A stretch of DNA of 64,000 nt. Source: Patescibacteria group bacterium (GTDB lineage Bacteria; Patescibacteriota; Minisyncoccia; Phycocordibacterales; JBBTRF01). Both the position numbers and the translations under genes were made by a program. The stretch spans positions 300,776 to 364,775 of the forward strand of contig JBBTRF010000001.1 in NCBI GenBank assembly GCA_038065315.1, in the 5' to 3' direction. This document shows, piece by piece, positions 1-64,000 of this stretch; within the stretch, counting starts at the first letter, position 1; each line of letters opens with the position of its first letter. The notes beneath the pieces are model-generated. The model was not told the DNA's origin and made no database searches. It saw only the letters and a program-made list of their open reading frames with translations.

Positions 1-1903
1 CCTTTTCGTCGTCGAACATAAACTCCGCGAGCGCCTTGGTGAGCTCGGTCTTCCCCACCCCGGTCGGGCCGAGGAAGATAAATGAGCCGATCGGACGGTT
101 TGGATCAGCGATACCAACACGCGAACGCTTAATGGTGTCCGAAATTTTCTTCACCGCCTCATTCTGGCCAATGATGCGCTTGTGCAAAAACTCCTCCATA
201 CGCGCGAGCTTCTTCATCTCTTCTTCAAGCATGCGATTCACCGGAATGCCTGTCCAACGCGAGACAATATCGGCAATGTCCGACTCGGTAATCTCCTCTT
301 TCAGGATACGTCGGCCAATCTGCAACTTCTTCAGACGCTTGTTCTTGCTATCGAGCTCTTTCTCAACAGCGGGGATCTTGCCATAGCGAATCTCTGCAGC
401 CTTGGCGAGGTCGGCCCGCGCCTCTGCCTGTTCTGCCTCGAGACGCAACGCTTCGAGCTCGTGCTTCGCGGTCTTAATACCAGTGATGATCTCTTTTTCG
501 TTCTTCCATTTCAATTCCAATTCCGAGGTGGTCTCGCGCAGATCGGCGATCTCTTTGTCGATCTTCTTCACGCGAGCCTTGGCGGTTTTTTTGGTCTTCG
601 CCTCATTTTTCAAAGCCTCATGTTCGATTTGCAGGCGCATAATTTTTCGACGCGTCTCTTCGAGGACCGGTGGCATGTTTTCGAGAGAAATTTTCAGCTG
701 CGAAGCGGCTTCATCGATGAGGTCGACTGCCTTGTCCGGCAAGAATCGATCCGTGATATAGCGGGTACTCAGATTGACCGAAGCGAGAATCGCTTCGTCG
801 CTGATTTTGACGCCGTGGAAGATCTCGTATTTTTCTTTCAGGCCGCGCAGGATGGCCACGGCGTCCTCCGTGCTCGGCTCGCTCACGAACACCGGCTGAA
901 AGCGGCGTGTGAGGGCCGGATCCTTCTCAATATGCTTCTGGAACTCGCGGAGCGTGGTGGCGCCGATCGCGCGAAGCTCGCCGCGAGCGAGCGCGGGCTT
1001 CAGCATGTTCGAAGCATCCATCGAACCTTCCGCAGCACCCGCACCGACGATCGTGTGGATCTCGTCGATGAAAAGAATGATCTTCCCTGCCGACTTCTCC
1101 ACTTCCTTCATGATATTTTTCAAACGCTCTTCAAACTCGCCGCGATACTTCGTACCGGCGATGAGCAAGCCGAGATCAAGCGATACCAATTCTTTGTCCT
1201 TGAGCGACTCTGGCACGTCGCCGCTCGCCATACGCAAAGCCAAGCCTTCGGCGATTGCGGTCTTGCCCACGCCCGCCTCGCCGATCAGAATGGGATTATT
1301 CTTCGTGCGTCGAGACAAAATCTGGATGAGTCGAGAGGTCTCAGTATCGCGACCGATCACTGGGTCGAGCTTGTTCTCTGCTGCGAGCTTGGTGAGGCTA
1401 CGAGTATATTTTGGAATGAATTTAAATTTTTTCGAGCCGTGCGAATCACTGGGCTTCGTCGCTTTCAATTCCTCGAGCACCTTCAATACGGCCGCACGCT
1501 CAATACGGAACTTCGCAATGATCTCCTTCACCGTCCCCTGCACTTCGAGCAACGCAATGAACAAGTGTTCAGTGGAAACAAAATCATCCTTCAACCCCGC
1601 AGCCACCTTACTCGATGCCTCTATCGCTTGAGCCAATTCTGGAGTGAGGTACAGCTGATACGACGGCGCAAGCACCGGAGTGCCCTCCGGAGATTCGATC
1701 GCATCCAAAAGAGAGTCGGTGAGGAGCACCGTATCCACCTCGAGCTTGTCCAAAATCGAAATCACCATACTTTCCTCCTGCAACACAAGAGAAATGAGGA
1801 GGTGTATCGGGTTTACGTGGTTCTGCCCGCGCTCAATAGCGAGCTCGTGGGCTCGACGGATGGCTTCCTTGGCTTTGGTGGTGAAGTGGTTGAGTGGAGG
1901 CAT
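1..1903 (-). CDS. clpB: ATP-dependent chaperone ClpB (partial; C-terminus lies upstream of window start)
   Basis: The reverse-strand translation from the ATG at 1903 gives [26 protein letters not shown]. It has two AAA+ modules ([15 protein letters not shown] and [24 protein letters not shown]) and a long coiled-coil middle domain. It is not in the ORF track because it runs off the window edge. Confidence 0.9.
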
Positions 1904-1935
1904 ATACGTAACTATATTCGCCTTCCGGCAGCAAG

Positions 1936-2721
1936 TCAAAGCCCTCTCAGCATCGCCGCCAAACTATTGATTGGCAGAAAATCTGCCGGATTGACGCCGT
2001 CTCGACGAGTCTTAATACCTACGACATCGCCATTGAGAGCAATCAAGGGTTCGGCACTATAGTTGAGCAGTGAATCGGTCTCAATGTTCGAAGGAGTGCC
2101 GTCGGAATTGGTGATGAGGCCGGTGACAGTGCTGCGAGAGATAACGTTGCGGTCTGCTCCAGCGAGCACGATCACATCTTGTCCGATCTTCACCGTATTT
2201 GAATCGCCCATTTTTATCGGCTTCAAGTGATAGTCGAGCTTCGGATCGAGACGCGCCTTGAACACGGCGACCTTAATAGCGTCATTTCGTGCCACGAGGT
2301 CGAGGTCGAGAATTTTTCCATCAGACATCACTGCCAAATACGAGCCGCCTTCCACGACAATGCTCTTGTCCGCGACGATCCAATCTTTTGATACAACAAG
2401 ACCGAGGCCAGCGAAAGTCGGCGGATCAGCATTGACCGTACCCTTGATACGGACGAGGCTCTTGGCATTCTTTTCCACCGCAGAGACTACAAGATCCTCG
2501 GCATTGGCATGACTGCCGTCTTGGGAAATGATCACTGTTGCTGGAGTGCCGCCAGGGACGACTTTTTCCACGGTGCGTTCGATGACGCGGTTGATGGTCT
2601 GGGTGACTCCCTGCGGTGCTTGCTCGACGAGCGCGACTGTCACAATGCCGGTGGCTACGGAAGTAATAAAACTGACCAATAGCGTCACGAGGACGATCTG
2701 ATGTTTCGTGAGCTCTTCCAT
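1936..2721 (-). CDS. trypsin-like (HtrA/S1C-like) serine protease, membrane-anchored, no PDZ domain
   Basis: Starts at the internal Met MEELTKHQIVLVTLLVSF (TM anchor). The protease domain is HtrA-like (DAIKVAVFKA, TNSDGTPS, VVGIKT). The upstream part of the track ORF overlaps the next gene, so the start is set at 2721, where a TACAAT box lies 9 nt upstream. Confidence 0.5.
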   Translation of the reverse strand: MEELTKHQIVLVTLLVSFITSVATGIVTVALVEQAPQGVTQTINRVIERTVEKVVPGGTPATVIISQDGSHANAEDLVVSAVEKNAKSLVRIKGTVNADPPTFAGLGLVVSKDWIVADKSIVVEGGSYLAVMSDGKILDLDLVARNDAIKVAVFKARLDPKLDYHLKPIKMGDSNTVKIGQDVIVLAGADRNVISRSTVTGLITNSDGTPSNIETDSLLNYSAEPLIALNGDVVGIKTRRDGVNPADFLPINSLAAMLRGL

Positions 2722-2734
2722 GCCGAGTATTGTA

Positions 2735-4084
2735 TCAAATGGAACGCAGCGACTCAACAAGGGCAATGATTGCGCGGTCGATGTCACGCTTGGTCGTCCA
2801 GCGGCCAAAGGAGAAGCGGAGGGCGTGCGGGGTGCGAGGCACGGAAGCGGCCGACAGGATGCCGGCGGCAATGGCGGCGGCTTGCGCGCGGCGGAGCGCG
2901 CGGATCACGTAGGATTCGTCCTCGTCGCGAAGGCAAGCGCTCTTGGTGGAGCACGCGACGCCGCGCGCATCCAATTTCAACAGTAAAAATTCGTGATCAA
3001 TTGGCGGCGCACCAACATCGGTCGGTTGAAACGAAACACTCACAATGTGCGGAGACTGGTGCTGGGAATCAATATCAGATGAGCCGTTCAAAAACAGTTG
3101 AACATGCGGAGTTTTTTTGGCGAGCTTTTCCTGCGCGTGCAGGATGAAATAATTTCGCAACTCCGTGAGTCGCGCCACCTCGCGCTCTCGCAAGCCTTCG
3201 GCAAGCTCGAGCGCCTTCGCCATTCCCACTGCTCCAGGCACATTCTCTGTCCCCGATCGCACACCGCGCTCTTGTCCGCCGCCGTACATGATCGGCATGA
3301 GTTCGATGCCACGCCGCACCCACAGCACCCCAACGCTTCGCGGGCCACACACCTTGTGACTATCGAGAGTAATCAAATCTGCACCGAGTTGCGTGGTCGA
3401 GAGCTTTGCGTAGAGCGGCGACTGACTCGCATCACAATGGAACAGCGGAAACAAGACCTGAGAGAGAGCGTTAGTATCTCTCGCGATCATTCCAGCAAGC
3501 ACATTTTCTTTTCGAGCCTTGCGCACCGCTTTCGCCACTTCGTCGATCGGTTGAACGGTGCCGATCTCGTTGTTTACCGACATCACCGAGACCAAAAATG
3601 TATTGGGGCGAAGTTTTTTGCGCAGCTCAGCAACATCAACGCTGCCGGTTGCATCAATTGAAAGATGTTCAACTGTCACGCCAACCTCGCTAAGGTGTCG
3701 CATCGATTCAAGCACAGAAGTGTGCTCGATTTCTGAGACGAGGCAGTGCAGATCGCTCGGCTTCAAGCCGTACCCACCGAGGGTCTTTGGCATGACGAGT
3801 TTTTTGAATAGACCAAAGATGGCAAGATTGTTCGCTTCGGTGCCAGTGGCCACAAACAAGATTTCGTCGGCGTGAGCATTCAGCGTGCGCGCCACCCTAG
3901 CCCGTGCTTCGGAGAGCGCACGTCGAGCGTGCACGCCATCCGCATGAATCGCCGATGGGTTGGCAAAATGCCGTTGCACGGTCTGCGCAATCTCTCGAGA
4001 CACACGAATATCCGGCGGCGTCAGTGCAGCGTAATCCAAATATATTCGTGATTTTTGGGCCAATCTATTGAGGAAATCCAACAT
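2735..4084 (-). CDS. cysteine desulfurase (class V aminotransferase, IscS/NifS-like)
   Basis: Carries the PLP-lysine region LDSHKVCGPRSVGVLWVRRG, GTENVPGAVGMAKALELA, and a C-terminal active-site Cys region. The start is taken at MLDFLN (4084), which has a GATACCAT -10-like box 8 nt upstream. Confidence 0.85.
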   Translation of the reverse strand: MLDFLNRLAQKSRIYLDYAALTPPDIRVSREIAQTVQRHFANPSAIHADGVHARRALSEARARVARTLNAHADEILFVATGTEANNLAIFGLFKKLVMPKTLGGYGLKPSDLHCLVSEIEHTSVLESMRHLSEVGVTVEHLSIDATGSVDVAELRKKLRPNTFLVSVMSVNNEIGTVQPIDEVAKAVRKARKENVLAGMIARDTNALSQVLFPLFHCDASQSPLYAKLSTTQLGADLITLDSHKVCGPRSVGVLWVRRGIELMPIMYGGGQERGVRSGTENVPGAVGMAKALELAEGLREREVARLTELRNYFILHAQEKLAKKTPHVQLFLNGSSDIDSQHQSPHIVSVSFQPTDVGAPPIDHEFLLLKLDARGVACSTKSACLRDEDESYVIRALRRAQAAAIAAGILSAASVPRTPHALRFSFGRWTTKRDIDRAIIALVESLRSI

Positions 4085-4148
4085 ACCAAGATGGTATCCC
4101 ACAACAGCGCTTTTTGCAAAAAGTCAACAAAAGAGGTATAGTATCGAG

Positions 4149-4637
4149 ATGACTTTTGATGTTAGTTCAATTCCTTTGAACCTGCTTTTGTACGCAGTTT
4201 CTGGCATTGTCCTGATACTCATCGTGCTCATTGTCCATCTGGAAGTCCGCGTCCACCGGTTGCTCGTCGGCAAGAATGCCAAGAGTCTGGAGGACACGGT
4301 ACTCCATATCAAAAAAGGGCTTGCAGAAAGCGAAGATTTTCAGCGAGAGATGGAGAAATACCTCACACTCGTAGAACGACGCTTGTCGAGAAGCACCCGC
4401 GCCGTTGAGACCGTGCGTTTCAACGCCTTCAAAGGCATCGGCGCGGGTGGCAACATGAGCTTCGCCACAGCCTACGTCAACGAAAAAGGCGACGGAGTTG
4501 TGATCTCCACCCTCAATGCCCGCGAGCGACTCGGCATCTTCGCGAAGCCCCTCAAGAATTTTATCTCAGAATTCGAACTCTCTCCGGAAGAAGAGGAGGC
4601 GATCTCAAAAGCGAAGCACGCGCTGACGATCCAATAA
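4149..4637 (+). CDS. DUF4446-like membrane protein
   Basis: N-terminal TM helix, then a conserved core (FNAFKGIGAGGNMSFATAYVNEKGDGVVISTLNARE). GGTATAGTAT lies just upstream of the ATG at 4149. The family assignment is from memory. Confidence 0.45.
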   Translation: MTFDVSSIPLNLLLYAVSGIVLILIVLIVHLEVRVHRLLVGKNAKSLEDTVLHIKKGLAESEDFQREMEKYLTLVERRLSRSTRAVETVRFNAFKGIGAGGNMSFATAYVNEKGDGVVISTLNARERLGIFAKPLKNFISEFELSPEEEEAISKAKHALTIQ

Positions 4638-4683
4638 TCCCACATCGGCCCGCCGATACCCTCACCTCCCCACTTTCATCACC

Positions 4684-6231
4684 ATGTCCAAAAAAACTCC
4701 TGCGATTTCAACGACGATCATTGAGCGACCACCGGTCGTCGCTGTCATGGGGCACATTGACCACGGTAAGTCCACCTTGCTTGACCATATTCGCAAAACC
4801 AACACCTGCGCCAAGGAAGCCGGCGGCATCACCCAACACATCGCGGCATACGAAGTTTGTCATACGCGCGGTACCAAGAAAAACCTCATCACCTTTCTCG
4901 ACACTCCGGGCCACGCCGCTTTCAAAGGCATTCGTGTCCGCGGCGCCAATGTTGCTGACATCGCCATTCTCATCGTCTCGGCCGAAGAAGGCGTGAAGCC
5001 ACAGACCGTCGAAGCACTTAATTGTATTAAGGAAGCCGGTATCCCCTACATCGTCGGCATCAACAAAATGGATTCGCCAAAGGCCAATCTCGAACGCACC
5101 AAGCAGAGCCTCGCGGAACACGAAATCTACATCGAAGGCTACGGCGGCCAGATCTCTTGGGCTGGCATCTCCGGCAAAACCGGCGAAGGTGTTCCCGAAC
5201 TCCTTGACCTCGTCCTCCTCACCGCTGAATTGGCCGAACTCAAAGGTGACCTCTCGAAAAAAGCAGAAGGTATCGTCATCGAAAGCAAGCTCGATCCGCG
5301 CAAGGGCATTTCTGGTACGCTCATCATCAAAGACGGCACCTTGAAAAAAGGAACGTTCGTCGTCTGCGACACCAGCATCACTCCAGTACGGGCGATCGAA
5401 GATTTCACGGGCGCACGCATCGAAGAGGCGCGCTTCTCTAGCCCAGTAAAGCTTCTTGGATTCGACTCCACCCCCACCATCGGCGAGATTTTCCGTGTCT
5501 TCGACAACAAACGCGACGCTGAAGCGGCGGTAGCGGAAGCAGTGACGAAGAAAAGCGCGGCAAAGATCGGAAAAAGTGGTGCGAAAAATGGAGCCGGTGC
5601 AACTGTCGCAGTCGATGCAAGCGAAAGTGTCACCATCACCCTCATCATCAAAGCCGATGTTTCCGGTACCATGGAAGCGATCCAGCATGAAATCGCCAAG
5701 ATCAAAAATGACAAAGTGCAGATCAAGCTCGTGCAGTCTGGTGTCGGCACGATCACCGAAGCGGATGTGAAGATGGCTGTAGTACAACCCGGCACGAAAA
5801 TCCTCGGCTTCAATGTTGCCGTCGATACACAAGCCAAGATGATGGGCGAGCGGTTAAACGTCGAGATGCATTCGTTCGACATCATCTACAAGCTCATTGA
5901 ATGGATCGAGGAGACCGTGACAAAAAATGTGCCGAAGATCACCGCCGAAGAAGTCTCCGGCACAGCGAAGATCCTTAAAATATTTAGCAAGACCAAAGAC
6001 AAGCAAGTGGTGGGCGGTCGTGTGCTCGGTGGTATCGTAAACATTGGTGCGGATGTACGCATCATGCGTCGTGACTCTGAAATCGGCAAAGGCAAGATCC
6101 GCGAGCTCCAGCAGAAGAAAGAGAAGGTCAGCGAGGTCAACAAAGACAGCGAATTTGGCACCATGATCGAATCGAAGATCGAGATCGCGCCTGGCGACCA
6201 GATCGAGTGTTATTCATTAGTTACTAAGTAA
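4684..6231 (+). CDS. infB: translation initiation factor IF-2 (short form)
   Basis: G-domain motifs are present: [24 protein letters not shown]. rbfA follows immediately, as is typical. Confidence 0.9.
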
Positions 6232-6256
6232 TCGAGCGGCCGTCGCTCCCCCACCC

Positions 6257-6574
6257 ATGCACCGCAAAGACGAAAAAGCCCGCGAGATTGTCCGAGCCTT
6301 GGCAGGCGACTTTTTGCAACGTGAGTCGAACGGCTCTTCGATGGTCACTGTCACCGACGTCGAAATGGGCGACCAGGGTCGACGTGCCACCGTGTATTTC
6401 ACCGTGTTGCCTGTCGACAAGGAGCACGCCGTGGTGGAATTCCTCGTCCGCAAGCGCGGCGATTTCCAAAACTACGTCCGCGAGAAGTCCCGCATCGGCC
6501 GTGTTCCCCTCTTCGACTTCGCCGTGGACAAAGGTGAGAAGCACCGCCAGCGCATTGATGAGTTGATGCGGTAG
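6257..6574 (+). CDS. rbfA: ribosome-binding factor A
   Basis: 105 aa. The sequence is RbfA-like (VTVTDVEMGDQGRRATVYFTVL...) and it sits directly downstream of infB. Confidence 0.8.
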   Translation: MHRKDEKAREIVRALAGDFLQRESNGSSMVTVTDVEMGDQGRRATVYFTVLPVDKEHAVVEFLVRKRGDFQNYVREKSRIGRVPLFDFAVDKGEKHRQRIDELMR

Positions 6575-6591
6575 TGCTAGACTGTTCGCAT

Positions 6592-6664
6592 GGCGTAGTG
6601 GCGAAGTTGGTCAACGCGGCAGTCTGCAAAACTGCTATGCGCCGGTTCGATCCCGGCCTACGCC
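6592..6664 (+). tRNA. tRNA-Cys (GCA)
   Basis: The acceptor pairs perfectly (GGCGTAG/CTACGCC). The anticodon loop CTGCAAA gives GCA. T-loop is TTCGATC. No encoded CCA. A TGCTAGACT box lies 8 nt upstream. Confidence 0.8.
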
Positions 6665-6748
6665 TCCTCAAGAAGTAAAACTCGCAGAAGTGTCGAAGTA
6701 TGGTATGGCATTCAACAGTAAAGCCGGTGTCCGCTGACATTTTCCCGT

Positions 6749-6800
6749 ACCCGCGGATTTTGCTTCCTTTTTGCATACTTTTGGAAGCAAAATCCGCGGG
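6749..6800. repeat. perfect 18-bp stem hairpin (CCCGCGGATTTTGCTTCC ... GGAAGCAAAATCCGCGGG) between tRNA-Cys and tRNA-Leu
   Basis: An exact inverted repeat with a ~15-nt loop. There is no trailing T-tract on either strand. Confidence 0.6.
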
Positions 6801-6871
6801 CACTCAAAATCACCGCGACACCCCCACTCGCCTCATCCTCGTATTCAAAAAATATGATACTCTAATAAAAA

Positions 6872-6954
6872 GCCCGGGTGGCGTAATTGGTAGCCGCGCA
6901 CCACTTAAAATGGTGTTCCCAAAAGGAATGTGGGTTCGAGTCCCACCCCAGGCA
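6872..6954 (+). tRNA. tRNA-Leu (TAA), type II with long variable arm
   Basis: Anticodon stem-loop CACCA-CTTAAAA-TGGTG. Variable arm TTCCCAAAAGGAA. T-arm GTGGGTTCGAGTCCCAC. The acceptor has one C-A mismatch. Confidence 0.7.
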
Positions 6955-6955
6955 C

Positions 6956-7372
6956 ATGATAAATGAAATCGAAAAACATCTGAAAAATTTGGACTGTCTC
7001 GTACTACTCACTGACGACCTCAAAAAGGCGGCGGCGTTTTACCAATCGCTCGGTTTCGATTGTATCCGCTCCGATGGCAAAGGCGTGATGCTCAAACTTG
7101 GCGCTTTCGAGATCCATTTTCACGAAAAGGAGGAATATGCTCTTGGCTTTAGAAAAAACTTGCCCACCGACTTGCATCACAGCAAGAAAGGCCTGGGTGT
7201 TTTAATTCAAATCGAGGTAGATAACGCAGAGACCTATCACACGGAATTGCTGGCGAAGGGGCTGAGACCGATTGAATCACCTGAAAAAATGCCTTGGGGC
7301 AACATCGAATTTGGCATTCAGGACCCAGACGGATACACTCTTTGTTTTTATGAGTTGCCGAAAGCACAGTAG
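6956..7372 (+). CDS. VOC/glyoxalase-bleomycin-resistance family protein
   Basis: Starts at MINEIEKH immediately after tRNA-Leu. The length and pattern fit the glyoxalase fold (EIHFHEKEE...IEFGIQDPDGYTLCFYE). Confidence 0.55.
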   Translation: MINEIEKHLKNLDCLVLLTDDLKKAAAFYQSLGFDCIRSDGKGVMLKLGAFEIHFHEKEEYALGFRKNLPTDLHHSKKGLGVLIQIEVDNAETYHTELLAKGLRPIESPEKMPWGNIEFGIQDPDGYTLCFYELPKAQ

Positions 7373-7411
7373 ACAGAGTTGACGCAGGAACAAAAGAGCG
7401 TAGCATTAGAA

Positions 7412-8215
7412 ATGGACCGGCGTGTGCCGAATCCTCTTTTCAAAACAACAACCCTCAACACAAGGAGGTCGACGGTGAACGCAACACTACCAGAAACAAC
7501 AAGGACGTCTGGCCAGGACACGAACCTGACAAGCAGTCGTCATCGCGGTCACAACAACACCAAACACACCGGCGGTATTCGGCAGAACAGCCGTGAACGC
7601 CGGTGGGCACAGCGACACGATTCCCTGCGCGCCACGATCCTCCAGAACTGCGGACTCATGCCGCTCACCGCAAGCGAAGCGGAGCAGCACAGGCTACAGG
7701 TGAAGCAGCAATTCTTCGCCGACCTCGCTGAATGGGTGCGGACGTCGCCGACGTTGGCTCGTCAACTCGCCATGAGCTGGAAGTTTCCGGCGATCATCAT
7801 GAGTCTCGGCTTCCTGCTCGGCTTGGCTTTTGGTAGCATGTTCGCTTGGGTTGGCCTGGCATCTGTGTATGCCTTTGGCGGCTGGTTGAAAGAGGCCATC
7901 AAGGAAGCCTCGGATACCAAGGCTTACCGCCATGAAGCGAGCACAAGAATCGCAGCTTACGCCAAGTGGAAGGTCGGGCAGAGTTGGACATGCAAACCCT
8001 ATGAGATGTTCCTCTTGCTATCAGCACTCAAAGCCCCCGAGAAACTCCAGCAGGCAGTGCTGAAGATCGAAGCTCGGCATCCAGATGCAGAGTTCGAGCT
8101 AGAGACCTTCGACGAAGACCCGATACTGTCGGTTCGGCGCCCGAAGATGACTGGCGGCTACGAACACTACGTGCTCGGCGCTTGGGGCCTGCCGGAGAAG
8201 TTCACGTTCCGCTGA
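7412..8215 (+). CDS. hypothetical protein with central TM segments (GC-rich)
   Basis: The track ORF (7379) starts at TTG. The first ATG is at 7412 (MDRRVPNP). The N-terminus is basic and Ser/Thr-rich. I recognise no domain. Confidence 0.35.
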   Translation: MDRRVPNPLFKTTTLNTRRSTVNATLPETTRTSGQDTNLTSSRHRGHNNTKHTGGIRQNSRERRWAQRHDSLRATILQNCGLMPLTASEAEQHRLQVKQQFFADLAEWVRTSPTLARQLAMSWKFPAIIMSLGFLLGLAFGSMFAWVGLASVYAFGGWLKEAIKEASDTKAYRHEASTRIAAYAKWKVGQSWTCKPYEMFLLLSALKAPEKLQQAVLKIEARHPDAEFELETFDEDPILSVRRPKMTGGYEHYVLGAWGLPEKFTFR

Positions 8216-8382
8216 GCGAGAAGCCAGCAAAGGCTCGGCAAGACTCAGACTCGAAAATCCGAAGCGGTGCGCCCGTCTCGGCCGTGCACAATGCCGGCAA
8301 GCTGGACGTGCCGATCGCTCTTCGCAATCCCTCGCTCGGCCAAGCCTGACCACGACGTCTCGCACTGCATCACTTCGACACC

Positions 8383-8425
8383 CTCACGCGTCGCCCCGTT
8401 TCACGTGGGCGGCGCTTTTTTCTTG
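8383..8425 (+). terminator. rho-independent terminator (CGCCCCG...CGGGCGGCG + T7)
   Basis: A GC stem followed by TTTTTTCTT. Confidence 0.5.
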
Positions 8426-8461
8426 CGAATCCCCCAGAAATCTGTTATATTTTCCCGACAT

Positions 8462-8534
8462 GCACCTATAGCTCAGTTGGTAGAGCATCCGCCTCTTAAG
8501 CGGTAGGTCGTAGGTTCGAATCCTACTGGGTGCA
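8462..8534 (+). tRNA. tRNA-Lys (CTT)
   Basis: Sequence GCACCTATAGCTCAGTTGGTAGAGCATCCGCCTCTTAAGCGG...GGTTCGAATCCTACTGGGTGCA, which folds as a cloverleaf with anticodon CTT. A TGTTATATT box lies 12 nt upstream. Confidence 0.85.
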
Positions 8535-8541
8535 CCTGACG

Positions 8542-8572
8542 AAACAAATCCGGACCATTCCCGGATTTTTTC
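8542..8572 (+). terminator. rho-independent terminator after tRNA-Lys
   Basis: AAATCCGG-accattc-CCGGATTT followed by TTTTTC. Confidence 0.6.
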
Positions 8573-8697
8573 GTACAGGTGCAAGCCGGAGGCATGTTTT
8601 GTCAGCAGGCAAAACAGCCGAGGCGGGGTCGAGGAAATTTCTGAGCGACGGCGAAGAAATTATCCGTGACCACTCAAATATGCTACGATACCCCTAT

Positions 8698-8781
8698 GCG
8701 CGGGTGGTGAAATGGCAGACACGCTTGCCTTAGGAGCAAGTGCCGCAAGGCATGGAGGTTCAAGTCCTCTCCCGCGCACCA
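8698..8781 (+). tRNA. tRNA-Leu (TAG), type II, CCA encoded
   Basis: Sequence GCGCGGGTGGTGAAATGGCAGACACGCTTGCCTTAGGAGCAAG...GGTTCAAGTCCTCTCCCGCGCACCA. The anticodon loop CTTAGGA gives TAG. A TGCTACGAT box lies 8 nt upstream. Confidence 0.8.
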
Positions 8782-8785
8782 TATG

Positions 8786-8817
8786 AAAAATGGCCGACTC
8801 TCTGTCGGCTTTTTTTC
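8786..8817 (+). terminator. rho-independent terminator after tRNA-Leu
   Basis: GGCCGAC-tctct-GTCGGC followed by TTTTTTT. Confidence 0.7.
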
Positions 8818-8821
8818 ATAC

Positions 8822-8945
8822 CAAAGCGGAGAGGACTTGAAAGCCGGAAGAAAAGCTTCGGGGAAGCTTTTCTGAGGCGGGGCCGAGAGGCTTCGAGCAC
8901 AGCGAGAAGAACTCGTGGCCAAGCCTCTCCCGCGCACCACTTGAC
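8822..8945 (+). repeat. tRNA-Leu-derived remnant / tRNA-like element
   Basis: Contains an inverted copy of the tRNA-Leu T-arm (GCGGAGAGGACTTGAA), an 11-bp hairpin (AGAAAAGCTTC-GGGG-GAAGCTTTTCT), a second inverted repeat (GAGAGGCTT...AAGCCTCTC), and a direct copy of the tRNA 3' end (CCTCTCCCGCGCACCA). Confidence 0.5.
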
Positions 8946-9007
8946 GAAGTACCGTATTACTGATATGCTACTTTTTGTTCTCAACCAAAACTGCGGTCTT
9001 TGAAACC

Positions 9008-9385
9008 ATGAAAATCTTCATCGCGGAAGACGAGCTATCGCTCGCCAGAGTCCTCTCTGAATTCCTGCCAAAAGCCATTGAGGGGGCTGATGTGACTCTC
9101 AAGGCTGACGGCATCGAAGCCGTTACCACATTGCAGGTCATCGCCACTGGCGACAAAGCCAATTGGCCAGACGTCATCTTGAGCGACTACCACCTCGGAG
9201 GCCTCAATGGCGACGCGGTCCTCCAAGTCGGGGCAAAGCTCTTCCCTAGCGCTCAGCTCATCCTTATGAGCGGCGCTGCGGATGCGGACAATATCGAGCG
9301 CGCACGAGCAACGATTTCTCGGCCATTTCTCTTCCTAAGCAAGCCCTTCATGCTCAGCGAACTGCTTGCCCTGATCAAGGCCTGA
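9008..9385 (+). CDS. stand-alone response-regulator receiver (REC/CheY-like) domain protein
   Basis: Begins MKIFIAEDE. The phosphoacceptor Asp context is VILSDYHLGGLNGDAV. Also LILMSGAAD and FLSKPF. There is no output domain and no kinase nearby. Confidence 0.7.
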   Translation: MKIFIAEDELSLARVLSEFLPKAIEGADVTLKADGIEAVTTLQVIATGDKANWPDVILSDYHLGGLNGDAVLQVGAKLFPSAQLILMSGAADADNIERARATISRPFLFLSKPFMLSELLALIKA

Positions 9386-9407
9386 GGCGACATTCGCTCC
9401 TCTCACT

Positions 9408-9450
9408 CCCGCCCTTTCCGGCCATCACCGGAAAGGGCGTTTTCTTTTGC
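9408..9450 (+). terminator. rho-independent terminator
   Basis: CGCCCTTTCCGG-ccatca-CCGGAAAGGGCG followed by TTTTCTTTTG. Confidence 0.75.
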
Positions 9451-9653
9451 CCGCACAACAACCGGCACACCCAAAACCGTGCCTCAACAAAGCCATTCCA
9501 CGACACCCGCTACCACTCCTTCCGCCACTTGACTTTTACCTTTTTATATGCTATCATTCACACCAGAACAACCGGCGCCGAACAACTCAAAAAAAGCGCC
9601 AGAAACCCCTGCCCGAAGCGGCAAAACCGCTTCCCTGACAACCTAGCAAAACT

Positions 9654-11063
9654 ATGAAACACAAAATCCTCGGCGCGCTCACGATCTTCTTCGGACTGAG
9701 CTTCGTCATCCTCGCTTCGATCAATCACTTCGGCGGGTTCAAAAACCTGCCCGAGTTCCACATGCCGGACATTAGCATTTGGGACAAGCTACCTAACTGG
9801 TCGCTTCCCGATTGGAGTTCGCTGATGTGGACACTGGTGGCCATTGCCACCACACTGTGGCTCGTCTTCCTCGTCTTCGGAGCCTACGGGTTAGCGAAAC
9901 GAGGTAAGTTCTTCAAGTTTGCCAGTGAAAATGAACTTTTCACCTTCATCAACGGTGATGACGCACCTGTGAGATTCGTCTCCGGCGTGCGCGGCGTGTT
10001 TGTTGTCCAGCACGGACCTGACATTGGCGTAGTGAAAGAAATTCCTCCCAAGTCACTCCCTGCTGGAGCCACTGTCACCGAACGGGAACAGTGGGCAAAA
10101 GACACCGCGGACTACGAACAACATTACGAAGCATACCTCAAGGGTAACGCCTGGTGGCCAATGCGAATGCTGGAGAAGTGGCTTTTGATGCCAATGTTCA
10201 ATGCTTGGTGGATCGGGATTTATCCCTTCTTCCAACTACGGAAATACCCTCTCGCCTACAACAAATTGGTGAAGGACCCCGGAACAGCATCGGGAGGCAT
10301 CGACTACCACCTAACGCCGAAGATCGGCGAGGCGAAGTCAGTGTTCTACATCAGCACGCTAGGCATTTCGTTCACCGATCTCGAAAGTGCGGGACCGGAG
10401 AATCAAGTGATTCCAACGAAGCTCGTGCTCCTCGTGACCTTTCAGGCACGAAACATCCACAAAATGCAATACCGAGTCGGGAGCAATACCTGGGTCGATA
10501 TGGCAACTGGAGCCATTAAGGATGTCGTCCGCGAGCGTGTAGCGATGCATACCTACTTCGAACTCTTGCGCAACAAGTATCATGATTGCACGCCAGCCAC
10601 GGTGGGAAAAACTCCTCGTGGAGAAATCATTGATGGGGTGAAGGATATCGTCAACAACGGTAATGCCCACAACCCGTCACTGACCACCTCCGTTGGCGTT
10701 GAAGTCACTGAAATTCGCGTCTTAGACGTTGATCTCGGCAGCGAGATTGGCGCCCAGAGGGAGACACTGACAGCAGCAATGATGGCTGGCACGATTGCGG
10801 ACGCGAATGGCAAGGCCGCCGTGATAACCGCGACACACAAAGCGGCTGCGGACCTCGCAGAAGGCCAGGCCAAGAATCAAGTGCTCAGAGATCGGCTCCA
10901 AGCCTATACGCAAAACCCTGCTGCTACAGCAGGACTCTTCGCTGATTCAGTTGCCTCAATCGGCACGCTGGCACTCGGAGATGAAGCGGCGAAGCGGCTA
11001 CTGGTGACTGTCCCTGCGACACCACCACGGCCAACACCGCCGCCCACCCCGGCTCGTCCATAA
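9654..11063 (+). CDS. hypothetical membrane protein with Pro-rich C-terminal tail
   Basis: ATG start. N-terminal TM helices. The 469-aa protein ends in PATPPRPTPPPTPARP. No confident domain. Confidence 0.45.
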   Translation: MKHKILGALTIFFGLSFVILASINHFGGFKNLPEFHMPDISIWDKLPNWSLPDWSSLMWTLVAIATTLWLVFLVFGAYGLAKRGKFFKFASENELFTFINGDDAPVRFVSGVRGVFVVQHGPDIGVVKEIPPKSLPAGATVTEREQWAKDTADYEQHYEAYLKGNAWWPMRMLEKWLLMPMFNAWWIGIYPFFQLRKYPLAYNKLVKDPGTASGGIDYHLTPKIGEAKSVFYISTLGISFTDLESAGPENQVIPTKLVLLVTFQARNIHKMQYRVGSNTWVDMATGAIKDVVRERVAMHTYFELLRNKYHDCTPATVGKTPRGEIIDGVKDIVNNGNAHNPSLTTSVGVEVTEIRVLDVDLGSEIGAQRETLTAAMMAGTIADANGKAAVITATHKAAADLAEGQAKNQVLRDRLQAYTQNPAATAGLFADSVASIGTLALGDEAAKRLLVTVPATPPRPTPPPTPARP

Positions 11064-11086
11064 CAACGAAAGAAACGGAGTAATCT

Positions 11087-11794
11087 ATGAGCTACCTCAT
11101 TGTAATACTGGCAATCATCGCCGGCGGCATTGCCGTCTGGAAGACCATCGGGTGGGCAAATCCGAGTGGTGCCTCTACAGCCACTAACCCACCAACCACC
11201 GGAGCAAATCCTGCGACCGGCGGCACAGCAGGCGCTCCCGCTACACCCACCGCCGCCGACATCAGGGCCGCAGCAGAAGCAGCCATCAGGCAACGGGTGG
11301 AGCTACGAAAGATCCAACTCAAGACCGCCGGCCTAGTCTGGAAGTGGGTCTGGAGTATCGGACTCCTCGCAAGCCTCGGCTTCGGCATCTGGGCCATCTG
11401 GATCCGTCCGCAAGCGAATGGCCTCACACCCTCGCAAGAGTTCGTGGCCAGCTCCGGAGCATCGGTAACGCCGCCCAAGGTCTCATACACCTTCGCGGCA
11501 TACAAGTCGGGCTCGAACGAAGAAATTCGTTGCCGAGCCTGGGTGCTCAACGAAGTGCGCGGCGACCACCCACACATGTGGTTCAGCGTCGAGCGCTTCA
11601 TGCAAGGCCGGCCTGTCGTCGTCCTCTACAAGTGGGACGGCCGAAAGAAAGCCGGCACTTGGGAGGACGAAGGCGATCGCACCCGCGGCGAGTTCACGGG
11701 CGACATCGACCCACGAGATCCGAACCGGTTCGCCGGGGAGATCTTTGCGGAAGGCACCACCTTCCGCTACTTCCTTCAACGGAAGATCGAATAG
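11087..11794 (+). CDS. hypothetical membrane protein (two TM, Thr/Pro/Gly-rich linker)
   Basis: An RBS-like AAACGGAG sits before the ATG. No domain recognised. Confidence 0.45.
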   Translation: MSYLIVILAIIAGGIAVWKTIGWANPSGASTATNPPTTGANPATGGTAGAPATPTAADIRAAAEAAIRQRVELRKIQLKTAGLVWKWVWSIGLLASLGFGIWAIWIRPQANGLTPSQEFVASSGASVTPPKVSYTFAAYKSGSNEEIRCRAWVLNEVRGDHPHMWFSVERFMQGRPVVVLYKWDGRKKAGTWEDEGDRTRGEFTGDIDPRDPNRFAGEIFAEGTTFRYFLQRKIE

Positions 11795-11827
11795 TAGTGG
11801 TTGAGGCTCTACAGCCCCACCCCAACG

Positions 11828-11870
11828 CAAAGAGCGCGACACCCGGTTGGTGTTGCGCTCTTTTTTCTTT
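11828..11870. terminator. bidirectional terminator between convergent units
   Basis: AGAGCGCGACAC-ccggttgg-TGTTGCGCTCT, flanked by a T-tract on the + side. Confidence 0.55.
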
Positions 11871-11904
11871 GCCTTTATATTTTTTGCGGGATGGCCCGCA
11901 CTAC

Positions 11905-12162
11905 CTAGAACACTGAGACTCCGACCGTGGCGCCAATGAGACTCACAATGGCCTTGGCCGTCACCATGATCGCGAGACCGACAACCCCCCACGTCATGTG
12001 CCTCACCCCGAGTGCTCGCGCATCTTCATTGTCAGCGCCTCTCACGTATTGGAACACGCCCCAGAGGAAGACAAGGAAGGCGACGGCGTATGCCAGCTTC
12101 AGCACCGGATTGACCACTGCTTCTGCGAGCTTTGAAATCAATGAGTCGGTGGCGCTGGACAC
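11905..12162 (-). CDS. VirB2/TrbC-like (T4SS-type) pilin-like protein, short paralog P1 (no signal peptide)
   Basis: 85 aa, GTG start. Carries the conserved core FLWGVFQYVRGADNEDARA...WGVVGLAIMVTAKAIVSLI shared with four upstream paralogs. Confidence 0.5.
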   Translation of the reverse strand: MSSATDSLISKLAEAVVNPVLKLAYAVAFLVFLWGVFQYVRGADNEDARALGVRHMTWGVVGLAIMVTAKAIVSLIGATVGVSVF

Positions 12163-12183
12163 GGGATATATACAGTGACTGAA

Positions 12184-12564
12184 TTACTGGAGAGTGTCTA
12201 AGGTTGGTGCTGTCAGACCCTGTTCTTCTAAGTTAAACGTCTTTTTTAACAAAGTCACGAGTCCGTACACAGAGACCATCACGAAGATTCCGACAATACC
12301 GTACAAGATAGTGCTCTTCGCCTTTTCTTTCTTCTCCTCGTCGTCACCCATGATCACATACTGGAGTACCCCATAGAGGAAATACACAACGGCACAAGCA
12401 ATAAGAAAGGGTACTGCATAGTCTAGGAATGAACGGAATAATTGCGCAATGCCACCAAGACCTTGGGTTGTATTTTCAAAGTCGGTACTCACTGCCGCAA
12501 ACACCGAAATCGGAGCCATGAGAGCAGCCGCTGCTGCTGACATTCCGTAAAAAAGCTTTTTCAT
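12184..12564 (-). CDS. VirB2/TrbC-like pilin-like protein, paralog P2 (signal peptide)
   Basis: Starts at the internal ATG (MKKLFYGMSAAAAALMAPISVFAA), which reads as a signal peptide. Core: YFLYGVLQYVIMGDDEEKKEKAKSTILYGIVGIFVMVSVYGLVTLL. Confidence 0.6.
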   Translation of the reverse strand: MKKLFYGMSAAAAALMAPISVFAAVSTDFENTTQGLGGIAQLFRSFLDYAVPFLIACAVVYFLYGVLQYVIMGDDEEKKEKAKSTILYGIVGIFVMVSVYGLVTLLKKTFNLEEQGLTAPTLDTLQ

Positions 12565-12701
12565 ACGTAAAATTGAATAAACTGCTGATAATAAAGTAAT
12601 ACACTTCTTAAAGGCAAAGATATTACCTCCCGACATTATACCAGCCCCTAGAATGGCGACAAACCAAGGGTGTGGACAGGCAGACCGGAGCGCCGCGGCG
12701 G

Positions 12702-12965
12702 CTAGAACCCAACAAAAAAGGTATTGATCACCAAGCGCACCAATCCCCACACGGAAAACATCACGGCCAAGCCGATGATGCCGTAGATCATCATATCCCT
12801 GCCCTCTTTCACTTTGTCCTCACTGGCACCGGCCAAAATATACTTCTGTACACCATAGAGAAAGGCGACAATCGCGGTAGCAAACAATAGGGGTGCCAAA
12901 GTACCGCCAATAATGTCGTACAAGACATCGATGAAGTCTTTGAAATCGGTGACGCCGTTGAGCAT
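12702..12965 (-). CDS. VirB2/TrbC-like pilin-like protein, short paralog P3 (no signal peptide)
   Basis: 87 aa. Core: AFLYGVQKYILAGASEDKVKEGRDMMIYGIIGLAVMFSVWGLVRLV. Lies 5 nt after the stop of P4. Confidence 0.5.
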   Translation of the reverse strand: MLNGVTDFKDFIDVLYDIIGGTLAPLLFATAIVAFLYGVQKYILAGASEDKVKEGRDMMIYGIIGLAVMFSVWGLVRLVINTFFVGF

Positions 12966-12970
12966 GAATG

Positions 12971-13369
12971 TTAGATATTACTGACGCTCTTCACTGTATT
13001 CTCAATAATCCTCGCGATGATCTCCGCACTAAGCAGCACAGCAGTACCCACCGCCGCCCACTTGAGGGTGCCGTGCGCCTTGCCCACCTTTTCCTCATCA
13101 CCCTGCGCGGTCACATACAAAAAGCCGCCGTAGATGAAGTAGAGCACTGCGATGATGGCGCCGAGGCGACTCACCAGCTTTAGGATATCGGCAAGGAGAT
13201 CTTCGATAGAGTTTGCCTTGAGCGGATTGGAGAAACTGAGAGCTTCGTTTGTGACCGACGCATGGACCAATGGTACAGCAACAGTGAGAAGTACTCCGGC
13301 CACCAAACAATGCGCCATGAGTTTCTTGAAGATAGGTTTGAACTGCCTCGTGTGTGAGAAGTATTTCAT
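12971..13369 (-). CDS. VirB2/TrbC-like pilin-like protein, paralog P4 (signal peptide)
   Basis: 132 aa with an N-terminal signal/TM (LVAGVLLTVAVPLVHA). Core: YFIYGGFLYVTAQGDEEKVGKAHGTLKWAAVGTAVLLSAEII. Confidence 0.6.
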   Translation of the reverse strand: MKYFSHTRQFKPIFKKLMAHCLVAGVLLTVAVPLVHASVTNEALSFSNPLKANSIEDLLADILKLVSRLGAIIAVLYFIYGGFLYVTAQGDEEKVGKAHGTLKWAAVGTAVLLSAEIIARIIENTVKSVSNI

Positions 13370-13373
13370 GTCT

Positions 13374-13859
13374 CTATTTTATCTCAATTGTGTTCCCTTT
13401 CAAAATCGGGTAGCTCACCTGATTCAATAAGGCTTGCAATAAAGTCGTAACAATCAGCCACGCCGCCAAGATAATACAGAAGCCGATAGCGACGTTGGTA
13501 AAGATTGTATGCGCCTGCCCGACCTTCCCCTCATCGCCAGCGGAAGTCATATAGAGGTAGCCCGCATAGGAGAGGAGCAGGATAACGGCGGGGACGGAGA
13601 GGTAGAAGGCAAAATTGACCACATTCTTGGCGAGCAACACCACATCAGCGAAGGTACATTCGTGCGCCGCGGCGGTATTGTCGGGGTTATCAAAGTCACC
13701 ACAGACGATGAGGTTTGGCTTCTGAAGCCCGAAGAAACCGTTACTAGCTGCTGCGACAGGTGCCGGAATAAGGATGGCAGAGAACGACAGAAAGAGGAGC
13801 GCGGACAGCAAGCTCGAGAGGACGACTGAAGCGGCGATTTTTCTAAAAAAAGGGTGCAT
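13374..13859 (-). CDS. VirB2/TrbC-like pilin-like protein, paralog P5 (signal peptide, longest)
   Basis: 161 aa. Signal peptide AASVVLSSLLSALLFLSFSA, with two Cys in the ectodomain. Core: YAGYLYMTSAGDEGKVGQAHTIFTNVAIGFCIILAAWLIV. Confidence 0.55.
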   Translation of the reverse strand: MHPFFRKIAASVVLSSLLSALLFLSFSAILIPAPVAAASNGFFGLQKPNLIVCGDFDNPDNTAAAHECTFADVVLLAKNVVNFAFYLSVPAVILLLSYAGYLYMTSAGDEGKVGQAHTIFTNVAIGFCIILAAWLIVTTLLQALLNQVSYPILKGNTIEIK

Positions 13860-13863
13860 GTGT

Positions 13864-15162
13864 TTATCGTAGCAAAGCCTGGAGCTCTTGGGAGGCCGCG
13901 CTCACGGCCTCGCTTGGGCGATATTTGCCGGAAGTGACACTTTCGATCATGCGCTTGAAGATCGCACCAGTAGCGACTGGTTCAGGATCGATCCAGCTGC
14001 GAGCGATGAGAGAGGATCGGTACGATACGGCGAGAGCAGGGTCGGCCGGCGCCGTCGCGAGCAAGTCCCGACGCGACGGCGCGAACCCTGTCTGCTGAGC
14101 AAACGTACTGACAAATGTCTGATCAGCCAAGATAGAGAGCACCTGGAAAGCACCGACCGGATCCTTTCCCGCCTTCATCAAGGCCAAGCCATAGAGCTTG
14201 CCGTACACCATCGGCACCTTCACGTCGCGCGGTTGTGGCAAAGCGGTGATATCAAAATTGAGATTTGGATTCTTGCGAAGCAACGTCTCATTCTCGCTAG
14301 CGAAGGCAAAGTAGGTGGCAAGATTGCCGGCCAAAAAGAAGTTCTGCGCGTCACCGATGGCCCGATTCCATGTAAATGTCGTTTTCGAAGGGTTAGAAAA
14401 TTGCGTGTAGAAAGCCACTACAGAGACTGCTGGAATATCGGAGACTCCTTTAGGGCGATCAGACAACGTGCTAGAGAATGCACCATTCTGGTCAATCTTT
14501 GTAATAGGGGTTCCGGCCTGCAACAGCAGTGCTGAGAGGGTGTCTTTCGCATTCGAAATGTTTACCACCTCGCCAAACGGCACAGCGCTTTGGGTAATAT
14601 TGCCCGCCGCGTCTTTTTTGGTGAGCTGAGGTGCTAATGTGAGAAATTCATCCCAATGCTTTGGCGGATTGGCTAAACCAGCAGTGTTGAAGATGTCTTT
14701 GTTCCAATACATCACGAGCGGATCGCTCACGAAAGGCAGCGCCCAGACGCCGCCGGACATCTCATACAGGCGAGCCTGGTCACTAAAGGTATCTCGGAAG
14801 GTGCGGAGCGGCAGGCTCGCCTCCGGGATAGGCAAGATACGCCCCTGCTGGCGAAACAAGCTGGTGTGTGGAAGTAGCACCGCATCCGGACCGACCCCAG
14901 AAGCCAGAGCCTCGGTGAGTTCGCGATCAAAATCTTTCTCCTTCTTTTCGACATAATTGATAGCAAGCCGCTGTGGCAACACTTGATTTACCGTAGAAAC
15001 CACCTGAGCAAAATCACCTGCCGGCAAAGTACCCCACAAAGTGATCGCCATCAAGCCTTTGCTTGAAGAACCTTTAAATGTCGCAAACACCACCAAGGCC
15101 ACGAGCACCGCTCCGGCAAATATGCCGGTGAGGACGATCTGAAACGTGGTCATATTTTTCAT
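13864..15162 (-). CDS. extracellular solute-binding protein (ABC-type, family 1-like), TM-anchored, orphan
   Basis: N-terminal TM, then a ~400-aa periplasmic-binding-protein-like fold (WNKDIFNTAGL..., GNLATYFAFASEN). No permease or ATPase genes are adjacent. 4-nt gap to pilin P5. Confidence 0.65.
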   Translation of the reverse strand: MKNMTTFQIVLTGIFAGAVLVALVVFATFKGSSSKGLMAITLWGTLPAGDFAQVVSTVNQVLPQRLAINYVEKKEKDFDRELTEALASGVGPDAVLLPHTSLFRQQGRILPIPEASLPLRTFRDTFSDQARLYEMSGGVWALPFVSDPLVMYWNKDIFNTAGLANPPKHWDEFLTLAPQLTKKDAAGNITQSAVPFGEVVNISNAKDTLSALLLQAGTPITKIDQNGAFSSTLSDRPKGVSDIPAVSVVAFYTQFSNPSKTTFTWNRAIGDAQNFFLAGNLATYFAFASENETLLRKNPNLNFDITALPQPRDVKVPMVYGKLYGLALMKAGKDPVGAFQVLSILADQTFVSTFAQQTGFAPSRRDLLATAPADPALAVSYRSSLIARSWIDPEPVATGAIFKRMIESVTSGKYRPSEAVSAASQELQALLR

Positions 15163-15686
15163 ATTTTTGTGAAGATAAGCCCGTAATGATGATCCCCTGC
15201 CGAAATGCCGCGCACATGCTGAAAGCCATTTTGCACAAAAAGCTCTTTTGTCTTCGTCTCACTCACCACTTCCTGCACCGCCGGACCAATGCCGCCAAAA
15301 GATTCTTTCCAATCCACCACCGCGACCTTTCCACCTTTTTTCACAATCCGTCGCACCTCCGCGACCAGCCCAACCTTGTCGGCCGCTTGAAACAGCACGT
15401 TCGCCACAATCACGAAATCCACAAGTTCATCGCCAATATGGGTGCCGCCACGCTGCTCGATGTTACCCCAAAGATATTCGACATTCTTCAGGCCGGCATG
15501 TTCAGCATTGGCCTTGATCTTCGCGACTAAATCGCGCTGCACCTCCACCGCATACACCCGACCCTTCTCGCCCACTGCCTGTGCCGCTGGGATCGCATAC
15601 GCCCCGACGCCCGCTCCCAAATCCGCCACCTTCATTCCAGGCATCAACCCCAGCTGATCAGTATTTTTGTGCGGGTGGGAGAACAT
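15159..15686 (-). CDS. class I SAM-dependent methyltransferase
   Basis: SAM motif I VADLGAGVGAYAIP and motif post-I VYAVEV. 4-nt overlap with the downstream gene. Confidence 0.8.
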   Translation of the reverse strand: MFSHPHKNTDQLGLMPGMKVADLGAGVGAYAIPAAQAVGEKGRVYAVEVQRDLVAKIKANAEHAGLKNVEYLWGNIEQRGGTHIGDELVDFVIVANVLFQAADKVGLVAEVRRIVKKGGKVAVVDWKESFGGIGPAVQEVVSETKTKELFVQNGFQHVRGISAGDHHYGLIFTKI

Positions 15687-15710
15687 TGTTGGCTGTGGCC
15701 AGCGAATTAA

Positions 15711-17906
15711 CTACTGCTTCACACAAATGAAACTTCTTTCCAGTGCATCTACCACAACTTTTCTGGCACCGGTACATGTGCCATTGTTTAACACGGTCCT
15801 CCTTTGTGAGTCATTTGATTCAGCGGGGCCATTAAAGTTTGCACCTGTAGGATCCACTGCACACCCCCACGAGTCGGTAGCAAGAGAGACGGTATTAAAT
15901 TGGGTCATGGTTCCCTTGCGTGTCGCCGAACCACAGATAGTGCCCGCGGCCGCTGCGGGTGCAGCGGCGGTAACATTGTTCACTCCAGCAAATTTGAAGC
16001 CAGTTTGCTGACTTAAGTTCCTATCCCGACACCCATTTATCGCGTTGGTATACGACTGAGACAAACCGACTACATCATTGATCCAGGCTCCAGTGGTAGG
16101 ATGAAAATACACAGTGAGATGCGGACCGGCATCAGAATCGCTTGAGTAAATTCTTCTTCCTGGAGTTCCCCAAGAAACAGTGTTCACTCCTTGCGCATAC
16201 ATGATCACTTTTGAAGTATCTGATGCTGACTGACACAAGATCGCATCCGGCACATCGCCCATCATGCCCTGGCCCGGGCTCATTCCTACTGTCACCGCAC
16301 CCGTCCCACTCGCTGGAGATATCGTCACCCCAGTGCCCGCAATAATCTGGGACACTCCCGCTGAGGCAGTAACAGTGTTCACCCCAGCAGAAGAGCCCAC
16401 AAAAACATTATACGTCCCGGCCGGAACAGCACAAGCGGTTCCGTCATACGCATTACTAAATCTAACCTTTACCATATTAGGACTAACCACAGAAGCATCG
16501 ATCGAAGCGCAAGGAAGTGGGGCGGTGATAGGAGTGTAATTATTATAATAATTATTAGGCAGACTCACGCTTACAGAATCGCCGACACTTGCCCCAGTAA
16601 CGGTTATCGAGTCGGAAACATACGCACCTGTAGGTGCCACGTTGCGACTGGATGCGAGAGTTAGAACACCCTTCAATACTGATCCGCCACCCGATGTTGT
16701 ACTGCCTCCTCCGCACAATTTCCATGCAGTTGAACTAAGTGTCGGACTGTTTGTAGCTCCATTTACCACCTTGTAGTAATAGCCCGGTGGCACAAGGAAG
16801 GTGATCGAATTTCTATTGGTAGAAGTAAAAATCTCTTGAGAGACGAGAGTCGATGCACTAGAGACGCCGATATAACCAGCTAAGGCATTCTGACCGCTAA
16901 ATGACGTCTCGCTTGCGGTGGCAACCACTATCAGCTGAGTGCCGCTGGTGTTCTGGTAAGTGGTCCCACTCAGCATACTTGGACCACTCTGGTTAGTTGC
17001 CTGAAAAGGATTCGCGTCACAAGAACCGACAACCGCAGGACTTGAGGTGGTACCACCACTCACCCCTCCGAGAACATACACAAAGGTGTCGACAGGTCGC
17101 GTGGTGTTGCCGTATCCAGGGAAAGACGTGAACAAGCCGCCCTGAATCTTCACCGTGTGACTTCCAGCAGCAAGACTCACTCGGCTCGAGAGATTTACCG
17201 TACCGCAGTCTGCACCATTTGATTCACCTCGGAAAGCTTTCTTGTCCTTCTCGACACCATCAACGCGCATGTACACATTGAAAATGATGGCGCCGCAGAC
17301 GTTCACTGACGAAGTGATCACCACATCGGTCGGCCCGGCGAGGGTGAATGTGCTCTCCACGTAATTTGCACTATTATTTCCAAAATCTTGCGCGCTGTAG
17401 GCGAGTGGGCCGAGAATCGCGGTGTTTGCAGGAGTTCCAGAAGGGGTAGACGGCGCAGCTGGCAATGTCTGCCAGCTTGCGAGACCACTCGCATTCGAAG
17501 TGAGCACCTTACCAGCGCCTTGTGTGCCGTCGGCGAGAGTGAGACCTAAAGAACCGAAGGTGAGGAGTTTCATCGGTGAGCCGGCGACGAAGGTGACGGC
17601 TTTCGACACAAGGAGAGTGTCAGTCGAAAGCATCGTGGTACTTGCCAAGCCGAGCACATCAAACGTGCTCGTTATTGGACTCGGTGGACTCGGCAACACA
17701 GCCGTGGTCCCGAGAAATAACGGCCCAAACTTTCGCTGCATCAATGAGCTGATATTTATTGGAGCAGACGCATTGTTTGCCGGAGGGTTGGCTGGCGCCG
17801 GTGTCCAAGACGACTGAGCCGAGAGGCTAGTGACGCCGAATCCTACAACCAGCATCAGAATCGCGACTTTGGCGACGCCAAGGAGAGAAGCGAGAATATG
17901 TTTCAT
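15711..17906 (-). CDS. large secreted Ser/Thr/Gly-rich surface protein (731 aa after signal peptide)
   Basis: Starts at the internal ATG (MKHILASLLGVAKVAILMLVVGFGVTSLSA), a signal peptide. The body is extremely S/T/G/N-rich and low-complexity, with Cys in the C-terminal ~150 aa. It heads the co-oriented cluster. Confidence 0.55.
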   Translation of the reverse strand: MKHILASLLGVAKVAILMLVVGFGVTSLSAQSSWTPAPANPPANNASAPINISSLMQRKFGPLFLGTTAVLPSPPSPITSTFDVLGLASTTMLSTDTLLVSKAVTFVAGSPMKLLTFGSLGLTLADGTQGAGKVLTSNASGLASWQTLPAAPSTPSGTPANTAILGPLAYSAQDFGNNSANYVESTFTLAGPTDVVITSSVNVCGAIIFNVYMRVDGVEKDKKAFRGESNGADCGTVNLSSRVSLAAGSHTVKIQGGLFTSFPGYGNTTRPVDTFVYVLGGVSGGTTSSPAVVGSCDANPFQATNQSGPSMLSGTTYQNTSGTQLIVVATASETSFSGQNALAGYIGVSSASTLVSQEIFTSTNRNSITFLVPPGYYYKVVNGATNSPTLSSTAWKLCGGGSTTSGGGSVLKGVLTLASSRNVAPTGAYVSDSITVTGASVGDSVSVSLPNNYYNNYTPITAPLPCASIDASVVSPNMVKVRFSNAYDGTACAVPAGTYNVFVGSSAGVNTVTASAGVSQIIAGTGVTISPASGTGAVTVGMSPGQGMMGDVPDAILCQSASDTSKVIMYAQGVNTVSWGTPGRRIYSSDSDAGPHLTVYFHPTTGAWINDVVGLSQSYTNAINGCRDRNLSQQTGFKFAGVNNVTAAAPAAAAGTICGSATRKGTMTQFNTVSLATDSWGCAVDPTGANFNGPAESNDSQRRTVLNNGTCTGARKVVVDALERSFICVKQ

Positions 17907-18127
17907 AATGAAAATAAATGCAACGGATAATAGTACCCATTTAGTATACCACTGTTCATCTGAACCAAAATCACTTTCTGGGGATTGTAAAGTCCTTGGC
18001 ATTAGCCATTTTAAGCACGTGTGGATAACTATTGACTTTTTGCGCTTTTAGAGGTAATATCAAAAACAGCTTTGACAACTCACTGCAGTGCAGCTCAACC
18101 ACAACCCCCTGCCCATGGATTTGACTT

Positions 18128-19279
18128 ATGAATGCCCTACTCAATCGGGCGCTGGTCGCCCTTGTTAGCACCCTCGCCTGCCTGACCTTGTGGTCCACGG
18201 CAGACGTTCGAGCGGCTGACGTGCTTCCAAGCACGCTCAGCCAGATTCGCACCGCGCAATTTGCGGGTGTCAACACGATCGAGGCCCTCCTCTATCGCTG
18301 GCCCCACGACTACTACGCTGTCGAGATCGTGCAACCCATCGCGCGCACCAACGTGTCCGTCTCCGGCCTCACGCCGGAAGCGTTCACCAACAAGCTTCGC
18401 GAGGTTGCGTTCCAGATGGCCTGTTTGGCAACAAACTACCCTCTGGCGAATAGCGATGGAACGAATTCAAGGTTTCTGCTGAAGACCACCGCCAAAGAGG
18501 CCGACATCCCGAGCGTCTTCGCCAGTGAAAGTCCGGATATCCCCGCGACAACACTGGAAATGGCGCAGGTCAATGTCGTCTTCCCCTTGGTCACCAATGG
18601 GGTTGGCGGCTTCCGACTTCCGGCTGACGCAACAGCGGAGACCATCCCGATCAATGTCGCTGGATACGTCTTCCTGCCGTTTCCCAACCTGAGGTATTTC
18701 GACGGCCCACCGCCGGCAACACCCTGGTATACCTGGTATCTTCTCGGATTCTCCGATCGACCGACGTGTGCTCGAGTTTTTACGAGCAACCCGGACGGCA
18801 GCACGAGCGAAGTGCTAAGCAAGACGTGGGGGAATTCGACCATCAACTATCTGGAGGAGGATCCGGCGCACTACGCCGATTACTTCGACACGGATGGGTT
18901 CAGACTCCTCCGCCTCTCCGGCATTGCCCGCATCGGTATCCACCTCTCGCTGCTCACCAACGGGACTCCGACGGTTCTTGCTCTAGAAGCAGCCGACGGC
19001 ACGTTTCCAAAGTATTGGCTCCCGACCGGACAACCGATCGGCGCGCCGGTGCTCACCAGCATTAGCCTGGTGAACGGCGCGCCGAAAGTAAGCTTCGTGG
19101 GCATCCCGGGTCGGCAAGTGGTGCTCGAGAGCGCGACGTCTCTCAGAACGGATGCTGTGTGGACCGTGAGCGCGACCTTTTCGCTCCCGGACCAACACGG
19201 CATGACCAATCACGCCTGCCCTACAAACATTGGGCCAGGTATGGGACCGCTTCGCTTCCTCCGCTTGCGTGAGCAATGA
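18128..19279 (+). CDS. secreted hypothetical protein (signal peptide)
   Basis: Signal peptide MNALLNRALVALVSTLACLTLWSTADVRA. 383 aa. No domain recognised. It is divergent from the pilin cluster. Confidence 0.5.
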   Translation: MNALLNRALVALVSTLACLTLWSTADVRAADVLPSTLSQIRTAQFAGVNTIEALLYRWPHDYYAVEIVQPIARTNVSVSGLTPEAFTNKLREVAFQMACLATNYPLANSDGTNSRFLLKTTAKEADIPSVFASESPDIPATTLEMAQVNVVFPLVTNGVGGFRLPADATAETIPINVAGYVFLPFPNLRYFDGPPPATPWYTWYLLGFSDRPTCARVFTSNPDGSTSEVLSKTWGNSTINYLEEDPAHYADYFDTDGFRLLRLSGIARIGIHLSLLTNGTPTVLALEAADGTFPKYWLPTGQPIGAPVLTSISLVNGAPKVSFVGIPGRQVVLESATSLRTDAVWTVSATFSLPDQHGMTNHACPTNIGPGMGPLRFLRLREQ

Positions 19280-19317
19280 GGATCCAAACGCATCCCACTG
19301 CAGTCAGTTTCGAAAAC

Positions 19318-19360
19318 GCAAGACGCCGCCCGGAGCAATCCAGGCGGCGTTTTTTCTTGC
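19318..19360. terminator. bidirectional terminator between the secreted protein gene (+) and gyrA (-)
   Basis: CGCCGCCCGG-agcaat-CCAGGCGGCG followed by TTTTTTCTT. Confidence 0.7.
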
Positions 19361-19394
19361 CTTATTTTCTAAAAATCGCGAGAATCACCACACC

Positions 19395-22300
19395 TTACAA
19401 ACACACCGCGCTCGCCAATGTGTCACCATCTCGCAGGCGCATAATACGTACGCCTTGGGTCTGTCGGCCGAGGACCGGAATCTCCTTGATATCGCAGCGG
19501 ATGACCTGGCTCTTTTTGGAGATGGCCACGAGCTCGTTGGCACCATCACCGACCTCGCCTTCTTTCACCTCCTTGGCAGCCGCAGCCACATCCACCACGC
19601 TCGAAGTGATGACCTTGCCGGTCTTGTCGGTGATTTTCGCGGTCAAAATACCGGAGCCGCCGCGCTTCTGCACCTTGTATTCGGAGAGCTCAGTCTGCTT
19701 GCCGTAGCCGTTGCTCATGATCACGAGCAGTGCTGGCTTTTTCATATCCTTCTTCACCACATCGGCACCAATGACGGTGTCGCCCTTTTCGAGACGCATC
19801 GCAATGACACCCATGGCTGCGCGGCCCATTTCGCGGATATCGGTTTCCTTGAATCGGATCGACTGACCTTCGCTGGTCGCAAGGATCACCTCATCGCCCT
19901 TCTCGACAAATCGTACCGACACGAGACTATCGCCAGACTCCAGACCGATAGCGATGAGGCCACTTCGTCGAACATCGTGGAAGGTTTCGGCATTCACCTT
20001 CTTGCCCACGCCATTTTTGGTGATCATGAAGAGACTGAGACCGCTTTTCTTCACCTCCTTCGGCATCGGGAGAATCGAGGTGACGCGTTCGTCGTCGGCC
20101 AGTGCCAAAAAGTTTACGATTGACTTGCCCTTGGTCGCGCGCTTGCCTTCAGGGATCTCGTACATCTTGATCTGGTACGCCTTGCCCTTGTTCGTGAAGA
20201 ACAGCATGTCCGCATGCGTGTTCGCATTCAAAATATGGGTGATGAAATCCTCTTCTTTCGTATCGAGATCCACCACACCTACACCGCCGCGCTTCTGTCG
20301 GCGATACTCGTCTGGCAAGGTACGCTTGATGTAGCCACCCGCAGTGAACACGAGCACAGAGTCCACGTCTGGGATGGTGTCCTCAGGCTTAAATTCCTTC
20401 ACACCTCCACGGATGACCTTGGTGCGTCGCTCGTCGCCATATTTTGCACGCACTTCGAGCAGTTCTTTCTTGATCACCGCCAAAATCTTCTTCGCGCTCG
20501 AGAGCAAATCCTTGAGCTCGCGAATGAGCGCCTGCACAGCGTTGAGTTCGTCTTCAATCTTCTGTCGTTCGAGGCCCGCGAGACGCGACAGCTTCATTTC
20601 CAAAATAGCAGTCGCCTGGCGGTCGGAGAATTTGAAGGTCTTCATCAAATTGAGATGCGCCTCCGGGGTGTCCTTCGACTTTTTGATCAATTTAATGATC
20701 TCGTCGATATGGTCGAGCGCTTTCTTGAGGCCGAGCAAAATATGCTCACGGTCTTCAGCCTTGCGGAGGTCAAATTCGGTGCGACGACGCACCACCACCT
20801 GTCGATGCTTAATGAATTCCTCGAGCACGCTCTTGAGCGAGAGTGTCTGCGGCACGCCGTCCACGAGGGCAACGGTGTTGAAGTGGAACGTATCTTCGAG
20901 CTGTGTGTGTTTATACAAAAAGTTCAGCACGGCCTGTGGGAAAGCACCCTGCTTGAGGTCGATCACCACGCGAATGTCTTTCGTAGACTCGTCTCGGAGG
21001 CCCTTGATACCTTCGACCTTCTTCTCGCGAACGAGGTCGGCGATGGTCAAAATAAGGTCGGCTTTGTTCACTCGATATGGGATCGAGGTGATGATAATCT
21101 GGAACGAGCCGTTCTTAGTCTCCACGATTTCCGCTTCGCCGCGCACCACCACGCCGCCGCGGCCAGTGGTATACGCATGCTTCATTTCGGCAGAAGCGTA
21201 CAGCATCGCGCCAGTCGGGAAATCCGGACCCTTCACAAATTGCAAAAGGTCTTCCGCAGAAGCATCGGAGTTGTCGATGAGATGCGTGGTCGCATCCACC
21301 ACTTCGCCGAGATTGTGCGGCGGAATGTTGGTCGCCATACCGACGGCGATACCAAGGGTGCCGTTCAAAAGGAGATTCGGGACAGCAGCCGGCAGCACGC
21401 CCGGCTCTTTTCGAGTGTTTTCGTAGTTTGGTCGGAAGTCGACAGTGTCTTTCTCAATATCCTGGAGCATCACGGTCGAGATGCGCGCCATCTTCGCCTC
21501 AGTGTATCGTTCTGCCGCGGCGCCGTCACCGTCGATTGAGTTGTGCACGAATACGCCCGCCGCCAGCGCAAAATTGTGGCTTACCGGCACAGTGAGGTCG
21601 TATACATCTTCGCGTTCGCCTGAGAATTCAACGCGAGAAACTTTGTGGTTTCCCACGAGCTCAACCGTAAGTCGGTCGAGATTAGAACCGTAATATTTAC
21701 TGAAACCAACCTCCCATGAAGTGGCCGACCTGTACGGGTACACCTTCGGACGAAATTCTTCGTAAGTCTCCTTGGAAAGCGGTACACCCTTCTCGATCAA
21801 TTTCTTGCAAACCGTGTCGAATTTCTTCTTCCCGGTCTTGTTTGTGGTGTGATTTTTGTTTCCCTTGATGATCCGCGCGTGCATCTCTTGGCGATACGCC
21901 TCATCCTGCCACAAACGCTTCAAGGTCTTGGTTGCGCGAGCCGAAAGTTCCAGACGCTTTTCTGGATGAGCTGCAATGTACTCAAGATTCACTCGACTGA
22001 GCGTCTCGATCATCTGCGCACGGTATTCAGGATTCTGCCAATTCTGCTTATTCCTTTCCGACATCGCCTGGCTATACTGCTCTTTTACGCCAGCCTTTGC
22101 ACGAAACGCCTTTCTACCTTCCGCAAGCTTCTTTACGTACTCGGGATCATTTTTATGTCGGCCAGCAGTCAGTTCGGAATGAAGTCTCCAATGATCGATC
22201 CATTGCATTCGCTGGATATTTTCTGGACTATTGTTGCCTTTATTAAAATCGACATGATGTCGGACCTTGCCGGCTGACTTGGCATATTTACCAATAGAAA

Positions 22301-23141
22301 TGTTGAGGGCATCGGCCAAATGATGCGCATACTCCCAAGTATTATCGAGAGGTTGGTAGATCATCTCGTATCCAACCATATCCGAAAGTGCACTTTCTCC
22401 TTTTTCAGAAAGACGGCTGTACAAAGGCATCAATGATTCACCTGGCTTTAGATATTGCGCCTCTTTATAATCCTGATTCTTCAGAAGGAATTTGTGGTTT
22501 AGCGTACATTTGATCTCTTTTCCATTGTCGAGCACCACCTTCATGATCTCAGCGTCCTTAATCGTCAGTCGCGGCTTTATCAATTGAGCAATTTCCACCT
22601 TTCCCTCTTTTGAAACAGTGAAGGTGTAATTTTTCTTGCCCTTCTTGTCCTCATTGATGAGTTCACCAAAAGAAAGATTGCGCCCATCAGCGAGTCGAAC
22701 TTCCGTATCTTTTGTAAAACAACCGAAGTTACCCTGGCCGATGATCAGCGGGTATCGAATCGAAAAATCCTGCGCCATCTTCACCATAGATTCATACACC
22801 GCGACGTTGCCGTGCGGGTGATATTTTCCGAGCACGTCTCCCACCACCGCCGCAGACTTTCGCGTCTTCGCGCTCGCCACCAGGCCCATCTCGTGCATTG
22901 CATACAAGATACGTCGGTGCACCGGCTTCAAACCGTCGCGCACGTCAGGCAGGGCTCGCGCAGTGATCACGGACATCGCGTAGTCCAAATACGAGTCGCG
23001 CATTTCGGTAGTGATGCTGCGACTCACCACGTTCTCGCGTGCAGGCAAAGCCGACGCCTCTGATGCGCCACTTTTTCCGCCCTTATCGCTTTTGCCTTCG
23101 CTGCCGCCCTTTGGCTTCTTGTCTGAATCTTTAGATGACAT
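19395..23141 (-). CDS. gyrA: DNA gyrase subunit A, intein-containing precursor (1248 aa)
   Basis: N-extein ends ...IIGQGNFG and the C-extein resumes SIDGDGAAAERYTEAKM, with the active-site Tyr region intact. The rest is a normal GyrA, including the C-terminal beta-pinwheel repeats. Confidence 0.95.
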   Translation of the reverse strand: MSSKDSDKKPKGGSEGKSDKGGKSGASEASALPARENVVSRSITTEMRDSYLDYAMSVITARALPDVRDGLKPVHRRILYAMHEMGLVASAKTRKSAAVVGDVLGKYHPHGNVAVYESMVKMAQDFSIRYPLIIGQGNFGCFTKDTEVRLADGRNLSFGELINEDKKGKKNYTFTVSKEGKVEIAQLIKPRLTIKDAEIMKVVLDNGKEIKCTLNHKFLLKNQDYKEAQYLKPGESLMPLYSRLSEKGESALSDMVGYEMIYQPLDNTWEYAHHLADALNISIGKYAKSAGKVRHHVDFNKGNNSPENIQRMQWIDHWRLHSELTAGRHKNDPEYVKKLAEGRKAFRAKAGVKEQYSQAMSERNKQNWQNPEYRAQMIETLSRVNLEYIAAHPEKRLELSARATKTLKRLWQDEAYRQEMHARIIKGNKNHTTNKTGKKKFDTVCKKLIEKGVPLSKETYEEFRPKVYPYRSATSWEVGFSKYYGSNLDRLTVELVGNHKVSRVEFSGEREDVYDLTVPVSHNFALAAGVFVHNSIDGDGAAAERYTEAKMARISTVMLQDIEKDTVDFRPNYENTRKEPGVLPAAVPNLLLNGTLGIAVGMATNIPPHNLGEVVDATTHLIDNSDASAEDLLQFVKGPDFPTGAMLYASAEMKHAYTTGRGGVVVRGEAEIVETKNGSFQIIITSIPYRVNKADLILTIADLVREKKVEGIKGLRDESTKDIRVVIDLKQGAFPQAVLNFLYKHTQLEDTFHFNTVALVDGVPQTLSLKSVLEEFIKHRQVVVRRRTEFDLRKAEDREHILLGLKKALDHIDEIIKLIKKSKDTPEAHLNLMKTFKFSDRQATAILEMKLSRLAGLERQKIEDELNAVQALIRELKDLLSSAKKILAVIKKELLEVRAKYGDERRTKVIRGGVKEFKPEDTIPDVDSVLVFTAGGYIKRTLPDEYRRQKRGGVGVVDLDTKEEDFITHILNANTHADMLFFTNKGKAYQIKMYEIPEGKRATKGKSIVNFLALADDERVTSILPMPKEVKKSGLSLFMITKNGVGKKVNAETFHDVRRSGLIAIGLESGDSLVSVRFVEKGDEVILATSEGQSIRFKETDIREMGRAAMGVIAMRLEKGDTVIGADVVKKDMKKPALLVIMSNGYGKQTELSEYKVQKRGGSGILTAKITDKTGKVITSSVVDVAAAAKEVKEGEVGDGANELVAISKKSQVIRCDIKEIPVLGRQTQGVRIMRLRDGDTLASAVCL
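21540..22721 (-). mobile_element. GyrA intein (394 aa) with HNH-type endonuclease domain
   Basis: Begins with Cys (CFTKDTEV...) and ends ...VFVHN, followed by a Ser. The internal HNH motif is HHVDFNKGNNSPENIQRMQWIDHWRLH. The insertion lies between GNFG and SIDGDG, about 10 aa before the catalytic Tyr. Confidence 0.85.
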
Positions 23142-23183
23142 CGTGATATGAAACGCGTGTAATAATGAGCCTCTATTCTAGCA

Positions 23184-23498
23184 CTATTCTGCCAATTTGG
23201 AGAGTTCCTCAAACTGCTTTTCTATGGTATCGAAACCTTCAGAAAAAGTCTGCGAGATCGCCTCGAATGGGCTCGCCGGCTCGACGGCTGCCGTACTCGA
23301 TGCACCCGAAGCAGTACTCGTAGCAGTATTCGTCGCCGCCTTCTGTGCCATACCATCCAAGCGCGCCTCGAAACGTTCCTTGGTCGAGACCGCCCAGACA
23401 GAAAAGATGACAAGGGTCACCACTACCGCCACCCCAAGAGCGACATTTCTTCGGTATCGATACGGCTTATTGCGCAACTCGGAGAAGAATCGTTCCAT
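23184..23498 (-). CDS. hypothetical small membrane protein
   Basis: 104 aa, one TM, Ala/Thr/Ser-rich tail. No domain. Confidence 0.3.
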   Translation of the reverse strand: MERFFSELRNKPYRYRRNVALGVAVVVTLVIFSVWAVSTKERFEARLDGMAQKAATNTATSTASGASSTAAVEPASPFEAISQTFSEGFDTIEKQFEELSKLAE

Positions 23499-23548
23499 AT
23501 GTCTATTATATAGTGTCGCCGTTCACGTGTCCCGCGCGGCAGGCGTCT

Positions 23549-24184
23549 CTATGCATTCGCCGGCTCCAACACCACCACATCGCCACTCTTCCCTTCCAAA
23601 TCCTTCTTTTTGATTGTGAGTTTGTCCACAGGTTTGGTGGTCTCGCCCGCTTCTTTCAAAAATGCCTTGAGCGCGTCTTTGCTGCCAATAGACCCAAAGT
23701 GCATTGGAATGATGAGCTTTGGTTCGAGCTTCACCGCCATCTTGTATGCTGCGGCCGGAGACAACACGCCTTCACCACCGATCGGCACGAAGAGCACGTC
23801 GATATCGTCGATCGCCTCATTGGTCTCCGCATCGAGATCCTCGCTCACCGCACCAAGAAAACAAATGTTCATATTGTCGAGACCAAGGGTGTAGATGGTA
23901 TTGAGCTTGTCCTTGCCGCCGTATTGCGACTTCGATTTGAAGCCTTTAATAAAAATACCCTTTACCTCGTATTCCCCAGGACCGGACACGATGAACGGCT
24001 TTTTCTCGCCAAATTCCAGCTGCTCTGCGCCGCTAAAATCTGGATGATTCAAGCTCACCAATCCAATGTCCGCACCGAAACGGGGCGATTTGAGCTCCGA
24101 ATCCTTGGCCGGCGGATTGAAAGCGATCACCATGTCGCCAAACTGCATCTTGAAACACTCTCCGCCTAAATATGTGATTACCAT
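23549..24184 (-). CDS. MBL-fold metallo-hydrolase
   Basis: Starts at the internal ATG (MVITYLGGECFKMQFGDM...). His/Asp metal-binding pattern (MHFGS...). TGCTATACT lies 7 nt upstream of the start. Confidence 0.65.
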   Translation of the reverse strand: MVITYLGGECFKMQFGDMVIAFNPPAKDSELKSPRFGADIGLVSLNHPDFSGAEQLEFGEKKPFIVSGPGEYEVKGIFIKGFKSKSQYGGKDKLNTIYTLGLDNMNICFLGAVSEDLDAETNEAIDDIDVLFVPIGGEGVLSPAAAYKMAVKLEPKLIIPMHFGSIGSKDALKAFLKEAGETTKPVDKLTIKKKDLEGKSGDVVVLEPANA

Positions 24185-24439
24185 AGCGGTAAAAGTATAG
24201 CATACTCGCGGCGCGGCTCCAGCGCTACGCACCTCTACAGCCGCGCCGCTTGCCTTTTCAGCCATTTTAGATATACTATCCCAACGCTCGTCAAGAGCTT
24301 TAATTGTCTTCGACCTCGATAACCCCGCGCACCAAGGCGCATGAGGGAGCCAGTCGCCACCGCACACTATATATAGTGTCGGCAAGCGACCAGGCCGGCC
24401 TCACGGCGTAGCACGGAAACGAAGTCGACATTTATATAC

Positions 24440-25690
24440 ATGTTGTTCAAGATCGGCAAAAAGGCGAAAGCCGTGCCAGTAGACGAGAAGGAAGCAAAAG
24501 TAAACGCGAAAACCGAAGCGAAGGCTGAGGTTGCGGAAGCAACTGAGACGAAAAAGTCTCCTCGCGCAGCCGGAAAAGCAGCGGCGAAAGCAGAGGCAAA
24601 GGCTGAAGCGGAGAAAGTGGCTCCAAAGAAGGCGCACCTCATGGACTCGTTCCTTGAGCAGACCGCGACTACCCCAGTAGTCGGCGACGTCGTGGAAGGT
24701 AAAGTCATAAACATCGACAAAACCGGTGTGTACATCGACTTGCCTCCATACGGTACTGGTATCATCTACGGCCGCGAGTACATCGCCGCACGAGATGTGA
24801 TCAAGAAGATCAACATCGGAGACAATGTTGCTGCCAAGGTTGTTGATGCAGAAAATGAGAACGGCTACGTTGAACTCTCCCTCAAGGAAGCTCGACAGGC
24901 CCTCATTTGGAGTGAGATCGAAGACGCGATCCGCGACCGAAAGGTGTACGAATTGCCAGTGAAGGAAGCCAACAAGGGCGGTTTGATCATCGAGTGGCAG
25001 GGCATCATGGGTTTCCTCCCAGCATCCCAGCTCAAAGCTGAGCACTACCCTCGCGTAGCTGATGGCGACAAGGATCGTATTTTGGATGAGTTGAAGAAGC
25101 TCGTCGGCCAGCGCATTGCTGTCTGCGTCATCTCTGCGATTCCAAAGGAAGGCAAGCTCATCTTCTCTGAGAAGAATCCGGATCAGAAAGACAAGCAGGA
25201 GATCATTGGCAAATACAATGTGGGCGATGAGCTCGAAGGTACTGTCACTGGTATCGTCGACTTCGGTGTCTTCGTAAAGGTGGAAGACGGCCTCGAAGGC
25301 TTGGTCCACATCTCTGAGATCGACTGGTCACTCGTCGAAGATCCTCGCACCATGTTCAAGACTGGTCAGAAGGTCCGCGTGAAGATCATCGAGATCAAGG
25401 AAGGCAAGATTTCCCTCTCTATCAAGGCACTCAAGGAGAACCCTTGGAAGGAAGCGGCAAAGAAGTACAAGAAGGACGATGTCGTGAGCGGCGTGATCAT
25501 CAAGTTCAACCGACACGGTGCCCTCGCCTCTATTGAGGAAGGCGTCGCGGGCTTGGTCCACGTCAGCGAATTCGGCGGTGAGGACAAGCTCCGCGCCAAG
25601 CTCGAACTCGGCAAAACCTACAACTTCAAGATCGCGTTGTTCGATCCGCGGGAGCAGAAGATGGCACTCGCGTTTGTCGATAAGAAGTAA
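24440..25690 (+). CDS. rpsA: 30S ribosomal protein S1 (4 S1 domains) with Lys/Ala/Glu-rich N-terminal extension
   Basis: Four S1 repeats (GDVVEGKVINID..., GGLIIEWQGIMGFLP, GDELEGTVTGIVDFGVFVKV, DVVSGVIIKFNRHGALASI). The first ~67 aa are low-complexity, so the true start is uncertain (possibly Met68). Confidence 0.8.
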   Translation: MLFKIGKKAKAVPVDEKEAKVNAKTEAKAEVAEATETKKSPRAAGKAAAKAEAKAEAEKVAPKKAHLMDSFLEQTATTPVVGDVVEGKVINIDKTGVYIDLPPYGTGIIYGREYIAARDVIKKINIGDNVAAKVVDAENENGYVELSLKEARQALIWSEIEDAIRDRKVYELPVKEANKGGLIIEWQGIMGFLPASQLKAEHYPRVADGDKDRILDELKKLVGQRIAVCVISAIPKEGKLIFSEKNPDQKDKQEIIGKYNVGDELEGTVTGIVDFGVFVKVEDGLEGLVHISEIDWSLVEDPRTMFKTGQKVRVKIIEIKEGKISLSIKALKENPWKEAAKKYKKDDVVSGVIIKFNRHGALASIEEGVAGLVHVSEFGGEDKLRAKLELGKTYNFKIALFDPREQKMALAFVDKK

Positions 25691-25711
25691 GAAATCGAAA
25701 AATACAAAACA

Positions 25712-25748
25712 AAAAGAGCTTCCCAGAGGAAGCTCTTTTTGTTTTGTA
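25712..25748. terminator. bidirectional rho-independent terminator
   Basis: AGAGCTTCC-cagag-GGAAGCTCT, flanked by T-tracts on both strands. Confidence 0.75.
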
Positions 25749-25823
25749 TTTTTACTTTTTTAACCTCTTTGTTTTTTGCACCTCCTTCAGATAATTCTCC
25801 TTCGTACTTATCTTTTTTCCGCT

Positions 25824-26603
25824 CTAGGATTCAAGTTTCTTGCGAGCATCGCCAGCAATCGTCCCACCCTTCGTAGCCGCAACTTTATTTGGAACGAACC
25901 CTTGAGCATCAGTAGTTCGAGCAATTTCTGTGGTCGCCGCCTCACCGAGCATTGAAAAGATGAGTTCTAGGTCATTCATGTGATCACGAAGATTCTCTCG
26001 CTCGAGACCTTTTAGGGTTTTATACTCATTCGGCGTCATGCCAAAAGCCGCTTTTGATATCTCGGCGGTGAGAATAGCGTATTCATTTTGCTCTTTGACG
26101 CCTCGATTCTGCCACTCGTTGGTCAATTCTTCACGAATGGTAATACCCCTCATACGCTTTTCGATCCAGGCATCATCGTAGCCCTTAGCTTTATAAAGAG
26201 CGCGAGTGCGTTTTGTGGCAAGTTCAGGGTCTTCGATCTCCTTTATGCGTTCATAGCCTACAGTAGCCAACCAACGCTTAAATGGTTCGGCTTTGGGTGA
26301 AGGGACTGACTGGATAATGCGGAACAAGCCTTCGGCGTTGGCGCAGTCAGTTTCTCGCATCTTGCCATCAGGGGCCGGCAATTTCAACTGGTGACAAAAT
26401 GTCACCAGTTGACTCCCTTCGTCTTTCAGCCTTTGCGCGAGTTTATTCCAATATTTTCTCGCAGTGAGATCATCGACTTGATCGGTAAGCGCCTGCACTA
26501 CATCCACCACCGAAAACCACCACTCATTGTTGCGGATGATTTTTCGAATCTTCGTGCCCTTAAAGACGGCGATTTTACTGATTGGATTTAGATTTTCTGA
26601 CAT
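25824..26603 (-). CDS. Bro-N domain protein (phage antirepressor / DinD-like)
   Basis: Starts at MSENLNPISKIAVFKG. The Bro-N core is KIRKIIRNNEWWFSVVDVVQAL. The C-terminal half resembles the DinD/RhuM family. TGCTATACT lies ~36 nt upstream. Confidence 0.5.
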   Translation of the reverse strand: MSENLNPISKIAVFKGTKIRKIIRNNEWWFSVVDVVQALTDQVDDLTARKYWNKLAQRLKDEGSQLVTFCHQLKLPAPDGKMRETDCANAEGLFRIIQSVPSPKAEPFKRWLATVGYERIKEIEDPELATKRTRALYKAKGYDDAWIEKRMRGITIREELTNEWQNRGVKEQNEYAILTAEISKAAFGMTPNEYKTLKGLERENLRDHMNDLELIFSMLGEAATTEIARTTDAQGFVPNKVAATKGGTIAGDARKKLES

Positions 26604-26749
26604 TCTGTTATTTCTTATATCTTGCAGTAAAGCTAGTATAGCAAAATAGTGCTCAAGAAACATATAAAAAATGTTAAAGAAAAGCCTAAGAAAAGGTAAA
26701 GAAATTATGAAGAGAAGTCCTCATCACACATCTCTGCTATACTATCGTC

Positions 26750-27496
26750 ATGTATTACACAATCATTGGAGTCGTCGTTTTCATCATTCTTGCCAGCCTT
26801 CGCCAAGTCAACCAGTACGAGCGCGGACTGAAGTTCACTATGGGCCGCTTCAGCAAGATCATGGAGCCGGGCTGGAGGATCGTTGTGCCAGTATTTCAGT
26901 CGTACCGAAAGGTTGATATGCGAGTAAAAGCTGTCGACGTGCCGGACCAGAATGCCATCACAAAAGACAATATTTCAGTCAAGGTGAATGCTGTCTTGTA
27001 CTACAAAGTCGAGTCTGCTGAAAAGGCTATTCTCGAAGTAGAGGATTTCATGTACGCCATGTCGCAATACGCTCAGACTACAATGCGAAATATCGTCGGC
27101 GAAACCACCCTCGACAACCTCCTTTCAGGCCGCGAGACCATCGCCAACCGCATTCGAGAAGTCATCTCCTCCGAATCAACCGCTTGGGGACTCAAGGTTT
27201 CTAATGTCGAACTCAAAGACGTGTCGCTTCCACCTGACATGGAGAGAACTATTGCCAAGCAAGCAGAAGCTGAACGAGAGAAGCGCGCCGTCATCATCAC
27301 CTCTGAAGGCGAGCTCGCTGCATCCGAGAACATGGCCAAAGCTGCGCAAGTACTCGCAGGATCGCCTGGCGCCCTTCACTTGCGCACCTTGCAGTCGATA
27401 AACGACATTTCATCCGATGAATCGAACACGGTCATCTTCACCCTGCCAATGGAGCTTCTGAAAGCGTTCGAGGGATTTGCGAAGAAGAATAGCTAG
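26750..27496 (+). CDS. SPFH/band-7 (stomatin/prohibitin-like) protein
   Basis: N-terminal TM, then the SPFH core (RGLKFTMGRFSKIMEPGWRIVVP...ISVKVNAVLYYKV...GLKVSNVELKDVSLP). TGCTATACT lies 10 nt upstream of the ATG. Confidence 0.85.
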   Translation: MYYTIIGVVVFIILASLRQVNQYERGLKFTMGRFSKIMEPGWRIVVPVFQSYRKVDMRVKAVDVPDQNAITKDNISVKVNAVLYYKVESAEKAILEVEDFMYAMSQYAQTTMRNIVGETTLDNLLSGRETIANRIREVISSESTAWGLKVSNVELKDVSLPPDMERTIAKQAEAEREKRAVIITSEGELAASENMAKAAQVLAGSPGALHLRTLQSINDISSDESNTVIFTLPMELLKAFEGFAKKNS

Positions 27497-27545
27497 AAAC
27501 AAAAAGAGCTTCTCTGTGTGGACATGCCGATAACGCTTATTTGAT

Positions 27546-28139
27546 TTACTCACAGCTTTTTGGTATATTGTTGTCATCTCCGCTTCCTGAAACCCCCCGA
27601 AGAAACGCCTTTGGCGAGGGAGCGACAAGAAAGTCTGCTGGACCCAGGGGAGTCCCAGTCGGACCTATCAAGTCTCCTCGCCCGAGGAGGCTTTTCAGTT
27701 CATTTCCCCCACTCATCACGGTCCCAAAATGAGTAAGGACAAAGAAGCCATTTTGTTTCTCCGCAGCGATCAAAAGAAAGGTACTTGAATCTGGAACCTT
27801 TTTGATCAAATTGATTCTGTTGGAATTCGGCGGTTCAAGTATGCCATTTCTAAAAGAACGCATATTTACCAGCGCACCATCCCAATCGTTTGCGTTTATG
27901 ACAAAATTTTCCGGAAGAAACTCTCCGTGGTCTCCCCTGATCTTATCCGCAATCATTTTACTAAAAACAAGGTCTCTTTTCTGTCCATCCTGAGAGAGAA
28001 AAGCGGGGACTACAGCAACAACTCCCACCTGGACCTTTCTCGATAGAACTAAATTAACTATTCGTAGACTTTTCCCTTCTCGTGAAGTGACGTCTCGAAT
28101 CTTCCCAGATGCAAACTGCGTTTTCTTGTCTTTTCCCAT
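27546..28139 (-). CDS. hypothetical protein
   Basis: Starts at MGKDKKTQF. TGCTACACTTTTTCCACT lies immediately upstream. No domain recognised. Confidence 0.35.
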   Translation of the reverse strand: MGKDKKTQFASGKIRDVTSREGKSLRIVNLVLSRKVQVGVVAVVPAFLSQDGQKRDLVFSKMIADKIRGDHGEFLPENFVINANDWDGALVNMRSFRNGILEPPNSNRINLIKKVPDSSTFLLIAAEKQNGFFVLTHFGTVMSGGNELKSLLGRGDLIGPTGTPLGPADFLVAPSPKAFLRGVSGSGDDNNIPKSCE

Positions 28140-28148
28140 AGTGGAAAA

Positions 28149-28157
28149 AGTGTAGCA
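28149..28157 (-). promoter_or_regulatory. extended -10 box TGCTACACT, 10 nt upstream of ATG (example of the window-wide promoter style)
   Basis: The same TGCTAyACT box sits upstream of pth (29244-29252), the MBL hydrolase (24194-24202), the SPFH gene, the Bro-N gene and others. Confidence 0.5.
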
Positions 28158-28287
28158 AGGCACCGATAGAGAAACTGCTAAGAAAAGCTAAAGTTTTACC
28201 TAAGAAGTAGTAGGGAAAACTTTAGCTTTTATGCACAGCTTCAAAACCCAAATGGTGACATTGTGTCACCATTTGTAAATCAGTACT

Positions 28288-28602
28288 TCAAAATGACTCG
28301 AGCGGGTAAACATCGAGAGCCACCTCTTCATATGGGTGTACCTTCTTTATCGCATCAATCACCCCTTCGACATTTTCCTTATCACAGACAAACTCGATTC
28401 TCTCTTCATCAACTTCTTCAAAAGCACCGATTTCGCCGATGGTTGGATTTGCTCCGTCTAGAGGAAAAAAGCGGCCTTTCCCTTTTAAGGAAAAAGAACA
28501 GTGGCTATAATTGCCAATTTTTCCTGCCCCGGCATCACCAACCACTTTCCTGAGAATATCAGCATGGCTCTCCGGAACAAATACAACAATCTTTACTTTC
28601 AT
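28288..28602 (-). CDS. small PII-like/CutA-like fold protein (possibly Nif3-insert/COG3323-like)
   Basis: 104 aa (KIVVFVPESHADILRKVVGDAGAGKIGNYSHCSF...HPYEEVALDVYPL). Its start overlaps the pth stop (TAATG). Confidence 0.35.
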   Translation of the reverse strand: MKVKIVVFVPESHADILRKVVGDAGAGKIGNYSHCSFSLKGKGRFFPLDGANPTIGEIGAFEEVDEERIEFVCDKENVEGVIDAIKKVHPYEEVALDVYPLESF

Positions 28603-29234
28603 TAAATTTGCAGCGAATTAAAGCTCCCCATCGCAACATCTCGCCCGGACAGGATGACGCAATCGAGCGCTTCGACTGCGGTCTTGATTACCTTCTTGAG
28701 CGTCTCGGCTTCGGGCTTTTTGAAATCGGCGACTATGAAATCGTTGATGAGGTCCTCACTTTCAGGCTTCTTGAGCTTGCCACCAGCAGTCGCAGGTGTG
28801 ATGCCAATGCGCAATCGGATGAATTCTTGAGTCTTCACGCCCTTAATGACGGACTCCACACCGCGATGTCCACCAGAGCTCTTGTTGAATGATACTTTCA
28901 AGCGGCCGAGCGGTAGATCGAGGTCGTCGTGGATGACCACGAGCTGCTCGGCCGCCTTCTTGCTCTTCACCGCCTTCGCCACCGACTCACCCGACTTGTT
29001 CATGAAGGTCTCCGGCTCGAGCACGACTACCTTTTCTTTCTTCATCTTTCCAGTGAGTGCATGTGCACCCTCAATCTTCCCCTCGGTCGCGAGAGCCTTG
29101 AGCATTTTATCAGCCTCAAGCTCAGGCAATCCGTGTTTTTTCACAAAAGCGTCGACGACCATGCGGCCGACATTGTGCCGCGTGTTCAGGTATTCGTCTC
29201 CGGGGTTGCCGAGGCCTGCGATAATGTATGTCAT
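28602..29234 (-). CDS. pth: peptidyl-tRNA hydrolase
   Basis: Starts MTYIIAGLGNPGDEYLNTRHNVG, the classic Pth N-terminus. TGCTACACTTTTTCCAAC lies immediately upstream. Confidence 0.9.
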   Translation of the reverse strand: MTYIIAGLGNPGDEYLNTRHNVGRMVVDAFVKKHGLPELEADKMLKALATEGKIEGAHALTGKMKKEKVVVLEPETFMNKSGESVAKAVKSKKAAEQLVVIHDDLDLPLGRLKVSFNKSSGGHRGVESVIKGVKTQEFIRLRIGITPATAGGKLKKPESEDLINDFIVADFKKPEAETLKKVIKTAVEALDCVILSGRDVAMGSFNSLQI

Positions 29235-29378
29235 GTTGGAAAAAGTGTAGCACGCGAGCAGCAGCGATGCAAAAAACATGCGCAAGCTGAAAAAATGTGT
29301 TCGTGTGACAAAAAATAATGGTGCGACACATGTCTTGCTCTTGCGTCAACTCACTCGGTCGCGCTAAAATTGCTTGCA

Positions 29379-29972
29379 ATGACCACTCTCGATACACAAG
29401 GTACAGAAACATCAACATTGAAACGATCGTTTTCTGAATTGTGGAAGTTTATCTTGATCACTCTCCTCATCGTCCTCCCTATCCGCCTCTTCGTTGCCAA
29501 ACCATTCATCGTAAATGGCCCGTCGATGGATCCAACTTTCGAGACCGGCCAATATCTGATTGTCGACGAACTCTCATATCACTTCCGCACACCACAACGC
29601 GGCGAAGTAGCAGTCTTTCAATACCCATACACGGCACCGACCGAGGCAAAACGCTTCTATATCAAACGTGTCATCGGCCTGCCGGGTGAAACTGTCGAAA
29701 TTCAATACGGCAAAGTCTCGATTCGCAATAGTTCGAGTGCCGAACCAATCATATTGGAAGAGTCGTACGTGGCAAACCATTCACTCGATAGCATGAAAAA
29801 GGTGCTCGGCGAGGATGAATATTTTGTCCTCGGCGACAACCGCCCTGCAAGCTCGGATTCGCGCTCATGGGGCGTGCTTGAAGAAAAATACATCGTCGGT
29901 CGACCTTTCGTCCGCCTGTTGCCACCGACCAAGATCAATTTCCTACCGGGCGTCGCGCATTTTACCAATTAA
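29379..29972 (+). CDS. lepB: signal peptidase I
   Basis: Carries the GPSMDPTF catalytic Ser box, a KR box (YIKRVIGLPGE) and the GDNRPASSDSR box. The track ORF begins at TTG 29370; the first ATG is at 29379. Confidence 0.85.
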   Translation: MTTLDTQGTETSTLKRSFSELWKFILITLLIVLPIRLFVAKPFIVNGPSMDPTFETGQYLIVDELSYHFRTPQRGEVAVFQYPYTAPTEAKRFYIKRVIGLPGETVEIQYGKVSIRNSSSAEPIILEESYVANHSLDSMKKVLGEDEYFVLGDNRPASSDSRSWGVLEEKYIVGRPFVRLLPPTKINFLPGVAHFTN

Positions 29973-29984
29973 CTTCTGAACACC

Positions 29985-31229
29985 ATGTCTCACGCTTCCA
30001 ACAAATTCGCCAAGGTTGAGCCGATCATCAACAAGCCGCCCGTGGTGGCAAAGGTGCTCGCGACCGGCAAGTCCGCGGAGATCGCCTCGTACTACGGCTT
30101 CGAGCTGATCAACCCACCGCGCCTCGAAAAAGTGGACATGGACAACGCTCGGAAGTTTCTTGGTATTACGTATTCGAAAAAAGACCAGCCTCTCATCAAA
30201 AAGCCACTCCTCATCCACCCAGAAGACAAAGTGGCCATCCTCCGCATGTACCACGAACAGGAAATGTTCACCTGGAGCCAGCCGGTAATGCTGTATTACG
30301 AAGGCCTCGTCCAACACGAAGGTTCGCGCAAGGCAAAGTGGCCAGGCGTAAAGACCTTTCACCTCGACGTACTCGGTACCACCAAAAGCATCGCGGAAGC
30401 GACCCTTATCAAGGGCGTTGTCGAGACATTGCGTGAGGAAGGATTTGGCGAACTGATGGTGCATGTCAACAGCATTGGCGACCGCGACTCCATGAACCGC
30501 TTCTGCCGCGAGCTCTCCAACCACTACCGCAAACATATCAGCGTACTCTCAAACCACTGCCGCCAGGCGATGAAGACGGACATCTTCAAAGTATACGAAT
30601 GTGACGACGAAAAGTGCCGCCCTGTCCACGAGAGCGCACCGAACCCGATTAATTTCCTCTCCGAATTGTCCCGCCAACACTTCCGTGAAGTGCTCGAATA
30701 TCTCGAGAGCCTTGGTATTGCATACAAGATTCACAACGGCCTGATCTGCGACCGCAACATGTGGACGCAGACCGCCTTCGAAATCCGCGAAGTGGAGACC
30801 AACACCTTGCTCGCCACCGGCATGCGCTACAACGGTATTTCCAAGAAGCTCGGCTATCGCAAAGAGATCGGTGCGGTCGGCGTGACCGTCTCATACAAAA
30901 AGCCTCGAGAAGAGGCACTGTTCAACCGCAACCGTCACAACAAAAACCCGAAAGTGTACTTCGTCCAGCTCGGCTTCGAAGCGAAGCTGAAGAGTCTCGA
31001 AGTCATCGAAATGCTCCGCAAGGCCAAAGTGCCGCTCGCCCAATCTATCGGCAAAGACAAGATTTCCGGCCAAATCCAGAGTGCTGAGAACAGCAAAATC
31101 CCTTACACCATCATCATGGGCCAAAAAGAAGCTCGCGAAAGCTCCGTGATCGTCCGCGAAATGAGCACCCGCCACCAGGAGACCATCCCTTTGGCCAAAC
31201 TGCAGGAATATTTGAAGAAAATTCGCTAG
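29985..31229 (+). CDS. histidyl-tRNA synthetase-like protein (divergent class IIa aaRS)
   Basis: Collinear with HisRS: ...HVNSIGD, LESLGIAYKIHNG, ATGMRYNGISKKLG (GGRYDGL-like). The C-terminal anticodon-binding-like domain is IPYTIIMGQKEARESSVIVREM. Motif 2 residues look substituted. Confidence 0.5.
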   Translation: MSHASNKFAKVEPIINKPPVVAKVLATGKSAEIASYYGFELINPPRLEKVDMDNARKFLGITYSKKDQPLIKKPLLIHPEDKVAILRMYHEQEMFTWSQPVMLYYEGLVQHEGSRKAKWPGVKTFHLDVLGTTKSIAEATLIKGVVETLREEGFGELMVHVNSIGDRDSMNRFCRELSNHYRKHISVLSNHCRQAMKTDIFKVYECDDEKCRPVHESAPNPINFLSELSRQHFREVLEYLESLGIAYKIHNGLICDRNMWTQTAFEIREVETNTLLATGMRYNGISKKLGYRKEIGAVGVTVSYKKPREEALFNRNRHNKNPKVYFVQLGFEAKLKSLEVIEMLRKAKVPLAQSIGKDKISGQIQSAENSKIPYTIIMGQKEARESSVIVREMSTRHQETIPLAKLQEYLKKIR

Positions 31230-31249
31230 TGTGTTAGGATACTGAAACT

Positions 31250-31507
31250 ATGATAAATGTCCAAGTAGAGAAGGGTGCCAACGAGAATAGTCTCAGTATC
31301 TTGCGACGCTTTACCAAGCGTGTACAGGGTTCTGGAGTGTTGAGCCGTGTTCGATCGATTCGATATGCTGGCCGCAACCAGTCTCCATTGAGCGTGAAGA
31401 AGCATGCGATGAACAAACTCGAAAAGCGAGATGAAGTTGAGCTCGCCATGAAGCTCGGCAAGTTCAAGCAGCCAGAGCGACGCGGCGCCAAGCCAGCAGG
31501 CCGATAA
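31250..31507 (+). CDS. rpsU: 30S ribosomal protein S21-like
   Basis: 85 aa and basic. The SLSILRRFTKRVQGSGVLSRVR pattern resembles S21. TTAGGATACT lies 8 nt upstream. Confidence 0.5.
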   Translation: MINVQVEKGANENSLSILRRFTKRVQGSGVLSRVRSIRYAGRNQSPLSVKKHAMNKLEKRDEVELAMKLGKFKQPERRGAKPAGR

Positions 31508-31544
31508 TCCACCCCTATCCGCCCCTTGGCGGACCCACTCACCC

Positions 31545-31988
31545 GTGAGCGAGACATTTTCACTCATCAATTCCACAAAGGCTACTCTTCCCGAGTGGCC
31601 TTTTGTGCAAATGAAGAACGCCATCCTCGGCGAGCAGTATGAATTGAGCGTGGCGATCGTAAGCGAGAAAAAAATTCAGGAGCTCAACCTCATACACCGC
31701 GAAAAGAATAGTCCGACCGATATTTTGTCCTTTCCACTCGACGAACAAAACGGCGAGATCTATCTCAATCTCGATTGCACAAAAAAGAAGGCTCGCGAAT
31801 TCGGCCAAACCTACGAAAATTACACCGGTTACCTATTTATCCACGGTTTGCTCCATTTGAACGGATTCGATCATGGGAGTACAATGGAGAGCGAAGAAGC
31901 CAAGTACTGCAAGGCATTTGGCATCTCCCACCCATGGCTCGCAACATCAAAGTCGGCATCGATATCGGCACCTACCAAGTCAAAGTAG
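31545..31988 (+). CDS. ybeY: rRNA maturation RNase YbeY
   Basis: Zinc motif HGLLHLNGFDH, also TDILSFPLDE. The track start is GTG; an internal ATG at 31612 (MKNAILGE) is an alternative start. Confidence 0.8.
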   Translation: MSETFSLINSTKATLPEWPFVQMKNAILGEQYELSVAIVSEKKIQELNLIHREKNSPTDILSFPLDEQNGEIYLNLDCTKKKAREFGQTYENYTGYLFIHGLLHLNGFDHGSTMESEEAKYCKAFGISHPWLATSKSASISAPTKSK

Positions 31989-33106
31989 CTGTCTCTGAAT
32001 CTGTCCTTGAAAAAGACCGGAATGTTCCGCGCATCCTGGGCGTCGGTTTTGCCGAGTCGAAGGGCATGCGTCACGGCCATATCATCAATGCCGCCGAGGT
32101 CACCCGTAGCATTCGCCTCGCGGTACAACAAGCAGAAAAGTCCGCCGGCGGTTTCAAGATCCGCAAAGCATACGTGAGTATCGGCGGTATGGGTCTCAAC
32201 AGCGTGTACGCCAAAGGCACGACGATCATCTCACGTGCCGACTCCGAGATCACCGAGCTCGATGTGAAGAAGGTGATTCAGACCAGCGAGAGCGCGTTGC
32301 CAAAAAATTTCATGGCCAATCGGCATATTATTCATGTCATCCCGACCGAATACAAAGTGGATGGCGAAGTAGTGATGGGGCGACCAGTCGGCTTCAAGGG
32401 CAACCGCCTCGAAGTGACCACGATGTTCGTGACCGCACTCGAACGCCATTTCCAAGACACCATCGCTGCTGTAAACGAAGCGGAAATCCAGATCGAAGAT
32501 ATTGTCGCCGCACCCATCGCTGCCAGCCTCGTGACACTGAACCGCATCCAGAAGACCGCCGGCTGTGTACTCGCCAACATCGGCGCCGAGACCGTGTCCC
32601 TGATCGTCTATGAGAACAATATCCCAACCTCTATCGAAGTCTTCCCTATTGGCTCCACCGATATCACCAACGACATTGCGCTTGGTTTGAAAATACCGCT
32701 TGAAGAAGCAGAAGATATCAAGCTCGGCAACACGCAAAACCTGCCGCACTCGAAGAAGAAGCTCGACGAGATCGTCGAAGCGCGACTTTCAGATATTTTT
32801 GAACTTATCGAAGCGCATTTGAAAAAGATTGGGCGCAACGGCTTGCTTCCGGCCGGCATTATTATCTCCGGCGGCGGTTCCGGCCTCGACCGCCTCCAAG
32901 ATTTCGCTCGTGCCAGCCTGCGACTCCCTTCGAAAATTGCCTCCTTCAATTTCACCTCACATTTGCGCGTGCCGATCAAGGATGCTACCTGGGCCGTCGC
33001 GTACGGTCTTTGTATTTTGGGCTTCACCAATGGCGAGGACATCACCGAGCCTCACAGCCAAACCAAAAATCTCTTCAAAAACTGGCTCAAGCAGTTTTGG
33101 CCCTAA
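31934..33106 (+). CDS. ftsA: cell division protein FtsA
   Basis: Starts at MARNIKVGIDIGTYQVKVAV, the actin-fold phosphate 1. GGMGLNS and ISGGGSGL motifs are present. Overlaps the ybeY end by ~55 nt. Confidence 0.85.
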   Translation: MARNIKVGIDIGTYQVKVAVSESVLEKDRNVPRILGVGFAESKGMRHGHIINAAEVTRSIRLAVQQAEKSAGGFKIRKAYVSIGGMGLNSVYAKGTTIISRADSEITELDVKKVIQTSESALPKNFMANRHIIHVIPTEYKVDGEVVMGRPVGFKGNRLEVTTMFVTALERHFQDTIAAVNEAEIQIEDIVAAPIAASLVTLNRIQKTAGCVLANIGAETVSLIVYENNIPTSIEVFPIGSTDITNDIALGLKIPLEEAEDIKLGNTQNLPHSKKKLDEIVEARLSDIFELIEAHLKKIGRNGLLPAGIIISGGGSGLDRLQDFARASLRLPSKIASFNFTSHLRVPIKDATWAVAYGLCILGFTNGEDITEPHSQTKNLFKNWLKQFWP

Positions 33107-33201
33107 AAGCACAGACTATTTCCCTCTGGACGTCAAGGCTTTCCTTTTTCCAAGCCTTTCTGCTATCATAAGCGCATATTCCCTTTAGCTAACGCTTATT
33201 T

Positions 33202-34419
33202 ATGGCCCAAATTAATCCAGAAGTAGAGGCTTTCGCACGGATCAAAGTGATTGGTGTCGGAGGTTCCGGCAAAAACGCAGTGAACCACATGGTCAATTCC
33301 AAGGTGCGCGGGGTTGAATTTATCGCGGTAAACACCGATGCTCAGGACCTCCAGAACTCTCTCGCGAAGAAGAAGATTCATATCGGCAAGAACCTCACTC
33401 GCGGCCTCGGCACTGGCATGAACCCAGAGCTCGGCAAGCGTGCGGCGGAAGAAACCAAAGAAGAGATCCAGGAGGCACTCAAGGGTTCAGACATGGTCTT
33501 CATCGCTTGTGGCAAGGGAGGCGGTACCGGTACCGGGGCAGCGCCAGTGGTGGCGAAGATTGCCAAGGAAATGGGCATCCTTACTATCGGCGTGGTCACC
33601 AAGCCGTTCTTCTTCGAAGGACAGCAGCGTATGAAGCACGCGGAGCAGGGTCTCGATGAGCTCAAAAAGTCTGTCGACGCACTTGTTGTTATCCCAAATG
33701 ATCGAATCTTGAGCATTGCAAGCAAGGACACCACGGCGCGACAGGCGTTTGCAATGTCCGATGAGATTTTGAAGCAGGCGGTGGAAGGTATTTCAGATTT
33801 GATTACTACTCCAGGTATCATCAACGTCGACTTTGCCGATGTTCGAGCTATCCTCGACAATGCCGGTTCAGCCCTCATGGGTATCGGTACCGCGAGCGGC
33901 GAGAAGCGTGCAGAGGAAGCAGCAAAAATGGCAATCAACTCCCCTCTTCTCGATCTTTCGATTCACGGCGCGAAGGGCGTACTCTTCTCTATCGCCGGCG
34001 GCGACGACCTCACGATGTTCGAGATTCAGGATGCGGCGAAGATCATCACCGAATCTATCGATCCAAATGCGAAGGTTATCTTCGGTACTGTGCGAGACGA
34101 AAAGCTCAAGAAGAACGAGATCAAGATCACTGTTATTGCATCCGGTTTCCCAGAACCAGGCGGCACTCCAAAGAAGAGCTTGTTTGGCGATGAATCAAAG
34201 GGCAAGATTTTCAATACCATGAGCAGCACCCCGGCTGTTAGCAAGCCAAAGGAGAAGGAGGCAGAAGTGCGTGATGTTGCCAGTGTGGTGAAAGAAGCGA
34301 TCAGCAACAGCAAAGCTCCTGAAGACAAGAAGCCAATGGTGGGCGCGACCAGTATTGCTGATGATGGGGATGATGATTGGGGCGCGGTGCCGGCGTTTTT
34401 GAGACGATCGAAGAAGTAA
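33202..34419 (+). CDS. ftsZ: cell division protein FtsZ
   Basis: GGGTGTG tubulin signature, VIGVGGSGKNAV, NTDAQDL. Confidence 0.95.
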   Translation: MAQINPEVEAFARIKVIGVGGSGKNAVNHMVNSKVRGVEFIAVNTDAQDLQNSLAKKKIHIGKNLTRGLGTGMNPELGKRAAEETKEEIQEALKGSDMVFIACGKGGGTGTGAAPVVAKIAKEMGILTIGVVTKPFFFEGQQRMKHAEQGLDELKKSVDALVVIPNDRILSIASKDTTARQAFAMSDEILKQAVEGISDLITTPGIINVDFADVRAILDNAGSALMGIGTASGEKRAEEAAKMAINSPLLDLSIHGAKGVLFSIAGGDDLTMFEIQDAAKIITESIDPNAKVIFGTVRDEKLKKNEIKITVIASGFPEPGGTPKKSLFGDESKGKIFNTMSSTPAVSKPKEKEAEVRDVASVVKEAISNSKAPEDKKPMVGATSIADDGDDDWGAVPAFLRRSKK

Positions 34420-34422
34420 AGT

Positions 34423-34537
34423 AGGAGACAGGAGAAAAGGCATTTAAAGGGACACGCGTAAAAGTCTACTGACTTTTCGCTCCGGCTCGGCCCGTCGGCC
34501 TCCGCAGTTCCCTTTAAATGCCTTTTCTCCTGTCTCT
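34423..34537. repeat. 29-bp perfect inverted repeat flanking a 56-nt spacer
   Basis: Arms: AGGAGACAGGAGAAAAGGCATTTAAAGGGA ... TCCCTTTAAATGCCTTTTCTCCTGTCTC. The spacer contains a nested hairpin (AAAAGTC-tact-GACTTTT). It starts 4 nt after the ftsZ stop. Confidence 0.7.
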
Positions 34538-34599
34538 TACATAGTTCGATTGTCTCAAAAATACCTTTTGATTTTTCTTTGTAGTATAATGTTCCAACT

Positions 34600-35526
34600 A
34601 TGATATACGACTTAGCGATTTTGGGCGGTGGACCGGCGGGAGTGGCGGCGGGAGTGTACGCGTCGCGCAAGCGTTTGAAGACAGTGTTCATCACCAAGGA
34701 TTTCTTGGGCCAGAGCTCGGTTTCGGAGGGTGTCGAAAATTGGATTGGCACCGTGAAGATCTCCGGCACCGATCTGTCGAAGAACCTAGAAGCGCATCTG
34801 CGAGCGTATGCGGGGAATATTGTGGATATCAAAGAAGGCGTTGGTGTGAAGAATGTTGCAAAGCACCCAGAAGGCTTCGCTGTCGCGACCGACGCAGGCG
34901 AATTTTTGACCAAGACCGTGCTCGTGACCACCGGCAGCCACCGACGCAAACTCGAGGGCGTGAAAGGTGCGGATGTCTTCGAACACAAAGGCCTCACCTA
35001 CTGCGCCACCTGCGACGGCCCGCTCTTTGCCGACCAGGACGTGGTGGTGATTGGCGGCGGCAATGCGGCATTTGAATCAGCAGCCCAGCTATTGGCCTAT
35101 TGCAAGAGTGTCACTCTGTTGAACCGCAGCGAGACTTTCCGTGCCGACCCGGTGACCGTGGACAAACTGCGCGCAAATCCAAAAATGAAAATCGTGACGG
35201 GTGCCGTACCCACCGAGGTGACCGGCGAGAAGTTTGTGTCAGGACTCATATACAAAGATGGGAAGACCGGGGTACTTGCGAATCTCACGGTGTCGGGCAT
35301 TTTTGTGGAGATCGGATCTCTGCCGACGACCTTTTTTGTGAAAGATGTGGCGAAGCTCAATGAATACGGAAATATTGTCGTGGATCCGCGCACCCAGCGT
35401 TCATCGACCGACGGCATTTGGGCAGCTGGCGACTGCACCGACGGCCTCTATCATCAAAACAACATTGCAGCCGGCGACGCCGTAAAGGCTCTGGAGGATA
35501 TCTACGGATACTTGCACGCGAAGTAA
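34600..35526 (+). CDS. trxB: thioredoxin reductase
   Basis: FAD motif GGGPAGVAAGVYA, redox CATC, NADPH motif VIGGGNAA. TAGTATAAT lies 9 nt upstream. Confidence 0.9.
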   Translation: MIYDLAILGGGPAGVAAGVYASRKRLKTVFITKDFLGQSSVSEGVENWIGTVKISGTDLSKNLEAHLRAYAGNIVDIKEGVGVKNVAKHPEGFAVATDAGEFLTKTVLVTTGSHRRKLEGVKGADVFEHKGLTYCATCDGPLFADQDVVVIGGGNAAFESAAQLLAYCKSVTLLNRSETFRADPVTVDKLRANPKMKIVTGAVPTEVTGEKFVSGLIYKDGKTGVLANLTVSGIFVEIGSLPTTFFVKDVAKLNEYGNIVVDPRTQRSSTDGIWAAGDCTDGLYHQNNIAAGDAVKALEDIYGYLHAK

Positions 35527-35738
35527 TTTGACAGGAATCACCCTTTCCTGTACATTCTTGGAGCTGGAGTGGGACACCTTCTAGGTTCAGACGCCTTACA
35601 AAGCTCGATTCAGGGGACTCCCCCGTCCTCCACCTCCCCGAGCGCACGAACGTCTGTTAATGTCCTGCTCCAGCGTGACGCCCTTCTGCCCCGTGCATAA
35701 GGGTGTTTTTATTGTCGCGACTGCACCGTCATTGGCGT

Positions 35739-36044
35739 CTATTTCCCAAATTTCTGTGCGCGAACCACCTCAAGCTCCGCAACCAACTCCGGATCTGTGA
35801 TACGAGTAAAACGCGAGAAGGTCTTCCCATCCTTCGTGACTGTACCCATGAACATCTCCAATGGTCGTGACTGATAGTTGGCCGGCGGCATCCACGCGCT
35901 CTCGTACAGAGGCCGATACAGCACCGTGAGCGTCCCCTCTTCAGTGTTGCGGCCAATACCGATCACTTCGTAGGTGTAGTTGTGAGGCGGCCCCTGTGGG
36001 TCGTGCTTGTAGTGGCGGTAGAAACCTTTGGTGGGCAAGTGCAT
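35739..36044 (-). CDS. DUF1653 family protein
   Basis: The GFYRHYKHD...YEVIGIGRNTEEGTLTVLYRPLY pattern matches DUF1653 (family assigned from memory). Confidence 0.6.
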   Translation of the reverse strand: MHLPTKGFYRHYKHDPQGPPHNYTYEVIGIGRNTEEGTLTVLYRPLYESAWMPPANYQSRPLEMFMGTVTKDGKTFSRFTRITDPELVAELEVVRAQKFGK

Positions 36045-36230
36045 GTGGTGAAGGGTATGAGTGAGCGTTAAGGATTATATCAAATTTTTTAAACATTAAG
36101 TTTTGAGTGTATCTCAGAGATATGAGAGAAAAGCACCACGCAAGGACAAAACCTTGTGCAGTGCTTCTCGCTAGAAATACTCTTATATAGTAACCAATCC
36201 TGTTTTAAAAGTCGACTGAATTGCTGAAGG

Positions 36231-36302
36231 TGACCCTACGGAGAGTCGAACTCCGGTTTAGTGCTTGAAAAGCACCTGTCCTAACCATTAGACGATAGGG
36301 CC
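36231..36302 (-). tRNA. tRNA-Glu (TTC)
   Basis: The reverse complement GGCCCTATCGTCTAATGGTTAGGACAGGTGCTTTTCAAGCAC...GGAGTTCGACTCTCCGTAGGGTCACC folds as a cloverleaf with anticodon TTC. Confidence 0.75.
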
Positions 36303-36437
36303 GCAAATTAGGCTTTTTTGCCAAAATTGCTCACCATTGAGCCGTCTCAATAGCGGGTTTTATCATAGCATTTTTTGAAAAATTGGCAAAAAGTGGTATC
36401 CTGAGAGACCGCAATAGACCGTCAGCATAACGCCTTT

Positions 36438-36529
<92 letters not shown>

Positions 36530-36532
36530 AGC

Positions 36533-37033
36533 ATGAAAATCCCGGAACTAAAAATAAATAGAGCAAAAGAATTAATTTATACAAGTAAGCATGTTTCACT
36601 TGCCACCACAAATGCCGACGGTTCACCTCACAATAGTCCTGTAAGATTTTTCTTTGATGACAAACTTGAAAATATATATTGGGGTTCAAATGCCGAAGCG
36701 TTACATTCTCAGAATATATTAAGAACAGGTCAGTTATTTGGGGTTCTATTTGATAGGATGGAAGTGGGTGGAGTCTTTATGAAATATGAAGGTGGTCACA
36801 TACTTGATGGAAAAGAATTGGAAATTGGACTGGAGATTACGAACGCTTCTAGGGCAAAGGAGGGAGAACAAAAAATTACTTCAGATCATTACTCAGCAGG
36901 AAGTGTTCAAAAAATGTGGTCAGCAAGAATTGCTAATTTGTGGATAAATATGCCAGTGAGAGATGAAAATGGTTTTATATTAAGAGACGAGAGGGTGGAA
37001 TTGGAAAGAAATATTTTACTAAAAAATATTTAA
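36533..37033 (+). CDS. pyridoxamine 5'-phosphate oxidase-like FMN-binding split-barrel protein
   Basis: SKHVSLATTNADGSPHNSPVRFFFDD...IYWGS pattern. Markedly AT-rich compared with its flanks. Starts 6 nt after the tRNA-Ser CCA. Confidence 0.6.
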   Translation: MKIPELKINRAKELIYTSKHVSLATTNADGSPHNSPVRFFFDDKLENIYWGSNAEALHSQNILRTGQLFGVLFDRMEVGGVFMKYEGGHILDGKELEIGLEITNASRAKEGEQKITSDHYSAGSVQKMWSARIANLWINMPVRDENGFILRDERVELERNILLKNI

Positions 37034-37080
37034 ATATAACCAAAAGAAGCTTTAACTTTTTCCAACAAACACCGCAAAGA

Positions 37081-37701
37081 ATGTCTGACACCAACATGAA
37101 ACTTCTACTTACATCAGCTGGACTGAGCAACAAGAAGATATCTAATCTTCTTGTTTCGATGCTGCAGAAAAAACCGAACGAGTGCTCCGTATTATTGGTA
37201 GCGTACGCACAAAACAACAACGAGCAATTCTACGTGAAAGAATCAAAAAAAGAATTGATCGATCTCGGTCTGTCCAGCATCTCCTTTTTTAACCTAAAAG
37301 AAAGCACTTTTGAGGAAACATGCGAATATGACCTGATCTATGTCTGCGGTGGCAACACCTTTGCCATCTTAGATCAAATGCGCGCAACCGGCATCGACAA
37401 GTTTATTACGGACTCAGTCAAAAGTGGCAAGAGTATCTATCTTGGAGTAAGTGCTGGCAGTATCATCGCCGGGCCTGATATTTTGATTGCTGGCCATGGT
37501 AGCGAGGGAGATAAAAATGAGATTGCATTAAAAGACCTGGCAGGACTTGCACTTACGAACGTATCCGTATTCCCACATTTCAAATCACACCAAAGAAGTG
37601 AAGTTGATGAGTTTAGAAATAAAGTGGATAACCCTGTAATTGAACTGACCGACGACGAAGCCGTACTTGTCGACGAAGCCGGATACCGAATCATCCGATA
37701 A
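37081..37701 (+). CDS. peptidase S51 (dipeptidase E/PepE-like), class I glutamine amidotransferase-like fold
   Basis: Begins LLLTSAGL. Ser-nucleophile region LGVSAGSIIAG, then HF. Confidence 0.65.
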   Translation: MSDTNMKLLLTSAGLSNKKISNLLVSMLQKKPNECSVLLVAYAQNNNEQFYVKESKKELIDLGLSSISFFNLKESTFEETCEYDLIYVCGGNTFAILDQMRATGIDKFITDSVKSGKSIYLGVSAGSIIAGPDILIAGHGSEGDKNEIALKDLAGLALTNVSVFPHFKSHQRSEVDEFRNKVDNPVIELTDDEAVLVDEAGYRIIR

Positions 37702-37707
37702 AAAAGA

Positions 37708-39090
37708 CTACTTCCCCCTCGGATCAAAAATCGACGGCTCTAGCGTATCGCCCCGTACGATCTGTGCGATGCGCTTGCCGCCGTAGATAGAGGGCAGGAT
37801 ACCGACGCCGTTACAGCCGAGGTTGTAGAGGAGTACGGGGTTGCACGGTTCGGCACCGACACGACGGATACCATTGGGCGTGTACCCCATCAGGCCGTGC
37901 CAAGAGAACGCGTATTCGGTAGGCTCGCCTGGGTATTTTCGATAATTTTGCCGCAAAAACATGTCGATCTTCTCACGATACTCTTCAGAGAGCTCGTCAT
38001 CGCGTGAATAGACCGCCATATTCGGCAACACCTTTTCCGGACCGCCGGTGCAGATCAGGTTGTGCGGAATATTCTTCTTTTCCTCGTGTTCGTGCGGACG
38101 GCGTGTGAGATAGAAATATGCGTCGCCGGTCGGGTCGCCGGAAATATCGTTTTCCTTCAAAAAATAGCTAATCGCGGTGGGCGGATTGTCGAGCGGTTCG
38201 ACATAGCCGGCCATGTAGCCGATACGGCCATGCACCGAATGATGAAAGCTGGTGTCAACCTCGCTGCCGCACAGATTCTGGATCGTGAAATGGGTAAAGC
38301 CATTGGTACACAGCACAATGCGCTCGCAGAGGATGGTGAAATCCCCCACCTTCACCACGCCGCCGATATCGCGGAGGATCACCGTCTTCACCGGACTCTG
38401 CTCGAAAAACGAAAAGCGGTCTTTGAATGCACTCGCGAGATACGCCAGCAATTCCTCGCACAAGAGCGCACTGTTCGTGCAACCCTTTTGGTATGAAAAA
38501 GACGCGATGTAGTCGGGATTATTGGTCTCGAGCAGGCCTAAAATGTCTGATTGCGGAGCGACGCTATACAGGTCGCGGTACATTTTTGGGATGTCATTCA
38601 GGTGGTCAAACTCCTTCGCCACGAGAATCGACTCGATCGGCAGGCCGCCCTTGAGTCGGCACGCATTGTTCTTCAATACTGTCTCTAGGTCATCCCAACC
38701 GGTACACCCTGCATAGCCAGTGAAGCGGTACAGCGGCGTCTTCAGGCCCGCATCTGCCATCATTTGGTCGATGAGGGTCCAGGCCGACTCCACAGCGCGT
38801 TGCCCGGCGATCGCCATCGTAAGGCCAAATTCTTTTGCGATGTCGTGGATGGGCCGCTCGAAATATGAGGTGATTTGGCCGGCGTTGTGGCCGCTCGCAC
38901 CATGCGCGATCTTGTCGGCTTCGAGCAGGAGTACCCGCTTGTTCGTTTCCTTGAGCAGGAAATACGCCGTGGCAATACCCGCGATACCGCCACCGACCAC
39001 CACCACATCGGTTTCCGCATCTTTATCCAACGCCACCGCCGGTCGGGTGCGCTTGAGCTGATGGATCCAAGGCGAGTGGTTTTTCAGCAT
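37708..39090 (-). CDS. FAD-dependent oxidoreductase (DAO family)
   Basis: N-terminal DVVVVGGGIAGIATAY Rossmann motif. C-terminal LYNLGCNGVGILPS. Confidence 0.75.
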   Translation of the reverse strand: MLKNHSPWIHQLKRTRPAVALDKDAETDVVVVGGGIAGIATAYFLLKETNKRVLLLEADKIAHGASGHNAGQITSYFERPIHDIAKEFGLTMAIAGQRAVESAWTLIDQMMADAGLKTPLYRFTGYAGCTGWDDLETVLKNNACRLKGGLPIESILVAKEFDHLNDIPKMYRDLYSVAPQSDILGLLETNNPDYIASFSYQKGCTNSALLCEELLAYLASAFKDRFSFFEQSPVKTVILRDIGGVVKVGDFTILCERIVLCTNGFTHFTIQNLCGSEVDTSFHHSVHGRIGYMAGYVEPLDNPPTAISYFLKENDISGDPTGDAYFYLTRRPHEHEEKKNIPHNLICTGGPEKVLPNMAVYSRDDELSEEYREKIDMFLRQNYRKYPGEPTEYAFSWHGLMGYTPNGIRRVGAEPCNPVLLYNLGCNGVGILPSIYGGKRIAQIVRGDTLEPSIFDPRGK

Positions 39091-39218
39091 GAAGATGTTC
39101 TAAAGATAGTCTAAATTGCGCTAAATATAGCAAAATAGTAGCACGCGAACTAGAAATCTGCCACGGAAACAAGGTGGAGAAAACTAGACACATGAACCAT
39201 TGATAGTATAATTTATAC

Positions 39219-39989
39219 ATGATTTCTAAGTGGTACGACAAAAAAGCTGCAGTGCTGCAATCTCGAAAGAAGGGGTTATCTTTTCGTGAATTAGAAGAGA
39301 AATTTGGCGTACCCCGCTCCACACTGAGCGGTTGGTGCAAAGAAGTTTCATTAAGTCCCTCAAATGAGGAGCGCCTTCAGAAAAAGTGGCGAAAAGGCTT
39401 GAGAAAAGGGCGCATAGGAGCAGTGCGTTGGCATAATACCCAGAAACAAATCCGAATAGATGCGGCGAAAAAATCAGCCGTCGATGTCCTGGAAAGGATC
39501 GACCTTACTGACAAGAACGTACTTGAGACACTACTCGCCTTCCTCTATTTAGGAGAGGGCTTCAAAACTACGAGCACGGGTATCGGGAATAGTAACCCAC
39601 TCATATTACAATTTTTTGTATCAATGCTGCGAAATGTCTATGAAATACCTGCGAAGAAACTGCGATGTGAACTCCACCTGCGAGCAGACCAAGACGGAGA
39701 AAAAATGAAGAAATACTGGTCGAAGTCACTTGGGATACCGATCAAAAACTTCACCTCCCCACATTTTGACAAACGCACCATTGGCTTCCCCACTTATCCG
39801 CAGTATAAAGGGGTATGTTTGGTGCGGTGTGGAAATATTGCCATACAACGAAAATTAGTATATCTTAGCGAGATAGCGTGCAAGCAAATCGTTGGGCGGT
39901 TAGCTCACTTGGTAGAGCGCGTCGTTGACGTCGACGAGGTAACAGGTTCGAGCCCTGTACCGCCCACACATGACCGCAGATACGCATAA
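39219..39989 (+). CDS. hypothetical HTH-domain protein with LAGLIDADG-like motif; ORF reads through tRNA-Val
   Basis: N-terminal HTH-like segment (SFRELEEKFGVPRSTLSGW). Internal LAFLYLGEGFKTT resembles a LAGLIDADG block. The last ~30 codons (GRLAHLVERVVDVDEVTGSSPVP) are the tRNA-Val gene translated in frame, so the true 3' end is uncertain. Confidence 0.4.
   Translation: MISKWYDKKAAVLQSRKKGLSFRELEEKFGVPRSTLSGWCKEVSLSPSNEERLQKKWRKGLRKGRIGAVRWHNTQKQIRIDAAKKSAVDVLERIDLTDKNVLETLLAFLYLGEGFKTTSTGIGNSNPLILQFFVSMLRNVYEIPAKKLRCELHLRADQDGEKMKKYWSKSLGIPIKNFTSPHFDKRTIGFPTYPQYKGVCLVRCGNIAIQRKLVYLSEIACKQIVGRLAHLVERVVDVDEVTGSSPVPPTHDRRYA
39894..39966 (+). tRNA. tRNA-Val (GAC)
   Basis: Sequence GGGCGGTTAGCTCACTTGGTAGAGCGCGTCGTTGACGTCGACG...GGTTCGAGCCCTGTACCGCCCA. 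The anticodon loop TTGACGT gives GAC. Confidence 0.85.
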
Positions 39990-41619
39990 GCATGCCGCAG
40001 GATTGATCCCGTATTTTTTGTCGACCTCGAAAAATGAATACAGTGTCTTCGTCCAGCGTCGCTCGACAGACGCCAAGCGCAATCCAAATGTTTTTGGCTT
40101 GTTTGGCGGTGGTATCGAAGCTGGTGAAACACCCGAACAGGGCCTACATCGCGAGATTCTTGAGGAGCTGAGCATTGACCTCGACAAGCCCGAGTACCGC
40201 GCGGCAGTGGCGCCGATCGGCACCTTTGATTACGCCGACTCAATCGGCAAAGTCCGCGCACACGAATACGCCCTGCCAGTGACGCCGGATTTTGCAAAGC
40301 AAGTGAAGATCGGCGAAGGTCAATATGGCATTTTTATGAGCGAAACGGAGATCCGCGAGAGTGGCGAATTTCTCGAAGGTCATCGGCAGATGATCCTCGA
40401 TTTTCTTGGGTCGATCAAAGCACCACGCATCATTCTCGGCATCGAGACGAGCTGCGACGAGACCGCACTCAGCCTCGTCCGCACACAAGGTCGCAACGTG
40501 CAGGTGCTCGGACATGAATTGATCTCGCAGATCGATGTACATCGACCATACGGCGGAGTTTTTCCGGTCCTCGCCAAGCGTGAACACGGACGCAACCTTG
40601 TGCCACTCCTAGAAAAGATCCTGTTGAATGATCCGGCACTGCCGCAGGTGGCGTGGACCGGTCCGAGCGAAGCGATCCTCGCAGAGATTCGCGTCATTCT
40701 CGCCCGTGAAGCCGAATTACTCGCGCTTTTTGAGGCATTTATTGAACGCCGATGTGCCTCTGGTGCCGCGACATCCGACAGTGCCGCATCCAACACCACC
40801 CGACCTGCCATCGACGCCATCGCTGTCACTGAAGGCCCAGGCCTCGAGCCAGCACTCTGGGTTGGCGTCGGCTTTGCAAAAGCGCTTGCACTACTTTGGA
40901 ATGTGCCGATCATCCCGATCAATCATATGGAAGGTCATGTTGTGGCCTCCCTTCTCACTACCCAGTCGCACGGTGGTCTTGCGGAGCTCGCCAAGCCGCC
41001 GCTGCCAGCGCTGGCGCTCTTGATCAGCGGCGGCCACACCGAGCTCGTACTGATCCAGGCGCTCAGCTCATATGAAATCATCGGCAAGACGCGCGACGAC
41101 GCAGTGGGCGAAGCCTTCGACAAAGTCGCGCGCATCCTCGGTCTGCCTTATCCGGGCGGCCCGCAGATCAGCACTCTTGCTAAGACGGTCACCTCGAGCC
41201 AATACACCCTGCCGCGCCCAATGATCCATTCCAAGGACCTTGATTTCTCTTTTTCCGGCCTGAAGACCGCCGCGCTCTATCTCACCAAAGAAATTGAAAA
41301 AACTCACCCCCTCACCAACACCGACAAAGCCGAAATCGCGTACGAAACCGAGCAAGCCATCGCCGAAGTGTTGACCAAAAAGACCTCGCGAGCTATTGAG
41401 CAACACAATATCCAGTCTCTCATCATCGGCGGCGGCGTCATTGCGAACACGGTGCTCCGTGAAGCCTTTGGAACGCTCGCCAAACACTATTCCATCCCCC
41501 TTTTCCTCCCAACCAACGCACTTGCAACCGACAACGCAGTCATGATCGCCGTGGCAGCCACACTGAAAGGCACGAGCGGCCAGCGAGCGCCTGTCGTGAA
41601 GGGCAATTTGTCGCTCTAG
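39970..41619 (+). CDS. tsaD: Nudix hydrolase domain fused to tRNA N6-adenosine threonylcarbamoyltransferase TsaD
   Basis: Residues ~40-65 carry a Nudix box (GGGIEAGETPEQGLHREILEELSI). From ~150 onward it is TsaD (RIILGIETSCDETALSLV, NHMEGHV, GGGVIANTVLRE). The ORF is a single continuous 549 aa. Confidence 0.8.
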   Translation: MTADTHKHAAGLIPYFLSTSKNEYSVFVQRRSTDAKRNPNVFGLFGGGIEAGETPEQGLHREILEELSIDLDKPEYRAAVAPIGTFDYADSIGKVRAHEYALPVTPDFAKQVKIGEGQYGIFMSETEIRESGEFLEGHRQMILDFLGSIKAPRIILGIETSCDETALSLVRTQGRNVQVLGHELISQIDVHRPYGGVFPVLAKREHGRNLVPLLEKILLNDPALPQVAWTGPSEAILAEIRVILAREAELLALFEAFIERRCASGAATSDSAASNTTRPAIDAIAVTEGPGLEPALWVGVGFAKALALLWNVPIIPINHMEGHVVASLLTTQSHGGLAELAKPPLPALALLISGGHTELVLIQALSSYEIIGKTRDDAVGEAFDKVARILGLPYPGGPQISTLAKTVTSSQYTLPRPMIHSKDLDFSFSGLKTAALYLTKEIEKTHPLTNTDKAEIAYETEQAIAEVLTKKTSRAIEQHNIQSLIIGGGVIANTVLREAFGTLAKHYSIPLFLPTNALATDNAVMIAVAATLKGTSGQRAPVVKGNLSL

Positions 41620-41627
41620 GGCCTTTT

Positions 41628-41636
41628 TGCTATGAT
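41628..41636 (+). promoter_or_regulatory. extended -10 box TGCTATGAT, 8 nt upstream of the valS ATG
   Basis: Same architecture as the other promoter boxes. Confidence 0.45.
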
Positions 41637-41644
41637 ACAGCGAC

Positions 41645-43876
41645 ATGAATGATAAGTTCCTGAAGCCGTATTCTCCACAGGATACCGAGGCGAATATCTA
41701 TACACGCTGGCAAGAGAGCGGTTTTTTTAATCCCGACACGCTTGCCGCGTTGGGCGCCAAAATGCCAACGGGAGGATCTGTGCCACGCTTCACCAAGCCC
41801 TTCACTATCGTGATGCCGCCGCCAAACGCCAACGGCAATCTCCACGTCGGCCACGCTCTCGCCATCGCCCTTGAGGACATCATGATCCGCTACAAACGCA
41901 TGCAGGGCTTCAAGACCCTCTGGGTGCCAGGCGCCGACCATGCCGGCTTCGAGACGCAGATCGTGTACGAGAAGAAGCTCGAGAAAGAAGGACGCTCTCG
42001 CTTCAAAATGGATCCTCAGGACCTCTACAAAGAGATTCTCGCCTTCACCCTTGAAAACAAAGGCAACATGGAAGCTCAAGTGCGCGCGCTCGGAGCTTCT
42101 TGCGATTGGTCTCGCGAGAAATTCACCCTCGATCCTGACGTCGTGGCCGAAACGCATCGCACGTTCCAGAAAATGTATGACGACGGCCTCGTGTACCGCG
42201 GCTCGCGCATTGTGAATTGGTGCTCCAAGCACGCCACCTCCCTTTCCGACGTGGAGACCGAGAGCAAGGAAAAAACCGACCCATTTTACTATTTCAAATA
42301 CGGCCCATTCACTATCGGCACCGCTCGACCAGAGACAAAATTCGGCGACAAATACGTGGTGATGCACCCAGAGGACAAGCGCTACGCCGAATACAAGCAA
42401 GGGCAGAAGATCGACCTCGAATGGATCAACGGCCCGATCACTGCGACCGTCATCAAGGACGAAGCGATCGACATGGAGTTCGGTACCGGCGTGATGACCA
42501 TCACCCCATGGCATGATGCGGTGGACTTTGGCATTGCCGAGCGACACAAGCTCGACCGCGAACAGGTTATCGACATGCGAGGCAAGCTCCTCCCTATCGC
42601 TGGCGAATTTTCGGGCCTGAAGATCGCCGAAGCTCGACCAAAAATCGTCGAGAAGCTCAGGGCCAAAGGCTTGCTCGTGAAAGTGGACGAAAAATACGTA
42701 CACAATGTCCCTGTCTGCTACAAATGCGAGACCGCGATTGAGCCGCAGATCCTCCCACAATGGTTCGTGAAGATGCAGCCGCTCGCGGAGAAGGCGATCA
42801 AAGCTGTGGAAGCTGGTGAAGTAGTCTTCCAGCCAGACAACTACCGCAAAATCTTCCTCTACTGGATGAACAACACCCTCGATTGGAACATTTCCCGACA
42901 GATTGTCTGGGGCATTCCAATTCCTGCAAAGATCTGCGACGCTTGTGGTTTTGCTGCACCTGACCTCGAGCACAAGCTCACTACTTGCCCTAGCTGCAAG
43001 ACAGCAACCCCACTCCGCATCGACACCGACACCTTCGACACCTGGTTCTCCTCGGGCCAGTGGCCACTGCTTTCGCTCGGCTATTCAAAGGGCGCTGATT
43101 GGAAGTCTTTCTACCCCACCGACGTCATGGAGACCGGTTCGGACCTGATCTTCAAATGGATCCCACGCATGGTGATCTTCGGCCTCTACCTTACCGGCAA
43201 GGCACCATTCCACACCGTATACCTCCACGGCCTCGTAAATGACGCTCAAGGCAAGAAGATGAGCAAGAGTAAAGGCAATGTCACCAATCCAACCGACCTC
43301 ATCGCCAAGTACGGCACCGACGCGCTGCGCATCGGTCTGATTGTCGGAAATACGCCTGGCACCAACCTCGCTCTCTCCGAAGACAAGATCCGCGGGTACA
43401 AAAACTTTGCCAACAAGCTCTGGAATATTAGCCGCTTCGTACTCGAGAGCACTTCCGGTCAGGGCGCGACGACCGCCTTTGCCTACGACCCCGTCTTTTC
43501 TGCCTGGTCTGAAGCTGAAAAAGCGCTCACGGCGGAAAGAGACGCCCTTGTCGCCGAGATCACGAAAGAAATGGACGACAACAAATTCTACCTCGTCGCC
43601 GAAAAGCTGTACCACTACATCTGGCACCGCTTCGCCGATGTCATCCTCGAAGACAGCAAGACGATTCTCGGATCAGCCGCTCCTAGTGCCGCTCCGACCA
43701 CCGCAACACCTGCAGACAAAACTTCTCGTGCGCAGTTTTTGCTTCATACCCATCGCGCTATCCTGAAGACGATGCACCCCTTCATCCCATTCGTGACCGA
43801 AGAGATCTGGTCCTTGCTGCCAAAGGCCACAGGCGAGCAGGAACTCTTGATGGTGGAAAAGTGGCCGACGGCGTAG
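41645..43876 (+). CDS. valS: valine--tRNA ligase (short form, 743 aa)
   Basis: HIGH motif PPNANGNLHVGHA. KMSKS motif KMSKSKGN. CP1 editing domain present. TGCTATGAT lies 8 nt upstream. Confidence 0.9.
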   Translation: MNDKFLKPYSPQDTEANIYTRWQESGFFNPDTLAALGAKMPTGGSVPRFTKPFTIVMPPPNANGNLHVGHALAIALEDIMIRYKRMQGFKTLWVPGADHAGFETQIVYEKKLEKEGRSRFKMDPQDLYKEILAFTLENKGNMEAQVRALGASCDWSREKFTLDPDVVAETHRTFQKMYDDGLVYRGSRIVNWCSKHATSLSDVETESKEKTDPFYYFKYGPFTIGTARPETKFGDKYVVMHPEDKRYAEYKQGQKIDLEWINGPITATVIKDEAIDMEFGTGVMTITPWHDAVDFGIAERHKLDREQVIDMRGKLLPIAGEFSGLKIAEARPKIVEKLRAKGLLVKVDEKYVHNVPVCYKCETAIEPQILPQWFVKMQPLAEKAIKAVEAGEVVFQPDNYRKIFLYWMNNTLDWNISRQIVWGIPIPAKICDACGFAAPDLEHKLTTCPSCKTATPLRIDTDTFDTWFSSGQWPLLSLGYSKGADWKSFYPTDVMETGSDLIFKWIPRMVIFGLYLTGKAPFHTVYLHGLVNDAQGKKMSKSKGNVTNPTDLIAKYGTDALRIGLIVGNTPGTNLALSEDKIRGYKNFANKLWNISRFVLESTSGQGATTAFAYDPVFSAWSEAEKALTAERDALVAEITKEMDDNKFYLVAEKLYHYIWHRFADVILEDSKTILGSAAPSAAPTTATPADKTSRAQFLLHTHRAILKTMHPFIPFVTEEIWSLLPKATGEQELLMVEKWPTA

Positions 43877-43912
43877 CCGCCGCGCAGTCCACAAAGGCGG
43901 TGCGACGACGAG

Positions 43913-43921
43913 TGCTATAAT
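43913..43921 (+). promoter_or_regulatory. extended -10 box TGCTATAAT, 5 nt upstream of the PrsW ATG
   Basis: Consensus TGnTATAAT with no room for a Shine-Dalgarno leader. Confidence 0.5.
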
Positions 43922-43927
43922 TGCGGC

Positions 43928-44617
43928 ATGCATCTGCCGCCGCTCAATCTCTTTTTGACCTTGCTTGCGGGCATCATTCCCCCGCTCATTTGGCTAAAAC
44001 TGTGGCTGAAAGAAGATGTGCATCCTGAACCGCGCCGACTCATCCTTACTGCTTTCATCGGCGGCATGATCGCTGTGCCCTTCGTGATCCCACTGCAAGG
44101 CTTTGTGAAGGGAGCGGTGGCCAACGCCGTGACAGTAGTCATTCTCTGGGCACTCATTGAAGAAACACTGAAATTCCTCGCCGGGTACTACACAGCCATG
44201 ACCAAAAAGGTCAACAACGAGCCGATCGACCCGGTGATGTTTATGCTCACTGCCGCCCTCGGCTTTGCGGCACTGGAAAATGTCCTCTTCATCATCAACC
44301 CGGCCATGGTCGGAGACTTATACACAGGCCTCATCACTTCCAACCTCCGCTTCGTCGGCGCCACCCTCGTACACCTTGTCTGCTCCTCTGCTGTGGGTAT
44401 TAGCCTCGGTTTGGCTTTCTACAAAAGTCGTGCGAGCAAGCTGCTCCACCTGGTGGCCGGAATTCTCATCGCCACGGCGTTGCATTCGACCTTCAATCTC
44501 CTTATAATGAATGCTACCGGAATGAGCACTTTCGGAATTTTCTTCGGGGTCTGGGTCTCGGTCATCGTCTTGGCGCTCTTTTTTGAAAAGGTGAAGCGTG
44601 TCGAGCCGACAGAATAG
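43928..44617 (+). CDS. PrsW-family intramembrane metalloprotease
   Basis: Multi-TM with the EETLKF motif, FAALEN motif and conserved His (HLVCSSAVGISLG). TGCTATAAT lies 5 nt upstream of the ATG. Confidence 0.65.
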   Translation: MHLPPLNLFLTLLAGIIPPLIWLKLWLKEDVHPEPRRLILTAFIGGMIAVPFVIPLQGFVKGAVANAVTVVILWALIEETLKFLAGYYTAMTKKVNNEPIDPVMFMLTAALGFAALENVLFIINPAMVGDLYTGLITSNLRFVGATLVHLVCSSAVGISLGLAFYKSRASKLLHLVAGILIATALHSTFNLLIMNATGMSTFGIFFGVWVSVIVLALFFEKVKRVEPTE

Positions 44618-44644
44618 GCAATAATCATCAATTATTTACATCCA

Positions 44645-45130
44645 ATGGCAAAAGAAAAGCGATCATTTTTTGAGAAGCTCACCGGCGCAGTACACGTCGA
44701 GGACGACCTCGAGCCAACGCCTCGAAAGGCCGGCGCCCATGCGTCTGAGTCGCGAAGCGATGCGGCCAAGCGCGAAGAGTGGTCAGAGGAAGGCGCTGAA
44801 GGACAGTTGCCGGTGGATGTGTACCAGACCCCTACCGATATTTTCATCAAAACGCTCATCCCAGGTACGAAAGTGGATGATTTGGACATTTCCATTACTC
44901 GCGACATGGTGACGATCAAGGGCAAGCGCGAAGCGAGCCGCGAGATCGCCGAGGATGACTACTTTTTCCGCGAATTGTACTGGGGTTCTTTTTCTCGAAC
45001 CATTCTTTTGCCGCAGGAGATTGACGTGGAGGGTGCCGAGGCCGGCGAGAAGCTCGGACTACTCACGATCCGCCTGCCAAAGATCGATAAATCTCGCCAG
45101 ACGAAGCTGAAGGTGAAGTCGGGGTACTAA
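44645..45130 (+). CDS. Hsp20/alpha-crystallin small heat-shock protein
   Basis: Alpha-crystallin domain (VDVYQTPTDIFIKTLIPGTKVDDLDISI...GLLTIRLPK). Confidence 0.85.
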   Translation: MAKEKRSFFEKLTGAVHVEDDLEPTPRKAGAHASESRSDAAKREEWSEEGAEGQLPVDVYQTPTDIFIKTLIPGTKVDDLDISITRDMVTIKGKREASREIAEDDYFFRELYWGSFSRTILLPQEIDVEGAEAGEKLGLLTIRLPKIDKSRQTKLKVKSGY

Positions 45131-45132
45131 AC

Positions 45133-45178
45133 AACAGAAAAAAGCGCGACCATCGGGTCGCGCTTTTTTCTGTTGCTT
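45133..45178 (+). terminator. rho-independent terminator
   Basis: CAGAAAAAAGCGCGACC-catc-GGGTCGCGCTTTTTTCTG. Confidence 0.75.
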
Positions 45179-45189
45179 TTTCGCTGCGG

Positions 45190-45262
45190 TGCTTGGGACC
45201 AGATTTGAACTGGTGACCCTTCCCTCTTCAGGGGAATGCTCTACCAACTGAGCTACCCAAGC
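45190..45262 (-). tRNA. tRNA-Phe (GAA)
   Basis: The reverse complement GCTTGGGTAGCTCAGTTGGTAGAGCATTCCCCTGAAGAGGGAAG...GGTTCAAATCTGGTCCCAAGCACC folds with anticodon GAA. Confidence 0.85.
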
Positions 45263-45287
45263 ATGTTGTGCGCCCTCGCACTAATGA

Positions 45288-45593
45288 TTAATTCGTGAGC
45301 TGCTTGATGAGGCCGGCGTAATTCGATGTCGCACCGCCACCAATATCCTTCACGGTGCCAGCGACATCCTGCAAACCCTCGTAGTACGGCCGGAGAGCCT
45401 GCAAAGCGACGCCGCCGAGGCCAATGATGATCACCCAGTACGCGACCTTGGCAAATCGGCCAATGAGCTGAGACCGACGGATCGAGGTCAGCATTTCGTG
45501 ATTCTCTTTGGCGAGATCGTATGTTTTTTCAAGCAATTTTCGATCCTCCGGACTCATGCCAAAGAGTATAGCAGAAATGCGAAAAACGGGCAA
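45288..45593 (-). CDS. hypothetical small membrane protein
   Basis: 101 aa, one or two TM. No domain. Confidence 0.3.
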   Translation of the reverse strand: MPVFRISAILFGMSPEDRKLLEKTYDLAKENHEMLTSIRRSQLIGRFAKVAYWVIIIGLGGVALQALRPYYEGLQDVAGTVKDIGGGATSNYAGLIKQLTN

Positions 45594-45845
45594 AATGCGC
45601 GGTCGTAGAGGGCGTTTTTAACATAAACACTTGGGCACCGAAAGAGTTTCTGAAATTTCGATGAGGTTTAGTCTTTGAGATAGGCGATGGCCTCTTTAGC
45701 AGTGGCAAAACGGGGAGAAAGATTTTTACCTTTCTTGATATCATTGAGTATCTTGTCGATACTGAATATTACTTGCGTATTCATTTATATATCATATATC
45801 TATTAGATATATACGACAACCCGTGCGGCATTATTGAGTTTCTGG

Positions 45846-45918
45846 TGCCCCCGGCCGGAATCGAACCGACATCAAATCCTTAGGACGGACTCGTTCTGAT
45901 CCATTGAACTACGGAGGC
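45846..45918 (-). tRNA. tRNA-Arg (CCT)
   Basis: The reverse complement GCCTCCGTAGTTCAATGGATCAGAACGAGTCCGTCCTAAGGATT...GTCGGTTCGATTCCGGCCGGGGGCACC folds with anticodon loop GTCCTAA (CCT). Confidence 0.75.
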
Positions 45919-45941
45919 GCATGGCCACTATATCACGAGGC

Positions 45942-46178
45942 CTATTTCACCCCAAGAGCCGCAGCGAAAGCCGGCTTGTCGAAGCCCACCATGATGCTGC
46001 CGTCGATATCGATCACTGGCACACCCATCTGACCGCTCTTCTCCACCATCTCCTTGCGCCTCGCGAGATCGCTGGCAACATTGTGCTCGGTGTACGAGAT
46101 GCCCTTCGACTTCATGAAATCTTTCGCGAGGTTGCAGTAATGACAGGTTGGGGTTGAGTAGATGGTGACGTTTTTCAT
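45942..46178 (-). CDS. glutaredoxin-like protein (CHYC active site)
   Basis: 78 aa (VTIYSTPTCHYCNLAKDFM...GVPVIDIDG). TGCTATACT lies ~34 nt upstream. Confidence 0.8.
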   Translation of the reverse strand: MKNVTIYSTPTCHYCNLAKDFMKSKGISYTEHNVASDLARRKEMVEKSGQMGVPVIDIDGSIMVGFDKPAFAAALGVK

Positions 46179-46254
46179 GCTGGTACGTGGTTAGTTGGTG
46201 AGGGTAAGTATAGCAAGAGGAGGTGGAAATGTGCAAAGTCCCTCACAAGAAATC

Positions 46255-46845
46255 TTAGATACTATAGCCCATCTTTACAAACTCTCTTCCTAGACGCTCA
46301 AAATTACCCTGATCCTTTAAGTATTCTTTGACCATTTTTACCTGCCCCTTACCTATCAAATTTCTAATATTCTTATTACTCTGTAATTTAATTTCTGGAA
46401 ATGAAAATCTTGCATCTATTCCTTGCTCCCTATCAATGACATGGAAGTGTCTATCGTGATCACTACCATGTGGATATACCCTAAAAACAAAGCCCCTCAT
46501 CCTGCCACCTACACCCTTAACAAATGGTCCACTCCAACTGAGCGGAGTCTTATATTTTTGATCGAGCGCTAAATCTTCGTCACTCTTTGAATAATGAATA
46601 ATGCAGTACATTCCCTCCAATAAGCACTCATCTGCAACATCCACATAACCTTCAATTTCATCTTTTAACTGATTTCGGTTAAACTCTTTTTCACGGCGCA
46701 ACCTAAAGATCTCGGCTTTTTTTACATACCTTCTTAACTGAAACCTGAACAGAGACAGTATCAGCGCACGAACTAGTGTTCGCAGCGATTCTCTAAAATA
46801 TACCGCCAGGGAAATTAGCACGCAGAGTAGTAAAAACCAGTACAT
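46255..46845 (-). CDS. hypothetical membrane protein with DUF4160-like C-terminus (AT-rich gene)
   Basis: Starts at the internal Met (MYWFLLLCVLISLAVYF). The C-terminal DHDRHFHVIDREQGIDARFSFPEIK resembles DUF4160 (PHFH motif). The upstream part of the track ORF overlaps the conserved repeat element, so the start is trimmed. Confidence 0.35.
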   Translation of the reverse strand: MYWFLLLCVLISLAVYFRESLRTLVRALILSLFRFQLRRYVKKAEIFRLRREKEFNRNQLKDEIEGYVDVADECLLEGMYCIIHYSKSDEDLALDQKYKTPLSWSGPFVKGVGGRMRGFVFRVYPHGSDHDRHFHVIDREQGIDARFSFPEIKLQSNKNIRNLIGKGQVKMVKEYLKDQGNFERLGREFVKMGYSI

Positions 46846-46898
46846 AACAATTAGATTATTCCATCGATTAACAAATCTTTCAAACACACTCGATGAAT

Positions 46899-47046
46899 CG
46901 GTCCTTACAGGACCAGTACGGGTTTCCCATTTTCTCGGAGCAGAACTCCTCGAAAATATGGGAGAACCCTTTCGATTCTCAGACGCAAGTGCCTCAAGGC
47001 ACTTGCTTACCCGCACAAACAAAGCCCCTTTCGGGGCGTTTGTCGT
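46899..47046 (-). repeat. tRNA-adjacent conserved structured element, copy 1 (3' of tRNA-Gly)
   Basis: On the minus strand, 32 nt after the tRNA-Gly CCA, it begins GCGGGTA (identical to the tRNA-Gly 5' acceptor) + AG. Then comes hairpin GCAAGTGCC-TTGA-GGCACTTGC, a T-arm-like GAGAATCGAAAGGGTTCTC, and ~75 nt that is ~90% identical to copy 2 at 62699-62841, ending in hairpin GGTCCTGTAAGGACC. Confidence 0.7.
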
Positions 47047-47049
47047 TGG

Positions 47050-47120
47050 TGCGGGTACTGAGAATCGAACTCAGGTCTCAACCTTGGGAAGGTCGCATTC
47101 TACCACTAAACCATACCCGC
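47050..47120 (-). tRNA. tRNA-Gly (CCC), CCA encoded (47047-47049)
   Basis: The reverse complement GCGGGTATGGTTTAGTGGTAGAATGCGACCTTCCCAAGGTTG...CTGAGTTCGATTCTCAGTACCCGCACCA folds with anticodon CCC. It is followed by hairpin GCCCC-GAAA-GGGGC + TTTGTTTG. Confidence 0.85.
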
Positions 47121-47147
47121 ATTTTTGTCGCGCACGCCGCGTCTACA

Positions 47148-47534
47148 CTACTCCGCCCCGAACAATCCCTTGATCTTCTTCCACAAGCCGGAAGCGAGGC
47201 TGTCCTCAGGAACGTCCACCTCCGTCTTTGGCGGGTCCACCAATACTACCAAATGTTCGCCGGGTTTGGCCACCCGAAAGCTATTGCGGATCTCGCGCTC
47301 CATGCCTTCCTTGGTGTTGAGCTCTTCGATCGCTTTAGCAACCTCGACTTTGCGCTGCTGGAGGTTTTGCAATTCGGTCTGTGCCCGCGCCGCTCGGTCG
47401 CGGCTCTCGGATTCTTTTCCGTACACGTTGTAGGCGGCGCGGGCAGTGAGAAAAAGAACCATCAGCAACACAAGCAAAGTCGGCCGCGAATACACCATTT
47501 CCCGAAACTGTCGTTTTTGCCTAAATTCCCTCAT
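47148..47534 (-). CDS. septum formation initiator family protein (FtsB/DivIC-like)
   Basis: N-terminal TM (PTLLVLLMVLFLTARAAY), then a coiled coil (ELQNLQQRKVEVAKAIEELNTKEGMEREIRN). Confidence 0.5.
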   Translation of the reverse strand: MREFRQKRQFREMVYSRPTLLVLLMVLFLTARAAYNVYGKESESRDRAARAQTELQNLQQRKVEVAKAIEELNTKEGMEREIRNSFRVAKPGEHLVVLVDPPKTEVDVPEDSLASGLWKKIKGLFGAE

Positions 47535-48036
47535 ATGATATGATGCAGTATATCAAAAAATACCATGCTATTCGATCCAAAACACAAGAAAAAAGTCGGC
47601 ATCGTGTGGGGCATTCTCTGCGCACTCATTATCGTGAGCATGATTCTGCTCTATATCCCGTCGCTTTTGCCATAACAATCAGATAGGTCAGCAAAAAGAA
47701 AACAGGTACCTCGAGGGTCCCTGTTTTTCGTTTCTGACACACGACGCCGGCGCTGGATCGGAAGGTTCACGGCGCTCGCTTTGGCGACTTGCGGAAGAGG
47801 CCAATGAAGCCGAGGAATAGCTTCGCGGCGGCGAAGACAAGAAAGGCGGCGGTGAGAAGCGGCCAGAACCAGATAGAGGCGCGATCTTCCTTTTCCGAAG
47901 TCACGCTGCGAAATACCGCAGAAGCACGAGACATAGTGAATGTGGGTTGAGGGTTGAATGTGAAAACAAAGAGCCGCGGACTCCTTTATCCTAGTACAAA
48001 ACGTTCATTTTTGCCACTTCAAGACGCCAGACAAGA

Positions 48037-49956
48037 CTAATCCCCCGTCTTCATCATCTTGATAAACACATCCTGCGGAATAGTCACGCCACTCCCCTCG
48101 CCACGCTCCTTCATGCGCTTTTTGCCCTCTTTCTGTTGGTCGAGCAGCTTGTTCTTTCGGCTCACGTCGCCGCCGTACAGATGCCCCGTCACATCCTTGC
48201 GGAAAGCGGAGATCGTTTTCGAAGAGATAATGCGGCCGAGCGCCTGGCCCTGGATTTTGGTGGCAAATTGCTGGCGAGGCAAAGCGGCATGCAACTTTTC
48301 TACAGCTTTCTCCGCTTCTATTTCCACTCTTCGTTTAGCAACCACCCGCGTGAACGCCGGCACAATCTCCCCTGCCACCAAAAGGTCCAAGCGCGCCACA
48401 TCAGCATCGCGCAATTCCCCAATCGTGTATGACATTGACGCAAAGCCTGAAGACACGCTCTTCACCTCGTCGAAAAAGTTGCGCATCAGCTCTCGGAGCG
48501 GCATTTCCACATCGATAGAGTTGCGATTGTCGCCAAAAGAGTGCGTCGCGAGGACATTGGCCTCATGATCATACAAAAGCTGCATCACCGGGCCGACATA
48601 TTCGGACGGACTGATGAGATTCATCGTCACCCACGGCTCGCGAATCTTTTCGATGAAGCCGTAGTCTGGAAACAGCGACGGCGAATAGTACATCTTGGTC
48701 ATACCCTGCTTGTCGGTGACCTCATAGGTGATACTTGGCATGGTCACGACCAACTGCAACTGAAATTCGCGGCGCAACCGCTCGGTGATGATTTCCAAAT
48801 GCAACATGCCAAGGAAGCCGCAGCGAAAACCGCGCCCCAACGTGCCGGAGGCTTCTTCTTCAAAGGTATATGAAGAATCGGAAAGTCGAAGTCGCTCGAG
48901 ACCTTGGCGCAGGGTGACGAATTCATCCTGGCTTTCCGGATAGATCGATGCCCACACCACCGGCTTCGGCGACATATATCCTGCGAGTGCTGGCAGTGGA
49001 TGCTTTTGCAGGGTGATGGTGTCTCCCACCGAAGCGATACCTGGTTGCTTGATACCGGTGACGATGTAGCCGATCTCTCCAGCGCCAATGGACTCTTTTT
49101 CGAGCTCTCCCGGCTGGAACACGCCCACCTCGAGCGCGAAGAATTTCTGGTCGGCCGCATTGAAGAGCAGTTGGCTGTTCTTCGAAATCGATCCGTCGGT
49201 CACGCGCACATACACAATGACTCCGCGGTGCGTCGAGTATTGAAAATCAAAAATGAGCGCACGGAAGCTCTCCTTGCCCACTTGCCCGCTGCCGTCTGGC
49301 ATTTTTCCAGCTGGGAATTCTTCCTTTGGCGGTGGCACGCGCTTGATCACTTCTTGGAGCAAATTCTCGACGCCTTCGCCAGTGCGACCGGAACATTCGA
49401 GCACCTCGCTTTCGCTGCACCCCAAGAGCTTGGCGAGCTCAGTTTTCACCTCTGGAACCCGCGCCAATGGCGAATCCACCTTGCTCACCACAGGGATGAT
49501 TTTGAGCCCAGATTCACGTGCCATACCAAGGGTGGTCAATGTCTGGGCCTGTACCCCCTGAGTGGCATCTACGAGCAAAATTGAGCCTTCCACGGCCTTT
49601 AGGGCGCGGGATACCTCGTAATAGAAGTCCACGTGGCCGGGGGTGTCGATAAGGTTCAAAATATAGGTTTCCGGACGGGTATCCGCCGGCGTTTCCACCT
49701 CCCCAATAATATGCGCATCCAAAGTGCCGCCGGCACCTTTTGGCGCCTGATAGGTGTATTCCATACGCACCGGCTGCATCTTGATCGTGATACCGCGCTC
49801 CTTTTCGAGCTCCATACTGTCGAGTACCTGGTCGCGCATTTTGCGGGCCTCGATGGTGTGGGTGATTTCGAGCATGCGGTCAGCCAACGTCGACTTGCCG
49901 TGGTCGATGTGCGCGATAATGCTGAAATTGCGGATCCGCTGGAGAGGGGTGGCCAT
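48037..49956 (-). CDS. lepA: elongation factor 4 (LepA)
   Basis: Starts at [30 protein letters not shown]-domain plus the LepA-specific C-terminal domain. The longer track ORF N-terminus (to 50088) is probably not translated. Confidence 0.9.
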   Translation of the reverse strand: MATPLQRIRNFSIIAHIDHGKSTLADRMLEITHTIEARKMRDQVLDSMELEKERGITIKMQPVRMEYTYQAPKGAGGTLDAHIIGEVETPADTRPETYILNLIDTPGHVDFYYEVSRALKAVEGSILLVDATQGVQAQTLTTLGMARESGLKIIPVVSKVDSPLARVPEVKTELAKLLGCSESEVLECSGRTGEGVENLLQEVIKRVPPPKEEFPAGKMPDGSGQVGKESFRALIFDFQYSTHRGVIVYVRVTDGSISKNSQLLFNAADQKFFALEVGVFQPGELEKESIGAGEIGYIVTGIKQPGIASVGDTITLQKHPLPALAGYMSPKPVVWASIYPESQDEFVTLRQGLERLRLSDSSYTFEEEASGTLGRGFRCGFLGMLHLEIITERLRREFQLQLVVTMPSITYEVTDKQGMTKMYYSPSLFPDYGFIEKIREPWVTMNLISPSEYVGPVMQLLYDHEANVLATHSFGDNRNSIDVEMPLRELMRNFFDEVKSVSSGFASMSYTIGELRDADVARLDLLVAGEIVPAFTRVVAKRRVEIEAEKAVEKLHAALPRQQFATKIQGQALGRIISSKTISAFRKDVTGHLYGGDVSRKNKLLDQQKEGKKRMKERGEGSGVTIPQDVFIKMMKTGD

Positions 49957-50114
49957 AAGCTCAATCATACTAGCAAAAACGGGCGAAAAGGCTAGTTTTT
50001 GGCGAAGCAGGAGGGGTGTCTCGCAGCAGAAAATAGTACCTGCGGATTTTTCATACGAAAGTATGAGAAAAGTATGAGAAATCCGCACCTATTCAAAAAC
50101 ACTGCGCGGGGCCG

Positions 50115-50642
50115 TCAAACCAAACCATCAACCTCAAACCCAATCTTCTTTTTCGGCCCCTCCGGCGGATTGATCAACCGCTTCACTACAGAATACACAC
50201 TCGAAAGCTGATCACCATGCTCTTTCTGTTTTCTCTCAATTTCTTCGATCTTGTGGGCCAAATCAGTGTGCGTGGCCAGTACTTCCCGCATTTTGATAAA
50301 AGCTCGGACAATGAAGATACTCATCTGTACCGCTCGCTGGCTTTTCAGCACCGCAGAGAGCATGGCCACGCCGTGTTCGGTGAAGACGTAGGGTAGATAA
50401 CGGCTTCCTCCACGACCAATCTTTGAGGTTTCAATTTGAAACCTCAAAGATTGGCTCTCGTCCTTTGTTAATTGAAACATAAAATCCTCTGGAAACCTTT
50501 GAATATTTCGGCGCACTGCCAAGTTCAAACTTTTAGTGGGTATGCCGTATATTTCAGCCAAATCAAAGTCCACCATCACCCGCTGGCCGCGAATGATGTA
50601 AATTTTGTGTTCGACGACATTTTGTATCGCATCTTTTTCCAC
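50115..50642 (-). CDS. ORF6N (KilA-N-like) domain protein
   Basis: The classic ORF6N motif is IRGQRVMVDFDLAEIYGIPTKSLNLAVRRNIQRFPEDFMFQL...LRFQIETSKIGRGGSRYLPYVFTEHGVAML. It is often prophage-associated. Confidence 0.75.
   Translation of the reverse strand: MEKDAIQNVVEHKIYIIRGQRVMVDFDLAEIYGIPTKSLNLAVRRNIQRFPEDFMFQLTKDESQSLRFQIETSKIGRGGSRYLPYVFTEHGVAMLSAVLKSQRAVQMSIFIVRAFIKMREVLATHTDLAHKIEEIERKQKEHGDQLSSVYSVVKRLINPPEGPKKKIGFEVDGLV
50416..50454. repeat. 39-bp perfect palindrome inside the ORF6N CDS
   Basis: CCAATCTTTGAGGTTTCAA-T-TTGAAACCTCAAAGATTGG. It encodes SQSLRFQIETSKIG, the conserved ORF6N motif. Confidence 0.8.
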
Positions 50643-50721
50643 CTATCAATTCTATCGGCCGGCAAAATACATTGCAATGCGAAAAAGATAAAGAAACACT
50701 AAAATCTTTATGAATTTTTGA

Positions 50722-51318
50722 TCAATTTTTCTTCACCCACGGCACCGGATACTTTTTCCACTCATCGAGCAGCGGTTCATCATAAAAGAATCGAGCAAAC
50801 ATTTCGGCTTCGATACGAGCACCGTTGATTGCAACGTGCGGCTTCACTTCTGCCGGCACACCACAGTACTCGGCAATCGTATCTGAATTCAAGGCAGAAT
50901 GGCCGTTCAAAGTCGGCGGCTTGATCCCCCGTCGCAACGCGTGAAAATAGCAGACGGTGTGCATATCGATCGTCCGCCTTGCAAGTGGCCAATTCACCCC
51001 CGAGCGCGCCGCCGCGGCGCGCAAAAACCCCTCGTCAAAAGATGGGATCTGTCCCGCAATCGTCCGCTCCGGACACTGCATCGCCCATTGCAAAAATTCA
51101 ATCACGATCTCCTTCTCACTTTTCTTCTTCGGATCGACAACCTGTTCCCGAGTGTACCCATTCACCGCCAGAGCCTCCTCGGCCACATGCGCGCCCTCCC
51201 AAGCTCGGCATTCGGCATAAAACTGATTCGTCGGATGATAAAAATCCACCGCACCAATAGACACTAACGAATGCTTGTTCGGGTCCACCCCAGTTGTCTC
51301 AACATCAACGACGATCAT
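50722..51318 (-). CDS. DEDD-family 3'-5' exonuclease (DnaQ-like)
   Basis: Starts at MIVVDVETTGVDP (Exo I motif). Exo II/III-like FDEGFL and H-containing motifs. A 7-nt gap before murJ supports this start. Confidence 0.7.
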   Translation of the reverse strand: MIVVDVETTGVDPNKHSLVSIGAVDFYHPTNQFYAECRAWEGAHVAEEALAVNGYTREQVVDPKKKSEKEIVIEFLQWAMQCPERTIAGQIPSFDEGFLRAAAARSGVNWPLARRTIDMHTVCYFHALRRGIKPPTLNGHSALNSDTIAEYCGVPAEVKPHVAINGARIEAEMFARFFYDEPLLDEWKKYPVPWVKKN

Positions 51319-51325
51319 CCCTGTA

Positions 51326-53005
51326 TTATAGCTGTTCCGGCTCAGGAACCAAGACATCTGCCTTCCAGATCTTTGTATGCAGCGTCCTCCACACCTGCTC
51401 CAACTCCTCGCTTTTCAACGCCTTCAACACCAACAAACAGAAGATGATACCAATGATTCCCGAACAAAAACCCTGCATAAAAATGCCGAAAACGGTATCA
51501 ACGCGAAATACGTGATCAAAAATACCAAGACATCGATAGGTCACAAAACCCATCAGTACCGAAGCCGAAAAGGTCTGAAATAGCGTGCGAAACACAGGTC
51601 GAGAGAACTCCGAAAACTCTTTATGAAAAGCCTGCCAGTGAGCAATCGTGTTCACAAACACGCCGAGCGAATACGCCAGTGCCAGCATCAATACCGAAGT
51701 TCCGGTGAGACCCTCAACCTTGAACAAAGTCTCAAAAAATAGACGGAACGCACTCCAGTGTTCGAAGGCCCAAACCAAGCCAAAGGCAAACACCACAATG
51801 AGGCCTGAGGAGAATAGGTTGATCAGCAAAGGCTTCAGTGTCTTGCCGCCAGAATAGAAAGCGCGAACAAAGAGGGTGATGAGACTCTGCGGAATGATCG
51901 ACAGAGTGAAGATCGCCAACGCTGCCGCAGTGAGGCGGGTGTCGCTCCAGTCGAAATGGCCAGTACCAAGCACGGTTCGCACTATTTGGGCGCGCAACAC
52001 GATAAACAGCACCATCACCGGCATAGACCAGAAGATGATGTGCTTTGTGGAAGCCACCATCTGCTCGACAAAGCGCTTCATGTCGCCGGTGGAAAAGAGC
52101 CGTGACAGTGTCGGAAATGCTGCCGAAGCGTAGCTCACGCCGATAATACTGAGCGGCACCGACTGCAGGTTATTTGAGAAATTAAAAATCGCAATAGAAC
52201 CGGAAGCCATGAGCGAAGCTGACGCTGTCAGAAAGAAGAGAGCAATCTGATTTGATGAGAGCGTAAGCGTCCGCGGTAGTGAGGTGAGCACCACCTGACG
52301 GATCGCCTTGAAATCGATACTTAGCAGCACACGTGGGAATAATTTCTGACTCACAATATATGGAATCTGGATACAGAGATGTAGTGCAGCACCGATAATC
52401 ACCCCCCAACCGAGACCATACAGTCCCATTGTCGGATACAGTACGATGATGCCGAATACAATTCCGAGGTTATACAACACCGGACTGAGGGCATAAAGGA
52501 AAAAGCGATTATGGATCTGCGTGATGCTCGCAAGAAAGTTTGAGAAGCCGAGAAGCAGCGGCGAGAGTAGGAGAATTCTCGACAGAGTGACAAGCTGTGG
52601 CAACGCCGGATCATTCGCAAAACCCGGTAATACGATAGGCGTAAGCCATGGCATCAAGAAAAATGCAATGATCGATACCACCACGATCGCAAAGAAGAAT
52701 ACCGAAAATGTGTGATCGATGAAGGCCCTGCCCTCTTCTTTGTTCCTTTCCATCTTCTCAATGAAGAATGGTACGAGTACCGAGATCGAGACCGTGGTGG
52801 CAATCGACACAAAGATGAAATCCGGAATACGGAAAGCCGCATAGTACACATCGATCACATTTCCTGCACCGAAGAAATAGGCGAAGAGTCTGTCGCGCAG
52901 CAGCGCTAGCAGCTGCGCTAGGAAAGCGAAGAACGCCAAAAGGTAAGCGGCCTCATGGAGACCGCTTACCTCCCGATGAAAGAAACTGAGCAAGCGCTTC
53001 ACCAT
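51326..53005 (-). CDS. murJ: lipid II flippase MurJ/MviN
   Basis: 559 aa with 14 predicted TM. N-terminal MVKRLLSFFHREVSGLHEAAYLLAFFAFLAQLLALLRDRLFAYFFGAG is typical of MurJ. Confidence 0.8.
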   Translation of the reverse strand: MVKRLLSFFHREVSGLHEAAYLLAFFAFLAQLLALLRDRLFAYFFGAGNVIDVYYAAFRIPDFIFVSIATTVSISVLVPFFIEKMERNKEEGRAFIDHTFSVFFFAIVVVSIIAFFLMPWLTPIVLPGFANDPALPQLVTLSRILLLSPLLLGFSNFLASITQIHNRFFLYALSPVLYNLGIVFGIIVLYPTMGLYGLGWGVIIGAALHLCIQIPYIVSQKLFPRVLLSIDFKAIRQVVLTSLPRTLTLSSNQIALFFLTASASLMASGSIAIFNFSNNLQSVPLSIIGVSYASAAFPTLSRLFSTGDMKRFVEQMVASTKHIIFWSMPVMVLFIVLRAQIVRTVLGTGHFDWSDTRLTAAALAIFTLSIIPQSLITLFVRAFYSGGKTLKPLLINLFSSGLIVVFAFGLVWAFEHWSAFRLFFETLFKVEGLTGTSVLMLALAYSLGVFVNTIAHWQAFHKEFSEFSRPVFRTLFQTFSASVLMGFVTYRCLGIFDHVFRVDTVFGIFMQGFCSGIIGIIFCLLVLKALKSEELEQVWRTLHTKIWKADVLVPEPEQL

Positions 53006-53021
53006 GGGGCGACCAATGGAA

Positions 53022-55430
53022 CTAGTTTTCCTCGTTTACCGGAAGCTTCTTGGTAGCTTCTTTTGGAGTCTCCTTTGCTGCCGTCGCTAGAGGATCCCGG
53101 CCGGCCTTCAAGTTGGCAAGAGCCGCCTTCACTTCCTGATTGTCTGGATTTAGTTTTTGTATCTCTTCAAACTGAACGATTGCGTCGGACCGTCGGCCAA
53201 GCTTTGAATAACTAATGCCGAGGAAGTATCGCGCGTTTGAGTATTGCGGATTCAAAGTCACTGCTCGCTCAAGAGCCGTCACCGCATCTGCGTATTGCTT
53301 GTTCGAATATTGGAGAAAACCGAGCTGGAAGAAAACTGTCGGATCGTTCTGATTGAGGAAAGCGATAGCGGAGACAGACTGGATCGCGTCCTTCAAATTA
53401 CCTTCCGCAATCTGAATCTGTGAAAGGAGATAAATCGCCTCTGAATAATTTTGCTTCATTGCAAGCGCTTGCATGACGACCTCTTTCGCCTTTGGCAAAT
53501 CCTTGTTGGTCGCTTCCAATCGAGCAAGTGCGAGAATAATCGACGGATTCTTGGCGTTCAAAGTCTGTGCCTTCTCATATGCCTGCTTCGCGCTTTCGTA
53601 TGCCTTTTCGTAGCCGAATGGTAGCAAACCTTCGTACAGCTGTCCGAGGGTGATCCAATTCTGATAATTGCCCTCATCCTGCTTGATCGCCTTCTGGGCA
53701 GCATCCAAAGTGGTCGCGAGTAATGGGGAGATTTGTGCAGTTTTCTGATCCTGCTTCAATGACTCATCGTTCAATACCGCATTGATCTTTAATACGCCAA
53801 GCTGTACCAAGCCTCGGTAGTAGCCATCTTGAGGGTCAGCGGCGATGGCATTATTCAATGCCTCTTCCCCAGCAACTAAGTCGCCCTTGGTGTTGACCGC
53901 AATAGCGGCCTGCGTAAATTGGTACGAGGCATACACCTTCTCGACGAGGTAGTAAGCAAAGGAAATAGTGCCTAACAGTACGACGATCAGTGTTGATACC
54001 GCCACAAAAGACAGCCGGGCATTCGAACCATAGTTGAATACTCGGTGTTGAAATGCACCATCTCGATGTAAGCAGGCAATGAAAATCCCGGTGAACAGAA
54101 AGGCTGTGTAGAACAAGACCTCGCTCGGAATGTATATCACCTGGAAAATCCAGAGATAGAGAGCGCCAATATACGAAGAGACAATCAGGTACTGAGTGAA
54201 CTGGTCGCGACCCTTTTTGAAGACATGGACAAAGCCGAGATAGCCAAACATACCCAAAAAGAACAGTGTCGCGAGCAATCCCAAAATACCCGTGGTCACC
54301 GCATAGGTCGGAACAAGTCCAATGCCGTAGATAAAGTCTGAACCCCAGAACACCGTCTGATTCACCTCGGCTGGCTTGAGCGCGATCCATTGGTCGACAA
54401 ATTTATTTGGACCAACACCAAAGACCGGGTCATGCTTGAGCGTCTCTTTTGCAATCTCGGCAGTGTAGGTGAAAGATGGACGCACCTCGATATCGCTGAC
54501 ATTTAAGAAACTCGCGACTTTGCCAGCACCGTCCTGTACAAACTGTGGTGCGTGATTGATCACCCATACCGGCCCCTTCGGGAAAATAAAAATGAGAGCA
54601 AACACGAACACAATGAGCGAAGCCTTTGAGAATCGTTTCGTGGCCGGAGCCTCACCTTTCTTTCGGCTAATAAAGAGGTACGAGAAGGCAATGACAGCCG
54701 AAAGACCGACAACAATCCAGACATAACTGAAGTTTGTGAGTACCAAGAAAAAAAGTGCAATCGCCAACACGACGGACCAGATGATCCTGAAGGTTTTGTT
54801 CAGAGTGAGGATTTCCAAACTAACGAGAGACAAGATGGCCACGAGACCAAAATAGATACCGAGCTCATTCAACTTACCGATAAGTGTAAAGGCTGCGGCA
54901 TTCGATATTCCAAAAGTAAGCACCTCTGGACCAAAAGTGAGACGGACAATCTGATGCAGTGCGATAAGCGAGGCTGACGAGAAGAAAGCGATGAAGAAAG
55001 CGAAAACTCGATCCTTTGTGCGGAAGAAATGAGCGGTAAAGAACAACAGTGTCGTTCCGAGGAGTATGGAAAGAGCCGTACCCACCTCGAATCTTGTACC
55101 GAAGAAGGACTGTCCAGCGTCACCAGACAAGAAAGCACTGAGGACGAAGGCGAGCAACATGATCAGTGTTGAGAGTGTAAAAAGGTTGTACGGAAGGCGT
55201 AGCTGAGAATGCCTCAGGGCATCGAAGATGAGTACGATTGCCAAGATGACAGCTACCGTAGCTAGGAGTGCCGTCTTGGAGAAGATAACAGCGACACTTG
55301 GAAAAAAGAAGATTGGCAACAGGAACGTCGCGCCGAGGAGTAGGAAAAATGACCATTTCTCGAAGCGGGCTGACCATTTTCCTGATTTCTTTTCGGCGGA
55401 CGATACAGCTGAAGCAACTTCTGGATCCAT
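53022..55430 (-). CDS. membrane protein with O-antigen-ligase-like polytopic domain and C-terminal TPR repeats
   Basis: 802 aa. The N-terminal ~480 aa are multi-TM. The C-terminal ~300 aa contain 6 or more TPR-like repeats (AYESAKQAYEKAQTLNAKNP..., ADAVTALERAVTLNPQYSNARYFLGISYSKLGRRSDAI). Confidence 0.5.
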   Translation of the reverse strand: MDPEVASAVSSAEKKSGKWSARFEKWSFFLLLGATFLLPIFFFPSVAVIFSKTALLATVAVILAIVLIFDALRHSQLRLPYNLFTLSTLIMLLAFVLSAFLSGDAGQSFFGTRFEVGTALSILLGTTLLFFTAHFFRTKDRVFAFFIAFFSSASLIALHQIVRLTFGPEVLTFGISNAAAFTLIGKLNELGIYFGLVAILSLVSLEILTLNKTFRIIWSVVLAIALFFLVLTNFSYVWIVVGLSAVIAFSYLFISRKKGEAPATKRFSKASLIVFVFALIFIFPKGPVWVINHAPQFVQDGAGKVASFLNVSDIEVRPSFTYTAEIAKETLKHDPVFGVGPNKFVDQWIALKPAEVNQTVFWGSDFIYGIGLVPTYAVTTGILGLLATLFFLGMFGYLGFVHVFKKGRDQFTQYLIVSSYIGALYLWIFQVIYIPSEVLFYTAFLFTGIFIACLHRDGAFQHRVFNYGSNARLSFVAVSTLIVVLLGTISFAYYLVEKVYASYQFTQAAIAVNTKGDLVAGEEALNNAIAADPQDGYYRGLVQLGVLKINAVLNDESLKQDQKTAQISPLLATTLDAAQKAIKQDEGNYQNWITLGQLYEGLLPFGYEKAYESAKQAYEKAQTLNAKNPSIILALARLEATNKDLPKAKEVVMQALAMKQNYSEAIYLLSQIQIAEGNLKDAIQSVSAIAFLNQNDPTVFFQLGFLQYSNKQYADAVTALERAVTLNPQYSNARYFLGISYSKLGRRSDAIVQFEEIQKLNPDNQEVKAALANLKAGRDPLATAAKETPKEATKKLPVNEEN

Positions 55431-55556
55431 GTGAGTAAAGCAATTAAACTACTGAGGAATAATGTGGCAATTATAGCAAAGGGGGTGCAGAAAAAAAAGG
55501 GAGGGCGGTGGAAAAAATCATCAAAAGAAAAACCGCCATTTCAGGCGGTTCTCCAT

Positions 55557-55975
55557 ATGTCCCACATCTATAAGCCGAATTCTGTCCGCCGGCTCGGTTT
55601 GCGCCTCGCCGGCTGAATGACCATTTATCTAGGCCGAGGATCGCTCCCCGGCTCGAGCGGCACCCCTGTCCGGCGGCATTGCTGCCGCCGGACGGTACGG
55701 CCTTGCACACAGGTAAGGATTTTGCCGTTGCACCCCTCCCGTCACCGGGAAGATTCATCTGCGACCTTTCGACCGCAGATGCCGAACCCCTTTCGGGACC
55801 CAGCGTCTCTGTTCGCACCTCTCGCTATCGCGCCCTCTTGCGAAGACCGACAGATCGGACGGGCGTTACCCGCTACCCTGCTGCCGGCGCCTTGCGGCGC
55901 CGGCGAGTGTTCGGACTTTCCTCACCAGACGGCCCTTTCGAGCGATCTGGCGCAGTCATTCAATGTAGGGACCTA
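55557..55975 (-). ncRNA. rnpB: RNase P RNA (bacterial type A)
   Basis: The minus strand shows GAGGAAAGTCCGAACAC (P4 5' strand), GGGTAACGCC, GCCTAGATAAATGGTCATTC and ACAGAATTCGGCTTATAG (P4 3' strand), collinear with E. coli M1 RNA. P2 (TGAATGAC/GTCATTCA) pairs. A terminator AACCGCC-tgaaat-GGCGGTTTTTCTTTTG follows at ~55510-55545. No real CDS lies here. Confidence 0.8.
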
Positions 55976-56271
55976 TTTAGAATACCATGTTTCTCATGAG
56001 AAGTAAATGCCGGAATACCCATCGCACCCCTTGCCGGGGTGGATGGCACAGTGGTTTCAAGTAGGTGCGGATTTTTCATACTTCCTCATACTTTGTATGA
56101 ATTTGTATGAAAAATCCGCAGGCACTATTTTCACCGCGAGAAACCCGACGAGACAGTGGTAAAACGCAAAAGGCATTCAACTGGAGCCTAGCGAGCGCGA
56201 CCGGCGCGAGCTCGAGGAATTTTCTAGCAAGAAAATATCCGTGCTCCAGGAGAATGTCTTTTGCGTTTTCC

Positions 56272-58608
56272 CTACTTCTTCGATTCGCTTGGCACCGTCT
56301 CAATCTCACATACCCCACCGGCACACGCGAGCTCTTTCTTGACTTCGGTCTCATCAGCGCGCTCGTAGGTCACAATCTTCGAGAAGTCGATGTGTTCGTA
56401 GCGCTTCGCGAGCTCATTGTACTGCACCTCGGTGATCTCCTCGTATGGAGCGAGTCGATACACGTGATTGCTTCGAGGGAGGAACGAGAGTCCACCGACG
56501 ATATCCCAATTCTTGTAGACCCAGTTGCCCACCTCAAGCCACTCGTCATCGCCGACAGAGACGGTGGTCGAAGGATTGTGCTCGGTGAAATTGACCTTGA
56601 CCTGCTTCCAGTATTCGAGCTGGTCGATCGCAGTCTGGTCATTCTTAAAAATAGAACCCTTTGGCGCTCGGACCGGGAAGTCCACGACGTAGGTAGTTGC
56701 ATTCTCGAGGGTCTGCCCTACTTCCGGATGATACTGCACGCCCTGCTCCTTGAGCATCTTGAAGAGTGCGTCGGTCGCCGCGATTCGCACTCGTCGGATA
56801 TAGAACGGTGCAAATCGTGGGTGCACGCCAGACGAACAATCCACGGTCTGAGAAAGATTTCCTGATGGCTTGGTGCAAGTGATCGAAGCGGAAGGATTGA
56901 TGCCGAAGCGCTTAGCAAACTGTTTGTTGACCTTGATCGATTCATCTCGTAATGCTCGCATTACCTCAGGCTTTCGAGATGCCGGAGAGTCCCACTGACC
57001 GGTAATTGATACCCCGAGGAGTCGCTCCTCTTCACAATTCTTCTTCCATTCCGGAGAAAGGTACATGAAATTGGTAAGAGAGGACTGGTAGGTGCCAATG
57101 ATGGTCGCCACACGGATCTTGCGCTTGAGAGATTCGAGAGTGTCTTCATGTCGCGCAACGACTTCAGTGAGGTTGCAGAATTGCTTTGATCGAAGAATGA
57201 TTTCGCCGCAAGGGTTGGTGCCATAGCTATCGATATAGCCCTTTGAAATCGCGAGGCGTCGTGCTGGCATGGTGGTCTTGAGGCCGCCTCGGTTGAAAAT
57301 ACCTCGCTCACCAGAACCCGACTTCATGAGTGCTGTCCACTCGTCGAGAAATTCGGCGTTCGAAGGCTTCTGCATGTATACCGCGGAGTTGTTAGCAAGA
57401 GAACGCTGTGGCTGGGTCATATAGAACTGTCCCTTCTTTGAATCGCGGATCTCGAGATCGTCGAGGTCAGAGAGCGAGATGAGCGCGGTTCGTCGCACAC
57501 CACCAGACACCACACCTTCGCCAATCTTGCAGATAATATCGTGCGCATCGAGGTTGCTGAGGCGTCGACCCTGTCGGCTGAGAATCTTGGTTCGAGTGAA
57601 CTGATGAATCTCCATCAATGGCGCTGGACCAGAGCTCTTGCCGCCCATAGTCTTCAGTCGTGCGCCGGCTGGTCGGAGCTCCGAGTAATCAAACTGCACA
57701 TCCTTGCCTTCGAACCACATCTTCATACCGAAGGCGAATGAATCCGCCCAACCCTCTCGGCTGTCTGGAATCACAAACTTCACCACTTCGCCGGTCTGCT
57801 CTTTAATGATCGGGAGCTTCTGCACGTTGCGAGTCTCGACAGAGAAACCGACGCCGGCTCCAGACATGGAGAGCGCCATAATCTCAGCAAAATCCTGGTA
57901 CGATTCCGGAGCGATAAATGAACAGTTGTACGCAGTGACATTGCTCTTGCGCGCCGCTGGGCCAGCGAATTGAAGAAGACGCATTGACGGCATCGCCTCC
58001 TGCTTCGCGATAGTGTCGCGCACTTCCTTGTACTCTGCCTCTTTGAGCTTGCCGCCAAGATTCTCTCGCATGAAAGACATGTAGCGATCCACGGTTTCTA
58101 CCCAAGTCTCACGACGACCTTCGGTGTCGATCCATCGAGAGTAGGTTCGGTAGTAGATAAATTCGCCGAGCGCATTGCGGAAATGGCTCTTGCTTTCCGC
58201 AGCGAGCTTGCGCACATGCTCTGGCACCTGCACACCCTTCTCGCGGAGCTTGGTGCGCTCCTGTCGATAGAGAATGTAGGCCTTTGCTGCCTTCACATAG
58301 TCGCTCATCATGAGCTGCTGCTCGATCATATCCTGCATTCCCTCCACGGTAGGAACAAAGTCAGCGTGCTTCTTGGTGATCCGGACCAATTCAGCATACA
58401 CCTTGTGTGCCACGAGCTCAGCTTCTTCCATTGAACCCTCGGTCACATCCAACATCGCCTTGTGAATCGCGTTTGAGATTCGCGAAAGATCAAACGGCGC
58501 GAGTGTGCCGTTGCGCTTCTTCACGGTCTTGATCAAGCCTCCCATTCGGGAGCTCTGCTTTGCTTCCTTGTCTTTCTTTTCTGATGATCGTGGCGCTTTT
58601 TTCGGCAT
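56272..58608 (-). CDS. nrdJ: adenosylcobalamin-dependent ribonucleotide reductase (class II, NrdJ)
   Basis: N-terminal ATP-cone-like region, RNR barrel with NPCGEIILRSKQFCNLTEV, C-terminal CAGGVCE. The start could be Met1 (58608) or Met22 (MGGLIKTV). Confidence 0.9.
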   Translation of the reverse strand: MPKKAPRSSEKKDKEAKQSSRMGGLIKTVKKRNGTLAPFDLSRISNAIHKAMLDVTEGSMEEAELVAHKVYAELVRITKKHADFVPTVEGMQDMIEQQLMMSDYVKAAKAYILYRQERTKLREKGVQVPEHVRKLAAESKSHFRNALGEFIYYRTYSRWIDTEGRRETWVETVDRYMSFMRENLGGKLKEAEYKEVRDTIAKQEAMPSMRLLQFAGPAARKSNVTAYNCSFIAPESYQDFAEIMALSMSGAGVGFSVETRNVQKLPIIKEQTGEVVKFVIPDSREGWADSFAFGMKMWFEGKDVQFDYSELRPAGARLKTMGGKSSGPAPLMEIHQFTRTKILSRQGRRLSNLDAHDIICKIGEGVVSGGVRRTALISLSDLDDLEIRDSKKGQFYMTQPQRSLANNSAVYMQKPSNAEFLDEWTALMKSGSGERGIFNRGGLKTTMPARRLAISKGYIDSYGTNPCGEIILRSKQFCNLTEVVARHEDTLESLKRKIRVATIIGTYQSSLTNFMYLSPEWKKNCEEERLLGVSITGQWDSPASRKPEVMRALRDESIKVNKQFAKRFGINPSASITCTKPSGNLSQTVDCSSGVHPRFAPFYIRRVRIAATDALFKMLKEQGVQYHPEVGQTLENATTYVVDFPVRAPKGSIFKNDQTAIDQLEYWKQVKVNFTEHNPSTTVSVGDDEWLEVGNWVYKNWDIVGGLSFLPRSNHVYRLAPYEEITEVQYNELAKRYEHIDFSKIVTYERADETEVKKELACAGGVCEIETVPSESKK

Positions 58609-58892
58609 GTGGATGATAATGGATTATGGTTAATTCTTCTTGATAAAGAATTCATTACTTCTTTATCGTGTAAAGACTATTTTACTCCAATCCATACCTC
58701 GCGCATAGGCAGTGGCAAGCGGTTTTGCGCAAGAAAATACAAAAAAGCTCCCGTGGCAATGGCATGCTGAAAATGCCTTGCAAACGAGGGCTTTTCTGGG
58801 AGATAAACGAGCGTTTTCTTTTAGAAGAATTTTATCTTCTCGATTTTTTAGACTTTTTCATCCCTTCTGTGGAAAAGTTTTCGACCTTATCC

Positions 58893-60065
58893 TCAAAAGT
58901 GCGTCGAGAGCGGTGTGCCGAGACCGGTCACGAAGTCGTAGTGCTTGCGCGCTGAACAGTAGAAGGTACAGTCGCCGTTTTTTCCGCTCACAATGTCTCG
59001 AAAAAAGTCCGCGTTCTTCTCAGAGGCTTTCGCTTTGTAAAATGATTCGTGCGAGACATTGCTGCCGATCATTTTGATCGCTGCCCAAGCCGGTGCGCCA
59101 GCACTCGTACCACCCAGCACATGCCAACCACTCTTTTTTGCCCCGGCTGAGGTAGAGAATACCGAGAAGCCGGTCTTGGGGTCAGCGGCAAAGGCCACGT
59201 CTGGGACCGCTCGCTTGCCATTGGCCTTCGAGATCACGTAATCGGCCTGGAAATTGGGTTGAATTGAATACTTACTCACCCCACCACCACTTCCCGACCA
59301 CGCTTTTTCTGAGAGCATCGAACCATCCTTCTTCAGATTAAGTGTCGTGCCGCCAACCGAGACGACATTCGGTGACGCTGCCGGCCAACTCACCCCCGTG
59401 CCACTGTCACCAGACGAAGCGAAAAAAGTGGCACCGTATTTTGAAGTGAAGTGATCTTCAAGATGGATCTGGTCAGGAAATTCTTTACCACCCCAGCTCA
59501 TGGAGATCGCTGATACATCTTTGCGACCACGTGCGTAGTCGATCGCCTCGAGCAAATCCTTCCCTTTCGCCGATTTCGCCACTACTAAAAGTATTTTGGC
59601 CTTCGGAGCGATGGCGTGTGCCCACTCAACGTCGAGTGCGCTCTCGAGAGCCCAGGTGGTGTTCGCCTTTATTTTTGGATCCATCAGGTGCTTTTCGAAG
59701 CAACCGTTTACTTTCGTACAAGCCGGCAATGAAAATTGCCCGTTGAACACGGCGAGATCTTGCTCGATCGTCGGATTGTCATATGCCGTGATGATGGCGA
59801 GGGTCTTTTTAGTAGTCGAGCTTGCAGTTGTCGAAAAGGCGGAAGCCGCGCTGGAGGCGGAGACCGGCGGCACCCGCTCAATGAGACGATAAATGCGCTT
59901 TACTTGGTCGGGCGTGAGGCCTTTTGGACTCGCACTCACCGAGCCATACGATTTAATGTCCGGCTTAGCGACAAAATCTTCCAAACCACCAATAGCTTGA
60001 GCCATTTGTGGGCTAGCGAGGCTAAAAATAATGCCGAGAGCGATGGCTGCGATAGATATATTCAT
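58893..60065 (-). CDS. secreted S8/S53-family serine peptidase (subtilase/sedolisin-like)
   Basis: Starts at Met10 (MNISIAAIALGIIFSLASPQMAQA), a signal peptide. SGDSGTG and GGTSAGAPAWA catalytic-Ser motifs. The track ORF begins at GTG 60092. Confidence 0.7.
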   Translation of the reverse strand: MNISIAAIALGIIFSLASPQMAQAIGGLEDFVAKPDIKSYGSVSASPKGLTPDQVKRIYRLIERVPPVSASSAASAFSTTASSTTKKTLAIITAYDNPTIEQDLAVFNGQFSLPACTKVNGCFEKHLMDPKIKANTTWALESALDVEWAHAIAPKAKILLVVAKSAKGKDLLEAIDYARGRKDVSAISMSWGGKEFPDQIHLEDHFTSKYGATFFASSGDSGTGVSWPAASPNVVSVGGTTLNLKKDGSMLSEKAWSGSGGGVSKYSIQPNFQADYVISKANGKRAVPDVAFAADPKTGFSVFSTSAGAKKSGWHVLGGTSAGAPAWAAIKMIGSNVSHESFYKAKASEKNADFFRDIVSGKNGDCTFYCSARKHYDFVTGLGTPLSTHF

Positions 60066-60175
60066 ATGTATGCGTGTTATTGAGTAATACACATAGCATA
60101 CAAAAAGAGCGATAGAGAAACTGCTAAGAAAGGTTCAAGAAACCGCTAAGATTTGGTAGAGAAATGATGAAGAAA

Positions 60176-62647
60176 CTAGCGCCACGTAAACGACTTCACC
60201 GCTTGATCGAAAATGAGAACATTTTTCTCGAAGTCCGCCTCATCATCAATGTAAGAAATCCAGCGTTTCATTTCATCCTTATCGATAAATACCTGCTTCA
60301 CTTTCAACTTTGGCGGAAGTTGTCCTTCGGTCCCAAATTCGCCTTGATATGACCCTACAAAGTAGGCGGCAGGGTTGCCATCAACAGTGGTCGTGCCAGT
60401 CTCAAGTAGTTTGAATCCTTTCGTCTCTCCATACCACTGCTTCCAGGAAATCACTGAGTCATCTCGGTAGTCGGCGATTGGATATTTTCTAGGATACAGT
60501 TCGGCATCGATGACGCCAACACCCATCACTCCACGAAACACGTCTTCTGATTCCAATAATGGCATGTATGACTCGACGGTTAGATTAGGAATGTCGAGCT
60601 CAGCGTTTCTTGACCACTCTTTCGGGACTGTAAGCGTGTGACCGAATTGGCGATTTTCGTACACCGCAAGGCTGTCGTCAGTATCGGTTACCGAGGAGAC
60701 AGTATCAGTTATCGTGAATGTTCGCGAGACTTTTTGTATCAATGAATCCTGGATCTCTGGACCGTTGAATCCATCGAAAGCGAGGGTGTACACCTTCCCA
60801 TTGTGGGCCGCAAAAATAGCGGTTACCGTAGATGTCGCGATATCTCCAACATCTCGAAAACTGAAAGACAGGAGGGTTGCATCGTACCCAGACAGTTTGG
60901 TAGGCTCATTTCGTTCAATAACAAAGCTCTGAGCAGCTCTCGTACTAAGGCGGATGTAGGTGTCCACAAAATCCTTTAACCCTTTCGCGTAGCGATTCAC
61001 AGAAACTCGAATTCTTTGATTATCGACTAAGAAGCCGTCGACGTCATACTCCGGCTTCACGAAGCGTGCGATGTGCCCATCTTCTGGAGTGCCCCCGACT
61101 GAAAGCCATTCGCTTGGATACTCGAGGACAAAGCCATAATCACGATTCATGTAACGACTAATATCGCCCACCGTCTTCTGAGTGTAGTATGGATACCAGG
61201 AAGCGATCATAGACCTCGCGTCTGGAAGATATTTCGAGAAATCAGCGGGAGTAGCCTCATAAGAAAGTAGGTAATAGAAGTTGCCCCTCAGGAAGAATGT
61301 TTGAAACACTTTTCGAGGACCGACGATGCTAGAAGTCGTTGAGGAAAGTCTCTCAATCACGTAGGTGATTTCTGTTGATGGATAAATTGAAATCGTACTT
61401 GTTGCGACCATCATAGAGACAACCTTCGATTTTTGGTTCTCTTTAATTGAAGAAATGAGGAAGTCTCTGAATGAATCCTCATCTTTGGCTGTCTCTGGTA
61501 AATTACCGACAGTGATGACGATGGCGGTAGTCGATGCGATCGATTTGTTATCTGGACCGAAAATAATTTGATGACCGTAGACCTCTGAATCCGACGCGAG
61601 AGCCTCGCCAGTCTTCCGCCAAGATACAGGATAATCTATCGTGAATAAATCTGTCGCGTTTTCTGAGGTAAAGTATGTTTCGTGCGGAACCACCACCTGC
61701 TCTAGCTCACTGAAGCGGTTGGCTGAGATGGCCTCTTTGAAACCGAGGTAAAAGGCGACCGAAGAAATCGTGATTAGGCCAATGATGGCGACAGCCATTG
61801 AAGCCACGAGCTTCTTCTTTCGCTTTTTGTCGAGAGCTTCATCCGGTGCAATCTCTGCGGCTCTTATCGAGCGGAGATCGTAGTAGATTTCAAATACCGT
61901 GAGGATAGAGAGTGGTGCAAAAAAGAGGAAAATGCCAGCGGCAAAAATAATTCCAGCGACAACATATACAATAATGCTAATAATCGTGCCCTTGAAAAGT
62001 ATCGCAAGGACTACTGTTGGGATCGCCAAAATAGCTGTGGCCAAAAGAGTGAGTAGGCCGACGAGGAGGGTGGTGCTGATCATTCTAAGCAACACTTTCC
62101 ACCAATACCCGCGGACCAATCTCCAGCTCCCCAAGATCGCTTGGAAACCCTTCCGCCCTTCTTCAAACAACTCGTACTGAGAAAACACTAGATATCCGGA
62201 CAAAATAATACCGGGAACAATGAAAAGAAGTGTCGCACCCGCAGTCGCTAGTGACGAAATAATAGATATAAGAATAAGTGACCAGAATAGCGGTCTTGCC
62301 TTTCTGTACGCATCTTTTATGCCGACAAACTGCCCTTTGCGAATATCGACAATACTTTTGAAAAGTGCAACCTTGGAAAGCAGGAGAAAGAGCCAAAGAA
62401 GTAGACCGAGGATAAGGGAGAGAATGATCATGGATACAGACATGCTCAAATCCCCAGTTCCCTTATCGATGGTATCTGAAAAGTTACCGAGGCGCAGACT
62501 GACATTTCCCAAACCACCGAGCAAAAAGAGCGGCCACAATTTTTTAAAATGCTCTTTGTAGAATGTGTAGGCTTTTTTTACAAGCAACGACGGACCGAGT
62601 AACGTCCTTTTCTCCACACCGAGCGGCGCGATTGTGTTTGGATCCAT
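60176..62647 (-). CDS. large hypothetical membrane protein (823 aa; N-terminal polytopic region, C-terminal extracytoplasmic domain)
   Basis: ~8 TM in the first 330 aa, then a ~490-aa soluble domain. No domain recognised. TAAGAAT lies 7 nt upstream of the ATG. Confidence 0.5.
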   Translation of the reverse strand: MDPNTIAPLGVEKRTLLGPSLLVKKAYTFYKEHFKKLWPLFLLGGLGNVSLRLGNFSDTIDKGTGDLSMSVSMIILSLILGLLLWLFLLLSKVALFKSIVDIRKGQFVGIKDAYRKARPLFWSLILISIISSLATAGATLLFIVPGIILSGYLVFSQYELFEEGRKGFQAILGSWRLVRGYWWKVLLRMISTTLLVGLLTLLATAILAIPTVVLAILFKGTIISIIVYVVAGIIFAAGIFLFFAPLSILTVFEIYYDLRSIRAAEIAPDEALDKKRKKKLVASMAVAIIGLITISSVAFYLGFKEAISANRFSELEQVVVPHETYFTSENATDLFTIDYPVSWRKTGEALASDSEVYGHQIIFGPDNKSIASTTAIVITVGNLPETAKDEDSFRDFLISSIKENQKSKVVSMMVATSTISIYPSTEITYVIERLSSTTSSIVGPRKVFQTFFLRGNFYYLLSYEATPADFSKYLPDARSMIASWYPYYTQKTVGDISRYMNRDYGFVLEYPSEWLSVGGTPEDGHIARFVKPEYDVDGFLVDNQRIRVSVNRYAKGLKDFVDTYIRLSTRAAQSFVIERNEPTKLSGYDATLLSFSFRDVGDIATSTVTAIFAAHNGKVYTLAFDGFNGPEIQDSLIQKVSRTFTITDTVSSVTDTDDSLAVYENRQFGHTLTVPKEWSRNAELDIPNLTVESYMPLLESEDVFRGVMGVGVIDAELYPRKYPIADYRDDSVISWKQWYGETKGFKLLETGTTTVDGNPAAYFVGSYQGEFGTEGQLPPKLKVKQVFIDKDEMKRWISYIDDEADFEKNVLIFDQAVKSFTWR

Positions 62648-62698
62648 GATGTTATTCTTATCAATGATACGCGAATGGTTCTGGAACGTAAAGGGATT

Positions 62699-62862
62699 CG
62701 GTCCTTACAGGACCACCCTAGAAGCTTCGGTCCTTGCAGGACCAGTACGGGTTTCCCATTTTCTTGGAGCAAAGCTCCTCGAAAATATGGGAGAACCTTT
62801 TCGAATCCCTCACGCAGGCACTCAAGTGCCTGCTTCTTTCCTCCGTTCGCTCCGCTCACTGC
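62699..62862 (-). repeat. tRNA-adjacent conserved structured element, copy 2 (3' of tRNA-Ser)
   Basis: On the minus strand, 21 nt after tRNA-Ser, it begins GGAAAGA (identical to the tRNA-Ser 5' acceptor) + AG. Then hairpin GCAGGCAC-TTGA-GTGCCTGC (compensatory relative to copy 1), GAGGGATTCGAAAAGGTTCTC, the shared ~75-nt core, and the terminal hairpin GGTCCTGyAAGGACC present twice in tandem. Confidence 0.7.
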
Positions 62863-62949
62863 GGAAAGAGAGGGATTCGAACCCTCGATACCCTTTCGGA
62901 TATACAACCTTTCCAGGGTTGCCCATTCGACCGCTCTGGCATCTTTCCA
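62863..62949 (-). tRNA. tRNA-Ser (GGA), type II
   Basis: The reverse complement GGAAAGATGCCAGAGCGGTCGAATGGGCAACCCTGGAAAGGTTG (anticodon GGA), variable arm TATATCCGAAAGGGTATC, T-arm GAGGGTTCGAATCCCTC, acceptor TCTTTCC-G. Confidence 0.8.
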
Positions 62950-62959
62950 ATATGTAGTT

Positions 62960-63163
62960 TTATACTGTCACGATCTGAATCGGCCGACTTAAGTCGCCCT
63001 TAGAAATGACATCTGAAGCACTTAGCAGCTCGATGCCGACGATGCGTCCCTCCTTATCAACGTCGGCATGGAAGCCTCCTCCCACCTCGACGGTACGCTC
63101 GATATCACCAGATCGAAAAGAGAGATACAGAGCATCGATATTTTTATCATACGTTACTTTCAT
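62960..63163 (-). CDS. DUF2283 family protein (antitoxin-like partner)
   Basis: 67 aa (MKVTYDKNIDALYLSF...GRIVGIELLSAS) matches DUF2283 (family from memory). Overlaps the upstream DUF4258 gene by 17 nt. Confidence 0.65.
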   Translation of the reverse strand: MKVTYDKNIDALYLSFRSGDIERTVEVGGGFHADVDKEGRIVGIELLSASDVISKGDLSRPIQIVTV

Positions 63164-63371
63164 GGTATGTGGTGATAATTATATATAATACTGACTCGAC
63201 AACATAAATCACGACGAGGCTCCTAGTTCCATATCTGCGAACAGCCTTTTTCCTGCCAACTCGCAAAAAGGAAATCTTTTCGGGTCGCCTCACCGTTTCG
63301 AATACCCGAAACAAGCTGACCTCCCTCTGCCGCATTCTCTCTTTCGCATGTTCAGTGTATACAATCCTCAT
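63147..63371 (-). CDS. DUF4258 family protein (toxin-like partner)
   Basis: 74 aa (MRIVYTEHAKERMRQREVSL) has the DUF4258 HAxERMxxR signature. Confidence 0.65.
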   Translation of the reverse strand: MRIVYTEHAKERMRQREVSLFRVFETVRRPEKISFLRVGRKKAVRRYGTRSLVVIYVVESVLYIIITTYHESNV

Positions 63372-63481
63372 GTTTTTGCAACAAAATGTAATAGCTACAT
63401 TGTCGCAAAAGCGCGATAGAGAAACTGCTAAAAAGCGATAAAGAAAGCGCTAAGAAATGATAAAGTTTCTATGAATTTCCG

Positions 63482-64000
63482 CTACCAACTCCCACTCGAC
63501 CCACCCCCTCCTGAACTGCCACCGCCAAAGCCTCCGAATCCACCGCCTGAGGACCCGCCTCGTCCACCACCAAACCACCATGGCGCAACGCCGTGCGATA
63601 GCATCGAACGGTGGTACGAACGCGAAAGCAGAAAGTCGAGGATTAGGCCGAGCACGATCAGAATCGCCGTCCAAGCGACGCCGGTGTAGAGAAATCCGTA
63701 GATAAAGCCAATAATAATGCCCCCGACACCGCCAAGCACTCCTCCCAACCACCACGAACGCGAGGCACCCAAAATACTGCCGACAAAACTGAAGAAAAAG
63801 AATGCGAATACCAAAATCGAGTCGAAAGAAAGTCCCATGAATCCTGATGAATGCTCGACCGACGGAACATCCGCTATTGCAGACGGATCCCCGCCCAATG
63901 CGCCGGCGATTTGGCGCACCGCGGCGCTAATGCCGCCGTAATAATCGCCGGCGCGAAACGCCGGGGTCAAAGTATTGCGAATGATCGCCCCACTCTGCGC
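63482..64000 (-). CDS. TPM-domain (YgcG-like) membrane protein, partial (N-terminus beyond window end)
   Basis: The reading frame is open to 64000. The visible part is the end of a TPM fold (AGDYYGGISAAVRQIAGALGG), TM helices, and a Gly/Ser-rich tail (GGGRGGSSGGGFGGFGGGSSGGGGSSGSW). Confidence 0.5.
   Translation of the reverse strand, partial: AQSGAIIRNTLTPAFRAGDYYGGISAAVRQIAGALGGDPSAIADVPSVEHSSGFMGLSFDSILVFAFFFFSFVGSILGASRSWWLGGVLGGVGGIIIGFIYGFLYTGVAWTAILIVLGLILDFLLSRSYHRSMLSHGVAPWWFGGGRGGSSGGGFGGFGGGSSGGGGSSGSW

Follow-up and report, generated by a model that had tools for sequence, protein, structure and literature searches.

The window, the whole stretch of 64,000 nucleotides of Patescibacteria DNA that was analysed, contains two copies of a structured element, both located on the - strand behind an intact tRNA gene. 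Copy 1 is a folded element of about 125 bases at positions 46895-47016 and follows a tRNA-Gly, which the preliminary description had labelled with CCA. This label fits only the encoded 3' end of the tRNA, and the anticodon is CCC. In the order of the tRNA strand, the features of copy 1 are:

47047-47120, - strand: tRNA-Gly(CCC), intact, with encoded CCA (identified by ARAGORN; Rfam tRNA, 66.7 bits)
47047-47067, - strand: positions 56-76 of tRNA-Gly, which in the model proposed below would be a replacement 3' end supplied by the element
47017-47046, - strand: spacer, holding a terminator-like hairpin and then TTTGTTTG
47024-47037, - strand: GC hairpin GCCCCGAAAGGGGC with a T-run in the spacer, similar to an intrinsic terminator
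47008-47016, - strand: antisense segment A, GT+GCGGGTA, complementary to tRNA-Gly 66-74 (7/7 and 2/2)
46985-47006, - strand: hairpin 1, 9 bp with a TTGA loop, separated from segment A by one A
46971-46982, - strand: antisense segment B, CTGAGAATCGAA, complementary to tRNA-Gly 54-65 (12/12)
46900-46970, - strand: conserved T-shaped core, defined by an alignment of 13 copies, RNAalifold and pair counts (covariance model, 135.9 bits)
46900-46914, - strand: hairpin 4 (GGUCC-UGUAA-GGACC), at the end of the core
46895-46900, - strand: CGATTC, a sense copy of tRNA-Gly 56-61, which represents a truncated right direct repeat

Segment A is complementary to the 3' acceptor strand, the discriminator and C74 of tRNA-Gly, and its GCGGGTA at 47008-47014 equals the 5' acceptor strand of the same tRNA. 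Segment B is separated from hairpin 1 by GT, and CTGAGAATCGAA is the exact reverse complement of the T-loop and the 3' T-stem. The core consists of a GGGUU/AACCC stem, hairpin 3, a linker GUACU and hairpin 4, where hairpin 3 has a variable apex and an internal loop of tandem G.A. The right repeat retains 6 of 19 nt, and its CGATTC pairs with GAATCG of segment B, thereby closing the core. A 21-mer of tRNA-Gly(CCC) is unique. The GC hairpin, the 9-bp TTGA hairpin and the order of the parts are present as they had been described. The T-arm-like hairpin of the preliminary description has a more mixed outcome, in that CTGAGAATCGAA is indeed the reverse complement of the T-arm, while the hairpin itself is not a conserved helix and its 5' half is the antisense segment. 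A closing helix GUGCGGGU/ACCCGUAC, obtained from a single-sequence fold of copy 1, is not conserved among the other copies, and a terminator formed by a "hairpin 2 plus U-run" is absent as a conserved feature from the Ser-type copies.

Copy 2 is located at positions 62692-62843 on the - strand, behind tRNA-Ser(GGA). Its features are:

62861-62948, - strand: tRNA-Ser(GGA), intact (ARAGORN and Rfam)
62842-62860, - strand: spacer AGTGAGCGGAGCGAACGGA, with a UGAGC-N3-GCGAA mini-hairpin and identical to the spacer in locus L013
62835-62841, - strand: segment A, GGAAAGA, complementary to tRNA-Ser (7/7)
62814-62833, - strand: hairpin 1, 8 bp with a TTGA loop, within 62800-62841
62800-62811, - strand: segment B, GAGGGATTCGAA, complementary to tRNA-Ser (12/12)
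62729-62799, - strand: conserved core with hairpin 4 at its end (covariance model, 131.1 bits)
62692-62728, - strand: tail, with a second hairpin 4 followed by a truncated right repeat
62700-62714, - strand: the second copy of hairpin 4 in this tail
within the tail, after the second hairpin 4, - strand: CGAATCCCT, a sense copy of tRNA-Ser 56-64, the right repeat being cut to 9 nt

GGAAAGA is the 5' acceptor heptamer of tRNA-Ser, and GAGGGATTCGAA is the reverse complement of its T-loop and 3' T-stem. The region of copy 1 past segment B is near-identical to 62723-62843. A 27-mer shared by the two copies occurs exactly twice in the window, where zero occurrences are expected, and the second copy claimed for the element 3' of tRNA-Gly is thus real and on the - strand. 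The other nine tRNAs of the window lack the element, and a covariance-model search of the window found no third copy.

As had been presumed, the element did not correspond to any known RNA family. Rfam searches of both copies, at the gathering score and at E ≤ 10, gave only tRNAs above threshold, and the best other matches on or overlapping the two elements reached 14-25 bits against gathering scores of 40-70. One match of 37.3 bits, against a gathering score of 68, falls within the tRNA-Ser gene, on the opposite strand. The same Rfam search of a second family, at the gathering score and at E ≤ 10, gave nothing. ARAGORN identified the upstream tRNAs only, with no tmRNA or permuted tmRNA, and the element is thus neither of these. 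The layouts of hammerhead, HDV-like and hairpin ribozymes, compared by eye, do not fit the three-way junction. No blastn match to the element was found in phage and plasmid collections, and viral contigs, scanned with three words from the element and one from the second family, gave zero true matches, as one 18-mer match and all 32 16-mer matches were chance occurrences in coding DNA. We found no described equivalent in the literature.

To collect further copies, exact-word scans were made of species-representative genomes, which gave five loci, all in Patescibacteria MAGs labelled as Parcubacteria, Paceibacterota or Saccharibacteria, and of metagenome contigs, where eight of the 11 matches were true loci and three were chance occurrences in coding DNA. 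After removal of duplicates, 13 distinct copies remained, two in the window and 11 beyond it. The further copies in relatives that the preliminary description asked for thus exist and are all from Patescibacteria; all copies so far come from Patescibacteria MAGs or metagenome contigs. The copies were retrieved by exact core words, and the conservation of the core is therefore partly an ascertainment effect. A covariance-model search of 203 kb gave one weak match, a diverged relative after tRNA-Lys (L010) that retains the invariant unpaired features but has different stems; the window itself gave neither an additional copy nor a more diverged one.

The size and layout of the unit are constant in the 13 copies, which come from different classes of Patescibacteria. 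The element always lies on the tRNA strand, directly downstream of the tRNA. It contains a first antisense segment of 7-9 nt against the 3' acceptor strand, then a hairpin of variable sequence, a second antisense segment of 12 nt, and a core of about 70-75 nt. The tRNA is known for 11 copies and is a Gly(CCC), Ser(GGA), Glu(CTC), Glu(TTC) or Arg(GCG). The 12-nt segment is antisense to the T-loop and 3' T-stem of whichever tRNA adjoins it, with 12/12 matches in eight of these 11 copies and 11/12 in the remaining three, where each mismatch is a G.U wobble. The 7-nt segment matches in 7/7 positions in nine of the 11, among them GGAAAGA of copy 2. The complementarity is 2 nt longer in tRNAs with A73, covering the discriminator and C74. 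The heptamer had been taken as a copy of the tRNA's own 5' acceptor arm, and GCGGGTA does equal that strand. However, the copies at tRNA-Glu carry GACCCTA, which is the Watson-Crick complement of the 3' strand TAGGGTC and differs from the 5' strand GGCCCTA, where the tRNA has a G.U pair. This identifies the heptamer as an antisense of the 3' strand and not as a 5'-strand copy. The element-free tRNA-Glu of the window also shows a G.U pair in its acceptor stem.

The compensatory changes that had been reported between the hairpins of the two window copies were observed, and the covariation is strong across the 13 copies. In the alignment, 98.8% of the stem cells are paired, with double changes in 11 pairs. 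None of 500 shuffles reached these values, and shifted registers were only 29-58% paired, which agrees with the earlier claim of selection on the secondary structure of a single strand rather than on protein. In the RNAalifold consensus of the 13 copies, hairpins 1 and 4 reappear, as does the GGGUU/AACCC stem together with hairpin 3. Hairpin 1 has 11 different stems in the 13 copies and retains its pairing in all of them, with five of six scored pairs covarying, and copy 2 of the window and its close relative L013 are exactly one compensated pair apart in this hairpin. G.U pairs are far more common than A.C pairs, which are nearly absent, showing that the tRNA-sense strand is the folding strand. 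For the undecayed unit in L016, the fold has an energy of -74.1 kcal/mol (z = -9.3). It comprises an acceptor-like stem of 7 bp, the side hairpin, an extended T-like stem of 9 bp and a three-way junction from which two hairpins branch. Three unpaired features are invariant, namely the internal loop of tandem G.A, the linker GUACU and the UGUAA loop. The tandem G.A, CGAAAG and G.U pairs are motifs that characterise RNA and folded DNA to the same degree.

The apex of hairpin 3 varies in length by 8, 18 and 28 nt among the copies. The hairpin 3 region is identical in copy 1 of the window, at tRNA-Gly, and a Saccharibacteria copy at tRNA-Glu (L003), and the TTGA loop is common to copy 1 and the Ser copies. 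The other Gly copies have a different variant of hairpin 3 and a CTGC loop. This pattern of sharing indicates that one scaffold bears different tRNA modules and that one tRNA is served by different scaffolds. The spacers also belong to the element; they are similar across different tRNAs, and the Ser spacer in L009 is nearly the same as the Gly spacer in L012. Terminators are located between the tRNA and the element in the spacers of copy 1 of the window and L001, and the element has no promoter of its own. According to the GC skew, the folding strand is on the lagging-strand template. This placement is weakly compatible with a single-strand model, tRNA genes being usually oriented in this way.

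Past hairpin 4, every copy has a sense copy of the tRNA from C56 onwards. This right repeat of tRNA 56-74 is perfect (19/19 nt) in L004, L008, L012 and L016 and near-perfect in L013, and it is abruptly shortened to 5-12 nt in the remaining copies, including the 6 and 9 nt in the window. Seven copies retain intact antisense segments and an intact core beside a shortened right repeat. The elements are 156-190 nt in size and without an ORF, the cleanest unit being 156 nt. Two identical tandem units with a period of 156 nt, bounded by three perfect repeats, are present in L012/L015, which are from the same organism, and L008 has a partial second unit and a remnant of a third repeat. The homology that the window shares with L008, L009, L012 and L016 stops at the end of hairpin 4. 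The host flank past the last repeat is common to L012 and L016.

The order lepA-divIC-tRNA-Gly-(variable)-grx-tRNA-Arg-tRNA-Phe is syntenic among relatives. The site at tRNA-Gly is occupied in the window, L008, L012 and L016, and empty in L023, where grx follows 18 nt after tRNA-Gly. In L019, tRNA-Gly is followed by a decayed remnant, which retains the spacer, a degenerate heptamer, half of hairpin 1 and nine bases of the 12-mer with the core deleted, and then by three ORFans. Four other relatives lack tRNA-Gly(CCC) at the locus. Further downstream of copy 1, the window contains:

46855-46883, - strand: promoter-like site of the following ORFan, its own
46255-46845, - strand: ORFan of 196 aa, between the element and the candidate displaced tRNA end
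46194-46207, - strand: candidate displaced 3' end of tRNA-Gly, TTACCCTCACCAAC (12/14), 16 nt before the start codon of the glutaredoxin gene (grx)

The position of the candidate at 46194-46207 corresponds to that of the tRNA in the empty-site relative L023. Together with the 12/14 repeat, this indicates that the element and the 196-aa ORFan are inserted DNA. A distant right repeat of this kind was sought in the other loci and was found in none of them, making copy 1 of the window the sole exception. A split tRNA gene that is restored by the inserted DNA, with a displaced fragment marking its end, is the signature of tRNA-gene islands (PMC4383910). The two window copies are probably older insertions, with right repeats cut to 6 and 9 nt. 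At other loci, a restriction-modification pair is located to the right of the element in L009, and two small ORFs lie between the tRNA and the element in L004.

On balance, the element is probably a miniature, ORF-less and site-specific insertion in the 3' part of tRNA genes. A complete unit, on this reading, consists of a replacement for tRNA 56-74, a spacer of 20-35 nt, a segment antisense to 74-66, the variable hairpin, a segment antisense to 65-54, and the two-hairpin core. Placed inside the 3' part of the tRNA, such a unit would leave the tRNA intact and displace the original 3' part to the right as a direct repeat. When the tRNA-sense strand is single-stranded, the antisense segments would pair with the sense copy. 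The result would be an acceptor/T stem like that of a tRNA, bearing a side hairpin and topped by the T-shaped core. Such a fold, having the same sequence as the target, may be the recombination site, and a hypothetical partner enzyme encoded elsewhere would swap strands within the shared 19 nt. Candidate enzymes are an HUH-type nuclease and a tyrosine recombinase, the latter acting as it does on integron attC sites and on the attP hairpin of CTX phage. Since the unit contains only structure, the structure would itself be the mobility determinant, and the spacer terminators in two copies together with the lack of an own promoter favour a role at the DNA level. The antisense arm covers almost the same stretch as the repeat (56-74), and the order beside the junction of repeat, spacer, antisense arm, apex of about 90 nt and sense arm matches that of integron cassettes with attC and of the integrated CTX phage. 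In CTX phage and integrons, the duplex target is imitated by a folded single strand, and one pair of strands is exchanged by a recombinase that is encoded elsewhere (PMC5027507, PMC3442271).

Some observations speak against this insertion model. No partner enzyme turned up in or beside the copies, and no excised form was seen. A new tRNA specificity requires that the sense and antisense modules change together, and the intact antisense segments beside the lost right repeat in seven copies could mean a function in place, for example as RNA. A second integration is not required for the tandem units, which unequal crossing-over of the repeats could also have produced. The exact antisense arm beside a cut-back repeat possibly reflects selection for an RNA role, a deletion bias that trims useless DNA, or template-switch correction of the inverted repeat with reference to the constrained copy in the tRNA. 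The latter is a known replication process, which corrects imperfect inverted repeats and could keep an antisense arm exact.

The preliminary description had suggested a tRNA-linked small RNA, a processing element of the tRNA 3' trailer, or the footprint of a tRNA-targeting mobile or recombination system. The last of these fits best because of the direct repeats, the tandem units, the empty site, the remnant and the several tRNA targets, and a small RNA from the tRNA trailer comes second. Such a functional small RNA, transcribed by read-through from the tRNA promoter, with mobility being only the way in which its gene spread, is a possible but doubtful explanation. It may be a tRNA-like acceptor/T minihelix that is cut by RNase P and RNase Z and receives CCA, or its antisense segments may pair with the 3' half of their own tRNA as a guide, sensor or sponge. 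The constant position of the element on the tRNA strand, immediately downstream, agrees with such a role, as do the RNA-typical motifs, the strand-specific folding, the structure in L004 that ends with a perfect acceptor strand and ACCA, and the fact that all three mismatches in the 12-mer are G.U wobbles. The antisense segments are also exact despite the loss of the right repeat in seven copies, although this exactness may equally be maintained by template-switch correction. Against a small RNA are the terminator hairpins that precede the element in copy 1 of the window and in L001, the lack of an own promoter, and the dispensability of the element, which is missing in L023 and decayed in L019. 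Furthermore, most copies lack the 3' acceptor strand and hence a minihelix, and pairing with a folded tRNA would require the tRNA to be unfolded. It is unlikely that the element is instead a guide RNA for an RNA-guided recombinase or transposase encoded elsewhere, with antisense segments that pick out the tRNA gene and a core that serves as a protein scaffold, in the manner of an IS110 bridge RNA or a TIGR stem-loop guide. Two guide-like segments do surround a stem-loop, the modules for specificity can be exchanged while the scaffold is conserved, the repeat 56-74 is nearly coextensive with the stretch covered by the antisense segments, and RNA-guided systems of this general architecture occur in Patescibacteria (PMC12045711). 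However, both segments read a contiguous stretch of a single DNA strand, unlike bridge RNAs and tigRNAs, which read both (PMC11208160, PMC12045711), box C (RUGAUGA) is present in 0/13 copies, there is no DEDD, IS110 or Nop-domain protein near the copies, and the 19-nt repeat is unlike the 2-nt core duplication of IS110.

We consider it very unlikely that the element is an inert leftover, formed by the two att arms of integrase-borne islands at the tRNA whose interior was later lost. The 3' ends of the tRNAs are hot spots for accessory DNA, as seen from the ORFan in the window and from L019, L009 and L004, and the candidate distant repeat at 46194-46207 also speaks for such an origin. Nevertheless, the same size and layout recur in 13 copies across classes of Patescibacteria, the stems covary while the loops are invariant, and undecayed copies, one of them tandem, are without any interior. 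Classical integrase att arms are not known to have covarying hairpins or an antisense copy of the core. The idea that the element is the end of a protein-coding gene, either for the + strand peptide QDQYGFPIF... or for the - strand ORF at 46255-47022, draws on the long ORFs that traverse it on both strands and has almost no probability left. The length differences of 8, 18 and 28 nt at the apex break every frame, an indel pattern that already refutes a coding function and that bears out the earlier view of the + strand peptide as a by-product. In addition, the + strand ORF passes through the tRNA gene, the substitutions compensate for pairing, and the downstream ORFan starts after the element with its own promoter.

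tRNA genes are classic landing sites of mobile DNA, known for large occupants that bring an integrase of their own. In the present case, a fold of 156 nt makes up the entire occupant; it copies its target twice, in sense and in antisense, and has been re-fitted to at least four tRNAs. As an extension of the insertion model, we tentatively raise the idea, which has no great likelihood at present, of a protein-less mobile unit that chooses its integration site by base pairing, with a core that recruits the enzyme and with modules that can be swapped on one scaffold. The antisense segments, as RNA or single-stranded DNA, may then recognise the 3' part of the chosen tRNA gene. If the antisense copy does define the target, the reduced genomes of Patescibacteria would harbour a compact system in which base pairing chooses the site, and the partner enzyme would be a candidate programmable recombinase or nuclease. 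The whole would then represent an as yet undescribed kind of integration system, one that mimics tRNA and is programmable by nature. Even as a passive hitch-hiker, the element explains the recurrent tRNA-fragment look-alikes beside tRNA genes of these genomes and marks integration hot spots.

Among known systems, the tRNA-gene islands of tyrosine integrases with a crossover in the T-loop (Islander, PMC4383910) are similar in that both insert in the 3' part of a tRNA and restore the gene, share a direct repeat of about 20 nt from the T-loop, and are polymorphic in their presence among relatives. A displaced fragment as used by Islander is represented by the 19-nt repeats in L004, L008, L012 and L016, and by only 6 and 9 nt plus the 12/14 candidate in the window. 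Presence and absence are both observed, with L023 empty, L019 a remnant, and the window, L008, L012 and L016 occupied. The integrase is missing, as the units of 156-190 nt contain no ORF and no recombinase was found in the neighbouring ORFs or in the 40 window ORFs. The element differs further from the islands by its internal antisense copy of the repeat, split by a hairpin, by its covarying two-hairpin core, by its occurrence in identical tandem units, and by a scaffold that is found on at least four different tRNAs. We file it as a variant of the tRNA-gene insertions; it has the repeat and the polymorphism and lacks the integrase. More broadly, a Pfam search of 60 ORFs, comprising the neighbouring ORFs and the 40 largest of the window, gave no recombinase, reverse transcriptase or HUH protein, no neighbouring protein is conserved across the copies, and no excised form was seen. 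A MITE is also a poor description of the element, as no terminal inverted repeats are present in the sequences read, the repeat is 19 nt of tRNA sequence, and instead of many copies the window has only two, each with its own tRNA-specific segments.

The integron attC and the CTX-phage attP(+) (PMC5027507, PMC3442271) share with the element the order of repeat, payload, antisense arm, loop of about 90 nt and sense arm, as well as a stem that is conserved in structure over sequence, a single folding strand, arrays, gene-less units and, in the proposed model, an enzyme located elsewhere. Folding of the attC kind is evident in the antisense and sense arms, the covarying hairpins and the strand-specific G.U pairs. 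However, the arms are tRNA sequence rather than R''/R' sites (RYYYAAC/GTTRRRY), R/L boxes are absent, and no IntI or other integrase was found in the window or the loci. The stem is identical to the target and changes with the tRNA, and the variable loop at the apex gives way to a highly conserved core. A Xer-type system like that of CTX, with its dif-like XerCD sites, probably does not fit, as the stem is tRNA 56-74 and the target is a tRNA gene rather than dif. The bridge RNA of IS110, the tigRNA of TIGR systems and the box C/D guides (PMC11208160, PMC12045711) share two guide-like segments, a stem-loop, a scaffold and modular specificity. Compared with bridge RNAs, the element has a single pair of segments, both antisense to one strand, and a long direct repeat, and no gene for the DEDD (RuvC-like) recombinase of IS110 is located beside any copy. 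As for box C/D and TIGR guides, RUGAUGA is found in 0/13 copies, and CUGA in only two, at non-homologous places.

The HUH transposons (IS200/IS605, REP/RAYT, IS91 and Helitron) also have hairpin ends and small non-autonomous derivatives, and IS608 pairs its target with an internal guide. The element differs in that it carries a copy of the target, which these transposons are not known to do, and no HUH gene was seen. Its left junction can be read as lying between GTTC and G, the position being ambiguous within the 19-nt identity, and GTTC is the target of IS91. Finally, the element resembles tRNA-like structures, such as the tmRNA domain, viral 3' ends and mascRNA, in that the undecayed unit has a 7-bp acceptor-like stem on a T-like stem, a discriminator and, in the L004 unit, also CCA. 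It differs from these in that the core replaces the T-loop, that it matches no tRNA or tmRNA model, and that it is present in multiple, tRNA-specific copies.

A second conserved structured trailer family, unrelated to the element, was found behind tRNA-Lys(CTT) and tRNA-Leu(TAG) in the window and behind tRNA-Lys(TTT) of another genome (locus L010). The copy behind tRNA-Leu follows the same plan as the element, in that an antisense segment is followed by a two-hairpin core and a sense repeat of the tRNA end:

Window 8574-8672 (+), second-family copy
Window 8826-8939 (+), second-family copy, behind tRNA-Leu
Window 8828-8841 (+), its antisense segment, GGAGAGGACTTGAA
Window 8924-8939 (+), after its core, sense repeat of the tRNA-Leu 3' end, 16 nt, exact, CCA included
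L010 7400-7512 (-), second-family copy

Covariation was seen in both hairpins of this family, and a search of Rfam gave no match to it. The copy in L010 directly abuts a diverged relative of the element behind the same tRNA-Lys(TTT) (7512-7620, -), which retains the GUAC linker and the UGUAA loop and has different stems. In the trailer of tRNA-Cys (window 6668-6870, +), the words AAAGCCGG and CCCGTAC, which are also present in both trailer families, come before a long, perfectly paired hairpin, CCGCGGATTTTGCTTCC...GGAAGCAAAATCCGCGG.

Within the element family, a mini-hairpin with tandem G.A pairs, UGAGC-N3-GCGAA, occurs at two separate sites, namely in the spacers between tRNA and element of window copy 2, L013 and L002, and at the apex of hairpin 3 in L002, L004 and L005. 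In L008, a partial second unit located 3' of the first (1960-2020, +) ends abruptly within hairpin 1, and is joined to a third, slightly mutated repeat of the tRNA end (CTTGGCACCCACAC). The partial unit together with the third repeat points to a tandem array that later suffered a deletion. Copy 2 in the window contains two copies of hairpin 4, the last hairpin of the core, placed 14 nt apart (62700-62743, -), which may be all that an internal deletion left of an earlier tandem pair.

Two features lie between the element behind tRNA-Gly and the glutaredoxin gene:

Window 46255-46845 (-), ORFan of 196 aa, between the element and the tRNA-Gly 3'-end copy listed next
Window 46194-46207 (-), copy of the tRNA-Gly 3' end (12/14), just before the glutaredoxin gene

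Because relatives hold other ORFans or nothing at this spot, it is an integration hot spot. In L009, the element is followed immediately by genes for a restriction endonuclease of the TdeIII type and an adenine methyltransferase of class D12 (11405-13343, +), and synteny with the window ends exactly at this gene pair.

Elsewhere, the window encodes Bro-N and ORF6N, which are regulator domains of phage type, as well as a protein resembling type IV secretion pilins:

Window 25824-26663 (-), 50115-50642 (-) and 12184-12750 (-)

No recombinase was found adjoining these genes in the window. The GyrA gene (19395-23141, -) contains an intein, with an Intein_splicing domain located within the topoisomerase domain.

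Follow-up and report, generated by a model that had tools for sequence, protein, structure and literature searches.

Several described systems resemble parts of the element analysed here, among them the tRNA-site integrative elements (tyrosine-integrase prophages and ICEs, and CIMEs, derivatives that lack the integrase). They insert into the 3' part of a tRNA gene with a crossover in the T-loop, bring a replacement 3' end that keeps the tRNA intact and leave the displaced end as a direct repeat (attL/attR); they also accrete in tandem at one tRNA, and relatives carry empty sites. These traits recur in the family of an element that we call copy 2 and that lies behind tRNA-Ser(GGA) in the window, the whole stretch of 64,000 nucleotides of Patescibacteria DNA under study; copy 1 lies behind tRNA-Gly(CCC). 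In contrast to the known elements it is ~150 bp long and gene-free, has no integrase within tens of kb, contains an internal antisense copy of its target beside a conserved hairpin module, and serves at least five tRNA specificities with one scaffold.

Integron attC and the attP(+) of CTX phage likewise arise when two inverted segments of one strand form an imperfect hairpin, whose terminal loop is variable and which includes an extrahelical feature. The strand-specific fold, the cassette-like tandem arrays and the layout (target-left, arm-loop-inverse arm, target-right, as from single-strand exchange and replication) are common to both. However, our element has neither an RYYYAAC/GTTRRRY nor a dif-like XerC/D consensus, its stem consists of target-specific tRNA sequence, and the partner site is a tRNA gene. 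GTTCGAT agrees with GTTRRRY at 6/7 positions, with the junction 3' of T55 and not between G and TT.

IS200/IS605 and their miniature derivatives (PATEs) share hairpin ends without terminal inverted repeats, insertion 3' of a short specific sequence and the principle that an internal, transposon-encoded segment base-pairs with the target. Their guides comprise 4-5 nt and no target duplication arises, whereas 19 nt and a 15-19-nt repeat are found here, the left and right hairpins are unrelated, and neither TnpA nor TnpB is encoded nearby. The bridge (seek) RNAs of IS110/IS1111 and the TIGR RNAs likewise combine a bipartite, reprogrammable guide flanking a stem-loop with a conserved scaffold. Their guide halves address opposite strands and a recombinase (DEDD) or Nop-domain gene is adjacent, but our element has neither feature; the IS110 bridge RNA has a target and a donor loop, while here a single interrupted segment faces the same strand with both halves. 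TIGR-Tas systems consist of 36-nt tandem-spacer arrays whose spacers target opposite strands and which adjoin a Tas gene with a Nop domain (PMC12045711); here the units measure ~156 bp and occur once or twice, and the Pfam labels include no Nop domain. Like our antisense segment, the primer-binding site of retroviruses and LTR elements complements a specific tRNA from its 3' end to the T-loop; it is contiguous over ~18 nt including CCA, whereas the complement described here is split by a hairpin.

Anatomy of the two window copies

The host of the window copies is an uncultured groundwater bacterium, and the element is non-coding. A sequence-only reading had listed the main features of copy 2, and all of them are found where it placed them, on the minus strand. 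The parts are as follows.

62948-62861, minus: tRNA-Ser(GGA) (ARAGORN; Rfam tRNA 55.5 bits)
62881-62875, minus: T-loop TTCGAAT of tRNA-Ser
62874-62863, minus: CCCTCTCTTTCC, tRNA-Ser, next after the T-loop
62876-62862, minus: last 15 nt of tRNA-Ser, T-loop position 59 to discriminator; contributed by the element if the insertion model holds (attL side)
62842-62861, minus: spacer CAGTGAGCGGAGCGAACGGA, apical loop of the fold-back helix
62841-62835, minus: heptamer GGAAAGA, Watson-Crick complement of the tRNA 3' acceptor strand TCTTTCC
62834-62814, minus: hp1 AGCAGGCACTTGAGTGCCTGC, branch hairpin AGC...GC, 8-9 bp, loop TTGA
62813-62800, minus: GT linker (62813-62812) and GAGGGATTCGAA
62811-62800, minus: GAGGG+ATTCGAA, complement of the 3' T-stem strand CCCTC and the T-loop TTCGAAT, 12/12
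62799-62749, minus: hp2, long hairpin; base conserved (GGTTCTCCCATATTTT / AAAATGGGAAACC, two bulges), tip variable
62748-62727, minus: linker GTACT, hp3 and GA, the usual right end of the family (...GGACCGA)
62743-62729, minus: terminal hairpin hp3, first, GGTCCTGCAAGGACC
62714-62700, minus: terminal hairpin hp3, second, GGTCCTGTAAGGACC
62726-62698, minus: lineage-specific duplication, remainder of the separator AGCTTCTAGGGT, second hp3 and GA
62697-62685, minus: decayed direct repeat of the tRNA 3' end, ATCCCTTTACG.. versus ATCCCTCTCTTTCCG; putatively the displaced original tRNA end (attR)

The spacer of copy 2 is purine-rich, contains an AGCGAA motif and lacks a terminator; the same spacer occurs at loci L019 and L034, but not at L016. 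Between the two antisense segments stands hp1, whose sequence varies while its pairing is retained: RNAalifold reports compensatory changes in 7/9 pairs, and the differences among copy 2, L016 and L034 are paired substitutions. The terminal hairpin is doubled, as had been noticed, with the separator GAAGCTTCTAGGGT (plus strand: ACCCTAGAAGCTT). In L019, and in L016 and L034 at syntenic Ser(GGA) loci, hp3 is single; the tandem is a local, lineage-specific peculiarity of copy 2 that stands outside the family design. L019 retains the full repeat of the tRNA end (AATCCCTCTCTTTCCGCA), and L034 has a partly decayed one.

Copy 1 shows the same order of parts from heptamer to hp3 (47014-46900), in agreement with the architecture that the sequence-only reading had ascribed to both copies.

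46885-47120, minus: copy 1 with its tRNA
47120-47047, minus: tRNA-Gly(CCC)
47037-47024, minus: terminator hairpin in the spacer, within the fold-back loop
47014-47008, minus: heptamer GCGGGTA
47007-46985, minus: hp1
46982-46971, minus: T-stem/T-loop antisense CTGAGAATCGAA
46970-46920, minus: hp2
46914-46900, minus: hp3
46899-46885, minus: decayed repeat

Known classes of non-coding DNA and RNA did not fit these parts. Rfam searches of the whole window (gathering score), of 62600-63000 (E up to 10) and of 8530-8960 (E up to 1) returned tRNAs and noise only. An OMEGA (TnpB/IscB) guide RNA, a class with curated RNA models in which flanking DNA provides a contiguous guide at the end and the TnpB or IscB gene is adjacent, was rejected on the lack of an Rfam match to E up to 10 and of a nuclease gene nearby. 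A T-box or other tRNA-sensing leader would pair a specifier with the anticodon and a T-box bulge with NCCA; there is no Rfam T-box match, and the pairing here concerns T-loop, T-stem and acceptor, which are buried in the folded tRNA. A group I intron would have a catalytic core P3-P9 and interrupt the tRNA, but there is no Intron_gpI match, the element comprises three hairpins in ~140 nt, and the tRNA needs no splicing to be complete. Hammerhead, hairpin, HDV-like and twister ribozymes and group II domain V showed no core motifs by inspection and no Rfam matches. The topology resembles an H/ACA pocket, but ACA and C/D boxes are missing and the target has no unpaired nucleotides, so that a box C/D or H/ACA guide was discarded. 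A small ORF (MGNPYWSCKDR...) starting in hp2 was dismissed because all variable positions fall in loops or linkers, the hp2 tips differ by +19 and +30 nt between copies, and the upstream non-ORF strand is equally conserved. A MITE or other non-autonomous IS does not agree with ends that are no inverted repeats (a tRNA-end copy or variable spacer on the left, ...GGACCGA on the right) and with a repeat of 15-19 nt, always the tRNA end, instead of a sequence-independent 2-10 bp. A tRNA-like reading, in which heptamer, hp1 and T-stem pair with the downstream repeat, is possible where that repeat is intact, but both window copies have lost it by decay. In viral contigs of IMG/VR, scans for exact patterns gave 0 matches, blastn of copy 1 against phage and plasmid collections gave none, and literature searches by sequence strings and by concept found no description of this element.

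Complementarity to the adjacent tRNA

The heptamer GGAAAGA had been read as a copy of the 5' acceptor strand of tRNA-Ser. It is present, but it is best called a complement of the 3' acceptor strand, since the L009 heptamer GACCCTA is the perfect complement of TAGGGTC, whereas the 5' strand of that tRNA, GGCCCTA, pairs only with a G.U. Also, GAGGGATTCGAA is not the T-arm copy it was taken for: it joins the 5' strand of the T-stem to the reverse complement of the T-loop TTCGAAT and is therefore antisense to the T-loop and the 3' T-stem strand. The resulting 19-nt complement covers T-loop, 3' T-stem strand and 3' acceptor strand and is interrupted by a hairpin.

Both window copies are complementary to their own tRNA at 19/19 positions, and this tRNA is the best match among the 11 in the window. 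A perfect 12-mer antisense to T-stem and T-loop, at most 70 nt downstream, follows 3/11 window tRNAs and 0 of the remainder. The adjacent tRNA is the best-matching one in 10/11 elements. Across nine distinct elements 92.4% of cells pair, with compensatory changes at 12/19 pairs, values attained by 0/500 shuffles; the T-loop complement covaries as well, a T-loop TTCGATT being accompanied by AATCGAA. L014 has an unmatched heptamer, and in L006 and L010 the heptamer contains two G.A mismatches, which means that full pairing is not obligatory. The own-tRNA matches, the placement of the 12-mer and the shuffles establish that the tRNA match is not due to chance. Two insertions of a fixed sequence with coincidental 7-mers could appeal to the smallness of a 7-mer and to nothing else, and 19/19 pairing in both copies, recurrence at many loci with five tRNA identities and 0/500 shuffles make the likelihood of such a coincidence practically negligible. 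The outcome that the sequence-only reading had named as its own refutation, heptamer matches confined to these two loci, is thus not what is seen.

The fold-back helix between the antisense segment and the tRNA end is dominant in predicted folds and reaches the non-tRNA trailer in L024 (TACCCGCACAAAAT / ATTTTGTGCGGGTA) and in L018. The DNA fold of the L018 unit has -57.2 kcal/mol (z = -10.9). Pairing with the tRNA 3' acceptor in predicted co-transcripts, which had been proposed as a check, is indeed found: in the MFE fold of the tRNA-Ser co-transcript the fold-back helix displaces the acceptor and T arms (-115.8 kcal/mol, z = -6.2). hp1 and hp2 covary, and G.U (G.T) pairs occur on the tRNA-sense strand only, so that the fold is assigned to this strand.

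Such a co-transcript fold could serve the host as a cis-regulatory trailer, whose antisense part would fold on the T-arm and acceptor of the nascent tRNA and control its folding, processing or level, with the repeats being incidental. In agreement with this, complementarity remains perfect in old copies whose repeat is decaying, and the element persists at the syntenic Ser(GGA) loci of the diverged relatives L016 and L034. We nevertheless judge such a trailer improbable as the explanation: many copies have a terminator ahead of the antisense segment, relatives with empty sites manage without the element, and direct repeats, tandems and varied tRNA occupancy require an insertion process regardless.

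A tRNA-primed retroelement would account for a complement that spans the 3' 19 nt of the tRNA and for a repeat that begins next to position 58. The tRNA primer would then have regenerated the antisense segment as a primer-binding site, with the boundary after A58 marking a stop of the reverse transcriptase; in retroviral primer-binding sites the boundary likewise lies next to tRNA position 58. This process, one of those offered by the sequence-only reading, is very improbable. The complement is split by a hairpin of 21-23 nt, pairing enters the genomic trailer and not CCA, a complement of CCA is not regularly present (TGT, GGA, GGT or AGT precede the heptamer, where a constant TGG would be expected), and no reverse transcriptase is found in the neighbourhood. 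The reported absence of group II introns from Patescibacteria (PMC13011429) was also counted against it.

Distribution of the family and signs of insertion

The sequence-only reading had called for a search at other tRNA genes, and the architecture of copy 2 is present at 15 further loci, all of them on Patescibacteria (CPR) contigs; chance matches of the scan pattern (L007, L012, L013, L015, L020, L021 and L023) were dropped after reading. The tRNAs adjoined are Gly(CCC), Ser(GGA), Arg(GCG), Arg(CCG) and Glu(CTC). An intrinsic terminator separates the tRNA from the antisense segment in about half of the copies (copy 1, L006, L011, L033 and family B) and copy 2 is among several that lack it. 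Behind the window tRNA-Leu(TAG) stands a second family, which shares the layout and has an intact repeat and another module (module B); a decayed copy of it follows tRNA-Lys(CTT).

Downstream of many copies the tRNA 3' end recurs as a direct repeat, which begins in the T-loop after CGA. It measures 15-19 nt and is always the tRNA end; directly after ...GGACCGA it is intact in L008, L014, L018, L019 and L024 and near-intact in L009, and it is decayed in both window copies. The tRNA genes at the elements are intact and have normal scores, and the right-end junction ...GGACCGA is the same at five or more different tRNAs. Units stand in tandem, two perfect ones of 156 bp in L018 and L022 and two diverged ones in L010. 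The tRNA-Gly(CCC) site is empty in L029 and L032, relatives with the syntenic order LepA-DivIC-tRNA-Gly(CCC). Since L032 and L009 belong to one MAG, this genome has tRNA-Gly empty and tRNA-Glu(CTC) occupied, and related genomes have different tRNAs occupied. Integration at the tRNA, one of the candidates of the sequence-only reading, thus gains support from flanking repeats, tandem units (L018, L010) and empty sites in relatives. Contigs often break at the element (L008, L022, L011, L017 and L035, which ends exactly with ...GGTTCGA). The tandem units may instead stem from slippage between direct repeats, not from repeated integration.

No integrase, transposase or reverse transcriptase was found in ~70 kb around the window copies, where the Pfam labels are of housekeeping genes only. 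The only gene families common to the neighbourhoods of the elements are host LepA and DivIC, which reflect synteny. An absence of enzyme genes near the elements would be expected if they had no dedicated machinery and spread by natural transformation with homologous or homology-facilitated recombination, using tRNA gene and tRNA-end repeat as arms. Template-switch (quasipalindrome) correction would then perfect the palindrome, and hp2/hp3 would be a small RNA carried as cargo. The flanks are exactly those usable as homology arms, the inverted repeat is perfect beyond the tRNA, and mosaics exist: L033 has the left part of copy 1 with a diverged module, and L014 and L017 share an identical hp1 with different tRNA-matching segments and flanks. 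However, transformation leaves the first insertion at new tRNA types unexplained, with the same junction ...GGACCGA in at least five tRNAs, and does not explain why hp1 always breaks the palindrome at the boundary of acceptor and T-stem. We regard it as unlikely. The templated, gene-conversion-like homogenisation of the earlier reading is plausible as a contribution, in view of the perfect antisense against the decaying repeat and of the hp1 common to L014 and L017 beside differing tRNA segments.

Proposed integration by a folded single strand

We propose, at about even odds, that copy 2 is a member of a group of ~140-160-bp non-coding, non-autonomous Patescibacteria elements that integrate site-specifically in tRNA T-loops. 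Integration would occur at or just after the CGA of TTCGA, with the tRNA gene being restored by the element. A unit would then consist of a copy of tRNA positions 59 to 73/74 that completes the gene, a variable spacer that often holds a terminator, the 7 nt against the acceptor 3' strand with hp1 and the 12 nt against the 3' T-stem strand and T-loop, the structured hp2/hp3 module with its end ...GGACCGA, and the displaced original tRNA 3' end as direct repeat. If the sense strand becomes single-stranded, the antisense segment could pair with the tRNA-end copy or across the right-end junction, and the resulting duplex would be an image of the target. This duplex would probably be the site of recombination or target recognition, used by an enzyme whose gene lies elsewhere. 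The integrated layout is exactly the expected product if a folded hairpin site and a tRNA gene exchanged one strand, comparable to CTX-phage attP(+) and integron attC. Taken together, the elements point to a family of very small mobile elements, as yet undescribed, in which base-pairing is the means of recognising tRNA genes.

Because a terminator stands between tRNA and antisense segment in about half of the copies, folded single-stranded DNA is favoured over RNA. Copies without it, such as copy 2, should be co-transcribed with the tRNA, which leaves room for an RNA role. An RNA guide could be made by read-through from the tRNA promoter, with hp2/hp3 as a scaffold that binds protein. Its interrupted 7+12 nt would direct a recombinase or nuclease, encoded in trans, to the tRNA or its gene; bridge RNAs, omega RNAs and the tRNA-homing crRNAs of CRISPR-associated transposons offer parallels in principle. 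The order of a variable guide-like 5' segment and a conserved structured 3' module would suit such a guide, the sense-strand G.U pairs fit RNA, and CPR bacteria do have RNA-guided TIGR-Tas systems (PMC12045711). We still find it doubtful: apart from the terminators, no internal promoter was found in the element, the neighbourhood contains no effector gene, the two guide parts face one and the same strand, which those of bridge or TIGR RNAs do not, and the complementarity runs into the local trailer, which argues for a cis hairpin rather than a trans guide.

After insertion of the folded strand, selection or template-switch correction may keep the inverted repeat matched to the tRNA while the downstream repeat decays. 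The window insertions are old and their repeat is decayed, yet the antisense segment is perfect and hp2/hp3 are almost invariant, although relatives were gathered by an exact 19-20-mer and this sampling partly shapes the apparent invariance of the module; this hints at a role at the site itself, be it in cis or for the host, and counts against mobility as the only explanation.

A more far-reaching version is tentative. The protein-less cassette may encode its own address, the 7+12-nt antisense folded on the target copy picking the tRNA and a change of the 12 nt, possibly by self-templated correction, retargeting it. With a recombinase of the host or one not yet known, this would be a new class of site-specific integration guided by nucleic acid, modules A and B would be cargo in the form of small structured RNAs or DNAs, and CPR tRNA genes would act as integron-like platforms. 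If the antisense does set the site, the element would be a minimal natural re-addressable integration module of ~150 bp with 12 variable nucleotides, relevant to the mechanisms of mobile DNA and possibly useful as a tool. In the reduced CPR genomes, tRNA genes bear layered small insertions that replace tRNA 3' end and terminator, and these affect tRNA annotation, assembly (contig breaks) and views of CPR DNA exchange. Even on a modest reading, two unannotated, strongly structured non-coding families are added to Patescibacteria. With regard to GC skew, the G-rich strand carries family A and the opposite strand family B, so that their orientation relative to replication is not consistent.

Antisense relation of the element to the tRNA 3' end

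Two of the 11 tRNA genes in the window (ARAGORN) are followed directly by the element, which is composed as follows in copy 2:

62948-62861, minus: tRNA-Ser(GGA), copy 2 directly 3'
47120-47047: tRNA-Gly(CCC), copy 1 directly 3'
62861-62842, minus: purine-rich 20-nt spacer after the tRNA-Ser discriminator base
62841-62835, minus: heptamer GGAAAGA
62834-62814, minus: branch hairpin hp1
62811-62800, minus: 12-mer GAGGGATTCGAA, preceded by the linker GT
62799-62749, minus: long hairpin hp2, followed by GTACT
62743-62729, minus: first terminal hairpin (hp3), GGTCCTGCAAGGACC
between the terminal hairpins, minus: separator GAAGCTTCTAGGGT
62714-62700, minus: second terminal hairpin, GGTCCTGTAAGGACC
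right end, minus: GA, then ATCCCTTTACG

In copy 1 the parts follow in this order too; its heptamer is GCGGGTA, its 12-mer CTGAGAATCGAA, and there is only one terminal hairpin. Two core strings of 23-29 nt occur in the window only in these copies, with none expected by chance. Given the minus-strand order and the restriction of the core strings, the sequence-only reading was correct about the parts of copy 2, the architecture shared with copy 1 and the doubled terminal hairpin. It had also taken the heptamer and the 12-mer for copies of the tRNA's own acceptor and T-arm; judged by base complementarity, they are instead antisense to the tRNA 3' end. The tRNA-Ser end TTCGAAT-CCCTC-TCTTTCC has the reverse complement GGAAAGA-GAGGG-ATTCGAA, which equals heptamer plus 12-mer with hp1 interposed. 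The T-loop part of the 12-mer decides the orientation, since it tracks the complement of the T-loop (AATCGAA with TTCGATT, ATTCGAA with TTCGAAT). At L009 (L numbers denote loci of other Patescibacteria contigs) the heptamer GACCCTA forms only Watson-Crick pairs with TAGGGTC, while the tRNA's own 5' strand, GGCCCTA, pairs with a G.U; the 5-nt T-stem part uses G.U pairing in L016 and L014.

When 20 tRNAs were compared, the own neighbour was the best match for 10 of the 11 elements with a known neighbour. The 12 variable positions are all Watson-Crick paired in six elements, 11 with one G.U in another, 10/12 with tandem G.A mismatches in two and 9/12 in one; L014 has lost the heptamer match. With target, heptamer and 12-mer aligned, 92.4% of cells are paired and compensatory changes occur at 12 of 19 pairs, values attained by 0/500 shuffles and far above every register shift. 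As the own-tRNA match recurs at further loci with five tRNA identities, coincidence at two 7-mers, which the earlier reading had allowed for, does not account for the pattern. In the two tRNA-Arg elements, L006 and L010, the sole mismatches are tandem G.A/A.G within a 7-bp helix (GCGACCG vs CGGGAGC and CCTCGAG vs CGAGAGG), which could reflect a structural motif instead of decay.

Recurrence and conserved structure

Scanning one genome per species for an exact 20-mer gave five true copies and one chance match; every true copy belongs to a Patescibacteria MAG (Parcubacteria, Taylorbacteria, Nomurabacteria, Paceibacterota and one labelled Saccharibacteria). A 19-base degenerate pattern yielded seven further true loci in metagenome contigs, besides six chance matches in coding sequence, and synteny look-ups added L033, L034 and L035. 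The adjoining tRNAs are Gly(CCC), Ser(GGA), Arg(GCG), Arg(CCG) and Glu(CTC). Neither an Rfam family match, even at E up to 10, nor a description in the literature searched was found for the element.

RNAalifold predicted three hairpins from an alignment of 13 elements. Only the closing AGC...GC of hp1 is constant, and seven of its nine pairs show compensatory changes. The base of hp2 is conserved and bulged twice, its tip varies in sequence and length, and hp3 is invariant among the 13, although the near-invariance of hp2 and hp3 is partly a product of exact-match sampling, as the diverged L033 illustrates. G.U pairs, such as the hp2 pair that is U.G in 8/13 sequences, would be A.C on the opposite strand, so it is the tRNA-sense strand that folds. 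L033 (3404-3560, plus), the syntenic counterpart of copy 1, is nearly identical to it in terminator, heptamer, hp1 (one compensatory pair) and 12-mer, but hp2 and hp3 have strongly diverged with their shape kept (GGCTTTTCC...GGAAAAGC; CTGGCTAC-GTA-GTAGCCGA). It thus seems that elements swap modules with one another.

Evidence of insertion at tRNA genes

Directly after ...GGACCGA, L018, L019, L024, L008 and L014 repeat the 3' end of their own tRNA exactly, and L009 does so with a few mismatches. This direct repeat starts at T-loop position 59, stops one or two bases beyond the discriminator (e.g. TTCTCGCTACCCGCAC) and tracks lineage-specific tRNA differences (CTCGG/CACCCGC in L014 vs CTCGC/TACCCGC in L018). 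L018 and L022 each carry two perfect 156-bp units of tRNA-end copy, spacer, antisense segment, hp2 and hp3; L010 has two diverged units, each followed by CCTGCCGAGAGGAC. In L014 (1962-2020, plus) a truncated second unit of spacer and half hp1, ending ...CTTGG/CACCC, lies past the intact repeat. Syntenic LepA-DivIC-tRNA-Gly(CCC) loci are filled in copy 1, L014, L018, L024 and L033 and empty in L029 (DivIC 84% identical) and L032 (73%). Since L032 and L009 stem from one MAG, that genome has an empty tRNA-Gly and an occupied tRNA-Glu(CTC); in the window genome Gly and Ser are occupied. The repeats, tandem units and empty sites support integration at the tRNA, one of the mechanisms proposed earlier. 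The downstream repeats of the window copies are decayed (GATTCATCGAGTGTG; GAATCCCTTTACG), which marks them as older insertions.

The contigs of L035, L008, L011, L017 and L022 start or end at or inside the element, L035 (at 2786) exactly at ...GGTTCGA in the T-loop, as expected of an assembly graph entering a repeat. This suggests repeat-induced assembly breaks, and the family is probably under-represented in assemblies.

Pfam labels in ~70 kb around both window copies are housekeeping only, including FtsA/FtsZ, LepA, GyrA with intein, aminoacyl-tRNA synthetases, ribonucleotide reductase and MurJ, with no integrase, transposase, reverse transcriptase or Nop-domain protein among them. All-against-all comparison of the ORFs of 12 loci gave LepA and DivIC as the sole shared genes. 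In the GyrA gene (19395-23141, minus) the intein shows as Pfam Intein_splicing between two DNA_topoisoIV segments.

Mechanism and related elements

These observations are most simply explained by a very small, non-autonomous insertion element whose integration site is the T-loop of tRNA genes. It would supply a replacement tRNA 3' end, leaving the old one behind as the direct repeat. The layout, target-left / tRNA-end copy - loop - inverse copy - module - CGA / target-right, is what one strand exchange joining a folded hairpin site to a duplex target would leave after replication. CTX-phage attP(+) and integron attC are known to recombine in this way. Because the layout fits that mechanism, we favour the view that the antisense segment builds a duplex image of the target on one strand, as a recombination or recognition site; hp1 would then be an extrahelical feature and the spacer a variable terminal loop.

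Pairing between tRNA end and heptamer extends into non-tRNA sequence (L024 TACCCGCACAAAAT / ATTTTGTGCGGGTA; 11 bp in L018, 9 bp in L009), and the bases preceding the heptamer do not consistently complement CCA. Both argue that the partner is the adjacent genomic copy, not mature tRNA in trans. Of the templated mechanism proposed earlier, some templated homogenisation is plausible, but tRNA priming is unlikely. The fold-back helix, with hp1 as a branch, dominates the predicted folds of the tRNA-Ser co-transcript (-115.8 kcal/mol, z = -6.2) and of one L018 unit as DNA (-57.2 kcal/mol, z = -10.9). An RNA-guide version of target recognition is a less probable alternative. The fold-back loop is an intrinsic terminator (GCCCCGAAAGGGGC-TTTGTTTGT) in copy 1, L006, L011 and L033, where the tRNA transcript should stop ahead of the antisense segment. 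Promoter-like sites occur only downstream of the elements, before the next genes. Those at 62692-62664 and 46883-46855 (minus) lie within or just past the decayed repeats and would serve the downstream genes, which start ~52 nt past the element in both window copies.

Old copies retain perfect complementarity and a conserved module despite repeat decay, and elements are mosaic (L033 vs copy 1; L014 and L017 with identical hp1 and different flanks). Selection in place, recurrent overwriting by newly arriving copies or quasipalindrome template-switch correction would each be compatible with this.

The element shares its hallmark repeats with tRNA-integrating elements but falls outside them by the integrase criterion. 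With no terminal inverted repeats and a long, specific duplication, it is not a MITE. It also differs in defining features from IS200/IS605, IS110 bridge RNAs, OMEGA RNAs, T-boxes, primer-binding sites, TIGR arrays (criteria in PMC12045711) and group I introns, which occur in tRNA anticodon loops of Patescibacteria (PMC13011429). As a form of site-specific, tRNA-targeted mobile element, it stands a fair chance of working by a guide-based mechanism that is truly new.

A second family, B, has the same layout at 8782-8939 (plus), 3' of tRNA-Leu(TAG) (8698-8781), and a decayed copy at 8537-8680 (plus), with a terminator, 3' of tRNA-Lys(CTT) (8462-8536):

8793-8816, plus: terminator
8826-8841, plus: contiguous antisense segment GCGGAGAGGACTTGAA, 12/12 complementary to T-stem 3' strand and T-loop TTCAAGT
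after the antisense segment: structured module unlike that of family A, AGCCGGAAG...GAGGCGGGGCCGAGAGG...CGTGGCCAAG
8924-8939: intact direct repeat of the tRNA 3' end including CCA, CCTCTCCCGCGCACCA
8578-8583, plus: decayed copy, truncated antisense GGTGCA
8620-8634, plus: decayed copy, module with GAGGCGGGGTCGAGG; no downstream repeat left

CAAG at 8920-8923, just before the intact repeat, corresponds to T-loop positions 56-59. The element behind tRNA-Leu(TAG) had no Rfam match. Behind tRNA-Lys(TTT) in L017, a divergent A-like element is followed by the same B module (7440-7530, minus); one tRNA can thus accumulate elements of different kinds. A purine-rich motif, approximately AGCGAA or GAACGAAGTGAG, recurs in different hairpin loops of both families: the spacer loops of copy 2 (62861-62842), L016, L018, L024, L009, L010 and L011, the hp2 loop of L033 and a B-module loop at 8643-8656.
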